Below are positions 1 to 64,000 of a stretch of 64,000 nucleotides of DNA, piece by piece. The position numbers and the translations under genes were made by a program. The notes under the pieces are model-generated. The model saw only the letters and a list, made by a program, of their open reading frames with translations. It had not been told where the DNA came from and made no database searches. How positions within the stretch are numbered: position 1 is the first letter of the stretch; every line of letters starts with the position of its first letter. The stretch lies in NCBI GenBank assembly GCA_030390025.1, contig CM059432.1, positions 76,882,001 through 76,946,000 of the forward strand, written 5' to 3'. The DNA comes from Squalus acanthias. Its lineage: Eukaryota.

Positions 1-652
1 CAGTTCTCAGTGTTCTACAGGATATCCACCAAAATCAAATACCTTTGATCCCCGAGGTACAAAGAGAGGTAGACTACAGAGCTGCCTCTGAAGCTGAGAA
101 TCACTTTGCCCGATTAAAGCGAGTCTACTATCCCATTTGAGAGTTCAATATTTATAACCTTTTCCAGTGGTATTTCCTTTAAGGTTTTCTGCTGATGCAA
201 GCTAATTATCTCTAGTAATTTTTCTGCTGACCTCTGCAATTCTTACTGCCAGCTCAGCCAGACTCATGTCTCATCTCGAGGTGTTCTAAGTTTACCATAT
301 AAAAAACGGTGTGACAGCAGATGTTCCTTACTTGATGTCATCTTTATGAGGGCAGATGTTCCTTACTTTATGTGCTTCTTTAAGAAGTGCAAATTAAAAC
401 ACCTTATCCAGGGTGAACCATTGTTTCGTTCCAAAAAGTTCAGCCTGTCGGAGCCCTTAACCTTCTGTTTCAATAGGGTTATTTATTCAGGGTCAACAAC
501 TACCTTATCTCAATAGCCAGAATGCTTTCATAGCTATTTCATAGTTAAGTTTCGAAATTTCCAAACCCAGTTTGTCATGTTTTAATAAGGCCAGAATTCT
601 TTCATGAGATAGTCTATTTTTCTGAATAGGTTATATGGCTTATTCCTTCAAA
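1..652 (-). mobile_element. LTR (cut by window edge), same family as solo LTR 47806-48915
   Basis: Reverse complement aligns colinearly with 47806-48443 (tgaaggaataagccatataacctattcagaaaaa...gggatcaaaggtatttgattttggtggatatcctg). Confidence 0.85.
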
Positions 653-2700
653 TTTTTTTATTTGTTTATGGGATGTGGGCATCGCTGACAAGGCCAGCAT
701 TTATTGCCCATCCCTAATTGCCCTTGAGAAGGTGATGGTGAGCCGCCTTCTTGAAACGCTGCAGTCCATGTGGTGAATGTACTCCCACAGTGCTGTTAGC
801 TAGGGAGTTCCAGGATTTTGACCCAGTGACGATGAAGGATCGGCGATATACTTCTAAGTCAGGATGGTGTGTGACTTGGAGGGGAACTTGGAGGTGGTGG
901 TGTTCCCATGCGCCTGCTGCCCTTGTCCTTCTAGGTGGAAGAGGTCGCGGGTTTGGGAGGTGCTGCCGAAGAAGCCTTGGCGAGTTACTGCAGTGCATCT
1001 TGTAGATGGTACACACTGCAGCCACGGTATGCCGGTGGTGGAGGGAGTGAATGTTTAAGGTGGTGGATGGGGTGCCAATCAAGCGGGCTGCTTTGTCCTG
1101 GATGGTGTCGAGCTTCTTGAGTGTTGTTGGAGCTGCACTCATCCAGGCAAGTGGAGAGTATTCTATCACATTCCTTACTTGTGCCTTGTAGATGGTGGAA
1201 AGGCTTTGGGGAATCAGGAGGTGAGACACTCACCGCAGAATACCTAGCCTCTGACCTGCTCTTGTTGCCACAGTATGTATGTGGCTGGTCCAGTTAACTT
1301 TCTTGTCAATGGTGACCCCCAGGATGTTGATGATCGGGGATTTGGCGATGATAATACCGTTGAATGTCAAGGGGAGGTGGTTAGACTCTCACTTGTTGGA
1401 GATAGTCATTGCCTGGCACTTCTGTGGCGCGAATGTTAGCTGCCACTTATCAGCCCAAGCCTGAACGTTGTCCAGGTCTTGTTGCATGCGGGCATGGACT
1501 GCTTCATTATCTGAGGAATTGTGAATGGCGCTGAACACTGTGCAATCATCAGCGAACATCACCATTTCTGACCTTATGTTGGAGCGAAGGTCATTAATGA
1601 AGCAGCTGAAGATGTTTGGGCCGAGGACACTGCCCTGAGGAACTCCTGTAGCGATGTCCTGGGGCTGTGATGATTGACCTTCAACCACCACAACCATCTT
1701 CCTTTGTGCTAGGTATGACTCAAGCAAGTGGAACGTTTTCCCCCCGATTCCCATTGACTTCAGTTTTACTAGGGCTCCTTGATGCCACACTTGGTCAAAT
1801 GCAGCCATGATCTTATTGAATGGCGGAGCAGGCTCAAGGGGCCATATGGCCTACACCTGCTCTTATTTCTTATGTTCTTATGTTGATGTCAAGGGCAGTC
1901 ACTCTCACTTCACCTCTGGAATTCAGCTCCTTTGTCCATGTTTGGACCAAGGCTGTAATGAGGTCGGGAGCCGAGTGGTCTTGGCGGAACCCAAACTGGG
2001 CATCCGTGAACAGGTTATTGGTGAGTAAGTGCTGTTTGATAGCACTGTCGATGACACCTTCCATCACTTTCCTGATGATTGAGAGTAGACTGATGGGGCG
2101 GTAATTGGCCGGGTTGGATTTGTCCTGCTTTTTGTGGACAGGACATACCTGGGCAGTTTTCCACATTGTCGGATAGATGCCAGTGTTGTAGCTGTACTTG
2201 AACAGCTTGGCTAGAGGTGCGGCTAGTTCTGGAGCACAAGTCTTCAGCACGACAGCCGAGATGTTGTCAGGGCCCATAGCCTTTGCTGTATCCAGTGCAC
2301 TCAGCCATTTCTTGATATCACGTGGAGTGAATTAAATTGGCTGAAGTCTGGCTTCTGTGATGGTGAGGACCTCAGGAGTAGGCCGATATGGATCATCCAC
2401 TTGGCACTTCTGGCTGAAGATGGTTGTAAATGCTTCAGCCTTGTATTTTGCACTTATGTGCTGGGCTCCACTATCATTGAGGATGGGGATATTCATGGAG
2501 CCTCCTCCTCCCGTTAGTTGTTTAATGGTCCACCACCATTCACGACTGGATGTGGCAGGACTGCAGAGCTTTGAGCTGTTCCATTGATTGTGGGATCGCT
2601 TAGCCCTGTCTGTAGCATGCTGCTTCTGCTTTTTAGCATGCATGTAGTCCTGTGTTGCAGCTTCCCCAGGTTGGCACCTCATTTTTAGGTACGCCTGGTG
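653..2700 (-). mobile_element. 5'-truncated degenerate non-LTR retrotransposon (RTE-X/Jockey-group-like ORF2)
   Basis: ORFs 2332-2682, 1870-2277 (NYRPISLLS, QFGFR), 1389-1808 ([14 protein letters not shown]), 714-1229 (C-terminus); A-rich tail at 653-668. Clade is tentative. Confidence 0.85.
1802..1884 (+). mobile_element. Very short CR1 3' tail inserted in the LINE
   Basis: cagccatgatcttattgaatggcggagcaggctc...(atgttctt)n matches CR1 3' ends at 13860-13940 and 32770-32850. Confidence 0.8.
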
Positions 2701-3100
2701 ATACGGTCAGATGATCATTGATATAGATCCACAACTACTATGCATCAATGTAAAAGTGAGCTTAATACTAGCCATCAGTGAATTGCAGCCAATAGTTGTG
2801 ATCACAGGAGAATTAAACTCACTGCCCTGCCTGTAAATATATCACTGGATCCTGCAGAGATTGAATTATTGACTTGCTATTGCATGATGTTGTATATTAA
2901 GCAGCTAAAGGGAGGCGGAAGGTGCCGGATCCAGCAGATAAGTGCTTTTAAGCGCACTACTTGTGGACCAGGAGGAGCAGGAGTGCTACCCCCTGCCCCT
3001 CAAACAAAGTTTTTGCCACGATCTTCTGACCCCTCCACGACCTTGAGATCTGCCCACAATCTGCCGACCTCCCCCACTATGCCCCTATCTTTCCCTCCCT

Positions 3101-4262
3101 TCCTCTTCTTAGGCAGTTACCCGGAGTCGAGAATGACTTGCTTCCACTCCAATATTGTGGGTTCTAAGGTGACTAATGATTCCTATGTGGGATCTACATA
3201 CTGTTCCAAAGGTGGGGCAGGTAGTGGTTGAAGGGACAAGTGGGTGGAGTGCTTGGTTTGTCAGACGCTCCTTCCGCTGTTTGTACTTGGCCTCCGCGTG
3301 CTCCCGACGAAGAAACTCAAAGTGTTCGGCGCCTTCTCGAATGCTTTTCCTCCAATTTGAGCGGGCTTGGGCCAGGGATTCCCAAGAGTCGATGAGGATG
3401 TTACATTTTTTCAAGGAGGCTTTGAGGACATCCTTGAAGCGTTTTCTCTGCCCTCCTGGAAATCGCTTGCTGTGATGGAGCTCAGAGTAGAGTGCTTGTT
3501 TCGGGAGTCTTGTATCAGGCATGCGGACAATGTGGCCTGTCCATCGGAGCGTGATCAATGCCTCAATGCTGGGGATGTTGGCCTGAGAGAGAACACTGAC
3601 ATTGGTGCGCCTATCCTGCCAATGGATTTGCAGGATTTTGCGGAGGCAGCGTTGGTGATACTTCTCCAGTGCTTTGAGATGCCTGCTGTACATGGTCCAT
3701 GTCTCTGAAGCATACAGGAGGGCGGGTATCACTGCTGCTCTGTAGACCATTAGCTTGGTGCTGGGTTTGAGGTCTTGGTCTTCAAACACTCTTTTCCTCA
3801 GGCGGCCAAAGGATGCACTGGCACACTGAAGGCGGTGTTGGATTTCGTCATCGATGTCCGCCCTCGCTGACAAAAGGCTCCCAAGGTATGGAAAGTGGTC
3901 CCCACTGTCCAAGTTCTTGTAATGGATTTTGATAGTTGGGGGGCAGTGTTGTGAGGCGGGGGCAGGTTGATAAAGGACCTTTGTCTTTCGGATGTTTAAT
4001 GTAAGGCCCAGTCTCTCGTACGCTTCAGTGAAGGAGTCAACGAGGGTTTGGAGTTCGGCCTCCGAGTGTGCACAAACACAAGCATGGTCTGCATACTGTA
4101 ATTCAATAACAGAGGTTGGGACAATCTTGGTTCTGGACTGAAAGCGACGGAGATTGAACAATTTCCCGTTCATCCTGTAGATTAGCTCCACTCCAGCGGG
4201 AAGCTTGTTAGAGGTGAGATGAAGTATTGCAGTGAGAAAGATTGAGAAGAGCGTTGGTGCAA
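3101..4262 (-). mobile_element. 5'-truncated RTE (BovB-like) LINE
   Basis: 360-aa ORF 3109-4191 (ELQYADH, FPYLGS, LLYASETW, LRWTGH, C-terminal CxxC..HxxxH); truncated at RT motif VIAPTLFS; short (aag)n tail. Confidence 0.9.
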
Positions 4263-5089
4263 TGACCCCTCCACGTCCTTCAGATCTGCCCGCAATCTGC
4301 CGACCTCCCCCACTATGCCCCTATCATTCCCTCCCTCCCTCCCTCCTTCCTCACTGTCGTGCTCCAAGCTGTACCTTTTAACAGTACTTTCCATTCCATT
4401 GCCTGGTTGATTCATTGACTAACTATACCAGTTCAGAACTGTATAAAACATTGGCCGGTAAATTCCTTGGAGCTGCTCTTGGTCCTCCGTGTTACTTCAC
4501 CAGAAATGGGGTTTCCGCCATGTTTCTGGTGAAGTAACGCTGGCAGAGCGGGAGAATCTCAGAGGAATTTCCCAGCCATTGGAATGCAAACAGTTAACCA
4601 AATTCTGGACCATTCCATCGTATAGGAGCATAGTTTGAGGAAGAGCTAAATTGCGCCTTATCAGCTAAGCAATCTTGTCAACAACTGGATAGTTGGAGGA
4701 AAATCTGCGTTGGACTCCAGAGACTGTTACATTGTTGACAATTTTCTTGTCCTATCTTTGAAGCGATTCCATTGGGACTGCAGGAAGAAAATAACAGTGA
4801 TGATTGTAAAAGACAGATAGAATAAACTGACAGTGCTTTGGTTACTGCCTATACCCACTATCAGAACTGTCACCCTAGGCCACAGAACCACAAGCTGACA
4901 AGCTGTCATATTCAGACTCAACATAATCAAAACGCATCTTGTCATCATCATGATTTCTGCTCTCTGTGCAGAACAATGCATTTTTTCCAGGTTGTCTTAG
5001 TGTCTGTCTTCATTAATACTTATCCTGCAATGTCTAAAGATTTTCTTCAACATATCATCTGGAATTTCAGCAAAATAATTGTAAGCAGT

Positions 5090-5713
5090 GGGGTGATTTT
5101 CAGGTCCCTCCCATGCCATTGGTTATCCGCCCATTCCGATCTTCGGGGAGACCTCAATCTAGGCAGCCAGAGTTCCCAGAAATAGGCAGGAGCCTCATGA
5201 ATATATGTTAATCAGGGTCAGATGAGGCAGTCACAACCCCTAACATCACTTTCATCTGTGCCTGCCAGATTGCCGCCAATTTCTGCTCCCACCAACTGAA
5301 CAAGGGCAGTAAAATTTGAGAGGTGTCCATTTTTAGCGTTCATTAAAGGGATCCTCAGCTGCAGTCGGGGAAGGCAGGAAGCAGGTCTGGGACTCATATT
5401 TACTGCAGTTAAAGGCTTCCTTATTTAAAAATCCTTGCTGCTGTAGGTGCTACAACAATTTTGCCTGCTATTATAAATTGGTGCTTCCTTTCACTCCCGA
5501 TGCTTCCACCAATCCCCCTTAAGATGCTGCTGCAGACTAGTCAAAATTGGCTGCTCTGCTAGATTTCATGCCCTCCAGATCGGTGAGCTGCCTGCACAGA
5601 GCAGGCTTCATACTGACATTTTACTGAATTAATGTAAATGTAAACCACAAAAATGGCTCAGACCCCACGCCGATTCAGCCCCCTCGATCTATGCTGGAAT
5701 CAAAAATGGCCCC
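5090..5713. mobile_element. Probable degenerate Harbinger-type MITE
   Basis: Imperfect TIRs ggggtgatttt / aaaatggcccc; no clean TSD. Confidence 0.45.
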
Positions 5714-5911
5714 AAGTGTGCTTCTTTTAAATTGGGATACCCGCTTCTTCAATGCCCTCATACCATACCATCGCGGGAGGCCTGAGGAGCATAAATACAG
5801 CGCAGGTGCAGAGAGAGCGGCAGATAACCAAAACAACCACACAGAGAAAAACTGAAGAAGTGATGTACAACCAGCGAGGAGGGTGGAGCCTGAGGCATTA
5901 CAGTTAAGTAT

Positions 5912-6402
5912 TTATGATGGCCTACCTCCTAGGGTTCTAAAAGAGGTGGCTGCAGAGATAGTGGATTCATTGGTAGTGATCTTCCAGAATTCCCGAGATT
6001 CTGGAATGGTCCGAGTGGATTGGAAGGTAGGAGATATAACCCCGCTATTCAAGAAAGGAGAGAGAAAAAATAGAGAACTACAGGCCTGACATCATTCGTC
6101 ATACATGCTGAAATCCATTATTAAGGAAGTGGTAACAGGGCACTTAGAAAATCATAATATGATTAGGCAGAGTCAACATGGTTTTATGAAAGGGAAATCA
6201 GGTTTAACAAATCTATTGGAGGTTTTTGAGGATGTAACTAGCAGGGTAGATAAAGGAGAACCAGTGGTTGTAGTATTTTTGAATTTTCAAAAGGCATTCG
6301 ATAAGGTGCCACATGAAAGGATGTTACACAAGCTAAGGGCTCATGTGGTTGGGGGTAATATATTAGCATGGATAGAGGATTGATTAAAGGACTGAAAACA
6401 GA
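5912..6402 (+). mobile_element. CR1 LINE RT fragment
   Basis: ORFs 5883-6089, 6105-6383 (SQHGFMKGKS, FQKAFDKVPH). Confidence 0.85.
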
Positions 6403-8186
6403 GGACTAGAAATTGGGCTACTGACCGTCACCCGTTTGCGCTGCTATCCTGGCAAAAAATAGCGACCTCCACTCTAGCGGCCTTCTCTGGCGTGGACTCA
6501 GTGGCTGCCATTTTGGTGAGGGCCTTAGCACTGCCGATAGCAGTGCTGGCCCTGGAGATATAAATGAAGAGAACATGATGTTAGTTGGCGTGCAACATCC
6601 CCTTATAAATAAAAATGATGTCAAAATATGCAGTTTTCAGCCCTTACAGTTCAACTACATTCTGAAAAGAAATTAACATTAAAAAGAATTCCCAAATGGG
6701 AGTCTTCAGCTCATAAAGCTGAATTCCCTTCTGCACCTAAAAAAATGGGAAAAGTGCTTTAGCACTAAAACAAATGGCTCAGTAAGCCAGGGAAGGGGCA
6801 CCCAGGGTCTCGCATGCAGCACTCCAGTTTTGTGCAGGGGGTCAACACTGTATGAGAGGTCCTCTACCCACAGAGGCCAGGAGGCTCTCTAGAAAGAAGG
6901 ATGTGGGGCCAGATCATCAAGGCTGTCACTGCCAGCAGTGTCACCCCCACCATCTGGCTCCAGCGCCCAAAGAAGCTTCATGACCTCAGACCATTGGTTC
7001 AGGTCAGTGAATGCATCTTCAAAGGCCGTCTCCAACCAACTGTACCACTAGGTGCATACATTTCTAAATGCACAACTCCCCGCCCCCACAATCACTCATC
7101 TACCAACAATCTGTACCAAACATAAGGCCCACCTCCCATTTCTAGCTTCACCTCACCCCCTTGGAGGAGATGGTGCTGGCCATTCTTGGCAGGGGCATGG
7201 CTGAGCCCTTGGCCAGCAGCGGGGCTGAAAGGATACAAGATGCTGCTATCCTCATACATTATCCTCCTTCTGGCATGCACCTCTTGCTTTCCCGCCCTCC
7301 CCTTACCACAACTCCACCATTGTGCGTTCCTCATTTCACACACTCAAGAAATGCAACCTGCCCAACCAGTGGGTGACCAAGAAGAGGGAGAGAAGAGAAG
7401 AAGAAGAAGAAGAAGAAGATGATAAGGTGTGGGACAAATGTTGAAAGCAGGCGGATGATTCCATCCCAGATATCCCGGCTAGAAAGGGGTTGTCTGGGTT
7501 GCATCTTTCCTTCTGCTTTCTCCTCCTCTGCATCTTCCTCTTCTGCGTCTTCCCCTTCCCTTGCGAGTGGATGCTGTAAATCTGAAATAAAAGCAGAAAG
7601 TGCTGGAAATACTCAACAGGTCAGGCAGCATCTCAACCTGAGACATGAACTCTGTTTCTCTCTCCACGGATGCTGCCTGACTTGCTGAGTTTATCCAGCA
7701 TTTTCTGTCTTCTCAGAGGCCTTCCTTTACCATCTGAGGCCTTGCAAGCATCCAGCAGCACTCCCTGCACACTTAAAAAACTTTTAACATGTTTTGCACC
7801 AAGCCGCTACTTCAATAAAATAAAAAAAAATCCATTCCAAAAGCTTAAATGCAAACTTACCTGAAAGATGTGTGTGTCCCTTTAAGAAGTACTGACAGCG
7901 CCTCTGTCCGTCTGCTGAACACTCGCTTTTCAATGCAAGCTCAGGACCCAGCAGCACTAAGGTAAAAGTTCGCAGACGTGACATCAAGTCCGCGTGTGAC
8001 GTCACCCTTTCTTAATTTACATCTCCAGGGCCAGCGCAGCTATCGGCAGCACTAAGGCCCTCACCAAGATGCCGGCCGCCGAGACCCGAGCCACAGAACC
8101 ACAGAAGGGCGCTAGAGTGGTGGCCGCCATTTGTAGACCGGATCACGGCGCAAACGGATGGTGGTAACTGGGCCAATTTCAAGGCC
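6403..8186 (+). mobile_element. Non-autonomous PIF/Harbinger derivative with decayed Myb/SANT exons
   Basis: TIRs ggactagaaattggg / gccaatttcaaggcc with longer subterminal inverted similarity; interior homologous to 11750-15251 (EEMVLAILG exon, acidic transposase tail on minus strand). Confidence 0.75.
7567..7710. mobile_element. Tiny fold-back Penelope pLTR insertion
   Basis: Two oppositely oriented pieces of the pLTR end (cagaaagtgctggaaatactcaacaggtcaggcagcatc / gatgctgcctgacttgctgagtttatccagcattttctg). Confidence 0.7.
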
Positions 8187-9363
8187 TTTGTCTTTAATAA
8201 TCCTGGCTTCCTCTTAGTGCCCTCTCTATCTCCTTACCTTTCCTTATATTTTCTATGTCCCTCATCGATTTCCTCACACAACATAATGCAATGGCCAGGA
8301 TCCCTAATGCTATCATCTGGGCTATCACCAGTCTCATCTGGAACAATTTAGCCCAAGGTGTAGCTCCACACTAGTGGCTTCTTCCCACCATTCATGATTC
8401 CCAAGTCTCGTGATTGCCTGTTTTATTTGTTTATTATCTTGCAACATATGCACAGTATGTTTTTGCAAAGTTCTTGTTCTGTAGATTATGGATTTAAAGC
8501 AGAGGGATAGAGGGGGTATATACTGTCCATTGTGTGAGATTGCTTGAATCATCTCATTCTCCAAAACCTCCTCACTTGATGTGGGTCATATAATGATGGT
8601 GTACCGGCACCAATGTTTTATCACCGATTTGTGTTTTTCCCAGCTTGAACCACACAGAATCAGTGTATGGGCCATCTTGTTAATCTAACAGTCATAAAAG
8701 CAGCTGTGGTGGTCACACAGTATCTTCCCTTGCCTTTGTAGGCTATATTAGTCCGTCCGTCTTCCCGGAGTCTTAGACTCATCTTACAATTGGGTGATTC
8801 CTCATCAATTATGAACCCGTAGGCTGGAGTGGTATGTTTTCGTACCACATCACACCTACAAACTCAAGTGGTGCCTTTTAGAGTGCAGCACTCTATGTCC
8901 TGTGCTATCCAAGTGCCGCCGTATTCTTTGTATTGTTTATACATCAGGCCTATTCCAGAGTCTTTACTCACTTCGATAGACTTTACTGGGTACACTTCCC
9001 AAGGTGGACTCCCATGCTTTGCTAACAAGATTAGTGCCAGTACCACCGGTATGAGTTCCTCATCCCCGCCCTCATTTTGGAGGGCCAAAAATGCCATTCC
9101 CATCTGGCGCATCATATTATAGTCTATACCTGTGGTTCCTTTGAACCATTTTCTCAGTTATTGTACATGAATAAACAAAGGTATTTAATTACCCTCTATG
9201 TTGTCCAGTCCCTTCTGTACCACATTCATCATAAATGTCGCATAGAGGCTACGCACGACACCTCTAGTAAGATCTTGATTCTGGTTAGCCTCATTGTTTG
9301 CCAATAATCTTTTAAATTGCCTCTTCATTACCTCATCGTGTTCCCACATACTTTCTATAACTA

Positions 9364-10810
9364 CTACAATAGCAAAATACTGCGGATGCTGGAAATCTGA
9401 AATAACAACAGAAAATGCTGGAAATACTCAGCAGGCCAGGCAGCATCCGTGGAGAGAGAAACAGAGTTAACGTTTCAGGTCTGGGACCCTTCATCAGAAC
9501 TGGAAAAAGCTGGAGATGTAACAGATATTAAGCAGGTGCAAAGACAGGGTGGGCGGGGGGGGGGGGGCGGTTTGGTCCATCTCCGACTCTTCCCTTCCCT
9601 TCCTTGACTTCTCCGTCTCCATTTCTGGTGATTGGCTTTCAACAAACATCCACTACAAGCCCACTGACTCCCACAGCTACCTGGACTACACTTCCTCCCA
9701 CCCCGCTTCCTGTAAGGACTCTATTCCATTCTCCCAGTTTCTCTGTCTCCGCCGCGTCTGTTCTGACGATGCCACCTTCCATACCAGTGCTTCCGACATG
9801 GCTTCCTTTTTCCTCAACCGAGGATTCCCCTCTACTGTGGTTGACACGGCCCTTGACCATGTCCGTTCCATTTCCCGCACTTCTGCTCTCACCCCTTCCC
9901 CTCCCTCCCAGAACCACGATAGGGTTCCCCTAGTCCTCACCTTTCACCCCACCAGCCTCCACATTCAACGGATCATCCTCCGCCATTTCCGCCACCTCCA
10001 ACGTGATCCCAGCACCAAACACATCTTCCCCTCACCTCCCCTTTCAGCTTTCCGAAGGGACCGCTCCCACCGCGACATCCTGGTCCACTCCTCAATCACC
10101 CCTAACAGCCCTTCTCCTTTGCCTGGCACCTTCCCATGCAAGCGCAGGAGATGCAACACATACCCTTTTACCTCCTCCCTTCCTACTGTCCAGGGCCCAA
10201 ACACCCCTTCCAGGTGAAACAGTGATTTACTTGTACTTCTTGCAATTTAATATACTGTATTCGCTGCTCACGATGTGGTCTCCTCTACATTGGGGAGACC
10301 GTTTTGCGGAACACCTCCGTTAAGTCCGGAAGGGTGACGCTGAGCTTCTGGTCGCCTGTCACTTTAATTCTCCACTTCACTCCCACTCTGATCTCTCTGT
10401 CCTCGGCCTATTACATTGTTCCAATGAAGCTCTGCGTAAGCTCGTTGAACAGCACCTCATCTTTCGATTAGGTACTTTACAGCCTTCCGGACTCAACATC
10501 GAGTTCAACAATTTCAGACAATAATCCCTGCCCCCATTTTTCATGCTGTATGATTTTGCCATTCCCATTTGCAACATTTTATCTATCCTGCCTCTTACAT
10601 AAGCACAGTATATTCTTTCAATTCCTTCCTCCCCTCCTAACCTCCCCCCACCACCCCCACCGTCTTTGCACCTGCTTAATATCTGTTACATCTCCAGCTT
10701 TTTCCAGTTCTGATGAAGGGTCCCAGACCTGAAACGTTAACTCTGTTTCTCTCTCCACGGATGCTGCCTGGCCTGCTGAGTATTTCCAGCATTTTCTGTT
10801 GTTATTTTAT
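9364..10810 (+). mobile_element. Penelope-like element, 5'-truncated, with inverted pLTR
   Basis: ORF 9549-10217 (LPFLD, YKPTDSHSYL), GIY-YIG remnant YCIRCSRCGLLYIGET; 9399-9545 is the reverse complement of 10662-10807; 12-bp duplication tttctataacta at 9352-9363 and 10811-10822. Confidence 0.92.
10702..10748 (+). ncRNA. Minimal type I hammerhead ribozyme motif in Penelope pLTR (mirror copy on minus strand ~9460-9505)
   Basis: agtt-CTGATGA(10710-10716)-stem II ggtc/gacc-GAAA(10731-10734)-CGTT-aact; agtt/aact forms stem I. Confidence 0.7.
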
Positions 10811-12010
10811 TTTCTATAACTATTCTGTTTACTCCTGCCACACGTGACATCTGATCCAAGCCATTCTCGGGCTTTCAGGTGATCTTATCAAAAGATCGTG
10901 GGCTGTCTGGAGATCTTGCTCATCTCCCCCTGCATGGTCCTGATCTTACGGTTAGTGGCCAAGCTATCAAATGCATTTTTCTTATTGTTCAGTATAGGCA
11001 ATGCCACAAACATCTCCAAAAGAAAGCTTATCAGTTTACTATTCTTAACTATACTTCCATGACTTTCACAAGAATGTACATTAATACCAGATTGTACCAG
11101 GTGATTTATGCCAATTCACCTAAGAAAAATGATATTAGATAAATTCGCATTTGGTGGTGTAATTTCTTCAGAGTATAACGCAGTTTACAAGCAGAGTTTT
11201 GTCAGCAGTTCTGAGTGTAGGCATGCACTCAAAAAGGTTTATCTCTTTTTTCTCTTAACTTACCACAAAAGCTTCTTTTTTATACACTATTTCCTTTATC
11301 AAACTGGAAGTGGCCTTACTTTATTTAGTAGTCTCCGGTCAATGCATTGTCCTTCAGCCAATTTTTACACACACAAGTTTACATTTCTCGTACATCAACA
11401 TCCCCTTGCGTTGGTTTCAATAGTGTATGGTGGGATATTTGTAGTGTGGCAATACTATAAACATCCCAAGGCCTTACTGCAATCTTGAACACTGGCTGAT
11501 GTTAAGTGAAATCTGTACGTCTCTCTCTCTCTCTCTCTTTTTCTCTCACCAATGATGCCAATCACCTTTTTTGCTCTATATTGAATGAACTAAACCTGAA
11601 CACCTTTCAGAAGCCAAATTAACTGAGTTCCATATGCCAACACCTTGTACACAAAACACAGAAAGTTAACATGTAGGTACAGCAAGCAATTAGGAAGGAA
11701 AACAGTACATTGCCCTTTATTGCAAGGGGGTTGAAGTACAAGAGTAAGGGGCATAGAAATTGGTTTCCCTCCAAAAACAGGCACGGGGATCACGATACGC
11801 TAACAACTTGCGCCCGTTCCGAGGACTGCAGGCAGCACGCGAACTTTGTGCTGCCTGCTCATTTTCATGATTGTGGTATCAGCCCAGTGCTAAACACGCT
11901 GCTAAGTGGCTGAACGCTCAACAGAGGCCCAGGTTCATGCGAGTCTAGCACCAATTAAAGCTAGCCTGCACCTGTTAAAGTGGAGGTGCATTCTGCCTGC
12001 AGCAGAATAG

Positions 12011-12229
12011 GGTGCACCAAGGTTCTCCAATGCAGCACTGGAGGCCTTGGTGCAAGAAGTCAATTTGAGGAGAGAGGTCCTCTTTCCACTGGGTGCCAGG
12101 AGGCCCTCCAGGCAACAGACAAAAGTGCAATGGGAGCAAATAGCCAATGTGGTGAATGCCAGCAGTGTTGCCCCGAGGGCATGGACGCAGTACAGGAAGA
12201 AGTTTAATGACCTCACACAAGTGGTCAAG
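12011..12229 (+). pseudogene. Myb/SANT-like DNA-binding domain exon of Harbinger ORF2 (NAIF1/MSANTD-like)
   Basis: APRFSNAALEALVQEVNLRREVLFP...WEQIANVVNA...RAWTQYRKKFNDLTQVVK followed by donor gtcagt. Confidence 0.8.
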
Positions 12230-12663
12230 GTCAGTGAATTAATCTTCAAATGCCTCACACACTGTTCAATGCACCACACCCCCATCACTCATCTACCAAC
12301 AATCTCTACCAAACACCTCACATTCATAGTTTCACCTCACCCTCAAACACTTACCACTGCCCCAAGCCTGACACCTACATCTCACAGCTGGCACACACTG
12401 GAAGCTATTCAACCATGACAGACACATCACCCAAACACATTCCACCACACTCAATGACACAACTCCCTCACACTCAATGACACAATTCCCTTTCTCTTTC
12501 AGGAAAAGGAGGTGCAGAACGGGTGTCAGCAGAACATAACCAGCGGGGGACAGGCTCACCTGCATCATCTCACTCTATTGGAGGAGATGGTGCTGGCCAT
12601 TCTTGCAGAGGCATAGCTAAGTCCTTGGCTAGCGCTGGGGCTGAAAGAGATCCTCATACGTTA

Positions 12664-13940
12664 TGGTAAAAAATCACAGGATTGGGGGTAATATTCTGGC
12701 ATGGATAGAGGATTGGCTATCTAACAGAAAGCAAAGAGTTGGGATAAATGGTTCATTCTCAGACTGGCAATCAGTAACTAGTGGTGTTCCACAGGGGTCA
12801 GTGCTGGGTCCCCAACTCTTCACAATCTATATTAACGATTTGGAGGAAGGGACCAAGTGTAACATATCAAAATTTGCAGATGATACAAAGATGGGAGGGA
12901 AAGTAGTGAGTGAGGAGGACATAAAAAACCTGCAAGGGGACATAGACAGGCTAAGTAAGTGGGCAGAGATTTGGCAGATGGAATACAACACTGGAAAGTG
13001 TGAGGTGATGCACTTTGGCAGGAAAAATCCTAGAGCAATTTATTATCTTAATGGCAAGAAACTGGAGAGTACTGAAGTGCAAAGGGATCTGGGGGTCCTG
13101 GTGCACGAAACTCAAAAGGTTAGTATGCAGGTGCAGCAAGTGATTAAGAAGGCAAATGGAATGTTGGCTTTCATTGCTAGGGGGATAGAATATAAAAATA
13201 GGGAGGTATTGCTTCAGTTGTACAAGGTATTGGTGAGACCGCACCTGGAATACTGCATACAGTTTTGGTGTCCTTACTTAAGGAAAGACATCCTTGCTCT
13301 CGAGGCAGTGCAAAAAAGGTTCACTCGGTTAATCCCGGGGATGAGGGGGTGGTCATATGAGGAGAGGTTGGGTAGATTGGGACTCTACTCATTGGAGTTC
13401 AGAAGAATGAGAGGCGATCTTATTGAAACATATAAGATTGTGAAGGGGTTGGATCGGGTGGATGCGGGGAGGATGTTCCCGATGACGGGTGAGACGAGAA
13501 CTAGGGGACATAGTCTTAGAATAAGGGGCTGCTCTTTCAAAACTGAGATGAGGAGGAACTACTTCACTCAGAGGGTGGTAGGTCCATGGAATATGCTGCC
13601 ACAAAAAGCTGTAGAAGCTACAACATTAATTAAATTTAAAACAGAAATAGACAGTTTCCTAGAAGTAAAGGGCATTAAGGGTTACGGGGAGCGGGCAGGA
13701 ATTTGGACATGAGTCTAGGTTCGGATCGGTCATGGCCCTGTGGGTAGTGGAGCGGGCCCAGGGACTGTGTAGCCTGATTCTGCTCCTATTTCGTGTGTGC
13801 AATTCTGTTAGATGCAGGAGATGGTTCTGTGATAGATAGTAGATTGGCGGTTAGGATCAGATCAGCCATGATCTTATTGAATGGCGGAGCAGGCTCGAGG
13901 GGCCGATTGGCCTACTCCTGCTCCTATTTCTTATGTTCTT
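12664..13940 (+). mobile_element. 5'-truncated CR1 LINE with uninterrupted RT C-terminal ORF
   Basis: 349-aa ORF ([24 protein letters not shown]); 3' stem-loop and atgttctt tail. Confidence 0.95.
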
Positions 13941-16499
13941 ATCCTCCTTCTCTCATCCCACTTCCCCCTCATCCCACAATCTCTTCTGATTTATAAGCTG
14001 CACATGGTGTAAGCATCCGCCTCTTGCTTTTCCACCCTCCCCCCCACCACAACCCTACCCTTGTGCCTTCCTCATTTCAGACACCAAAGAAATCCAGCCT
14101 GCACAGGCAGTGGGTCAACGGGAAGAGGGAGAGGAGAGTGAAGAAGAAGAAGAAGAAGAAGAAACACCGTCACTCGATTTCACACTCCCAGCCACCAGCT
14201 CCTTGAGGTTGTCCTGCAAGGCCATCTGCAGTGTCCCCCACTGCAAGTCAGCAGCCTTCCACCAGCCATGCTGCAGCCACTGGGGTAGCATTACACAACA
14301 TCACCAGGATAGGCAAAGGCACACACAAGACACTCACTAAGGGAATGCACAAGGGTGATTAGTTGATTTCTTGATATAATATTGGATGCATATATGGATA
14401 AAGTTGAATTGGAAGGTTTGCTTTGTGGTGGCTTTTATTTCAGTGTTGTGGTCAAGAGGATGCTGTGATGGTCAGTAACAGAGGGAAGGTATGATGTGGG
14501 ACAAATGTTGAAAGAGGTTCACTGGTACCGCAGGCGGATGATTCGATCCTGGATATCCCAGCCAGAAAGGGGCTGTCTGGGTTGCCTCCTTCCTTCTGCT
14601 TCCTCCTCTTCTGCTTCTTCCCATTCTGTTTCTTCCTCTTTTGCTTCTTCCTCTTGCCTCTGCGAGCAGCTTGTCCCCTTTGCTGCCTCTGCTTCATCTC
14701 CATGTGATCTTGCAGTGCAAGGGGGACAAATAGAGCCCCCAGGACTCTGAGCAAGTGGTCTTCTCAGAGGTCTTCCTTTAACATCCAAAGCCTTGCAAAC
14801 ATCCAGCAGCACTTCCTGCACTCCCTGCACACATTCACAACTTCTTAATGGTATTGCACTGAGCTACTACTCTAATAAATTGTAAAAAAACTCCAAATGC
14901 TGAAATTGAAACTTACCTGAAAGATGTACGTGTCCCTTTAAGAAGCGCTGACAGTGTCTCTGTACAACTGCTGCACACATGTTCTTCCGTGCGTTGTTAG
15001 GAGAGGGCGATATGGAGTGCGGCAACGTCCAAAATCGCAGTCGTGTGTCAATTCAGGCGTTGCACACCGATTGACGTCACGATCTGCATATTTACTTGGG
15101 AGAGGCGAATGCAGGCAACGACAGCGCTACCGACCTCTCCAAAATGGCGGCCGCAATGTTCTGCGCGGGAAGTGGGCAGAAGCGAGGTGGCTGCCATTTT
15201 TTTAACAAAACCGGCCTTAACGCCGGCACAACAACCCCAAATTTCACGGCCATAGAGAGTAAAATGAAACAGAAAAAAAGAGGCATATGATAAATGTCAG
15301 TTTCATAATTCAGTAGAGAACCAAGCTGAGTACAGAAAGTACAGAGAATGTCTGAAAAAAGGGAATAAGAGGGGCAAAGAAAGAGTATGAGAATAGATTA
15401 GCGGCTAACATAAAAGGGAAATCAAAAATCTTTTATGAACATATAAATAGTAAAAGGGTAGTCAAAGGAAGGGTGGGGAAAATTAGGGACCAAAAAGGAA
15501 ATCTTCCTTTGGAGGCAGAGGGTATGGCAGAGATACTAAATAAGTACTTTGCATCTCTCTTCACTAGAGAAGAGGATGCAGCAGTAAAGGAGGAGGCAGC
15601 AGCAATATTTGATAGGATAAAAATGGATAAAGAGGAGGTACCTAAAAGGTTGGCAGTACTCAAAGTAGAAAAGTCACCCAGTCCGGACGGGATGAGAACA
15701 TAAGAATGTAAAAAATAGGAGCAGGGGTAGACCATACAGCCCCTCGAGCCTGCTCCACAATTCAAATAGATCATGGCTGATCTTCAACCTCTAATCCACT
15801 TTCCTGCCCAATCCCCACATTTCTTGATTCTCTTAGAGTCCAAAAATCTATTTATCTCAGCCTTGAATATACTCAACGACTGAGCATCTACAACCCTCTG
15901 GGGCAGAGAATTCCAAAGATTCACAACCCTCTGAGTGAAGAGATTTCTCCTCATCTCAGTCCTAAATAGCCGACCCCTTATCCTGACACTATGCCCCCTA
16001 GTTCTAGACTCTCCAGCCAGGGGAAACAACCTCCCAGCATTTACCCTGTCAAGCCCTCTCAGAATCTAATATGTGTCATTGAGATCACCTCTCATTCTTC
16101 TAAACTCCAGAGAGTATAGGCCCATTCTACTCAATCTCTCCTCATAGGACAACCCTCTCAACCCAGGAATCAATCTAGAGAACCTTTATTGCACCTGTCT
16201 AAGGCAAGTATATCCTTCCTCAGATAAGGAGACCAAAACTGGGCACAGTACTCCAGGTGTGGTCTCACCAAAGCCCTGTACAATTGTAGCAAGACTTCCT
16301 TACTCTTGTACTCCAACCCCCTTGCAATAAGAAAGAAAGATTTATAGAGCGCTTTTCACAACCACCGGATGTCTCAAAGTGCTTTACAGCCAATGAAGTG
16401 CTTTTGAAGTGTAGTCACTGTTGTAATGTTGGAAACATGGCAGCCAATTTGCGCACAGCAAGCTCCCACAAACAGCAATGTGATAATGACCAGATAATC

Positions 16500-19400
16500 T
16501 GTGGTAACACAATACAGCTTCCTGTGACTCGAACTTTATTGCATCACTTCCTGTGATTAGTCCAGGATAAATACTGGACTGATCAGTTGGATCCTGGAGA
16601 GGCATAGAGTAAGACCTCTTTTGTATGTAGCACCTTTTTAGTTGATTAAAGCTTACTTTAAGTTCACCACGCGTAAGGCTCATTCTTATGACAATTTAAT
16701 CAACTTTGGAAAACTTCGCACTCAAACTTTTTGGACGAACTCGGAACTAAGGATTCAGGGAATCACCCATCATGGAAACATCCTTAAACCATCGCGTCTT
16801 GACTTGGACCCAAACACCCCAGCAGCCGGTAAGGTGTGGAAACACTGGTATCACACGTTTGACAATTTCCTTGAATATTGCAAGGCTGATGATGACTCAA
16901 AGTTGCGGATACTCATCAACTGTGTCACCCCGAATGTATTTCAGTATGTGGAGGAATGGGACAGTTACGAGGAGGCAATTCGGACGCTTAAGAGACTATA
17001 TACTAAGACACCGAATGAGGTCTATGCCAGACATCTACTAGCTACAGCCCAACAAGGGCCGGAGGAATCCATTGATAAATTCCTCCAAGAGCTTCGCAGA
17101 CTTAGTATGGACTGTAACTTTCAGGCGGCCTCAGCTGAGCTGTACCGTGAAGAAATGATCCGTGATGCTTTCATCTGCGGGCTTGCCTCCCCATTTATAC
17201 GCCAGCGTCTACTGGAAAGTAAGACACTTGAGCTTCAGAGAGCTTATGACATGGCTTGCTCTCTAGATCTGGCAAAAAGAAATACAGACCTTTATACAGT
17301 GCCCAGACCTCGGTCTACTGCCTTAACTACAGTCAGGCAATTTAAGAGGCCACAGGTGAACTCTATTAGGGAGGTCTTTATCCCTGACGATCAATCTGAT
17401 GACTTCACTGATGAAGAGGATGATGACCCCACTGTGGCAGTCTCTTGGCAATCTAAGAAATGCTTCTTTTGTGGTGATGAGTTTCACCCTCGGAAATTCT
17501 GCCCTGCTCGCAATGCGTTTTGCAGTCATTGCAACAAAAAAGGTCATTTTGCAAAGGTTTGCCTATCAAGAGCCTCTACGAGGGCTTATCAAGCTAAGTC
17601 CTACCGAACTGCCCCGGTAAGGGCTTATCAAGATGTTCCGGCTAACATCTATCGTGCTTCCTCTCGGGTTTCCTCTCGAAGAAACACACCTAGAGTTTCA
17701 GCCACTCTTTGTGCAACGACACCAATTACAGCTGCTTGTCCTCAGAACCTATTCCATGCAGCTACAAAAGCATCAATTAATGGACATACTTTAGATGCCT
17801 TAATTGACTCAGGTAGCACTGATAGTTTCATTAGGGAACAGATTGTTGCAGAGTTAAAGCTACATGTTTTCCCATCGGACCAGGCAGTTGCGATGGCTCA
17901 GTCATCACTTAATACCAGAATTTCTGGCTTTTGTATGGTTGAATAACACTTAATGGTCACAGGTATCCCTCCACCCGGCTTTCGGTGCTCAAGGACTTAT
18001 GTAGTGATCTTATCTTAGGGCTGGATTTTCAAAAGCAGCATAAGAAGCTCACCATTGAGTTCGGCGGATCCAAACCTGAACTCACTATTTCTAATATACT
18101 ACCTCGATTACCGTTCTGTGCATTGTCAGCAGCTTCACTGGATGAACCCTCACTGTTTACCAGTCTCCCTCCTCGATGCAAACCGATTATAACAAAGTCA
18201 CGACGTTTCAGTCAGGAAGACCAGTCTTTTATTGCGGCTGAGATTTCTCGGCTTTTAGCAGAGGATATCATCGAGCCTTGTTCGTCGCCATGGCGCGCCC
18301 AGGTCGTTATTGTTAAGAACCCTCTACAACCTCACAAGAAACGGCTGTGCATTGACTATTCACAGACCATCAATCAATATACGGACTTGGACGCATACCC
18401 ATTGCCGCGCATCGATGATATGGTTAATAAACTGGCTGAGTACACGGTGTTCTCAACATATGATCTGAAAAGTGCTTATCATCAGGTACCCTTGAAGGTC
18501 TCAGACAAGCAGTATACGGCCTTTGAAGCCAATGGACGGCTGTATCAATTTCGTCGCCTCCCCTTTGGGGTCACTAATGGAGTGGCTGTCTTCCAGCGAG
18601 CAATGGATGACCTGGTCAAACAGGAAGACTTGAAGGATACGTTTCCTTATCTGGACAATATTACTGTCGCAGGTCGCAATCAGCGGGAACATGACGCCAA
18701 TCTCCAACGATTTTGGGATGCACTCCAGCACCGTAATTTGACATTAAATGCGGCTAAATCCATTGAGTCACAACCAACCATCAACATCCTTGGCTATTGT
18801 GTGGGCAATGGCATCATTAAACCTGACCCTGAAAGGCTTCGCCCACTCCAAGAACTCCCGCCACCTAAGAATCCGGCCTCCTTGCACCGGGCCCTCGGCC
18901 TGTTTGCATACTATGCTAAATGGATTCCTAACTTCTCGGACCGAATCCAACCTCTACTGAAGGCCAGCACATTCCCACTAGACACAACGGCTGTTGCAGC
19001 CTTTAACCTCCTGAAAAAACAGTTGGAGAAAGCGGCTCTTCACTCCATCGATGAGAGTCTTCCTTTTGTTGTTGAGTGTGATGCCTCGGAGGTGGCGATC
19101 TCGGCCACTCTGAATCAGGAAGGTCGTCCGGTGGCATTTTTGTCCAGGACTTTTCAAGGGGCTGAGCTACATTATCCTCCAGTCGAGAAAGAAGCTACAG
19201 CCATCATAGAGGCAGTACGGAAGTGGAGTCATCTCCTAGCTCGCCAGCACTTTACCTTAATCACGGACCAGCGATCGGTCGCCTTCATGCTCGATAATCG
19301 AAAACGGACCAAAATTAAAAATAATAAAATCCAGCTTTGGCGGCTGGAATTGGCCTCTTTTGGTTACACCATCCACTATCGACCTGGCAAGGAGAATGTG

Positions 19401-20938
19401 GCTCCGGATACCCTCACATGAGCATTCTGCTCCGCCATGGCACCCTCTACGCTCGTAGACATCCATGATGGGTTGTGTCATCCGGGCGTTACTCGCATGC
19501 TACACTTCGTGCGGTCCCGAAATCTCCCATTCTCTACCGAGGATATAAAGAAGATGTGCTCGGACTGCAGAGTCTGTGCGGAATTGAAACCTCAGTTTTT
19601 CCGCCCCTCGGGTGGTATACTCATACATGCGACCCAGCCAATGCAACGGCTTAGCATCGATTTTAAGGGGCCGTTGCCCTCTTCAACTCGCAACACTTAT
19701 CTGTTGACCATGGTCGATGAGTATTCCCGTTTTCCGTTTGCCTTTCCCTGCCCCAATATGCTGACGACCACGGTTATCAGCTGCCTTGAGCAGGTATTTG
19801 CTTTCTGTGGCATGGCATCCTATGTTCATTCGGATCGGGGCCCTTCTTTTATGTCAGGAGAACTCAAGGCCTATCTCTCGGAACGGGGTATTGCTGCCAG
19901 CAGAACGACGCCTTATCATCCGGTCGGGAATGGGCAAGTCGAGCGTTTTAACGCTATCATCTGGAATGCGGTACGTCTGGCTTTGAGATCTCGGGGCCTA
20001 CCCAACCAGCAATGGGAAGCAGTACTTCCAGACGCATTACACTCCACACGGTCCCTCCTTTCGACCGCCACAAATACGACGCCTCATGAACGGTTCTTCC
20101 GATTTCAGCGTCGCTCATCCTATGGGATATCTCTCCCATCGTGGCTGAATACACCGGGACCAGTGCTACTCCGAAGATATGTCCGGGCGTCTAAGAATGA
20201 CCCCCTGGTAGATGAGGTTGAGCTCACTGACGTCAACCCTACCTACGCCTATATTCGGTATCCTGACGGTCGGGAATCTACCGTGTCATTGCGGGATCTG
20301 GCTCCCTGCCCGCCGAAACATAGAGGGACACCAGGGGATGATATTGTACCAGGCACATCTCTGGGCTCGCCAGGTGCCTCTCATCACGATCTGGATCTGA
20401 CGCCGGCTGGTACCTCACTCCAGCGTGCCGACCTGGGGCAGACTGACTATGAGCCCGTCGGGGCTCGCACGCGCAGCCACGATCCACCCCGTACCGTACG
20501 CTCAGAAACGGATCTGCCACAGCCCTGCCCGACAGCCGTTCGGGCACCAGTACACAGTCAGGATCGTCCTGACCCCTCACAGAGCGGGCTGGATCACTCG
20601 GACTCTGGTCCACGGCCCGCGGCAGGTAAACGGGCTAGGGGCCCTCTACCGCTACGAGAACCCAAACGGGTGCGGCTCTCCCTCGTCCAGCGGCTACGAA
20701 ATGGAGGGAGCATCCCGGCCTCCTAATCTTTTGGGGGGGTAGAATGTGGTAACACAATACAGCTTCCTGTGACTCGAACTTTATTGCATCACTTCCTGTG
20801 ATTAGTCCAGGATAAATACTGGACTGATCAGTTGGATCCTGGCGAGGCATAGAGTAAGACCTCTTTTGTATGTAGCACCTTTTTAGTTGATTAAAGCTTA
20901 CTTTAAGTTCACCACGCGTAAGGCTCATTCTTACAACA
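16500..20938 (+). mobile_element. Near-intact Ty3/Gypsy LTR retrotransposon (Mag-like)
   Basis: 194-bp LTRs 16500-16693 and 20745-20938 (TG...CA, 3 mismatches); 5-bp TSD TAATC; PPT gggggggtagaa; order gag-PR-RT-RH-IN. Confidence 0.97.
16772..20726 (+). pseudogene. gag-pol: gag-pol polyprotein with about three lesions
   Basis: Two zinc knuckles CFFCGDEFHPRKFCPARNAFCSHCNKKGHFAKVC, protease ALIDSGS, RT YLDN, RNase H VECDAS, integrase HHCC and SIDFKG/HSDRG/GQVER; frameshifts ~16778 and ~17943, TGA at 19419. Confidence 0.92.
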
Positions 20939-21441
20939 TAATCTGTTTAGTGATGTTGATTGAGGGATAAATATTGTCCAGGACACTGGGGATAACTCCC
21001 CTGCTCTACTTCTGTCATAGGATCTTTTACGTCCACCTGAGTGGGCAGACGGTTTAACATCTCATCCGAAAGACGGCACCTCTGACAGTGCAGTGCTCCC
21101 TCATTATTGCACTGGAATGTCAGCCTAGATTTTTGTGCTCAAGTCTCTGGAGTGGGACTCGAACCCACAGCCTTCTGACTCATATGTTAATAAAGGCCAA
21201 CATACCATTTGCCTTCCTAATTGCTGGCTGTACCTGCATGTTAACTTTCTGTGTTTCGAGTACAAGGACACCCAAATCCCTCTGAACACCAACAGTTAAT
21301 AGTTTCACGCCATTTAAAAAATATTCTGTTTTTCTATTCTTCCTACCAAAATGAATAACCCCAAATTTCCCCACATTATACACCATCTGCAACCTTCTTG
21401 CCCACCAACATAACCTGTCTATATCCCTTTGCAGACTCTTT

Positions 21442-22392
21442 GGGGGGAATTTTAACCCCAAAAAACAGGCGTGTTTGGGTCAGGTGGGAGGTTAAACTGG
21501 TAGAAATCTGAATTATGGCCCCAATCCACCCACTTCCGGTTTTACCGGAGGCGGGACAGGGGCAGGCAGTCAACCTGCTCGAAGGAGGCAGGTTAGCACT
21601 TTAACTAATAGAATAAGACTGCGTGACTCATTTTGAATTTCCATTATAAATTTAACTCTGAGCTGCTGGGTTTCCCGGGCCTCCAGAACCCAGCAGCTCA
21701 AGGAAGGCGAGGACTCCTGGATCCAGGAGGAAAGTGCCTTTCCACTTACCTGCTGGATCCAGCGCCCTGCCTCGCCAACCCCTCGCAATCAGACACCCTG
21801 CCGACCCTTCCACTCTCCCTCGACCTCCCCCCCGATGCCTCTGATCTCCCTCACACAGCCTCCGACCGCCGTAGCCCACCCCCCCCCGTGCCAATCCCGG
21901 CATTCCAACCGCCCCCCACTCCCCGATCCTGGCCTTCCAACCACCCACCTCTCTGATCACGGCCTTCTGACACCCCCTCCAATCTCCGACCTGCCCCGAT
22001 CACGGCTTTCCGACCACCACGCACCCGATCCAGCCTTCCGACATCCCCTCCTCCCGGCCTTCTGACCAACCCCCACCCCTACACCCCACCCCCCACCCCT
22101 ATCCCCCACCCCTACACCCCCCCCCCCCCGCGCCCCCACCGATCCCGGCATCCGATCCCTCCCTCCTCTCTGCTTATCATTTGTGGCCTGGTGCCACAGG
22201 CATAAACGCCCGACAGCCAGTCAGCCTCTCAATCTGGTTGACTGCGGGCGGGCAACAGAGAAAAAAAATGTTAATGAAGCTCTGCCGTTAAATTCGGAAG
22301 GCCCTGAGAGAAACCGGTTCTCCCGAGTTTCCTGAACACAATCCAGCCCCCCCACCTTGCACTCCCTACCTTCCTCAAGTTAAATCCTGCCC
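21442..22392. mobile_element. Harbinger-type MITE
   Basis: TIRs ggggggaatttt / taaatcctgccc; TSD TTT; interrupts CR1; related partial copy ~49866-50330. Confidence 0.7.
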
Positions 22393-23151
22393 TTTTTGAT
22401 TTCCTCACAGCTTAATTTCCCACCTCTATCCATGCTAATATATTACCCCCAACCCCATGAGCCCTTATCTTATGCAACAATCTTTCATGTGGCACCTAAT
22501 CGAATGCCTTTTGAAAATCCTAATATTCTTCATCCAGATTCCCCTTTATCTACCCTGCTAGTTACATTCTCAAAAAACTCTAATGGATTTGTCAAACATG
22601 ATTTCCATTTCATAAAACCATGTTGACACTGCCTAATCTTATTATGATTTTCTAAGTGCCCTGTTACCACTTCCTTAATAATGAATTACAGCATTTTCTC
22701 GACAACTGATGTCAGGCTAGCTGGCCTGTAGTTCGCTATTTTTTTCTCTCTCTTTTCTTGAATAGCAGTGTTATATTTGCTACCTTCCAATCCACTGGAA
22801 TTGTTCCAGAATCTAGGGAATTTTGGAAGATCACAACCAATGCATCCACTCAGATCCAACCCCAACATTGTTATTAAACCTGCTGACAAGGGTGGTGCTG
22901 TTGTTGTTTGACGAACCGACCTCTACTGTGCAGAGGCTGAACGCCAACTCTCTGACACCTCCTCCTACCTCCCCATGGACCATGACCGCACTACTAAACA
23001 TCAAGCCATCGTTTCCAAGACTGTCACTGACCTCATCTCCTCTGAAGATCTTCCCTCCACGGCTGTCAACCTCATAGTCCCCCAACCCCGCACAGCCCGC
23101 TTTTACCCCCTTCCCAAGATCCACAAACAGGGTTGCCTTGGTAGACCCATC

Positions 23152-23954
23152 GGGCAGAATTTTCATTGACCCGTGGAGGCGGGTTTGGAGGCGTGTGGGG
23201 GGTTAAAGTTGCAGATTTGGGGGTCCCGAACCCATCCCGCCCCCAACCCGCCTCCATGCCAGTTTCGCTGGAGGCGGGTACCCGACCTGTGCTGGGACCC
23301 ACCTCCCCGAGGCGGGAAGGGGATTAGTGGCAATAAACTGCCTGTTAACAGGTAGTTAACAGGCAGTTTTTTGCCTAATCCCTATTTTGATGCGTGAAAT
23401 GTGGGCTTCCCGACAGGTCCCAAACACGCCGTTTTAGCGAGGCGGACCGTGGGTCTGCAGGGGTTGGAGGGGTCGATATGTCCGGTGGGCAGGTGAGTGA
23501 TGGGTGCATGTGTACAGAGGTAAGTGTGTAAGGCAAGTGTAAAGTGTGGAAAAAAGTTTTACTTACCTTAACTTCCTCCTGCAGGTGTCAGCCCTTCAGG
23601 TCTCGGGAGTCAGAAATCTCACCGGCACAGAAAACAGAATGGCCGTTGAGCTGTCAAAAACTGCAGCCTCTGTTTTCTGTGCTGGATTGATTTCTAACTC
23701 AGCCTGAGAGGAAGGACTCAAGTTAGAAGACAGATATTTCATCTGTCAAAAGCTCTTGACAGATGAAATGTCAATCTGTGACGTCACCTGTTGCCGGGTG
23801 GCCCTTAATTGGCCTGCTGAGCCCGCTGGGCAGGCTCAACAAGGTCAATCAAGTGAAAACACAGTGGGTTGGCCACAAGTCGATGGAGCTGGGACTACAA
23901 CCCAAAAAGTGGGAGTCCAGCCTCCATCACGTCCCCAGAATCAAAATCCAGCCC
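23152..23954. mobile_element. Harbinger-type MITE (803 bp)
   Basis: TIRs gggcagaatttt / aaaatccagccc; TSD ATC; close second copy at 54302-55147. Confidence 0.88.
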
Positions 23955-26692
23955 ATCGTTTCAGCCTGTTCTTGCCCCACGGAACTGATTTCCTCCTGTC
24001 TCGACTCTATTTATTCTCCCCTTGTCCAGTCTCTTCCCACCTACATTCGCGACTCATCCGACGCCCTCCGCCACTTTAACAGTTTCCAGTTTCCTGGCCC
24101 CAACCATCTCCTTTTCACTATGGACGTCTAAACCCTCTACACCTCCATCCCCCACCAGGACGGCCTGAGGGCGCTCCGCTTCTTCCTTGAACTGAGGCCC
24201 AGCAGTCCCCTTGCACTACCGTCCTCCTCCACCTGGCTGAACTTGTTCTCACATTGAACAACTTCTCCTTTGATTCCACTTACTTCCTCCAAATTAAGGG
24301 CGTTGCTATGGAAACCCGCATGGGTCCGAGCTATGCCTGCCTTTTCGTGGGATATGTGGAATATTCTTTGTTCCAGTCCTACTTGGGTCCCCTCCCTCAC
24401 CTCTTTTTCCGGTACATTGATGACTGTATCAGTGCCGTTTCCTGCTCTCGCCCTGAACTAGAAAATTTCATTCACTTTGCTTCCAATTTCTACCTTTCCC
24501 TCACCTTCACATGGTCCATCTCTGACTCTTCCCTTCCCTTCCTCTAAATCTCTATCTCCATTTCTGGGGATAGGCTATCGACGAACATCCACTATAAGCC
24601 CACTGACTCCCACAGCTACCTGGACTACACTTCCTCTCACCCCGCTTCCTGTAAGGACTCTATTCCATTCTCCCAGTTTCTCCGTCTCCGCTGCATCTGT
24701 TCTGACGATGCCACCTTCCATACTAGTGCTTCCGATATGTCTTCCTTTTTTCTCAACCGAAGATTCCTCTCTACCATGGTTGACACGGCCCTCGACCGTG
24801 TCCGTTCCATTTCCCGCACTTCTACTCTCACCCCTTCCCCTCCCTCCTAGAACCACGATAGGGTTCCCCTTGTCCTCACCTTTCACCCCACCAACCTCCA
24901 CATTCAACAGATCATCCTCCGCCATTTCCCCCACCTCCAACGTGACCGCACCACCAAACACATCTTCCCCTCCCCTCCCCTTTCAACATTCCAAAGGGAC
25001 CACTCCGTCCACGACACCCTGGTCCACTCCTCAATCAACACCAACAGCCCCTCCCCTCCCCACAGCACCTTCTCGTGCAAGCGCAGGAAATGCAACACCT
25101 GCCCTTTTATCTCCTCCCTTCCCACTGTCCAGGGCCCCAAACACTCCTTCCAGGTGAAACAGCAATTTACTTGTACTTCTTGCAATTTAGTATACTGTAT
25201 TCGCTGCTCACGATGTGGTCTCCTCTACATTGGGGAGACCAAACGCAGATTGGGCGACCATTTGCAGAACACCTCTGTTCAGTCCGTAAGGGGGACCCCG
25301 AGCTTCCGGTCGCCTGTCACTTTAATTCTCCGCTCCACTCCCACTCTGACCTCTCTGTCCTCGGCCCCTTACACTGTTCCAATGAAGCTCAACATAAGCT
25401 CGAGGAACAGTACCTCATCTTTCGATTAGGAATCGAGTTCAACAATTTCAGACCATAACCTCTGCCCCTATTTTTTCAGGAGGCAGCTGTTGATGATTCT
25501 GCCATTCCCCATTTGCAACATTTAACCACTCATGCCTTCCATCTATTACAGACTGTCCCTTTTGTTCTTTCCACCCCTCCCCCACTTTCCCTGCCCCTGC
25601 ACCTGGTTAAAATCTGTTACATCTCTAATTTTTTCTAGTTCTAATGAAGGGTCACAGACCTAAAACATTGGGCTCGATTTTCCCAGCCCCGAGGAGGCGG
25701 GTTTGTAGGCGTGCGAGTTGTTAAACTCGCCAAAACTGGCGGGCGGGCTCGTTCCCGCCTCCATCCCACCTCCGAACAATTTTCCCAAGTGCGTGTTTTC
25801 TGACCCGCTTTCCATCCCACCTCCAAGAGGCGGAATAGGCCCTTAAGGCCCTTAACAACCACTTAATTGCCTCTATAATCCCATTTTGAGAGGCCTTTCC
25901 GGTTTTAGCACATTTCCCCCATCCTACATGCCTCCTCTGGAACACGCCAGGTAATCCTGGCGGCCTCACTAGTGGATTGCTTACGAACAGCTGCAGCTCC
26001 ACCATTACAAAGGAGTTTTCACCGATGATCATTTGCAGGTGGCAGAACTTTGTTGTTTCAGGTCTGGGGGAACTTTTAGCAGGCATACTCAGTGTTGTGG
26101 AAGTTTGGAGCCTGACACCCATCTCCAGTGTGACCTCCTTGGAAACCCCTCTCCCTACCTTGACTAAGCGCTTCCTCAACTGAGGCATATACCAGAAGCA
26201 TGGCGACCATTTAATTCCTTTCCTCCTGGACATCAGATTCGGATGAAGACCAGCTGCGGCAGCAGCAGAACCATGAGCAACAGCTGCACCAACAGCAGGA
26301 ACATCAACAGGAGCGCCAAGCTGCTAGTCACCCACCTGAAGATGCACAGGCCAGAAGGCGCCAGAGCACCACCATATTGCTGCCCGGGATGCAAGGGACG
26401 CACTCATGTTGGTCACATTTGCTTAGCCTGCACAATCAAACAGTTTAGCCTCGCACCTTCTTACCAGAGCATCGACAATGGACAAGAACCTACGGATTCC
26501 TCTCACTCTGACCACCACACTGACAATTGCAAGTCGCCCTAAGCCCTCAATGTGGAAGTCCCATTAGCGAAATGACACATGCCACAACTGCAACAGTTTG
26601 CCATCAGAATTTTTTATGACAATAAGCAACTGATGGCTTCTCAAAATTAAACACATTACACCCAAGTGACAACCCTTGTGACTACTTGTGCA

Positions 26693-29489
26693 TTATCTTC
26701 CTCTTACATGTGCTCCTACGTGGTGCTTCCCCTGTGGCTTCAGCCGATGTGGAGGCCCCTTGCTCACTTTCTTGCTGCTCCTGTCTCGACACGTTTGGCG
26801 GGCGTCCTCTGGGGTTGCGAACCTGTGAGGGCTCGGCAACAGTCTGCTGCTCCTGCAGCTGTGCAGGGGTTGAGACGCCCATCTCAGTTGGGTGGGACTC
26901 TGGTGGGGCTCTGACCGAGGGCTCTGCAGTGGCATGGTCGTGTGAGCGCTTGGAGAGGAGCCCCCACTTCCTTGTTGTATGCCACCAACATCCCTCTCAT
27001 AGGTCAGCCCCACTTCAGAGCTAGCAAGTGGCTGGACAGCACCTTGCTGCACTGCAGGGGGGCTATGAGGACCCGTTTCTGCACTGGAAGTCCTACTCCA
27101 GAGGACTTGCATGAAGGTCTGGTTTGTTTGCTCAATAGCTGACCATCACTCCTCAAGAGATATCAGTCTCATAGAGTCATAGTCATAGAATTATACAGCA
27201 CAGAAAGAGGCCCTTCGGCCCATCGTGTCCGCACCGGCCGTCAAGCCCTGTCTATTCTAATCACATTTTCCAGCACTTGGTCCGTAGCCTTGTATGCTAT
27301 GGCGTTTCAAGTGCTCATCTAAATGCTTCTTGAATGTTGTGAGGGTTCCTGCCTCTACCACCATTTCAGGCAGTGAGTTCCAGATTCCAACCACCCTCTG
27401 GGTGAAAAAGTTTTTCCTCAAATCCCCTCTAAACCTCCTGCCCCTTACCTTGAAACTATGCCCCCTGGTTATTGACCGCTCTACTAAGGGGAAAAGTTCC
27501 TTTCTATCTACCTTATCTATGTCCCTCATAATTTTGTACACCTCAATCATGTCCCCTCTCAGCCTTCTCTGCTCTAAGGAAAACAACCCCAGCCTGTCCA
27601 GTCTCTCTTCATAGCTGAAGCACTGCAGCCCAGGTAACATCCTGGTGAATCTCCTCTGCACCCTCTCCAATGCAATCACATCCTTCCTATAGTGTGGCGA
27701 CCAGAACTGCACACAGTATTCCAGCTGTGGCCTAACTAGCGTTTTGTACAGCTCCATCATAACCTCCCTGCTCTTATATTCTATGCCTCGGCTAATGAAG
27801 GCAAGTATCCCATATGCCTTTTTAACCACCTTATCTACCTGTCCTGCTGCCTTCAGGGATCTATGTACATGCACACCAAGGTCCCTCTGATCCTCTGTCC
27901 TTCTAGGGTCCTACCATTCATTGTGTATTCCGTTGCCTTGTTAGTCCTCCCAAAATGCATCACCTCACACTTTTCAGGGTTAAATTCCATTTGCCACTGT
28001 TCTGCCCATCTGATCAACCCGTCTATATCGTCCTGTCTATTCTGAACAATTACCATGTTTTCCATACCCTGGCGACTAAGCTCCTCCATGGACGTAGCCA
28101 TCCTCTCCTCTACGGTAGCCAGCCTTACCATGGAGGTAGCCATCCTTTCCATGGAGGTTTCCATCCTTTCCGCGGTGATGCATTCATGCGCCAATGCCTC
28201 CACAAAGGCTCTGCTCATGTTCGTGATGGACTCCTCCATTCGCTTCACACTCACAGCGACCCTGGAGACAAAACCTGCCAGAGACTCCTGCACCTGTTCC
28301 TGGAGTTCAAGCACCGCTCTCCTTCTGAATGGACCCGGAGGCACAGCGTCGACATGCAGCTGAGCAGAGCTGGGAGAGTCCTGCGCCCTCCGACGAGGAC
28401 TCTCCACTGCTGTCCCTGTCTCCACCATCTGCTGATTCTCACTTGTGAGCTGTGATACACCAGGTGACAACACTACTCTATCTCGCGAAGGTCCCACCGA
28501 GGTGTGAGTGTCTGCGCTGGTGCTGGGTGCTCTGAATTCTGCTGACGCTGCGCCCTCAGAGGTTGCAGCTTCCTCTGAGGAGTCTGGAAGCTCAGGCTCT
28601 TCCACCTGGGCAATGGGACTGGGGTTCTCGATGGTCCTGTGGGGGAGTAAAGGAAAGAGTTAGAGATGTGAGGTTAAGGTTACATGAACATTGAAAAGTG
28701 CAGATGATCATAAGTCAATCTGTTAGAGCATCAGATTCATTATCAGTGACTCATGCAATGTCAATGAGAGAGATGCCAAACTATTCTGTCACCAGCTTGC
28801 TGCGATGCGCACATCTGTCCATCCCCCACTTGGGAATCCTCCTCGATTCCGGCGATCTCCAGGGCCGCCTCCTCCCAGGGGGTGAGCTGGGCTACTGAGG
28901 GTCCCTCTAATTGTGGGCTCTCTTTTCCTGCAATGAGGGACACAAGTGGAGTTTGAGTGAGAATGAAGGAGTGAGTGTAGAGAATCCATAGCATAGATGC
29001 TTAGGAGGATACAAAGGACCCTCCCTGTGTGCTGAAAGTTGTTGTTGTCATGGCATCACAGTGATAGGAAGTGTGAGGGCTGCATGGTCGAATAGTTAAG
29101 TGAATATGACCATAGAGAGAGAGGGAATGGGTAAGGGTGCAGGCATGTAAGTGTCAAATGGAATGTGGAGGAAGAAGTTGGCAAAGCAGAGTGCTGATGA
29201 GGAGAGTCGATGGGGATCAGATTGAGGGTGATGGGAAAGTCATATTCACTTTTCCTGTTCAGAGAAGATCATGAAACCTGTTCCTGCATTGCAGCCAGGT
29301 TCTGCGGCTCAGCGAGATGGAGCTGACCTCCTGGGCCACTTGCAGCCACACAGCTTTTGTCTGCTGGGGTGGCTTTTTTCTCCCTGAGGAAGGGAACAGC
29401 ACCTCCTTCCTAGATCTCGCTCCCTCCACCAGAGCTTGGAGGGAGGGCTCATCGAAGCGTGGAGCACACTTTGGCCTACTGCTGGACAT
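26693..29489 (-). pseudogene. Harbinger ORF2 Myb/SANT plus coiled-coil gene, three exons, last exon split by CR1
   Basis: Exon 1 29250-29489 (MSSSRPKCAPRFDEPSLQALVEG...WLQCRNRFHDLL*TGK, donor gtgaat); exon 2 from 28927 (EKRAHN*...LTPWEEAALEIAG); exon 3 from ~28636 with heptad repeats. Confidence 0.78.
27170..28045 (-). mobile_element. 5'-truncated CR1 inserted in the Harbinger Myb gene
   Basis: ORF 27257-27874 (RPQLEYCVQFWSP, LRGDMIEVYKI); (ctatga)n tail. Confidence 0.92.
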
Positions 29490-31702
29490 AGTTGATGAAG
29501 AAGGCGAAGACAGCAATGGCCATAAAGGTTGCAGTCTCCAGAAGAAGCAAGGCTGCTTGCAGGCCTTAAATCCAGCAGCATTGATGACATCATCGGAGGT
29601 GACTTTCTGTCTGAAAAGACTCATTGGGCCAGTGGTTCCCACACGCAGGAAATCAATTGGCCAATTAGGGGAAAATCCCACTTTTTCAGCACTTCAATTA
29701 GGAGTCGGGGTCCTGGCACGATTTCCACCTGACACGCTCCAGCCCGCCCACACTGACAAAATCCAGCCCATTGACTCTGTCTCTCTCCACGGATGCTGCC
29801 TGGCCTGCTGAGTGTTTCCAGCACATTCTGTTTTTGTTTTGCAATGCATCCACTATTTCTGCAGACACCTCTTTTAGAACCCTAGGATGTAGGACATCAG
29901 GTCCAGGGATTTGTCAGCTTTTAGTCCCATTAATTTCTCCAGTATTTTTTCTTTACCAATAGTAATTACTTTAAGTTCCTCACTCTCATTAGACCCTTGG
30001 TTCCCCACTATTTCTGGTATTTTTTTGTGTCTTCTACTGTGAAGACAGATACAAAATATTTGTTTAACGTCTCTGCCATTTCCTTATTACCCATTATAAT
30101 TTCTCCTGTCTCAACCTCTAAGGGACCCATGTTTTTACATACTTGTAGAAGCTCTTACAATCTGTTTTTATATTTCTTGCTTCTTTACTCTCATATTCTA
30201 TTTTCTCCTTCTTTATCAATTTTTTGGTCATCATTTGCTGGTTTCTGAAACCCTCCAATTCCTCAGGCTTACTACTCTTCTTGGCAACATTATAAGCCTC
30301 TTCTTTTAAGTTAATACTATCCTTAACCACGGATGGATCACTTTTCCCGTAGAGATTTTATTTCTCAATGGAATGTATATTCGTTGAGAATTATAAAATA
30401 TTTCTTTAAATGTTCATCATTGCTTATCTACCATCATACCTTTTAATCTAATTTCCCAATCTACCTTAGCCAACTCACCCCTCATGACTATGTAATTGGC
30501 TTTATTTAACTTTAATTCTCTAGTTTCATATCTAAGTATGTCACTCTCGAACTCAATGTGAAATTCCATCATATTATGATCACTCTTTCCCAGAGGAGCC
30601 CTTACTATGAGATTACTAATTAACCCTGTCTCATTACACAATACAAGATCTAAAATAGCCTGTTCCTTGGTTGGTTTCACAACATATTGTTCTAGGAAAC
30701 TATCTCAAATGCATTCCGTGAATTTGTCTTCCAAACTACTTTTGCCAATTTGATTTGCCCAGTCAATATGAAGATTAAATTCCCCACGATTATTGCATTA
30801 CCTTTGTTCCAAGCTCCTCTTATTTCTTGATTAATACTCTATCCAACAATACAGCTACTGTTAGGGGGCCTATAAATTACTCCCACCAATGTTTTCTGCC
30901 CCTTGTTATTTCTTATCTCCACCCATAATGATTCTACTTCCTGCTCTTCTGAACTAAGATCTTTCCTCATTACTGTCCTGATGTCATCCTTTATTATCAG
31001 GGCTACCCCCCTCCTTTTCCATTTTGCCTATCTTTTCTAAAAGTCACATACCATGAAATATTTAGTTCCCAACCTAGGCCACCGTGCAACCAGTTCACTG
31101 TAATGGCTATTAGATCAAACCCATTTATCTCTATTTGTGCCATTAATTCATCGATCTTGTTACAAATGCTTTGTGCATTCAGATAAAGCACATTTAATTT
31201 TAACTTTTTACCATTTTTCCCTGATTTGACCTTATTCACTGATGCACTATTACCGTTAAACTCTGTCCCTTCCTGTCACACTATACTTATCTTTACCCAA
31301 ATTTCTACACTGGTCTATGACATTGACTTTTCTCTTTAGATTTATAAATTCCCCCTCACCTGAGCCCACCCTCCATCCTAAATTACTGAGGGAAGTAAGG
31401 GTGGAAATTGCAGAGGCTCTGGCCACAATCTTGCAATCCTCCTTAGATATGGGTGTGATGCCAGAGGACTGGAGGATTGCAAATATTACACCCCTGTTCA
31501 AAAAAGAGGAGAGGGATAAACCTGGCAACTGCAAGCCAGTCAGTCTAACGTTGGTGATGGGTAAACTTTTAGAGACAATCATCTGGGACAAAATGAGTTG
31601 GCATTTTGAAAAGTATGCACTAATAAATGAAAGTCAGCATGGATTTGTTAAAGGTAAATCGTGTTTAACGAACTTGATTGAGATCTTTGTTGAAGTAATG
31701 GA

Positions 31703-32850
31703 GGCATTCGATAAGGTGCCACATAAAAGATTACTGCATAACATAAAAGCTCATGGAGTTGGGGGTAATATATTAGCACGGATAGAGGATTGGCTAACTA
31801 ACAGAAAATAGAGAGTCGGGATAAATGGGTCATTTTCCGGTTGGCAAACGGTAACTAGTGGGGTGCCACAGGGATCAGTGCTGGGGCCTCAACTATTTAC
31901 AATCTATATTAATGACTAATGCTGATGATACAAAGATAGGTGGGAAAGCAAGTTGTGAAGAGGACACAAAGAATCTGCAAAGGGATATAGACAGGCTAAG
32001 TGAGTGGGCAAACATTTGGCAGATGGAGTATAATGTGGGAAAGTGTGAGGTTATCCACTTTGGTAAGAAAAATAAAAAAAGCAAATTATTATTTAAATGG
32101 AGAGAGATTACAAAATGCTGCAGTACAGAGGGACCTGGGGGTCCTTGTGCATGAAACACAAAACATTAGCATGCAGGTACAGCAAGTAATCAGGAAGGCA
32201 AATAGGATGTTGGCCTTTATTGCAAGGGGGTTGGAGTATAAAAGCAGGGAAGTCCTGCTACAACTGTACAGGGTATTGGTGAGACCACACCTGGAGTACT
32301 GCGTACAGTTTTGGTTTCTTTATTTAAGGAGGGATATACTTGCATTGGAGGCAATTCAGAGAAGGTTCACGAGGTTGATTTCTGAGATGAAGGGGTTGAC
32401 TTATGAAGAAAGGTTGAGCAGGTTGGGCCTATACTCATTGGAGTTTAGAAGAATGAGAGGTGATCTTATTGAAACATATAAGATACTGAGGGGGCTCGAC
32501 AAGGTAAATGCAGAGAAAATGTTTCCCCTCATGGGGGAATCTAGAACTAGGGGGCATAGTTTCAGAATAAGGGGTCGCCCATTTAAAACTGAGATGAAGA
32601 GGAATTTCTTCTCTCATAGGGTCGTAAATCAGTGGAATTCTCTACCCCAGAGAGCTGTGGAGGCTGGGTCATTGACTATATTTAAGGTGGAGATAGACAG
32701 ATTTTTGAACAATAAGGGAGTGAAGGGTTATGGGGAGTGGGCAGGGAAATGGAGCTGAGCCCAAGATCAGATCAGCCATGATCTCATTAAATGGCGGAGC
32801 AGGCTCAAGGGGCCAAATGGCCTACTCCTGCTCCTATTTCTTATGTTCTT
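31703..32850 (+). mobile_element. 5'-truncated CR1 inserted in the outer CR1
   Basis: AFDKVPH to C-terminal ORF 32000-32758; 3' stem-loop and atgttctt tail. Confidence 0.9.
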
Positions 32851-33811
32851 ATGATGAGGGTAATGCGGTTGATGTTGTTTATATTGACTTTCAAAAGGCA
32901 TTTGATAAAGTACCACATAATAGACTTGTAGCAAAGTTAAAGCCCCTGGATTAAAGGGACAGTGGCAGTGTGGATACGAATTTGGCTAATGGCCAGAAAG
33001 CAGAAAGTAGTGGTGAACAGTTGTTTTTCAGACAGGAGGGAAGCATACAGTGGTGTTCCCCACGAGTTGGTATTAGGACCACTGCTCTTTTTGATATATA
33101 TTAATGACCTGGATTTTGGTGTAATGGGCATAATTGCAAAGTTTGCAGATGAGATGAAATTCAGAAATGTAGTAAACAATGAGGAGGATAGTAACAGATT
33201 TCAGGAGGACATAGACAGACTGGTGAAATGGCAGACACATGGCAGATGAAATTTAACACAGAGAAGTGTGAAGTGATTCATTTAGTAGGAAGAAGGGTGG
33301 CAGAAGGTCAGTAACCAAAGGTTACAGATTTAAGATGATTGGCAAAAGAACCAGAGGTGACATGATGGATCTATTTTTTTACACAGCGAGTTGTTGTGAT
33401 CTGAAATTTGAAAGGGTGGTGGAAGCAGATTCAACAGTATCTTTCAAAAGAGAATTGGATAAATACTCGAAGGGAATTTTTTTTATAGGGCAATGGAGCA
33501 AGAGCATGGGAGTGGGACGAATTGGATAGTTCTACCAAAGAGCTGGCACAGGCACAATGGGCAAATGGCCTCCTTCTGTGCTTTATCATTCTATGATTCT
33601 ATGATTCATACAGCATGCCCACTAAAAGTGGATGTCAGGAGATCTACTCCTAAACTTTAATCCATGTTGCCCTGAAACTAGTTGCTTAGAGGAGTACGAG
33701 AGCAGCCCAGGGTGACTCTCTCTGACTTTCTCTCTTTCCATGCAGGGAGACAGTCAGCCTTTTGCTCAGTGCTTCCCCACAGGTGCCTGTTTAAGATCAG
33801 CAATCTTGATG

Positions 33812-34236
33812 TCAGCACTCTGAGCTGTGAGTCAGAAGGTTACAGGTTCTAGTCCCACTGAGCACATAATCTAGGCAGACACTCCAATGCAGTACTGAGG
33901 GAGAGCTGCACTGTGCCGTCTTTTGGATGTGACATTAAACCAAGGCCCTGTCTGCCCTCTCAGGTGGGCAGTAAAAGATCCCATGGCACTGTTTGAACAA
34001 GATCAGGGGAGCTCTCCCTGGTATCCTGGCCAACATTTATCCCTCAATTAACATCAGTTAGGTATCTGGTCATTATCTCATTACTGTTTGTGGGGCCTTG
34101 CTGTGTGCAAATTGGCTGCCACATTTCCTCCATTACAACAGTGACTACACTTCAAAAGTACTTCATTGGCTGTAAAGCGCTTTGAGACGTCCTGAGGTCA
34201 TGAAAAAGCGCTACATAAATAGAAGTTTTTCTTTCT
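33812..34236 (+). mobile_element. Deu-domain SINE (SacSINE1-like)
   Basis: tRNA-like head, core taaaagatcccatggcact...cctggccaacatttatccctc, tail ending (tttc)n. Confidence 0.8.
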
Positions 34237-34757
34237 TTCTCCCATCAGGCTCTGAGGAGATTCGGAGCCAATGTAACCTAAAGGCTCCTTTACCCAATGC
34301 CAGTAAATCACATCCTGTTTTCTGTTATATCCAATATTTGTACATGAGATGCTGCCTTGAATTATACATAGGGTTTCTTTTCTGTTGACATTTTTTCTCA
34401 TTTTAAAGCCTCAGAGAACTGGATCTGTGTTATTCCTTGTTTGTATAAGAAATTGCATTATACTGATTCCAAACATTGGCACATGGAAATTGTACTTAGC
34501 TCATGAAAAGAATTGTAGTAACTCAACATTTTGCCAACCACAAATGCAAACTTTCCAATCATTAGCCCGAGCAATATGTCAGTGTTGTTTTCTGAAAGAT
34601 TTGCGGCGCTCCGTTTTGAAAATGATATTGTATTGCTGGTAGACTCAATTGTTTATCTGTTTTGTTATTGAGGACAGCCTAACTGTCAAGAACTTTTAAA
34701 AGTTTAATTGGTGCTCCCAAGACTTAATTTATTGACTAATTGTCATAGAAAAGTACT

Positions 34758-36045
34758 AGAAAGAAAGACTTACATTTATATGGTCTCTTTCATGTCCTTG
34801 GGACATCCCAAAGCAGTTTACAGCCGGTTACTTTTGAAGTGTAGTCACTGTTGCCACATAGACAAACACACCAGTCACTTTGCGCACATCAAAGTCCCAT
34901 AAACAGCAATGAGATAACAGCCGTTCCCTCCGCGACACCCTGGTCCGCTCCTCAATCACCCCCAACACACCCTCCCCTTTCCACAGCACCTTCCCATGCA
35001 AGCACAGGGGATGCAACACCTGCCCTTTTACCTCTTCCCTTCCCACTATCCAGGGCCCGAAACACTCCTTCCAGGTGAAACAGTGATTTACTTGTACTTC
35101 TTTCAATTTAGCATACTGTATTTGCTGCTCACGATGTGGTCTCCTCTACATTGGGAAGATCAAACGTAGATTGGCTGCCCGCTTTGCGGAACACCTCCAT
35201 TCAGTCCATAAGTGTGACCCCAAGCTTCCGGTTGCTTGTCACTTTAATTCTCCACTCCACTCCCATTCTGACCTACTACACTGTTCCAATGAAGCTCAAT
35301 GCAAGCTCGAGGAACAGCAACTCATCTTTCGATTAGACATTTTACAGCCTTCTGGACTCAACATTGAGTTCAACAATTTCAGACCATAACCTCTGCCCCT
35401 ATTTTTTCAGATGGCAGCTGTTGATGATTCTGCTATTCCCATTTACATCTCTTCTTGACCCATCTTTTGTTTCTTTACTTGTCCCATTACCATCTCCTTT
35501 TGCCTCGCACTATCATCCTTTTGTCTTTTAATCTCTCCTGCCATCCACCCTATCACAAACCTTCCCTTTTGTTCTTTCCACCCTTTCCCCCTTTCCCTGC
35601 CTCTGCACTTGCTTAAAACCTGTTATATCTCTAACTTTTTTCAGTTCTGACCAAAAGGTAATTGACCTGAAATGTTAGCTCTGTTTCACTCTCCACAGAT
35701 GCTGCCCGACCTGCTGAGTATTTCCAGCATTATCTGTTTTTATTTCAGATTTCCAGCCTCCACACTATTTTGCTTTTGTATGAGATAATGTCCAATTGAT
35801 CTGTTTCTTGATATTGTAGATTGAGGGATAAAAGTTGGCTACAACACCAGGAGAACTTTGAATAGTGCCCTAGGATCTTTTACATCCACTTGAACAGGTA
35901 GATGAAGCATTGGTTTAGTCTCTCATCCAAAAGATGGCACCTCCAACAATATAGCACTCCCTCAGTATTGCACTGAAGTGATGGATTATGTGCTCAAATT
36001 CCTGGAGTGTGGCTTGAACCCATGACTTTCTGACTCAAAGGTAAG
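34758..36045 (-). mobile_element. Deu-SINE split by a Penelope fragment
   Basis: 34758-34917 and 35789-36045 rejoin to the SINE pattern. Confidence 0.7.
34918..35779 (+). mobile_element. Penelope 3' fragment (GIY-YIG + pLTR)
   Basis: Homologous to 10060-10807; 9-bp duplication atgagataa at 34909-34917 and 35780-35788. Confidence 0.85.
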
Positions 36046-36382
36046 AAACTGTCTTTTTAATGTAAAGTGCATTTTGACAATTTTCCGCACTTGGAGGAGC
36101 ACTATCGAAATACAAGTTGCTGTTATATTTATTACATCAAAGGGTGCGAGCGGGGCACTGTGCATGCGACGACGTTATCACCGGAGGTGCAGCGCCACGG
36201 GGCACTACCGGCTACCTCGCCCGCTAACCTCCCGCTGAATTCGCAGGAGGCCCTAGCAGCGCCGCTCCCGGGCGCTAACTGCTTTGCACCCCATTAGCGC
36301 AAACGGGAGGCGCAAAGCAACCGAATTTTTTCCCCCAGGTGTGGTCTCACCAGGGCCCTATATAATTGCAGAAAGACATCTT

Positions 36383-37275
36383 GGGGGAAAAATTCAGTTG
36401 GTTGCGCCTCCCGTTAGTGCCTTAAGAGGGCGCTAATGGGGCGCAAAGCAACTAGTGCCCGGGCGCGGCGATGTTTGCGCCGCTCGCGAAATTAACTAGA
36501 CATTTTGCGGTGGCGCTAAACAGTACTGCCACGATCTCCTGCACCGGCAGATCGTGACGTCAGTCGAGTGCGCAATGCCCCGGTAGCACCCCGGAGTGGA
36601 TAATGAGTGGCGCCCCCTGCCTTACCGCCTGCCGCTAGCAATGACAGGTTGAGGGGAGCGTTTTGCAGTCAGGAAGGGACTGGGGGAGTGCTATTTAAAG
36701 GCAACCGCTTCCTGCCTTTTTTTGTTGGCGACATTTTTGAACCACGCATTCTGAGAGAGAGAGAGAGAGACTTCTGGAGAGATTCAACGCTGTGTGAAGG
36801 AGTTTTGGGTACTGAGCAGCACTTTGCAGGTTCATTTTGATTTGCCCTTCCTTGTATCGATTTAGAAGAGACTGTGGGGGCTGCACTCTGAGCTCTTTCC
36901 CTGGTACTCTCCATTGTTCTTTCCAGCAGATTTGATGTACAGGTCTCTCCAGGCCGAGATTCAAGGCTGCAATGAGCAGGATGTGGATGGAAAGCAAGAT
37001 CAACCATCCCCTTTAAGAACTGGCCGGGGCCATTGTGTCTGTGTTCCATTGCTGACTGACATCACATGAGCTTCGCCAGTGCTCTGAGTTAGCGCCTCGC
37101 TCCTCGACCTTTGCGCCTTAAGACAGATGTGTAGCGCTTGATTTAGCACTCCAATCACCTCCAGGGGCGATAAAAGTCAAGTTTGCAGTCGGAGGTGATA
37201 ATTAGCGCCAGGCGCTAATCTTTGCGCCCGGCTGATAATTGCGCCCCAAACGGGGCGATACTGAATTTTTCTCCC
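36383..37275. mobile_element. GC-rich Harbinger-type MITE
   Basis: TIRs gggggaaaaattcag / ctgaatttttctccc; TSD CTT; inverted relative at 53012-53752. Confidence 0.85.
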
Positions 37276-37321
37276 CTTTACTCTTATACTCAAATCCTCT
37301 TGCAATAAAGGCCAACATATC

Positions 37322-38064
37322 GGCCCAGAAATTAAACACCGAGTGTTCACGCGGGGGTAAGGCTTCCCGCGATATCTCACTCGCGCCTACCTTTTTCCTC
37401 CGGGCCCACACGAACTTTAGTTTCAAGGCTGCAGCTGTGCAGTGCTTGCGTGACCCAGAGACGCAATTAGTTTGTGCGAGCTCTGGGATCACATGATTCA
37501 GTTAGAGCCAATGGCAGCACACCATCTTTCATTCATAGTTTTGACAGCAAGGGCTGTCAAAGCTATGAATACTATACCCCCCCAAAAGAACAGCTAAACC
37601 TCAATTAAATTAAAAAAAAAGCCATCACATTAATAAAATAAGTATAGTTAAATAAATTAACCACTTTAAACAAAAAATTAAATTTTTGAAAAAAATTTTA
37701 AATCTTTTTAAAAGTTATAAAAATAAACTTACCTTTCTTTAAAGTCTCTAAAAAAGATAAACATGTTGAAAAAAATTTAAAATAATACTTAATTAACTAC
37801 TTACCTTGTTAAAAGAGGGTCTTACGCCTCCTTTCTTTATGTGTAAAACCTTCCATGCTTACCTGCGCGTTCAAAGCACTAAGTGCACTGCGTGCGTGCA
37901 GCCTGTAGCGCGCACGCGGTTCACTTAGGAACCGCCCCCTTTTGAATTCATGAAGTGCCGGTTTCCCGCGCATGCGCAGTGCATGCTGGAAACCGACAAT
38001 TGGAGACCTAAAACGCGAGAGTACACAGTGCGTACTCTCGCGTATTAGGTCTAATTTTCGGGCC
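37322..38064. mobile_element. Harbinger-type MITE with AT-rich centre
   Basis: TIRs ggcccagaaatta / taattttcgggcc; TSD ATC; interrupts CR1. Confidence 0.85.
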
Positions 38065-39146
38065 ATCATTTGCTTTCCTAATTGCTTGCTGTACCTGCAT
38101 GTTAACTTTCAGTGATTCGTGTACAAGGACACCCAGGTCCCTCTGAACACCAACATTTCCCAATCTCTCACCATTTAAAAAATACTCTGCTTTTTATTTT
38201 TCCTACCAAAGTGGATAACTTCACATTTCTCCACATTATATTCCATTTGCCATGTACTTGCCCACTCACTTAGCCTGTCTATATCCCCTTGAAGCCTCTT
38301 TGCATCCTCCTCACAACTTACATTCCCACCCAGCTTTGTATCATCAGCAAATTTGGATATATTACATTTGGTCCCCTCATCCAAATCATTGATGTAGATT
38401 GTGAATAGCTGAGGCCCAAACACTGATCCTTGTGGTAACCCACTAGTTACAGCCTGCCAACCCGAAAATGACCCATTTATTCCTACTCTATGTTTTCTGT
38501 CTGTTAACCAATCCTCAATCCATGCTAGTATATTACCCCCAATCCCCTGAGCCCTAATTTTGTTTAATAACCGCTTGTGTGGCACCTTATCGAATGCCTT
38601 CTGATAATCCAAATACACCACATCCACTGGTTCCTCCTTATCTATTCTGTTAGTTACAACCTCAAAAAACTGTAACAGATTTGTCAAACATGATTTCCCT
38701 TTCATAAATCCGTGTTGACTCTGCCTAATCCTATTATTATTTTCTAAGTGCCCAGTTACCACGTCCTTAATAATAGATTCTACCATTTTCCCTACTACTG
38801 ATGTCAGGCTAACTGGTCTGTAGTTCCCTGTTTTCTCTCTCCCTCCTTTCTTAAATAGTGGGGTTATATTTGCTACCTTCCAATCCACGGGAACCGTTCC
38901 AGAATCAATGGAATTTTGGAAAATGACAACCAATGCATCCACTATCTCTATAGCCACCTCTTTCAAAACCCTAGGATGTAGGCCATCAAGTCCAGGGGAT
39001 TTGTTATCTTTCAGTCCCATTAATTTCTCCAGTACTATTTTTTTACTAATTCTAATTTCTTTCAGTTCCTCATTCTCGCTGGAGCCTTGGTTCTCCACTA
39101 TTTCCGGGAAGTTTTTTGCGTCTTCTTCCATGAAGACAGACACAAA

Positions 39147-39982
39147 GGGCTGGATTTTACTCACCGAGACGCATTGGAGGCGGGACTGCTTCCTTCCGGG
39201 TTCTAGTCCCGCCCCCAGCGACATCCGACGCACCGACGTTATTTTCCCCTGATTGGCCTTGTTAAGTCCGCCCTGCAGGCTTGCTGGCCAATTAAGGGAA
39301 AGCCGGTGTCAGATGACATCAGTTGACGATGCTTCATCTGCCGGTTTTCTTAAAGGCACATGAGCCATAAATTTTTGACAGATTATTTGACAGTGTTTGA
39401 CAGCATTGAGGTGCTGTCAAACACTGACAATCACTGTACACAGGTGAGCCCTTGCTCCCAGGCTCTCCAGTGACTCTCTCCTTAGGATGAAACAGATGGC
39501 AGCTGCAGGTGAGGGTACAGAAGTGATCTGTCACTTCTCCCATTGAGGTGAAGCCACACAAACACTTCAAAGCTTGTCACCTACAGAAAAATCTAAATAC
39601 ATTAAAAATGACTTTCCCAACATTTCCTTACCTCTGATGCTCACCAGTGTCCCATTGCATCCTTCACACCACTCCTGCAGCTGTCATCTATACACCAACA
39701 TAACAACAGACCCACAGCACGCCTCACTTACCCTGGCGGGGTTCCCCGACATTGGGAAGCCCACAGCAGAAGTCTAAAAATTGGAAAAAGCCTCTCGTTA
39801 AGTGGCTATAATCCTCTTCCCGCCACTAGGAGTTGAGTACCTGTGCAAATCAGGGACCTGACTCCCGGAAGATTTGTCGGAGGCAGGTTGGGAGTGGGTT
39901 CAGGACCCGCTCCCATTCTTTTTGACTTGCCCAGTAGTCCCACCTCCAAACCCACCTCCTCAGGGCTGGTAAAATCCAGCCC
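39147..39982. mobile_element. Harbinger-type MITE
   Basis: Perfect TIRs gggctggattttac / gtaaaatccagccc; TSD AAA. Confidence 0.9.
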
Positions 39983-40020
39983 AAAGTATTTGTTTAATTT
40001 CTTGCCATTTCCTTATTCAT

Positions 40021-42345
40021 AGAAGAAACATAGAAACATAGAAGATAGGAGCAGGAGTAGGCCATTCGGCCCCTCTAGCCTGCTCCACCATTCAATGCGA
40101 TCATGGCTGATCATCCAAATTCAGAACCCTGTCCCTGCTTTCTCCCCATACCCCTTGATCCCTTTAGCCTTAAGAAATATATCCAACTCCTTCCTGAATA
40201 TATTTAATGAATTGGCCTCTACTGCCTTCTGTGGTAGAGGATTCCACAGGTTCACCACTCTCTGGTTGAAGAAATTCCTCCTCATTTCTGTCCTAAATGG
40301 CTTACCCCTTATCCTTAGACTGTGACCCCTGGTTCTGGACTCCCCGACCATCGGGAACATCCTTCCTGCATCTAGTCTGTCCAGTCCTTTCAGAATTTTA
40401 TAAGTTTCAATGAGATCCCCTCTCATTCTTCTAAACTCCAGCGAGTATAAGCCCAATCGACCCAATCTCTCCTCATACGTTATTCCTGCCATCCCAGGTA
40501 TCAGCCTTGTGAATCTTCGCTGTACTCCTTCCATGGCAAGAACATCCTTCCTCAGATAAGGTGACCAAAACTGCACACAATACTCAAGATGTGGTCTCAC
40601 CAAGGCCCTGTACAACTGCAGCAAGACATCCTTGTTCCTGTACTCAAACCCTCTCGCTACGAAGGCCAACATACCATTTGCCTTCTTAACCGCCTGCTTA
40701 CCTTCAGCGACTGGTGCACAAGGACACCCAGGTCTCGTTGCACTTCTCCTTTTCCCAATCTATTGTCATTCAGATAATAATCTGCCTTCCTGTTTTTGAC
40801 ACCAAAGTGGATAACCTCGCATTTATCCACGTTATATTGCATCAGCCATGCTTCTGCCCAGTCACCCAACCTGTCCAAATCATCCTGGAGTGTCTCGGTA
40901 TCCTCCTCACAGCACACACACCCACCCAGCTTTGTGTCGTCTGCAAACTTGGAGATATTACATCTGGTTCTCTTGTCTAGATCATTAATATATATTGTGA
41001 ATAGCTGGGGTCCAAGGACCGATCCCTGTGGAACCCCACTAGTCACTGCCTGCCACTCGGAAAAAGACCCGTTTATTCCAACTCTTTGCTTTCTGTCTGC
41101 CAACCAGTTCTCTATCCAAGTCAATACCTTGCCCCCAATCCCATGTGCCTTAACTTTACATGCTAATCTCTTATGCGGGACCTTATCGAAAGCCTTTTGA
41201 AAGTCCAAATACACCACATCCACTGGTCCTCCCTTATCTATTTTACCAGTTACATCCTCAAAAAATTGCAGTAGATTAGTCAAGCACGATTTACCTTTTG
41301 TAAATCCTGTCACTGTTTTCCAAGTGCTCTGCTATTACATCTTTTATAATGGACTCTAGCATTTTCCCCACTACCGATGTCAGGCTTACGGTCTGTAATT
41401 CCCCGTTTTCTCTCTACCATCTTTTTTGAATAGTGGGGTAACATTAGCTACCCTCCAATCCATGGGTATTGTTCCAGATTTCATCGAATGTTGGAAGATG
41501 ATCAGCAATGCATCTACTATTTCTAGGGCCACTTCCTTAAGTACCCTACGATGTAGATTATCAGGCCCTGGGGATTTATCGGCCTTCAATCCCTTCAATT
41601 TCCCTAACACCATTTCCCTACAAATACTGATTTCTTTCAGTTCCTCCCTTTCATCAGACCCTCTGTTCCCCGACATCTCTGGGAGGTTATTTGTGTCCTC
41701 CTTTGTGATGACAGAACCAAAATATGTATTTAATTGGTCTGCCATTTCTTTGTTCCCCATTATAAGTTCCCCTAATTCTGACTGCAAGGGACCTATGCTT
41801 GACTTCACCAATCTTTTTCTTGTCACATATCTATAAAAGCTTTTACAGTCAGTTTTTATGTTCCCTGCAAGCTTCCTCTCATATTCTATTTTCCCCTTCT
41901 TAATTAATCCCTTTGTCCTCCTTTGTTGAATCCTAAACTGTTCCCAATCCTCAGGTTTACTGCTTTTTCTGGCCAATTTATATGTCCTCTCCTTGGATCT
42001 TATGCTATCCCTAATTTCCCTTGTTAGCCACGGTTGAGTCACCTTTTTTGTTTTATTCTTATGCCAAACTGGGATGAACAAATTCTGTAGTTCATCCATG
42101 CGGTCTTTGAAAGTTTGCCATTGCCTATCCACCGTCAACCCTTTGAGTGACATTCCCCAATCAATCCTACCCAACTCGCACCTCATACCATCGTAGTTTC
42201 CTTTATTTAAATTCAGGACCCTAGTCTCTGAGTCAACTACTTCACTCTCCATCTTAATGAAGAATTCTATCATATTATGATCGCTCTGACCCAAGGGGCT
42301 TCGCACAACAAGATTGCTAATTAATCCTTTCTCATTACATAATAA
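40021..42345 (-). mobile_element. 5'-truncated CR1
   Basis: ORFs 41386-42306, 40657-41313, 40121-40672; (ttctatgt)n tail at 40021-40045. Confidence 0.95.
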
Positions 42346-43375
42346 TTCCCCATTATAACTTCTCCTGTCAAAGCCTGTAAGGGACCCACATTTACTTTCG
42401 CTAATCTTTTCGTTTTTACATACCTATAGAATCTTTTACAGTCTATTTTTATGTCTCTCGCTAGTTTACTCTCATGTTCTATTTTCCCTTTCATTATCAT
42501 AAACAACTATTTGCACTTTCTAAGCAAGGCCTTTATGCTTCAGTTTTCACAAAGAAGGACTGAATTGTGAAATGTGATTCTGACACATTGGTAAAAATCC
42601 TGGGACCCTAAGTAATAAAGCAAAATTGAACTTACTCAGTCACCGTAAAGCAGTGACCCTGGTCAGCCTTATATTCAGGGTTGTTTTTAAGCTGGTTGTT
42701 ATTTGAGTTGTCAGCTGCTTTGGGAGCTGTTCCAGGTTTTGTGAAGATGCTTGTCAGCTTTTGTCACGTTTCTTAGGCTGGCATGTACAAAGAAATGGAG
42801 GAAAAAGTATTTCAGAGAGTGAGAGATGTGTTAGGAAAAGGAGAAGAGTAAAGGAAAGGGTGGAAAAAGAGGGAAAATGAAATGCATTAAGAAAGACACA
42901 ATGTTGGGACAAAAGAGAGAGAGAGCCAAGACAGGTGCAATTGTGTGTGGCGGGGGGGTGGATGAGAGCATTGTTTGGACACACTTACACAGAGTAATGG
43001 CTTCTGCATATGGAAAACACTCAGCTGACCAAAAGCAATTAGCAGTTTCTAAGCTCATCAGTTATTCACAGTGAGTACGCCAATGTTTAATCTTTGATTA
43101 GTAGCTTTCAGGCCACTTTGAAAATATTCTTAACTCACTTCTATTTTACTGGCAGCTCATTTTTATTTTGCACCTAATAAGTTCATAAGGGGGTGCAGTG
43201 GTCACAAATTGGCCTTTTATCTCTGGGATCTGAATTTGAATCCAGCCTAAACTGATTGGATGAAAGTCTTTGTGATCACTAGGGTCCTATATGAAGTGTA
43301 TTTGGCTAGTCTTAGCCCAGCTTCCAGGAGACCAAGGCATAAAACTGACAGTCTCACTCAGAGGCCACAGTATGC

Positions 43376-46153
43376 CCGGTGATTTTTTCAATGGAGGCGG
43401 GTTGGGTGCGGGTCAGGTGGTTTCCAGCTTCAAGTCCCGCCCCCAACTGCATCCGGCCCACAGACGTGGTTTTACGTTGATTGACCTTGTTAAGCCTGCC
43501 CTGCGGGCTTGCCGGCCAATTAAGAGGAAGCCGGTCAGGTGACGTCATTTGATGACGTGTCATCTGCCGGTTTTCTTAAAGGGACTACGCACAATTTTGT
43601 TTGACAGCTGATTTCTCAGTGTTTGACAGCACTGAGGTGCTGCAAACACTGACAATCACTGTGCAAAGGTGAGCTCTTGCACCCAGGCTCTCTAATGACT
43701 CCCTCCATAGGCTGGAATAGATGGCAGCTGCAGTTGAGGTGACAGAAGCAATCTGTCACTGGTGAGAGAGGTTCTCCCAATGAGGTGGCAATGGATTTCA
43801 AAACTTGTTACCTAAAGAAATGTGTAAATGCATTAAAAATGAATTTCCCAACATTTTCTTACCTCTGAGACTCACCGGTGCACCATTGGATCCTTCACAC
43901 CTCTTCTGCAGCTGTCATCAATCCAGAAACATTACAGCAGACTCACAACACACCACACTTACCTGGCGTGGTGTCTGGACATTGGGAAACTCGAGGCAGA
44001 AGCGGCAAAATTAAAAAATAGCCTGTCAACTGTTATCAACTACCTGTTAATAGGCAGGTAATTGGCTTTAATCCTCTTCCTGCTGCTAGGTGTCGGGTCC
44101 ATGCACAAATCGGGGACCCGACACTTGGGAAAATTGTTTGGAGGCGGGTTGACGGTGGAATCGCAACCCGCCATCAATCAAAACAATTTTACCCTTTGAG
44201 GGGGAAAATAGAGTACGAGCATAAGCTTGCAGGGAACATAAAAACTGACTGTAAAAGCTTTTAGAAATATGTGAAGAGAAAAAGATTGGTGAAGTCAAGC
44301 GTAGGTCCCTTGCAGTCAGAATCAGGGGAATTTATAATGGGGAACAAAGAAATGGCAGACCAATTAAATACATACTTTGGTTCTGTCTTCACAAAGGAGG
44401 ACACAAATAACCTCCCAGAGATGTCGAGGAACATAGGGTCTAATGAGAAGGAGGAACTGAATAAAATCAGTATTTGTAGGGAAATGGTGTCAGGGAAATT
44501 GATGGCATTAAAGGCCGATAAATCCCCAGGGCCTGATAATCTACATCCTAGGGTACTTAAGGAAGTGGCCGTGGAAATGGTAGATGCATTGCTGGTCATC
44601 TTCCAAAATTCTATAGACTCTGGAACAGTTCCCATGGATTGGAGGGTAGCTAATGTTACCCCACTGTTCAAAAAAGGTGGTAAAGAAAAAACGGGGAATT
44701 ACAGACCGGTAAGCCTGACATCAGTTGTGGGGAAAATGCTAGAATCCATTATAAAAGATGTAATAGCGGAGCACTTGGAAAACAGTGACAGGATTGGACA
44801 AAGTCAACATGGATTTACAAAAGGTAAATCGTGCTTGACTAATCTACTGGAATTTTTTGAGGATGTAACTGATAGAATAGATAAGGGAGAACCAGTGGAT
44901 GTGGTGTATTTGGACTTTCAGAAGGCTTTCGATAAGGTCCCGCATAAGAGATTAGCGTGTAAAGTTAAGGCACATGGGATTGGGGGCAAGGTACTGACTT
45001 GGATAGAGAACTGGTTGGCAGACAGGAAGCAAAGAGTTGGAATAAACGGGTCTTTTTCCGAGTGGCAGGCAGTGACTAGTGGGGTTCCGCAGGGATCGGT
45101 CCTAGGACCCCAGCTATTCACAATATATATTAATGATCTAGACGAGGGAACTAGATGTAATATCTCCAAGTTTGCAGATGACACAAAGCTGGGTGGGCGT
45201 GTGTGCTGCGAGGAGGATGCCGAGAAACTCCAGTATGATTTGGACAGGTTGGGTGATTGGGCAGAAGCATGGCAGATGCAGTATAATGTGGATAAATGCA
45301 AGGTTATCCACTTTGGTGGCAAAAACAGAAAGGCAGATTATTATCTGAATGGCAATAGATTGGGTAAAGGGGAAGTGCAACGAGACCTGGGTGTCCTTGT
45401 GCACCAGTCGCTGAAGGTAAGCATGCAGGTACAGCAGGCGGTGAAGAAGGCAAATGGTATGTTGGCCTTCGTAGCGAGAGGGTTTGAGTACAGGAACAAG
45501 GATGTGTTGCTGCAGCTGTACAGGGCCTTGGTGAGACCACACCTTGAGTATTGTGTGCAGTTTTGGTCGCCTTATCTGAGGAAGGATGTTCTTGCCATGG
45601 AGGGTGTGCAGCGAAGATTCACCAGACTGATACCTGGGATGGCAGGAATGAAGTACGAGGAGAGATTGGGTCGATTGGGCTTATACTCGCTGGAGTTTAG
45701 AAGAATGAGAGGAGATCTCATTGAAACTTATAAAATTCTAACAGGGCTAGACAGACTGGATGCAGGAAGGATGTTCCCGATGGCGGGTGAGTCCAGAACA
45801 AGAGGTCAGTCTAAAGATAAGGGGTAAGCCATTTAGGACAGAGATGAGGAGGAATTTCTTCACCCAGAGAATGGTGAACCTGTGGAATTCTCTACCACAG
45901 AAGGCAGTTGAGGCCAAGTCAGTAAATATATTCAAGAAGGAGTTAGATATATTTCTTAAGGCTAAAGGTATCAAGGGATATGGGGAGAAGGCAGGGACAG
46001 GGTACTGAGTTTAGATGATCAGCCATGATCTCATTGAATGGCGGAGCAGGCTCGAGGGGCCGAATGGCCTACTCCTGCTCCTATCTTCTATGTTTCTATG
46101 TTTCTTTGACCCGCCTCCAAACCCGCCCTCTGAGCACCGGCAAAATCCAGCCC
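43376..46153. mobile_element. Harbinger-type MITE (relative of 39147-39982) split by CR1
   Basis: 43480-44160 homologous to 39250-39915; right TIR aaaatccagccc at 46142-46153; left end degenerate. Confidence 0.7.
44200..46105 (+). mobile_element. Young 5'-truncated CR1 with 518-aa uninterrupted RT ORF
   Basis: ORF 44271-45827 holds the RT domain; 3' stem-loop and (ttctatgt)n tail. Confidence 0.96.
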
Positions 46154-47009
46154 TCTCAGTGCAAACATCCCTTACCTTCGAGCTCAAAAACTCGGAAAAG
46201 TTCTTAAAAATAAAAATGTAGCAAGAAAATGTTTTTTCCCATCAAGCCTTTCCCTTTCATATATTAAATATAATCAACTATATTGGACTGTACCAAACTA
46301 GAAGAAATGTTTTGCAAGGTATATCCTTGCCACCCCCTCTTTCCGTACCCCAAAGATATGTCAAGCAAAACCCAAGACTTACCTAACCCTCCATTATATA
46401 TCTAGACCATTCTCATTCCTCGGCATTATCCTAGCTGCTCAGAAACCAACATGTTCCACACAGCATTCAATTATCGCCCCCTGTTATTGATCCACAGTGC
46501 TATTCCTAACAATTAATGAACACCACTTTGTGTACTTTAGCTGTGAGTCTAGCCCACAGAATACATTTTAAGGGACTCCACTCCCAGCACAAAGCCTCAT
46601 CCAATTGGAGTGCAGATTAGAGGTTTTTAACTAACAGAAAATTTGGAGCACCATGAGTCAGGCACACTGACCTCCACACCTGATTCTCAGATCTGTGCAC
46701 ATGTCAGGCAAGACTGCACCTGAAATGGAATCTCCAGAAATTTACCCCATCTACACTCTGCTTCGTGGGGATAAAATTCCATGATAATCTCAGGTCTTGT
46801 GGCTTATAACTCAGGCAGAATAAATCCAAAGTGGCTGATGAGGTTTCAGTGTTGGATGTTAAACTTGTAGAGTACACATGTGCCAATATTTTTTTTATTT
46901 TGCCCATCTCTGGTGACTTTTACGCTCAACAAACTGAGGGACGTGTGAAGATGAAGTGAAGATTGAGATTTTCCCTTATTCTTGAATGCACACAAAGAAA
47001 AAATAGAAT

Positions 47010-49155
47010 AACAACTTGAATTTATATAGCGCATTTAATGTAGTAAAACGTCCCAAGGTGCTGCACAGGAGTATTTTAAGACGAATTAGGGCAGGTGACC
47101 AAAATCTTGGTCAAAGAGGTAGGTTTTAAGGAGCGTCTTAAAGGAGGAAAGAGAGGTAGAGAGGCGGAGAGGTTTAGGGAGGAAATTCCAGAGCTTAGGG
47201 CCTAGGCAACAGAAGGCATGGCCACCAATGGTTGAGCGATTATAATCAGGGATGCTCAAGAGTGCAGAATTAGAGGAGCGCAGATATCTCGGGGGGTTGT
47301 GGGGCTGAAGGAGATTACAGAGATAGGAAGGGGCGAGGCCATGGAGGGATTTGAAAACAAGGATGAGAATTTTGAAATCGAGGCGCTGCTTAACCGGGAG
47401 CCAATGTAGGTCAGCGAGCACAGGGGTGATGGGCGAATGGGACTTGGTGCGGGTTAGGACACGGGCAGCTGAGTTTTGGATGACCTCAAGTTTATGTAGG
47501 GTGGAATGTGGGAGGCCAGCCAGGAGTGCATTGGAATAGTCAAGTCTAGAGGTAACAAAGGCATGGATGAGGGTTTCAGCAGCGGATGAGCAGAGGCAAG
47601 GGTGGTGACAGGTGATGTTACAGAGGTGGAAATAGGCGGTCTTAGTTATGCCGTGCATATGTGGTTGGAAACTCATTTCAGCGTAAAATATGACAACAAG
47701 GTTGCGAACAGTGTGGTTCAGCCTCAGACAGATGTTAGGGAGCGGGATGGAGTCACTGGCTAGGGAACGGAGTTTGTGGCGGGGACCGAAAACAATGGCT
47801 TCGGTTGTGAAGGAATAAGCCATATAACCTATTCAGAAAAAAACATGAAAGAATTCTGGCCTTATTAAAACATGACAAACTGGGTTTGGAAATTTAGAAG
47901 CCTAACTATGAAATAGCTATGAAAGCATTCTGGCTATTGAGATAAGATAGTTGTTGACACTGAATCGATAACCTTATTGAAACAAAAGGTTAAAGGCTCC
48001 CGACAGGCTGACCTTTGGGAATGAAACAATGGTTCACCCTGGATAAGGTGTTCTAATTTACACCTCATAAAGAAGCACAAACATCTACCTTCGTAAAAAT
48101 GACATCAAGTAAAAAACACACCTGCCGTCACACCGTGTTTTATGGTAAACTTAGAACACCTAGAGAGGAGACATAATTCTGTAATGCTACCAGCTGAGGT
48201 GACTGTAAGAATTGTAGGGGTCAGCAGAAAAATGACTAGAGATAATCAGCAGAAAACCTTAAAGGAAATACCACTCGAAAAGGGTATAAATATTGAACTC
48301 TCAAATGGGATAGTAGACTCGCTTTAATCGGGCAAAGCGATTCTTGGCTTCAGAGGTGGCTCTGTAAGTCTCCAACTCTTTGTACCTTGGGGATCAAAGG
48401 TATTTGATTTTGGTGGATATCCTGAATAGAACTTTAAGAACTGTAAAACTGTAGCGAAGTTAAGATTTGAAAGTAAGGTTCTCTGATAATAAGATTGTGA
48501 GCTTTCTCTTTTTGGAACCTTGCGATTGACTCACCAACTGTAAACTGCATGTCGGTTCTTTAATAAATCTATATATTTTTAGAATTGTCTCACATAAGAC
48601 TTCTGTATCAAACTCGCGAACTCAATCTCTGTACACTCTTTGGTGAGGAGTTGCAGAATTCTGGGGGAGTTTTCCAGACTCTCATAATATCCGAAACGTT
48701 ACAGTCTAGCTAAACTTATTAAAAGTGCTATCTGGAGGACGGTAACATTTTCAGGTTGTTCCTTTCCTTTAGGAAGAGATAGTCCGGACCTTTAGACCCA
48801 ATTAAGCGTCTTTAGGATTCGGCTACCTCAAACTTTAGTTGAAAGTGAACGTCTTGAGAAATACGCCTGATCCAGGGTAGCCCTAAAGGGGTTAGGACTA
48901 GTAATTATCCCATCACGGTCTTCCCAATATTTAATTGGAGAAAATTTTTGCTCATCCAGAACTGTCGGACAAGCAGTCTGACAAGTTAGACACCGTGGAG
49001 GGGTCGAGAGGAGGTAGTGAGGTAGAGCTGGGTGTCGTCAGCGTACATGTGGAAACTGACGCTGTGTTTTCAAATGATGTCACCAAGGGGCAGCGTGTAG
49101 ATGAAAAATAGGAGAGGGCCAAGGATAGATCCTTGGGGGACACCAGAGGTAACGT
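47010..49155 (-). mobile_element. L2 LINE 3' part interrupted by a solo LTR
   Basis: ORF 47086-47823 (HAFVTSRLDYSNALL, LHWLPVKQR); YADD-encoding piece at 48920-49155. Confidence 0.9.
47806..48915 (+). mobile_element. 1110-bp solo LTR (ERV/Gypsy-type)
   Basis: TG...CA termini; 4-bp TSD CGGT (47802-47805, 48916-48919); TATAAA ~48284; AATAAA ~48562. Confidence 0.88.
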
Positions 49156-51136
49156 CCTTACATTGGTTTCTTATCGTGGAGAACATCAATTGATCCTCCT
49201 TCAGCATCAGTCACAGCACTAAAGCATGCAGCTAGGTGGGGAAATTGGTAGTGTAGATGCACAGTAGGATATTCTGGCTCTCTATGCATAAGGGCCGCTC
49301 TTTTTTCCCAAAAAGTGACAGTAGTGGAAAAAATTGGGAGAAATTTGTGCATTCAACAAATGAGCTTAAACCAACAATATTTAGAATTCAGTTCTGTGCT
49401 CATATCTATTCTACATGACTTCTTATTTGTGTTATTACTGTGTTCCAGTCACTGCTTGTTTAACTTGAAGGAAGGGGAGAAGTGTCAGAGAGATTAGCAC
49501 TTAGTAGGAGCATGGATTCAAGAATAGTAACTTTTTTGACGTGATGCCAATTCGGCGCACCAGAGTTTAACGCCTGAAGCTAATGAAAATTTCAGATGCA
49601 GATAAAATTGGGTCTGGGGCTTTGGCTTTCCCACCTTGGAAAATATTACTGCAATGGAGGAAATATTAAGCCGGATTTTGCAGTCAGCGGCGAACAAACG
49701 GCACTCGCTGTTCAGTGCACTTGCACTTCCCCACAGACTTTCTGGGCTTTTACATCGCGATTTGTGGTAATTAGGGTGAGAAAACAGCGCGGCCCCCTCT
49801 ACTGTGTGAACAGAGCAAGCAACGGCGTGTCCCCTCAACCAATCAGATTGAAGAATCCTTACTGAGACTCGCATAGGTTAATTTAAACCCCTAAAAATGG
49901 GTGGGTTTAGGTCAGGTGGGATGTTAAAAATTTTAAAATCTTAAACCCGAACCCAACCAGCCTTGACCCCGCCCACTTCCGGTTATAATGGAGACGGGAC
50001 AGTAGGCAAGCAATCTACCCGCTCCCAGGAGGCAGGTGACTCATTTAATTATTTTAATGAGGCTGCATGCCTCAGATTTTCTCTCTCTTCCAGCTTTAAC
50101 GGCTTCCCCCGGTCCACCAAGCTAACCTGCTTCCCTCCCAGCGATCGGACCCCCTCACAATCCACGACCCCCTCCCCCCCCATCTCTGCCCTTGATCTCT
50201 CTCCAATCCCCTACGATCACCCGACCCACCAAGCCACGCTGTACCTACCCCCCACCTCACGATCTCTACCTCAGAAGCACAAACTTACCTGCTCCTGGGC
50301 TGCGGCCTCTTCTTCCCCGCCCGACTGAACATCAAGATAACGTAACTCAATCACTCAGGTATTCGTTAGCAAGTTTAATGATTTTTCTCAACCAATACAT
50401 TTGTGAAAAGAAGTTAACGGAACTGTTGTAAACTTGTAATGTTAAGGCTCAGCTCAAATCCCTCCCAGTCAGTAAACTTAACGGAACCACCACTTTTACC
50501 TGAAAGTGAAGCACAAAAAAAATGATAGTTGGATCTGACCCATTTTTGGGAGGAACTGATACATTTGGACTGTCACCAGAACGTGTGAAAAGAGTTCTAC
50601 TATTGATCTCTTGGGGATATACGAAAAATGGCACTGTATCCAAAAAAAGACTGTGGCAAACAACTCATTTTGTCTTAATTCAATGAAGCAAATTATGTTA
50701 GAGCATATCTCCACATCACTTGCGTATGACATAATTGTATTTACAGCTGCTCCAGATCTTACTCCCCAGGTTACAAAAAGCTATTGCAATGGTTTTTCAT
50801 GAAGTCATATCCCTTTAAATATCGTTATATAACAGTGTTCCAACTGCTGATTGTTATTCAGTGACCTCTACCGGGAGTAAACATGTGTGGTCATCAAGAT
50901 AAGGGCAGGATCAGGCTGTGTGGTGATGCCCTCTATAATCATTTAGCCTGCTAATAATCACTGTCAAGACACACACATGAATGATGGTCAATTGAAAAAG
51001 ATTCTGGAGATTCACATCTGCTCATGAAACCTTAACCCTGCAAACAGTCAATGTCTTGAAGAAAGGAGAGGAGGAAAGAAAATTGGTGGAAGAAAAAATG
51101 CCAAAATATATTAAGAGCATTATGTACATTGTTAAG

Positions 51137-51773
51137 TTTACTAATAGACCTCAAAATTTCACTCACTCACTCATTTACTAATAGACCTCATAACTTCACT
51201 CACTCGTTTACCAATAGACCTCATAACTTCACTCACTCGTTTACTAATAGACTTCATAACTTCACTCACTCGTTTACTAATAGACTTCATAACTTCACTC
51301 ACTCGTTTACTAATAGACCTCATAACTTCACTCACTCATTTACTAATAGACCTCATAACTTCACTCACTCATTTACTAATAGACCTCATAACTTCACTCA
51401 CTCGTTTACTAATAGACTTCATAACTTCACTCACTCATTTACTAATAGACCTCATAACTTCACTCACTCGTTTACTAATAGACCTCATAACTTCACTCAC
51501 TCGTTTACTAATAGACTTCATAACTTCACTCACTCGTTTACTAATAGACCTCATAACTTCACTCACTCATTTACTAATAGACCTCATAACTTCACTCACT
51601 CGTTTACTAATAGACTTCATAACTTCACTCACTCATTTACTAATAGACCTCATAACTTCACTCACTCATTTACTAATAGACCTCATAACTTCACTCACTC
51701 GTTTACTAATAGACTTCATAACCTCACTCACTCGTTTACTAATAGACCTCATAACTTCACTCACTCACTCGTT
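51137..51773. repeat. 33-bp minisatellite, about 19 copies
   Basis: Unit tttactaatagac(c/t)tcataacttcactcactc(g/a), head to tail. Confidence 0.97.
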
Positions 51774-53011
51774 TTCAAACAAAGCAGATGTAAAGGTATT
51801 GCATTCCAAGTTAGCTTTATTTTATTTCCCTTCCTCAATCATAATACCATTTCCTTTTCTGCGCTCACCAGCCTGCGATTACCCCCACCCCTACCCTCAC
51901 CATTCATTTTAATGGACATTAAACATCACAGGCTAGCAAGCGCAGAAGCAGAAAATCACTGTAGCATTGTCTTACACACTATGTTACATTTTAATGCACT
52001 TTCAAATCAAGTTAAATGTTTACAGGTTGACAAGTAGGGCTTTAGCTTCTATCCCTACAAATCTGTTTCCTTTCAACTAGAATCAGATATCTATATTATA
52101 ATGAAACTACTAATCAAATATTCTTAAAGAGATACTGTCATCATGGAAAATTATTCAGCAAAACATTGCTTGTTTATAAAGATACAATGCAATGACATAA
52201 ATTGCCTTAAAACACACTATCATGGCACTTAAATGTGCCATCATGACACAAATAATACACAGCACGTCAATATCTTCTCCCTCCCTAAACAAAAGATGTC
52301 TACCAAATGCTTTTTTTCATGAAAGCTGTGCTCTTTTACTATGATGTGAACTCAAAGGCTAACAGCTAAGGTTGTATTAAACAATTGAACAGGAAATAAT
52401 GTTAATTAACTGATCATCTTGCTGACAATTCATGATCAACATGGTCATGGCCTAGTTTTTCACACACTGGATCCAATTTTTCTAATACCTTTTCAACAAA
52501 GAAGTTTTGGTCTTCATTGCAATAAGCAAACCACCACTAAAATCCTCAATTAATTAACAATATTAGTGACATATTTATTTGCTAAAATATGTAACATGAT
52601 TGAGTTCGGCTCACTTGTACCACCTCTGGTTAATTACATATTATGTTTCTTGAATATTAATGTGCCAATATCCTGCTGAGTGAATCCCGACTGTGAAGAA
52701 TAGATTAATCATTTCATTTAGCATAGTTGATCATGAAAATAATCAATTAACAAGTTTTATTTCAAGATCCTTACAAGAGGCCTTGGTGAATGCCAACATC
52801 TGAACTGAAAAAGAGAATAATTTCATTGGTGCATGTCTTCACTCAGTCACATCAAGTGGTTTTGAAAAATATATTTGAGCTGTGTATAGGTACAGTGTTG
52901 ATCTATATAAATGTCTGCTTTACAGTAATTTTCTAAATTACTTAAGGGAGCATTCAATGAAAAACATGACTTCCAGTCAGTGTAGTTTCTTGGTATTGTA
53001 GAAGTGTCTTT

Positions 53012-53752
53012 GGGGGAAAAATTAGGTCGCGCCCCGTTTGGGACGCAAATATCGTCTGGACGCAAATATTAGCGCCTGGCGCTAATTATCGCCACTGACT
53101 GGAAACTTCACTTTTACCGCCCCGGGAGGTGAGTGGAGCGCTAAATCAGGCGCTGCACACCTGTCTTAAGGCGCAAAGGCCGAGCAGTGAGGCGCTAACT
53201 CAGCACGCGAGCGCAGCGCAGGTGCTGCCAGTTAGCGAGGGAACACAGACACACTGGCGCCGGCCAGTTCTTAAAGCGGGGGGGGGCCAACTGTTAGGAT
53301 CAGTAGGCAAAACTACCTCACAAAGCGTTGACTCAATGCAGAAGTCTCTCTTTCTCTCTCTCCGAATCTCTCTCTCTCTCTCAGAACGAGTGGTGCAAAA
53401 ATGTCAACCACAGAAAAAGACAGGAAGAGGCCCCCTTTAAATAGCGCCCCCCCCAGCCCCACAGCGATTGATAGCGTTCCAGTCTTCCGGTCGTTGGATG
53501 CGCCAGGCGGTAAGGCAGGGGGCGCCACTCAATTTCCGCTCCGGGGCGCCACAAGGGCGTTGCACCATGGAATGACGTCACAATCTGCGCGCGCAGGTGG
53601 TCGCAGCGGTAAAGTTTAGCGCCGCCGCACAATGTCTAGTTAAGTTCCGGAGCGGCACAAACATCGCTGCGCCCGGGCGTTAGCGGCTTTGCGCCCCATT
53701 AGCGCCCTCTTAAGGCGCTAACGGGAGGCGCAACCAACTGAATTTTTACCCC
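53012..53752. mobile_element. GC-rich Harbinger-type MITE (inverted relative of 36383-37275)
   Basis: TIRs gggggaaaaatt / aatttttacccc; colinear reverse-complement similarity; TSD not matched. Confidence 0.8.
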
Positions 53753-53959
53753 ATATTGTTTCAGGGTGAATAATCTTACTATGCTTTTATTTGTAGCATC
53801 ACTCTGTTAAAAAAAAAAGCATGATACTACTTTTGCCACAATGTCTGTAACTCCAAACTGAATAATCCAAACTGTAGTAGGTTGAAAGTTTGTGTTTCAT
53901 TGAATATTGCAGTCCAGTTAGTGACTTTTTTTTTGGATGATCAGTCATAATTCAATTTA

Positions 53960-54301
53960 CAAAAAAAAACCTGTTAAAGGTGCACGAACAATAACTCGAA
54001 ATTGTATGTGGAACTAAATCAAAATGTCGTTTAGTGCATCCATGATGTACTGCAGTCCCTCCAGTGCCCACCGGTCATGGAAAGCCTCAAGGGTACTGGC
54101 GGACATCCCAAGCTCCCTCTCCAGGGACACCCGAGCACTGTCATAGTCACGGAAGAAAGGCAAGCCGCCAGAGCGACCACCTCCATCAATTGCGCCCTGT
54201 CTGGACCTGTTGATGGCCACCTTGGCCAGGCCCAGGAACAGACCGACGAGGAGGTCCTCCGACTTGTCCGCTCCCCACCCCACCGGGTGGCCAAAGACCA
54301 G
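53960..54301 (-). mobile_element. Tx1/L1-like LINE 3' fragment
   Basis: ORF 54014-54316 (LLVGLFLGLAKVAINRSR...ARVSLERE...EAFHDRW) resembles Tx1 ORF2 C-termini. Confidence 0.6.
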
Positions 54302-55147
54302 GGGTTGGATTTTCATTGACCCGTGGAGGCGGGTTTGGAGGCGTGTGGGTGGTTAAAGTTGCAGATTCGGGGGTCCCGGCCCCATCCCGCCCCCAACCCG
54401 CCTCCATGCCAGTTTCGCTGGAGGCGGGTACCCGACCTGTGCTGGGACCCGCCTCCCCGAGGCGGGAAGGGGATTAGTGACAATTAACTGCCTGTTAACA
54501 GGTAGTTAACAGGCAGTTTTTTGCCTAATCCCTATTTTGAAAGCTGAAATGTGGGCTTCCCGACAGGTCCCAACCACGCCAAGTTAGCGAGGCAGACCGT
54601 GGGTCTGCAGGGGCCGTTGGGGGTACGATATGTCTGGTGGGCAGGTGAGTGATGGGTGCATGTGTGCAGAGGTAAGTGTGTAAGGTAAGTGCAAAGTGTG
54701 GGAAAAAGTTTTACTTACCTTAACTTCCTCCTGCAGGTGTCAGCCCTTCAGTTCTCAGGAGTCAGAAATCTCACCGGCACAGAAAGCAGAAAGGCCGTGG
54801 TGCTGTCAAAAGTTTCAGCCTTTGTTTTCTGTGCTGGAATGATTTCTAACTCAGCCTGAGAGGAAGGACTCAAGTTAGAAGACAAATTGTCAGTGTTTGA
54901 CAGCTTCACAGAGCTGTCAAACGCTGATATTTCATCTGTCAAAAGCTCTTGACAGATGAAATGTCAATCTGTGATGTCACCTGTTGCCGGGTGGCCCTTA
55001 ATTGGCCAGCTGAGCTCGCTGGGCGGGCTCAACAAGGTTAATCAAGTGAAAATACAGTGGGTTGGCCACAAGTCGATGGAGGCGGGTCTACAACCCAAAA
55101 AGTGGGAGTCCCGACTCCATCACGTCCCCAGTATCAAAATCCAGCCC
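54302..55147. mobile_element. Harbinger-type MITE, second copy of 23152-23954
   Basis: Highly similar end to end, with an extra ~40-bp segment near 54885-54925; TIRs gggttggatttt / aaaatccagccc. Confidence 0.88.
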
Positions 55148-55957
55148 ATGGAATCACCAAAGAATTGGCAGTTAGTTATTCATTGTTTTTAGGTTCCTGC
55201 GTGCAAATGAGAAACCCCATCAGGGTCCTTAAACAAAAAATACTGTAAACATTTCCTATCTTTTCGCCGTGGTGGTAGGAAAAATTGTTTTAACACCATA
55301 TTTAGAGAAAAATATTTCAGGAACTCTCCCCCCTTCCTTATAATAGAATTGGGAGAGTGGTAAAAGGAAAAATAGCATTAGGGAACATGGAGAGCCTCAG
55401 AAACATCTGGCTGCAAGGCAAGAGGGAATCATTAGAGAGAAGCTTACTTTGCCGACTACAGTGATGATTACTTACACAGATCATGATGCCCTGTGGCTTC
55501 AGTGACTCATGAGATTCCACAAGAATGTCTGGTCATGTGATATCACAAAAATCTAAAAACGTTGCTGGGATTGTGCTGTAAAAGTCTGGAAGCCATGTCC
55601 ATGAAACATCATCTAATCCTGCAGCCATTGTATTAGCATTCTGACACCTTGAGCTAGGTTTTAACTTGGGCCTACCAGCGTAAACAGGCCAGTAGTGGTT
55701 CAAAAATGATTTACCACCCCATTTACACTGTTGCTCTGTCTGCCATCATCCTGAAAGGGGCCTTCCGCTGGTCGGTCAGGAAGTCAACCTTTTTAATATG
55801 CAAATCGGAGTCCTATGACATATCTACCTTCCTGCTGACTGGGTCAGCCACATGACAACACAATACTGCGACCGCCTGGAGCCGGCAAGCTACAGTGGAG
55901 CATGGTAATGAGGCTCTGTCTTCACAATAGACTCAACTGGGTCTCTCCAAGCATTTA

Positions 55958-56421
55958 TAGAATCATAGAATGATACAGCACAGAAGGCGACTATTTGGCC
56001 CACCATGCCTGTACTGGCTCTTTGAATGAGCTCTCCAATTAGTCCCACTCCTCTGCTCGTTCTCCATAGTCCTGCAAATTTTTCCTTTTCAAGTATTTAT
56101 CCAATTCCCTTTTGAAAGTTACCATTGCATCTGCTTCCATCTCCCTTTCAGGCTGTGCATTCCAGATCATAACTCGCTGTCCAAAAATATTTCTCATTTC
56201 CCTTCTGGTTCTTTTGCCAATTGTCTTAAATATGTGTCCTCTGGTAACTGACTCTCCTTCCAGTGGAAGCAGTTTCTCCTTATTTACTTTATCAAAACCC
56301 CTTATAAATTTGAACACGTCTATTAAATCTTTCCTTAACCTTCTCTGCTCTAAGGAGAACAATCTCAGCTTCTCTTGTCTCTCCCCATTACTGAAGTCCC
56401 TCATCCCTGGTACCATTCTAG
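55958..56421 (-). mobile_element. CR1 3' fragment
   Basis: ORF 56039-56527 (LFSLEQRRLRKDLI); (attctatg)n tail. Confidence 0.85.
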
Positions 56422-56787
56422 TTGAGGAGCACAGTGACAGACATGTACACAACCTGCAGCCAACCTGGATAAGTGACTGTGTCACACAACTAGATTCTTC
56501 TAAACTGACATTCAGTATTAAGGTCATAAAAGATGTAATTGTAACATCTTGTAGTTACCGATTTGACGTTGCATCTTGAAGGTTTTGGTATGTATGAAAT
56601 ACAAGGAATGAACTGGAAGATTTTGAGGACTACATGTGGAAGAAGCAACATTTTGCGGCAAGCAGCCATTGGGCCATCTACAAGACAAGTGCATAGCTGG
56701 ATACTGTTTCTTTGCCAGATTCCTTTGTGTGCTGTCTTTCTGTCCGGACCCAAATCCTGAAGGTTGCGTGCACTGCCTTGAAGCGAC

Positions 56788-57217
56788 TTTTTTTCTTTGT
56801 TCTTATTCGTTCCTGGGATGTGGGCGTCGCTGGCAAGGCCAGCATTTGTTGCCCATCCCTAAATGCCCTTGAGAAGGTGGTTGTGAGCCGCCTTCTTGAA
56901 CTGCTGCAGTCCGTGTGGTGACGGTACTCCCACAGTGCTGTGAGGAAGGGAGTTCCAGGATTTTGACCCAGCGACGATGAAGGAACGGCGATATAATTCC
57001 AAGTTAGGATGGTGTGTGGCTTGGAGGGAAACTTGGAGGTGGCGGTGTTCCCATGTGCCTGCTGCCCTTGTCCTTCTAGGTGGAAGAGGTCGCGGGTTTG
57101 GGATGTGCTGCCGAAGAAGCCATGGCGAGTTGCTGCTGTGCATCTTGTAGATGGTACACACTGCAGCCATGGTGCACGGTGGTGGAGGGAGTGAATGTAT
57201 TAGGTGGTGGATGGGGT
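56788..57217 (-). mobile_element. 3' fragment of the LINE family at 653-2700 (another at ~61025-61288)
   Basis: Near identity to 670-1073. Confidence 0.85.
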
Positions 57218-57227
57218 GAGTACTTAC

Positions 57228-57332
57228 CACCGGCTGTCATAAATGATCCCTTGGTATCGTCTGGAGAAGGTGTTAAATTTGACAATGTTCCTTGCATCCA
57301 CTTCATGCAGCTGTATGTTCAGTTCGCCATTC
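57228..57332 (-). CDS. Candidate 105-nt internal host exon, product unknown
   Basis: Acceptor ctccctgtttcag, donor GTG|gtaagt, open frame NGELNIQLHEVDARNIVKFNTFSRRYQGIIYDSR. Confidence 0.3.
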
Positions 57333-57420
57333 CTGAAACAGGGAGATGCTGCACTACCACTTATTTACTAACCCACAGAATCCGTTTTGGGCCTCCGCAT
57401 AGGGTTTCCTTTCACTTCAT

Positions 57421-59050
57421 TGTAAGGGGTGACCTGCGGCTCTGTGCTTAGCCTGGGTGCTAGTGCGGGGTTAGGCCTTGTTGCCTGTTCTGGTCTCCAG
57501 CCAGCCTGATAACACTAGACACCTGTGAGTGGTTCGACCCACTCGCCCTTACGGTTCTGACACTGGACTTAGGTGCGAGAACAATAATGCAGAGAAAGAC
57601 TCAGGTAGACCCGGTCGAATAGTGCGAAATGGAAAATCTTTATTGCATATTATTCAAGATTATGAGATACACGTCATAAGCACAGATTAATGACAGTACA
57701 ATCTCACACACAGTTATGAAACTAATTTTAGGGAAACGAGGAGCGCATGACACATCGTAAAAGGGGACACACATTATAATTATCCTTAAAACTTAAACCC
57801 TCCCCTATCAATACCTGTCCTAATCTAGATTTGTAGGATCGAGACTCATGCTCACCACTCGTGATAACTCGGAGAATTCCGAAACTCTGCTCGGATGTTT
57901 TGACCGCAGCACCTGACTATCCACGTGTTGATCAGGGGTCTCTGTACCCCACTTGTTTACTCGTTTCTGCTCCGGCTAGCAGGCTGGACCGTCTGCTGTC
58001 ATGAAGATCTGTGTTGTCCTCGGAGTTCTGATACTACTCAAAGAAGAGTCTTCCTGTGCCCTCACACTGGTTCGATAAAACTCGAAGAAGGGTCTTCCTA
58101 GGCAAGGAAGTGTTTATTCGACTTACAGGCGCGGTCGGGGCTTACTGACCGTGGCGATGCGTATTGTCGTCTTTTTCTCTTCTCATCTCATCTCATCTCA
58201 TCTCCTCTCGGGCCTTCGGTTCCAACACCGTTTACCGACTTCTCGGGATGGTGCGCCCGTTTCAAGGCCTCACAGCCCAGTTCTCCACAGATCTTCGCGG
58301 CAAGCCACGAGGTTGATCCTAGCGGATCAGAGTCCAGAGCCGTCAGGCAAGAGAATAAAAGTTCAACAGCCTTCCAGCGAGTCAAAGCAGCAAGCGCAAG
58401 AAGAAGCAGAGGCAGCAGAGCGATGGACGGTTGTACCTCATAGTTATAGTGCTGTAATTCCTCTTTTCCCGCCCAATCTTAATGTCTATCTTTTGTCAGG
58501 GTTTTGGCGCTCAAACTTCTTGTATAGGGTGATCTCCGTCTTTAATGGGTTTCGGTGATACTTGTAACTGTCTGAGTACCCGTTAATACTTCTCCCATTG
58601 TGGAACCGGCTAGTAGTCTCCCTGGAGGGGTTTTGGGGCTTCCAAATGCTTTCTGTAAGTACCCGCAAACGGCTCTCTCATCGTAGAGTGGTGGGGATTT
58701 TGCATATTAATGTCTTTGGATGGGTCCTCGCTCGCTCGGTACAATAGCCCTTATTCGCACCTGGGAGACCGATTCCAGTATTTATGTATAAAATGCAAAC
58801 CCATCATGTCTTGTCAATTATCTCAAATGTGCTGAGTCCTGTACGATCTTGCACAAATGTTTATTGGAACGCCATCTTGTCTGCCCATTGAAAGTCTAGA
58901 ACTTTCTGCCACGAGGCGTGGCGGCCATTTTACAGACTGTTTGTGTCCGTTTTGAAACCTGACAGCATTCTGCTGAAATAAAGCTGTTTGTACGAAACTT
59001 TATGTCTCCTTCTTATTTTATAAAATCGGGATAATTTTGCGAATTCTACA
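57421..59050 (-). mobile_element. 1630-bp solo LTR (ERV-like)
   Basis: TGTA...TACA termini; 4-bp TSD TCAT (57417-57420, 59051-59054); minus-strand TATAA ~58448, AATAAA ~58113 and ~57639. Confidence 0.8.
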
Positions 59051-59155
59051 TCATCTACGTGTAACACTTCTCCCACTCCTCTCCCTCCCCCATCCTGAGC
59101 TCTAGCCAAGGGTCACATATCTTAATTTGATTTTGAAATATGATAAATCTGAAAT

Positions 59156-59610
59156 AAAGAAAGACTTGCATTTATATAGTGCCTTTCATGACCTCAGGAC
59201 ATCCCAAAGTGATTTACAGTCAATGAAATACTTTTGAAGTGTAGTTACTGTTGTAATGTAGGAAATGTGGCAGCCAATTGCACAGAGCAAACTCCGTTTT
59301 ATCACAAACAATGTGATAATGACCAGATAATCTATTTTTTTTTGTTATGTTGACTGAGGGATAAATATTGGCCAGGACACTGGGGGTAACTCCCCTGCTC
59401 TTCTCCGAAATAGTGCCATGGGATCTTTTACATCCACCTGAGAGAGCGGACGGGGCCTCGGTTTAATGTCTCATCTGAAAGACAGCACCTCTGACAGTGC
59501 AGCACTCCCTCAGCACTGCACTGGATTGTCAGCCTAGATTTCTGAGCTCAGGTCTCTGAACCCACAAACCTTCTGACTCAGAGGCGAGAGTGCTACCACT
59601 GAGCCATGGC
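59156..59610 (-). mobile_element. Near full-length Deu-domain SINE (SacSINE1-like)
   Basis: Minus strand starts gccatggctcagtggtagcactctcgcctctgagtcagaagg (tRNA-like A box), then Deu core and (cttt)n tail. Confidence 0.85.
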
Positions 59611-60684
59611 ATTTCACTGTTTAAGTGTACACATCCTTTAATTTGGACTTGATGGCCAGAAATTGTTTGCCTCATAGGGCTGGCTCTTCACACAAAGCTG
59701 TAAAATCATTCTAATGATCTGGAATGCAAATTTCAAGGCAACCAGAGCACTTCTGCACTGTGGTGGTTTGCACTGGCAGTACAGCACAACAATCCTCTAA
59801 TGTGCCAGGAGCACATTCAGTCCTTTCATCTTTTCTGGGGCAACTTCAGTAATTATGAAAATAAAGATGATGAGGATGGTGGTGATAAAAATGGACACAA
59901 CTCCAACAATGTTATCGATCAGTGAATTTCTGAAACAGTTCAACAATCCGTCTCCCAGAATGATGATATACTCACGGCTGTGATCACATCTGGTGAGGGA
60001 AAGTAAATCAGATTCGTTAATATTCACTGCATGTATTAATTATTATAATTGATGTAGTCTAACATTTCAAAGGACATCCCATCTAACCTTCCTTCTGTTA
60101 CTTTTAATTCAGTTCAAAGACATGCTTTATAGCTCTTTGAATGGCTCAATGGGTTTAGGCAGCGAGTAGGTGTGTCATATAAACCAGAACGGTTCCAGGT
60201 TAAATGCATGGTCTATGCAGTTAGCTGATCGCAAATGGTGCATCAGAGGTGGGGGCACTACAATTGGTTTAATTTCCTGATTGCTATACAGTTATGTGCA
60301 CATGGACATTAGGCAAGGACCAGATCAGGCTTAGATGTGTTGCCCTTTGCATATAATTGCCTGCCAAAACTCAATGGCTATTGAGTGACATACTGGAACG
60401 AAAATAATCACAGTTTAGAATGATCTGCTTTTAATTTGATATTATATGGGGTCCTTGAGGATTATCTTAGACCCTCATTATAAGAGTTCATTATAGATCT
60501 TAAAATAGTTTGTAAGGGATTACTACACAAACAAGGCTATGCTGAAGCTTAAATTTACTTTTCTTCTATAATTGAGGAAATGGGCTGGGAACTCCCAATT
60601 AAGGAAGCCTTACTTGATTTCCGATTATCTTGGGTATGTTTGTGTGGCAACACTCCTGCACATGTAACCAATTTACAATACAAT

Positions 60685-60968
60685 GACCTGCATTTACATA
60701 GCACCTTTATAAAACGTCCCAAGGCACTTCACATTTGCAATATCAAACAAAATTTGACAGCGATCTATATAAGGAGGTAATAGGACTGGTGACCAAAAGC
60801 TTGGTCAATGAGGTAGGTTTTAAGGAGCATCTTAAAGGAGGAGAGAGAGGAAGAGATGCGGAGAGGTTTAGGGAGGGAATTCCAGAGCTTAGGCCCTTGG
60901 CAGCTGAAGGCATGGCCACCAATGGTGGAGCGATGAAAATCGGGGATGTGCAAGAGGCCAGAATTGTT
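60685..60968 (-). mobile_element. L2 3' fragment
   Basis: Matches 47020-47270 (GPKLWNSLPKPLR). Confidence 0.8.
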
Positions 60969-61289
60969 GGGTCAGTAATGTTTTGGTGCTTAATTTTATG
61001 TTAAAATCTCAATCTTCTACTTTCCTCTCCTTGACTCCAGAAAGTTGGAGGTGGTGGTGTTCCCCATGCGCCTGCTGCCCTTATCCTTCTAGGTGGTAGA
61101 GGTCGCAGGTTTGGGAGGTGCTGCCGAAGAAACCTTGGCGAGCAGCGCATCTTGTAGATGGTACACACTGCAGCCACGGTACGCCGGTGGTGGAGGGAGT
61201 GAATGTTTAAGGTGGTGGATGGGGTGCCAACCAAGCGGGTTGCTTTGTCTTGGATGGTGTCGAGCTTCTTGTGCTGCACTCATCCAGGC

Positions 61290-61782
61290 TCGCCTTCTGG
61301 TGAACTGGTTCCTGGACCATCCTATTCCCCTTTTCTTGCTCCTGCACATTTGTGCTGGGTGAATCTCCCAGTGCAGATCCCTCTAAATATGTGGTGTGAC
61401 AGTTTTTGAGCTGGCGCCTGCAAAGGCAAGGTTGGGTGACGGTGTTTCGTCAAGAAGACTCCTCTTCATCATGTGGGCCCTTTACTTCTGCTGGATCTGG
61501 AAAGCGTTAGCAGTTATTGGCAAGGGTAAGCAGAGACTGATGACTGGCAACACAAAGCAAAACCATGTTGTCATGACGAGTGTGTTTAGGGAGAGAATTC
61601 AGTGAGAAGAGAAAAAGGGGGAAAGATGGCCAAACACTCTGCAGAGCGTATCCTCCAGCCTCGCCAGTTATAATGTTCCTGAAGTGTCCTCTGCCCCCTA
61701 TCTCCATAATTGCCTCTTCTAGTGGAAAGAGGGCATGGATGCCTTGTGGCCCTCCTCTTGTCTGTACCTGCTTCTTGCTGTT
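61290..61782 (-). pseudogene. Remnant of Harbinger Myb/SANT gene exons 2-3
   Basis: GGPQGIHALFPLEEAIMEIGG resembles exon 2 of the other copies; acceptor gctttccag ~61498. Confidence 0.45.
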
Positions 61783-61884
61783 GTCAAGTCTAGAGGTGAT
61801 AAAGGCATGGATGAGGACCTTGCCAGAGATCTCTCAATTCGGGTACCGTTACTTTAGATTGGAAAATTACACATGTCACTCTGT

Positions 61885-64000
61885 TGTTTAGGAAGGGCGA
61901 GAGAGGGAGACCAAGGAATTATAGACCAGTTAGCCTAACATCTGTTGTCAGGAAATTACAAGAGTCTATCATTAAGGATAGAGTGACTGAACACCTTGAA
62001 AATTTTCAGCTGATTAGAGAGAGCCAGCATGAATTTGTAAAGGGTAGGTCATGCCTGACGAACCTGATTGAATTTTTTGAAGATGTGAGTGAAGTAGTGG
62101 ACAGGGGAATGTCTATAGATGTTATTTATATGGACTTCCAGAAGATATTTGATAAAGTCTCACATAAGAGACTGTTAGCTAAAGTTGAAGCTCATGGAAT
62201 TGAAGGCAAATTATTAACCTGGTTAGGAAATTGGCTCTAATTGGCAGGATGTGACTAGGTGGTGTCCCGGCAAGATCTGTGTTGGGGCCTCAACTATTGA
62301 CCGTATTTATTAACGACTTAGATGATGGGATAGAAAGTCACATATCCATGTTTGCTGATGACACAAAGATACGTGGCATTGTCAGCAGTGTAGCTGGAAG
62401 CAGAAAATTACAAAGATATTAATCGATTAAGTGTATGGGCAAAACTGTGGCAAATGGATTTCAATGTAGGTAAATGTGAAGTCATCCACTTTGGGCGTAA
62501 AAAACATAGACAGGGTACTTTCTAAATGGTGAAAAGCTAGAAACAGTGGAGGTCCAAAAGAGACTTGGGAGTCCAGGTACATAGATCATTAAAATGTCAT
62601 GAACAGGTACAGAGAATAATCAAAAAAGGGCTAATGGGATGCTGGCCTTTATATCTAGAAGACTAGAATGCAAGGGGGTATTTTATATCTAGAGGACTAG
62701 AATACATGCTACAACTGTATAAAGCCCTGGTTAGACCACACCTGGAGTACTGTGAGCAATTCTGGGCACCACACCTTGGGAAGGATATATTGGCCTTGGA
62801 GGGAGTGCAACTTAGATTTACCAGAACGATACCCAGACTCCAAGGATTAAATTATGAGGAGAGATTACACAAACTAGGGCTGTATTCCCTGGAATTTAGA
62901 TGGTTAAGGGGTGACTTGATTGAAGTTTTCAAGATATTAAGGGGAACAGATAGGGTAGATAGAGAGAAACTATTTCCTCTGGTTGAGGAGTCTAGGACTA
63001 GGGGACATAGTCTAAAAATGAGAGCCAGACCTTACAGGAGTGAAATTAGGAAAACCTTCGGGCGCGAAATTCGGTAGCGCCCCGTTTGAGGGCGGTAACG
63101 CTGGCGAGGCGGGACATCCTGCGCCCGGCAAGGAAGTCCCTCCCCAGCCGCAAAATTCGCCTTACCGCCCCGCCCAGGAAGTGGAGCACAATTTCGGGCG
63201 CTCCACTTCCTGGTGGGGCGGTAACCAAGGCGATGTCGGGGCGCAATCGGTAGCGCTCCGCAGATGCTCCGCAGAGCGCTGCCGCGTTTCAACGCCCCTC
63301 CTCTTCAGTTAAAGGGGAGGGCCGCTGCGCACTTGACAGAGCCTCCGATGGCCCACACTAGGCCACCAGGGCGGCGTGGTGCCACGGCAGCAGCCCGGTG
63401 TCGAGACGCGGTGCTAGGCTGCGCAATGGCGGCCAGGACCACACCACGGAGGGCCGACCTGGAGGTAGGCCAAAAAAAGAAAATGGCGGCGCGGGTCACG
63501 GCCACACCTCCCCTTTAACAACTGCCCTGCAAGTGGAGGTCGGCCTGGCTAGTGACCCACGAGGCTGGCGCTGACACTGCCCACGGCAGCCTTGAGGGGC
63601 GCAGCTGAATTTCTGCCGCAGGGTGGTAAGGGGACGCAGTGGGGCGCTAAGGGGTTGCCGCGCACGGTGATGATGTCATCACTGGAGGCGCGGTGGCCCG
63701 GGGCGCTACCGGCAGGGTCGTGGTGCTATCGGGTAGCGCTTCAGCATTGCCCTGCCGAATTTCGGGGGAGGCACTTTTTTCGCGCCGCCCCCCTTCCCGG
63801 GCGATAACCCCTTTGCGCCCCGTTAGCGTCCCCCAGAGGCGCTAATGTCAGGCACAAAGGAGCCGAATTTCGCCCGTTCCGAACACAAAGGGTGGTAGAA
63901 GTTTGGAACTCTCTTCCGCAAATGGCAATTGATACCAGATCAATTGTAATTTTAAATCTAAGATTGATAGATTTCTGTTAACCAAAGGTATTAAGGGATA
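61885..64000 (+). mobile_element. Degenerate CR1 interrupted by a MITE, running off the window
   Basis: ORFs 61884-62240 and 62706-63077. Confidence 0.9.
63060..63876. mobile_element. CpG-rich Harbinger-type MITE
   Basis: TIRs gggcgcgaaattcgg / ccgaatttcgcccg; TSD TTC. Confidence 0.8.

Follow-up and report, generated by a model that had tools for sequence, protein, structure and literature searches.

The minus strand of the window, the stretch of 64,000 nucleotides of Squalus acanthias DNA analyzed here, very probably carries one member of a high-copy LTR family, decayed and shortened by two deletions; the family has the order LTR-gag-env-B-env-A-LTR and lacks almost all of pol. In this reading, the products of the two envelope genes were likely at one time class I fusion proteins of the paramyxovirus/pneumovirus F type, and pol-bearing relatives with the same LTR are likely to have helped the element to be copied. 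The window copy, with four stops, four frameshifts and a missing start, presumably encodes no protein at present. It is dead, and it matters only as a marker of its family and of the two-envelope, pol-less form of that family.

The 5' LTR (11157..11642, minus strand) begins with TGTTGG, comprises the first ~486 of ~580-600 nt and is 75-88% identical to the LTRs of other copies. It had been overlooked in the earlier note. Sister LTRs terminate in ACAACA followed by TGG, and 5-bp target duplications surround two copies (C7 and C174). At a first deletion junction (11157..11165, minus strand), identified by comparing its flanks with 4 LTRs and 9 internal segments, the LTR is fused to an upstream env piece through ~9-12 nt of imperfect microhomology. 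The U5 end, the primer-binding site, gag and the rest are missing there, corresponding to ~4.6 kb absent compared with the C7 copy. Splicing was dismissed as the origin of this junction, since the LTR side does not run on with GT (no donor) and microhomology is found instead. The piece that follows (10833..11165, minus strand) is what is left of another F-like env (env-B) that lay further upstream, and corresponds to a beta-rich part of its TM subunit. It ends at a second deletion junction (10833..10838, minus strand; 5-6 nt of microhomology), revealed by comparison with sister copies. With this deletion, env-B lost its end, and env-A its F2-like segment, its furin site and most of its fusion peptide (1.2 kb in the shortest sisters); an RKRR/RRKR site and the fusion peptide are present in the alignment of intact relatives.

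The downstream env (env-A) is represented at 10811..10838 (minus strand) by the end of the fusion peptide and the start of HR1, including one copy of a 12-bp target duplication (93-97% identity to sisters over 31 nt). The earlier note had reported no furin site, fusion peptide or gag-pol in the window; gag and the furin site are lost, and of the fusion peptide only this end remains. Env-A is then split, as had been proposed, by a later plus-strand insertion of a Penelope-like retroelement fragment (9364..10822, 1,459 nt), which has 167-nt inverted arms and the 12-bp duplication TAGTTATAGAAA at both bounds. The insertion frame at 10226-10471 had no match in a Pfam search and is nearly identical to part of the frame at 24851-25429 elsewhere in the window, which matches GIY-YIG at an E value of 8.7e-4, below the cutoff. 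Beyond the insertion, alignment with intact relatives assigned 8194..9363 (minus strand) to the TM (F1-like) subunit, with a shortened HR1, Cys-rich beta domains, HR2, a Trp-rich region, a TM helix and a tail. On this strand, env-A is interrupted by stops at 9187, 9160, 8866 and 8662, by frameshifts near 8642, 8579, 8570 and 8357, and by in-frame gaps near 9300 (~120 nt), 8923 (21 nt) and 8667 (6 nt). Similarity to other copies of the family ends at 8186..8194 (minus strand). We found no 3' LTR in the window, where an entire sister LTR aligned to 11642-11166 only. The env element has no relation to the gypsy element at 16642-20726, which lies on the opposite strand and falls as an outgroup in the tree.

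The three minus-strand frames previously read as parts of one decayed gene do belong together: from stop to stop (8864-9157, 8660-8863 and 8334-8585), they are collinear with intact Envs. A profile of three intact Env proteins scored 181 bits for 9364-8645, 72 bits for 8564-8361 and only 4.3 bits for 8355-8194, with reversed-frame controls for three profiles of at most 3.3 bits. The HR2, Trp-rich region, TM and tail claimed for the remnant could be aligned with those of the intact relatives P0002 and P0003. In the Env tree, window env-A was sister to a frame of the same genome, C10 (100/97), inside a shark Env clade (100/99). The window piece alone (P0001) had no Pfam or PDB match and none among proteins of 411-2000 aa, the latter being weak evidence; the three-sequence Env profile had no match in the PDB. 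Viral contigs gave no match to an RT query or to a first Loki pattern.

The N-terminal join of the earlier reconstruction has to be abandoned. Its first ~47 codons (NAFDSL...ENGLDQMSRV, 10978-10839) do not encode HR1 of env-A and show no significant match to P0002 or P0003. The segment 11165-10833 belongs to a different env: in all nine sister copies examined at both junctions, 1.2-2.1 kb separate its end from the AGVNR codons downstream. HR1 of window env-A is itself short by about 40 codons. Therefore, what had been described as one gene of ~440 codons consists of ~395 codons of one env and ~110 codons of another.

Intact relatives of this Env occur in sharks and frogs, are about 750-780 aa long and have an extra N-terminal head of ~190 residues. 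Modeling suggests that the family is a class I fusion protein of F type. With a predicted model of P0003, and thus of a relative rather than of the window copy (pLDDT 62.7, pTM 0.41), Foldseek matched the F proteins of hMPV (E = 7.8e-9), hPIV3 (E = 3.5e-8) and RSV (E = 4.4e-8); TM-scores were low (0.26-0.27). VIA aligned 283 residues of the model with RSV F (Z 10.1, rmsd 5.5) and 250 with foamy Env (Z 7.8, rmsd 6.8); foamy Env was not among the Foldseek PDB matches listed for this model. The named matches in the ESM Atlas were Fusion_gly clusters (0.92-0.93), and four of five env frames of relatives matched Pfam Fusion_gly (PF00523), although below the cutoff of 29.8 bits (12.8-15.1 bits; E = 0.007-0.036). 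Together, these matches back the original proposal of an F-like viral fusion glycoprotein. The features of gamma-type Envs are absent: about 400 residues separate the fusion peptide from the TM, instead of a short ectodomain with ISD and CX6CC, and the env frames of relatives had no Pfam match to TLV_coat at E ≤ 1. By the same model, the Env would probably form trimers, be cleaved and fuse membranes.

The predominance of F proteins among the top fold matches and of Fusion_gly clusters in the ESM Atlas could also indicate a paramyxovirus or pneumovirus F gene captured from a negative-strand RNA virus and endogenized by a retroelement, rather than a retroviral env. We consider this extremely improbable, given that identity to F is only 8-14%, that sequence profiles reach retroviral Envs and that the proviral context, with env between pol and the LTR and with target duplications, refutes a capture. 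The assignment to a retroviral env, made in the earlier note, agrees with the LTRs, the 5-bp target duplications in two copies and the gag-PR-RT-tether-RH-IN order in relatives. The latter have the order LTR-gag-pol-env-LTR, and their Env has a furin site, fusion peptide, coiled coil and TM; in the window copy, gag and pol are gone, as are the furin site and the 3' LTR. The gag frame of the C1 copy had only weak coiled-coil matches in Pfam.

As the window subfamily has no RT, it was placed by linkage, using RTs of relatives with 39-52% protein identity in env; Env swapping is common, according to the accessible text of 10.1101/2021.11.23.469661. These linked RTs fell inside the canonical retroviruses in three trees (100/99, 99/99 and 100/99), at their base and near snakehead retrovirus (SnRV); the trees include only three Loki-type RTs (L067-L069, labeled by motif and by-eye match to the rows of the published alignment), and their foamy RTs are of the mammalian type. 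An AU test rejected a clade of the linked RTs with Loki (P = 0.0018 and 0.015), and the best RT reference was SnRV (216 bits, 43-47% identity) versus 186-188 bits for Loki. In contrast, tether, RH and IN scored best against Loki references (90 versus 57, 66 versus 48 and 229 versus 153 bits), and the IN tree supported no particular position. The Env profile likewise scored highest with Loki Envs (78 and 72 bits), followed by WDSV-like (42 bits), SnRV (33.5 bits) and foamy Envs (at most 22 bits), with shuffled controls of at most 5.1 bits.

A true lokiretrovirus env, which would bring the group to cartilaginous fish, could account for these matches in Env, IN, RH and tether and for the dual RNase H (RT_RNaseH and RNase_H) of the C1, C4 and C6 copies. 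The latter does not discriminate, being found in other retroviruses too (as described in the available part of PMC7947760). This origin is nonetheless very unlikely. Besides the RT trees and AU tests, the linked RTs share the motif LPQGFH with SnRV, whereas the Loki rows of the alignment in the accessible text of PMC7947760 show PFG-x-NSP. Loki Envs form a long branch of their own in the Env tree, and all 57 tested proteins (env matches, including P0003 itself) scored higher against P0003 than against Loki Env. The Loki RT pattern was absent from the genome, where the best Loki RT match reached 43% (among 150 scored of 14,148 candidates). This Env is present in S. torazame and C. punctatum, with genes that are 86% identical, and both species were screened without Loki being marked in the available part of PMC7947760; there, Wang and Han (2020) reported Loki as absent from the cartilaginous fish screened (Orectolobiformes, 3 screened and 0 found). 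The earlier description as Loki-like thus stands for similarity in Env, integrase, RNase H and tether, but membership in the lokiretroviruses fails on the defining RT test, which asks for an RT inside the Loki clade as sister to all other retroviruses, and the suggested extension of their range to sharks is not upheld because the linked RTs fall outside Loki. It is quite possible, if somewhat doubtful, that the element, with an Env of SnRV type, is a true member of the SnRV clade, as CmiERV lineage I is. SnRV was the best RT reference, the AU test did not reject a clade with it (P = 0.385), its Env is homologous (hhalign, 93%, E = 3.1e-7, 280 columns; 33.5 bits versus at most 3.0 for shuffles), and SnRV-related ERVs are described from the elephant shark in the accessible text of Han 2015 (PMC4422223). 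However, no tree unites the linked RTs with SnRV with support, and the SnRV integrase scored lowest of the retroviral references with one probe (106 bits) and clusters with foamy IN, perhaps as a long-branch effect. Placement in the SnRV clade is compatible with a basal canonical lineage, the difference being one of label only.

For env-B, a profile of five frog-type Envs scored at best 33.1, 27.9, 18.7, 16.9, 15.7, 10.8, 7.5 and 5.4 bits in eight of nine sisters (reversed control, 4.7 bits), and the C1b copy, a mosaic, gave 66% in hhalign (E = 5.5e-5). The window's own piece was weak (4.5 bits; hhalign, 14%, E = 0.0019). It had at least 150 matches in the genome (150 of 2,445 candidates scored) and was found upstream in 11 of 20 mapped neighborhoods, none of which had a native pol within 20 kb. 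Among the nine neighborhoods without it, seven carry RT or IN of this lineage. Further loci picked for env-B had env-A downstream and no pol match in seven of eight cases. An integrase scrap exceeded the control (5.8 bits) in 2 of 10 copies (26.0 and 11.9 bits), and the RT/IN beside the C12 sister proved to be a gypsy-type insertion rather than native pol. A CR1-like fragment stands in place of pol in the two-envelope form. Pol-less and pol-bearing copies are 82-93% alike over the LTR and gag start and only 64-69% alike in env.

The constant tandem order of env-B and env-A in at least 17 loci, with two spacing classes, might suggest two working envelopes that divided attachment and fusion between them, as in paramyxoviruses. 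The gaps in the env-A frame common to all eight sisters are in frame (120, 12 and 9 nt), and env-A in these copies lacks the N-terminal head and part of HR1. We regard this as very unlikely and dismissed a working dual envelope, as codon positions show no signal: differences between the spacing classes had no third-position excess (0.24/0.27/0.28 in env-B; 0.14/0.15/0.11 in env-A). Moreover, no intact env-B was found among the genome matches scored (150 of 2,445 candidates), in which the longest open frames were below 270 codons.

The env-A remnant had at least 153 matches in its own genome at E ≤ 0.001 (150 of 5,902 candidates scored). Sisters share the ~120-nt HR1 gap (8/8), the frameshift near 8642 (7/8) and the stops at 8866 (6/8) and 8662 (6/8), and the family therefore spread after env had died. 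Private changes were even over codon positions (103/101/111; P = 0.77), so the pairwise dN/dS of 0.48 within the subfamily was not accepted as selection. Between the subfamily and pol-bearing copies, env-A differed by codon position (0.28/0.22/0.53), with a dN of 0.28 versus a dS of about 1.8. Duplication may account for some of the near-identical copies that lie on unplaced contigs. The history that best fits these data would begin with viruses like the relatives whose open env-A frames lie behind gag and PR-RT-tether-RH-IN, between LTRs. Cleavage of their Env at an R-K/R-R site is predicted to give a head, made up of the extra N-terminal domain and an F2-like strand, and an F1-like TM part, and, by analogy with F, insertion of the fusion peptide and zippering of HR1 and HR2 would fuse membranes. 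The trees place their RT in the basal grade of canonical retroviruses near SnRV, not in Loki; the same grade also occurs in frogs and coelacanth. Recombination probably placed env-B of one virus in front of env-A of another, of which the 3' three quarters were kept, and pol was lost. Env-A had earlier been under purifying selection but was already broken when the family spread, and both envs have decayed neutrally since; the spread presumably occurred by complementation in trans. Microhomology deletions then removed 4.6 kb and 1.2 kb from the window copy, which also gained the Penelope-like insertion and lacks a 3' LTR.

These results bear on the origin of retroviral envelopes, for which Wang and Han left four scenarios open because the F-like Env of Loki had no detectable relative among canonical retroviruses (as given in the available part of PMC7947760). 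The shark/frog Env profile recovers the Envs of Loki, WDSV-like viruses, SnRV and foamy viruses at scores well over shuffled controls, and the carriers of this Env family have canonical RTs, which favors an F-like Env in the common ancestor of retroviruses. We tentatively propose that the shark/frog/coelacanth lineage may be the earliest branch of canonical retroviruses, with Loki-like Env, integrase, RNase H and tether kept and the RT already canonical; the last common ancestor of Retroviridae would then have had an F-type Env, gamma- and beta-type Envs would be later replacements or reductions, and this lineage would also have given rise to a two-envelope recombinant at well over a hundred loci. 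According to their accessible texts, surveys of anamniote and shark Envs used gamma-/beta-type or syncytin probes (10.1101/2021.11.23.469661; 10.64898/2026.05.06.723177), and an abundant shark F-like family would therefore be missed. The literature, in its available portions, gave no account of SnRV-grade ERVs with an F-like Env from cartilaginous fish, or of a two-envelope form; the CmiERV supplement sequences (PMC4422223) may include this Env.

Among known systems, paramyxovirus and pneumovirus F proteins share the predicted fold and the order F2-like strand, cleavage site, fusion peptide, HR1, Cys-rich beta domains, HR2 and TM, but differ in being only 8-14% identical to the shark/frog Env, which is encoded in an LTR provirus. 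Lokiretroviruses, as described in the available part of PMC7947760, likewise combine a dual RNase H with an F-like Env that has a furin site, fusion peptide, coiled coil and TM. Other marks of that group are an integrase grouping with CGIN1 and, in some members, an smc-like gene. In the Loki-type Env L068, however, the core follows right after the signal peptide, whereas the shark/frog Env has the ~190-residue head first. SnRV and CmiERV lineage I (accessible text of PMC4422223) are closest in RT, have a homologous Env core and a basal, class III-like position, and are known from a cartilaginous fish; SnRV differs in the lack of a supported clade, in IN and tether, and in an Env of about 1,130 aa. 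Foamy Env (PDB 8rm0/8rm1; available part of PMC11468914) has the same F-like fusion core and was the best PDB match of a 46-sequence Env profile (E = 5.5e-4), but the mammalian-type foamy RTs form a separate clade (100/100) with the linked RTs outside, and foamy Env is about 990 aa long. Finally, defective ERVs copied in trans by complementation (as presented in the available part of PMC10435555) likewise share lesions over many loci and their LTR with pol-bearing partners; the shark element differs from them in carrying a CR1-like fragment in place of pol and two env remnants in tandem.

The window holds a real, dead F-type env that belongs to a pol-less family with two envs and, from the reverse transcriptases (RTs) linked to its relatives, to a basal lineage of canonical retroviruses (those other than lokiretroviruses, Loki). 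The minus-strand frames that the earlier note had joined into one fusion glycoprotein gene are present in the sequence, and the insertion interrupting them (9364-10822; 1,459 nt) is indeed delimited, with a 12-bp duplication at its borders and inverted arms of 167 nt. The frame at 9364-8663, with three stops replaced by X (P0001), had no match of its own in Pfam or PDB. It had at least 153 matches in the 3.7-Gb genome of Squalus acanthias (best 150 of 5,902 candidates scored), and the nearest named proteins to the family come from Scyliorhinus torazame and Chiloscyllium punctatum. A copy on C4 has an Env open over 784 codons (L022 2620-4971; P0002), preceded by RT, RNase H and integrase frames. 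This open frame is possibly a candidate for retention by selection; the provirus has pol split into several frames, and the direct repeat flanking the frame is 90% identical.

The alignment of P0002 with two intact shark database Envs, P0003 and P0004, showed a basic cleavage site, a hydrophobic fusion peptide and an NRID/ESMWEHDE block, likewise present in the window. Their profile retrieved 52 proteins (E ≤ 0.001); 10 were looked up and 8 named, six from frogs (Pelodytes, Xenopus, two from Mantella, Bombina and Discoglossus), one from a skate and one from a shark. Pfam Fusion_gly weakly matched 4 of 5 env frames from own-genome relatives and none of 28 database proteins (E ≤ 0.05), and the Atlas lists Fusion_gly clusters for Env at 0.92-0.93. 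The best match of a 46-sequence profile among PDB sequences was foamy virus Env (E = 5.5e-4). The predicted structure of P0003, built from 46 sequences (pLDDT 62.7, pTM 0.41), matched the F proteins of hMPV, hPIV3 and RSV (E about 1e-8; VIA-align against RSV F, Z 10.1, rmsd 5.5, 283 aligned; against foamy Env, Z 7.8), and in BFVD it matched walleye retrovirus Envs, paramyxovirus F, baculovirus F and foamy Env. The modeled fold, the weak Fusion_gly matches and the Atlas clusters thus agree with the F-like glycoprotein proposed earlier. Among the best fold matches were the Envs of walleye retroviruses and the glycoprotein of a fish filovirus (Q9WHI8, A4GTG3, A0A2P1GML9), which in these models also appear F-like.

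The N-terminal head of the intact Envs resembles an Ig domain (P0003 residues 70-195; Atlas Ig clusters at 0.84), which we treat as a lead; P0007 has a V-set match at 25-96 (E = 0.045), and an Ig-like pattern was seen by eye at the start of the snakehead retrovirus (SnRV) Env (L065 6131-6500). The pol-less family is devoid of this head. P0003 (catshark) and P0004 (bamboo shark) are 86% identical, and the nearest own-genome copies, all broken or partial, reach 83%; the pair may reflect co-option or an insertion of old date that both sharks have in common. Family fragments within database gene models of cadherin-domain and F-box proteins (P0039, P0048) were probably joined to these genes in annotation.

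The N-terminal codons that the earlier note assigned to the same env are alien to the downstream one (env-A): they have no significant match to P0002 or P0003, and in all nine sister copies checked the counterpart of 11165-10833 is separated by kilobases from the LTR and ends 1.2-2.1 kb upstream of where the fusion peptide is encoded. On sequence grounds, this piece is assigned to a second env, env-B. There was a blastx match to P0009 (E = 4.8e-7), and hhalign gave 66% for the C1b copy; a profile of five frog-type Envs gave scores between 5.4 and 33.1 bits for 8 of 9 sisters (reversed control, 4.7), with more collinear matches downstream, and the window's own piece gave a weak signal. The piece abuts a partial LTR (11642-11157, minus strand) comprising the first 486 nt; sister LTRs start with TG, end with CA and are about 580-600 nt long, and two copies are flanked by target duplications of 5 bp. 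Both window junctions show short microhomology. The primer-binding site that follows the 5′ LTR (L049 98-80, minus strand) may resemble the 3′ end of tRNA-Arg. A contig of run X5 (organism B; window 7861-8214) weakly suggests a shared insertion: it covers host flank and 28 nt of the element end, against a requirement of 31.

Env-B followed by env-A, without pol, was found in 11 of 20 mapped neighborhoods (in one, L056/L057, the upstream piece matches over 62 nt only) and in 7 of 8 further loci, which were selected by their env-B. In two-env copies, env-A starts with the F2-like segment (around residue 190), a CR1-like fragment occupies the former place of pol, and 2 of 10 copies retain an integrase scrap. 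Differences in env-A between the subfamily and pol-bearing copies are mostly at third codon positions (0.28/0.22/0.53), so env-A was formerly coding under selection. The sisters share a gap of ~120 nt in HR1 (8/8), a frameshift (7/8) and two stops (6/8 each), their private changes are even over codon positions (P = 0.77), and neither env shows a codon-position sign of selection between the two spacing classes; therefore, the family spread in defective form, as a passenger. Pol-less copies and the pol-bearing copies C10 and C174 agree at 82-93% over the LTR and the start of gag, and copy C1b (L054/L055, C1:199.88 Mb) is a mosaic whose 5′ part follows the pol-less family and whose 3′ env and LTR are 85% like C174, which would fit co-packaging of both kinds. 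LTR pairs diverge by 0.074, 0.089 and 0.097, corresponding to about 17-22 million years if the mammalian rate is applied, or 170-220 with the shark rate, which PMC4422223 assumes to be ten times slower.

The earlier note had proposed a Loki-like env, a reading that was weighed against references retrieved by short motifs: L065 (SnRV RT as printed in the Loki paper), L067-L069 (Loki type; the L068 Env matches Fusion_gly, E = 0.0022), and, assigned by motif, L070-L085 (foamy) and L086-L088 (walleye-virus-like). Env similarity bears it out, with profile scores of 78 and 72 bits for Loki, 42 for walleye-virus-like, 33.5 for SnRV, at most 22 for foamy and at most 5.1 for shuffles; tether, RNase H and integrase of the relatives also score highest against Loki, which counts against a placement elsewhere. 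Membership in Loki failed on phylogeny. Of the references, SnRV scores highest for the Env-linked RTs on C1 (216 bits; Loki, at most 188) and C25 (174 bits; Loki, at most 144), and in three trees (27, 27 and 21 of 120 listed RT matches after thinning near-duplicates; 7, 7 and 3 of 16 foamy records) the shark RTs fall within a canonical clade (100/99, 99/99, 100/99) that has Loki as its sister. Constraining these RTs with Loki was rejected by the AU test (P = 0.0018 for RT; P = 0.015 for RT and tether), and with SnRV it was not (P = 0.385). A mixture-model tree joins them with Xenopus and Latimeria in a seven-row group (91/83) that is basal in the canonical clade, its position as first branch being weakly supported (88/82). 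The Env tree pairs the window piece with the own C10 frame (100/97) and places both in a shark clade (100/99) remote from Loki; no Loki-type Env occurred among 57 env proteins tested, and no true Loki RT was found in the genome by RT pattern search or by similarity search (best 150 of 14,148 candidates scored). Because linked RTs, constraint tests, Env tree and genome search all speak otherwise, the element is no member of Loki, yet its envelope is Loki-like in its predicted working.

Elsewhere in the genome, L104 carries a further F-like env (5817-8668, minus strand), closest to Mustelus and Rhinoraja proteins, whose RT falls beside SnRV without support. A young ERV (L101 1830-8346, L102 1825-8335) has many near-identical pol frames of 1,185-1,187 codons; its env (490-513 codons) had no match across the F-like core, and its RT falls in another group. 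The Ty3/gypsy element at 16384-20946 (plus strand), with frames for gag-PR (434 codons), RT-RH (492 codons) and IN (434 codons) and with ends identical in sequence (16384-16695, 20635-20946), was rejected as part of the env element, to which it is unrelated.

In our literature search, with incomplete coverage of the relevant papers, neither this Env family nor the two-env form was seen described. F-like Envs are already known from publications on Loki (PMC7947760) and on foamy viruses (PMC11468914), epsilon Envs are stated to be neither gamma- nor beta-type (10.1101/2021.11.23.469661), class III is the predominant kind of RT in cartilaginous fish (PMC11089739), and SnRV-related ERVs are reported in the elephant shark (PMC4422223).

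Follow-up and report, generated by a model that had tools for sequence, protein, structure and literature searches.

An LTR-complementary primer-binding site that covaries across a Gypsy lineage and may support tRNA-independent self-priming

A Gypsy element in the window, that is, in the whole 64-kb stretch of DNA that was analysed, carries directly behind its 5' LTR a candidate primer-binding site (PBS) that is complementary to a segment of the same LTR. Across related families the pairing is kept, its position is fixed 1 nt past the LTR, the two arms covary, and the TGG of a tRNA-type site is absent. The arm/PBS pairing is a real, lineage-wide feature and would represent a variant of a known mechanism. 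Judging from these sequences and by analogy with the retrotransposon Tf1, the best explanation is that minus-strand synthesis is primed by RNA derived from the LTR and not by a tRNA, and we consider this likely.

The element spans positions 16500-20938 (4,439 nt) on the plus strand and is flanked by a target-site duplication, TAATC, at 16495-16499 and 20939-20943. The 5' LTR (16500-16693) and the 3' LTR (20745-20938) are 194 nt each, begin with TG and end with CA, and have three differences between them. At adjacent bases the copies read TG and CA (16689-16690 versus 20934-20935), a pattern that seems typical of CpG decay. All internal features lie on the plus strand. Open reading frames and Pfam matches place gag, with a double CCHC knuckle, and the start of the protease at 16772-17946, and the end of the protease, the reverse transcriptase (RT) with the catalytic motif YLDN, and RNase H at 17943-19421. 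The integrase, with H2C2 and rve domains and with neither a chromodomain nor a GPY/F motif, occupies 19422-20726, and a polypurine tract (20733-20744) precedes the 3' LTR. Pfam recognized protease, RT, RNase H, and integrase in the Gypsy order, and the best match among solved structures was Ty3 RT. The TG...CA LTRs, the target-site duplication, and the pol order PR-RT-RH-IN are the characters of Ty3/Gypsy elements (Metaviridae). The insertion splits a host repeat, and copies of this repeat at about 33860-34220 and at 59170-59549 are continuous across the site. The copy in the window is broken at three places, by two frame changes and one stop. The first frame change is immediately 3' of the putative ATG at 16772, the second is near 17945, and the in-frame stop is at 19419-19421. 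In contigs assembled in public runs, the word depth over the element is about 130-1,550, pointing to a multi-copy family. Elsewhere in the window, a retroelement fragment at 24191-25429, which we take to be probably Penelope-like, has a weak GIY-YIG match (E 9e-4, below the Pfam cut-off), and a second copy of this fragment lies near 10000-10740.

The predicted PBS at 16695-16705 (TTTAATCAACT) begins 1 nt past the end of the 5' LTR and is the exact reverse complement of the LTR arm at 16640-16650 (AGTTGATTAAA), the predicted self-primer of 11 nt; a second copy of this arm is at 20885-20895 in the 3' LTR. An earlier note on this DNA had described the complementarity, and its description was accurate in each detail: no TGG stands behind the 5' LTR, the arm contains an ATTAAA poly(A)-type hexamer (16645-16650), and the pairing halts at both ends, with the mismatches T16639/T16706 outward and G16651/A16694 inward. 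The 44-nt loop between the arms (16651-16694) consists of the rest of R, U5, and the 1-nt spacer. No tRNA genes were found in the 64-kb window. When the region is folded, pairing probabilities are close to 1 for most of the 11 pairs and 0.44 for the innermost, and positions 16635-16639 can pair with 16709-16713 past a 3-nt bulge. The 11-bp duplex of this element is weak by itself (-9.9 kcal/mol), and the fold of 16640-16780 is not more stable than its shuffles (z 0.38). In the public runs X1 and X5, a contig with a variant LTR (corresponding to window positions 16559-16693) has an extra A just 5' of 16640, which would stretch the duplex to 12 bp. For the single copy, a chance match in A+T-rich DNA has to be weighed. 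When the LTR was shuffled with its dinucleotides kept, 5 of 20,000 shuffles reached a match of at least 11 bp. Sliding pseudo-LTRs within the window reached it at 65 of 21,250 positions, which speaks for chance; the relatives decide this question.

The best 120 relatives, taken by protein, have RT-RH identities of 54-75%, and many of them are single ORFs of about 1,200 aa, long and intact. The hosts of the named relatives are shrimps, a copepod, corals, an anemone, a tunicate, and a nematode, and no relative was found in viral contigs, which were scanned twice. DNA was at hand for 80 metagenome loci and 11 genome loci. Together with the window element, these 91 loci yielded 39 in which a recognizable gag start is preceded by 200 nt or more. 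Of the 39 loci, 29 carry a perfect inverted repeat of at least 10 bp whose right arm lies at most 110 nt upstream of gag; none of 156 control stretches inside gag does. The other 10 loci had less than 10 bp, and most of these misses were duplexes broken by one or two mismatches. Four loci (L015, L029, L034, and L076) were added from eight with shorter upstream DNA, and they were chosen because arms were already visible in them. The resulting 43 loci clustered into 25 families, and 22 of these were analysed. Three were left out: L014 because its PBS is missing, L070 because it is bulged, and L084 because it is degraded. L014 had been a candidate for a family with a TGG site and was rejected, since its PBS is missing and its LTR end runs into the gag ATG. 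In L070 (about 110-200), a few unpaired bases lie between the LTR end and a perfect duplex of 13 bp. At the end of L010 and in L021, the PBS follows the downstream LTR copy, a layout that reflects a collapsed assembly, an LTR circle, or a tandem element; L010 contains a further arm/PBS pair, which was left out of the counts.

The earlier note had named covariation of the two 11-mers in related families as a check, and the covariation is present. Numbered so that positions -11 to -1 correspond to 16640-16650, the arm pairs with the PBS at 237 of 242 positions in the 22 families, and this percentage, like the others given here, leans high because the copy with the best pairing stands for its family and because the anchor was chosen to maximise pairing over 16 positions; two families were re-anchored before the counts. 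Combinations of an arm from one family with a PBS from another pair at only 7.9 of 11 positions on average. The observed total was reached in none of 20,000 permutations, a count that is no strict probability since the families are related. Among the 22 families there are 18 distinct 11-mers, each matching its own LTR, and none of the families has a TGG site. The PBS starts 1 nt past the end of the 5' LTR in all 18 loci in which two LTRs were found. In 12 of these 18, a target-site duplication (5 bp in 11 of them) fixes the LTR end, and the 1-nt register is independent of the pairing-maximising anchor. Register and pairing are kept in the 22 families. Since the register and the covariation persist even where RT identity is as low as about 40%, the explanation by chance is already refuted, and we give it practically no weight.

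The family-specific 11-mers also bear on a host RNA as the primer. The partner of the PBS might be a host RNA, for instance an internal piece of a tRNA, with only a secondary match to the LTR; certain Copia lineages prime with half-tRNAs (an excerpt of PMC6317226). A single conserved host RNA cannot produce 18 different 11-mers that each match their own LTR, and this explanation is therefore highly unlikely. Other Gypsy elements served as controls. RNase H matches in three host-contaminated assemblies marked out 40 regions, which contained 37 RT-RH regions of other lineages, and a flanking repeat pair was recognized in 21 control elements. A TGG site, of five types, follows in 19 of the 21, and the self-complement is at most 7 in all 21; the control elements are often near-copies and so amount to about five lineages effectively. 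The bacterial species genomes G001, G002, G003, and G004, which lie behind L083, L085, L086, and L089, contain 93, 10, 130, and 4 matches to the retrotransposon RNase H family. These genomes are heavily contaminated by eukaryotic DNA, probably that of hosts. In contig C188 of G003, four RNase H matches about 4.9 kb apart (4604-19610) make up a retroelement tandem array.

The composition of the arm is conserved at its outer end. Position -11 is A in 18 of the 22 families, -10 is G in 20, and -9 is a pyrimidine in all 22. The AG at -11/-10 was also considered as a splice acceptor. The base that follows it is T or C in all 22 families and never G, an A at -12 occurs in just 6, and the pairing continues across the AG. 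Judged by these three features, the AG would fit an initiator-like element better than a splice acceptor. Upstream of the arm there was no TATA-like signal at a constant distance, and the contig ends of the relatives' loci showed neither poly(A) tails nor shared starts. The loop is 24-54 nt long and opens with GCC in 14 of the 22 families.

Pairing extends beyond the 11-nt core in most families. Positions -12 to -16 pair in 19, 19, 18, 16, and 13 of the 22 families, and from -17 on the pairing is at background. There are 0 to 8 extra perfect pairs beyond -11 (median 4), so that the duplex is 11-19 bp long depending on the family. Nineteen families have some extra pairs, and the window element, L021, and L060 have none. 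Past the first mismatch, 12 pairs were observed of 66, against 19.9 expected, which is not above background. The covarying pairs at -12 to -16 would also be consistent with a partner in the 3' LTR copy (the U3 end and R). The RNA would then circularise, and the primer would be cut from the 3' end or strand transfer would be helped. Given a start at -11, the bases beyond it exist in the 3' copy only, and the longer duplex would be more stable. However, pairing ends at 11 in three families, that of the window element included, starts further upstream that differ by family explain the same data more simply, and the 5' and 3' copies of the arm have the same DNA sequence, which gives no reason to prefer the 3' copy. 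We regard a 3' partner as unlikely.

If priming is by the 5' copy of the LTR arm, the steps may be drawn by analogy with Tf1. Transcription would start at 16640 or a few bases 5' of it, and the 5' end of the RNA would fold back onto 16695-16705. The RNase H of the element would cut after 16650, that is, between 16650 and 16651. Since the 3' end of the arm pairs with the first base of the PBS, a cut at this site would give a primer pointing into U5, and its freed 3'-OH would be extended across U5 and R. The paired arm would have a second effect. Positions -6 to -1 read AATAAA or ATTAAA in 17 of the 22 families, and because the arm usually ends on this hexamer, the poly(A) signal of the 5' LTR would also be concealed by pairing. 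A hairpin is known to mask this signal in retroviruses, and the duplex might likewise do nothing but hide the signal against premature termination, another primer being used. Such masking does not need a right arm placed exactly 1 nt past the LTR in every two-LTR locus, nor does it account for the rarity of G-U pairs in the core (one in 242 positions), and it would leave the element without a primer site. Families that lack a canonical hexamer still pair; L076, which has TGAAGA instead, keeps its arm/PBS pairing, so masking is not the whole story. Masking as the only function is unlikely.

Under self-priming from the LTR, the primer may be copied back into the PBS in every cycle, and this would account for runs of purely Watson-Crick pairs that break off abruptly. 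The start of each family would then lie at the end of its perfect run, at 16640 in the window element. A start at 16640 fits the window family, in which the perfect pairing stops there, together with the conserved A at -11 and G at -10. On the other hand, a single start at -11 leaves the pairing beyond -11 in 19 of the 22 families unaccounted for, and thus a single fixed 11-nt primer is not established. The proposal of tRNA-independent self-priming made in the earlier note gains strong support from the fixed-register covariation and from the tRNA-type controls. As for the copying back, a passage of PMC7472051 states that retroviruses copy their primer into the PBS and that Ty3 does not. For Tf1, the primer has been described as copied into the PBS in part. 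Since Ty3 does without it, copy-back has precedents in retroviruses and partly in Tf1, and not in all Gypsy elements.

The self-priming mechanism of Tf1 has an 11-nt core, and in the Tf1/sushi group the PBS is complementary to an LTR segment and the tRNA site is absent (excerpts of PMC7175516 and PMC4600332). As in Tf1 and Tf2 of Schizosaccharomyces pombe, Tj1, and the Tf1/sushi chromoviruses, the PBS of the window element lies directly behind the 5' LTR and is complementary to its own LTR. The 11-nt core, the lack of a tRNA site, and the geometry, in which the 3' end of the arm is opposite the first base of the PBS, are all shared with Tf1. According to part of bioRxiv 2022.12.06.519325, Tf1 priming needs a three-duplex 'pretzel'. 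In contrast, we found no support for a pretzel fold in the 22 families, as its flanking duplexes were not enriched (163 of 1,000 and 853 of 1,000 shuffles reached the observed mean). A conserved stem beside the presumed cut was also tried; its pairing probability was about 0.7 versus 0.5, but 84 of 1,000 shuffles reached it on retest and the result was marginal. Also unlike Tf1, the lineage has a duplex whose length varies with the family and which usually ends on the poly(A) hexamer.

Further differences from the Tf1/sushi group lie in the proteins. The earlier note had seen no chromodomain, and Pfam agrees: Chromo, SH3_Tf2-1, and Ty3_capsid had no match in the window element or in any of the 40 aligned members. 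Moreover, the lineage has a Mag-type double-knuckle gag and a YxDN motif in most of its RTs. The RT-RH of the window element scored 179 bits against Ty3, and the RT-RHs of three tRNA-primed non-chromoviruses scored 211, 293, and 317 bits against the same reference. The lower score of the window element argues indirectly against a chromovirus RT, but a long branch also lowers such scores. A position outside Tf1/sushi, as the earlier note proposed, is thus favoured by the markers (no chromodomain, double knuckle), while the RT-RH tree holds no chromovirus and the case is not the first one predicted. The catalytic motif is of the YxDN type in 90 of the best 120 relatives and of the YxDD type in 19, and 11 have neither; the set includes long intact ORFs. 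We found no paper in the literature searched that links YLDN to a gypsy reverse transcriptase.

The element had also been called Mag-like. As claimed, the gag ORF shows a double zinc knuckle, and the same pattern occurs in 81 of the best 120 relatives. With two CCHC knuckles, no chromodomain, no env, and short LTRs, the window element resembles the Mag cluster (Mag, SURL, and kin). Leaving aside a match on the other strand of L129 and one to the unplaced L133 (5e-30), which is probably a degraded member of the self-pairing lineage, the best outgroup matches of the gag profile are elements with the Mag marker, L128 (2e-12) and L147 (4e-12). The integrase and the RT are less Mag-like. The marker table of PMC2774666 assigns GxV/I to Mag and gives the GPY/F motif as lost in Cigr-1. 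At the GPY/F site, in a register set by eye, the window element reads D-E-V, L128 G-V-V, and L147 G-I-I, so that by eye the window integrase has neither GPY/F nor GxV/I. In addition, the Mag-marker elements sampled here have TGG-type PBSs, unlike the window element.

An RT-RH tree was built with IQ-TREE from 38 of 62 rows. It is unrooted, without a chromovirus or a named reference, and it omits near-copies and some ingroup rows; in five families the RT piece was too short. A 100/100 branch about 0.8 long separates the self-pairing group from all other rows, and at a 96/97 branch this group falls on the same side as the double-knuckle, GxV-bearing TGGCGACGAG group. L147, the second Mag-marker element, has a long branch in another part of the tree. 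The RT phylogeny, which the earlier note had named as a check, thus puts the lineage on the same side of the 96/97 branch as one Mag-marker group and gives it a long separate stem of its own, with L147 apart; the label Mag-like holds for gag, and the integrase lacks the Mag marker in the by-eye register. Cigr-1, an element of Ciona intestinalis, is about 4.2 kb with one ORF and is similar in size to the window element. The window element has the whole marker set of Cigr-1, namely two CCHC knuckles, loss of GPY/F, no chromodomain, and no env (marker table of PMC2774666), and some Osvaldo elements have the same set. One relative comes from a tunicate, the host group of Cigr-1. A table of PMC6238403 lists Cigr-1 under Mag. 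Taking the gag matches, the tree, and the marker table together, the element is Mag-related in gag and probably near Mag in RT; these sequences would not allow it to be filed as Mag, and it is possibly Cigr-1-like.

In the full-text literature, coverage of which does not extend to Repbase reports, we found no description of self-priming in such a lineage, and an earlier mention in Repbase reports or older papers is quite possible. Self-priming has been predicted for the TAR (Houba/Osr-1) Ty1/Copia elements of plants by the same criterion, at least 10 bp of complementarity starting 0-5 nt behind the LTR (excerpt of PMC6317226); the superfamily and the host kingdom differ from ours. Because of this prediction, self-priming outside Tf1/sushi is not new in itself. 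We advance a fuller proposal tentatively, as a possibility that we hold with less than even confidence: self-priming may have originated independently of Tf1/sushi in a widespread, Mag-related Gypsy lineage of animals. A single hairpin would serve as both primer and poly(A) mask and would be cut right after the hexamer, the pretzel would not be needed, the family-specific primer of 11-19 nt would be copied into the PBS, and the RT would be mostly of the YxDN type.

Tf1 has been shown to prime itself, and self-priming is regarded as a hallmark of the Tf1/sushi chromoviruses. The fixed register in the present lineage leads to exact, testable predictions of the start and the cut. If the proposal is true, a large animal lineage outside the chromoviruses uses self-priming with a different RNA design, and the mechanism would have arisen repeatedly in Gypsy elements or would be older than thought; that tRNA priming came late has been proposed (excerpt of PMC3601003). 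Such elements would evade control by tRNA fragments, and annotation based on the PBS would miss them.
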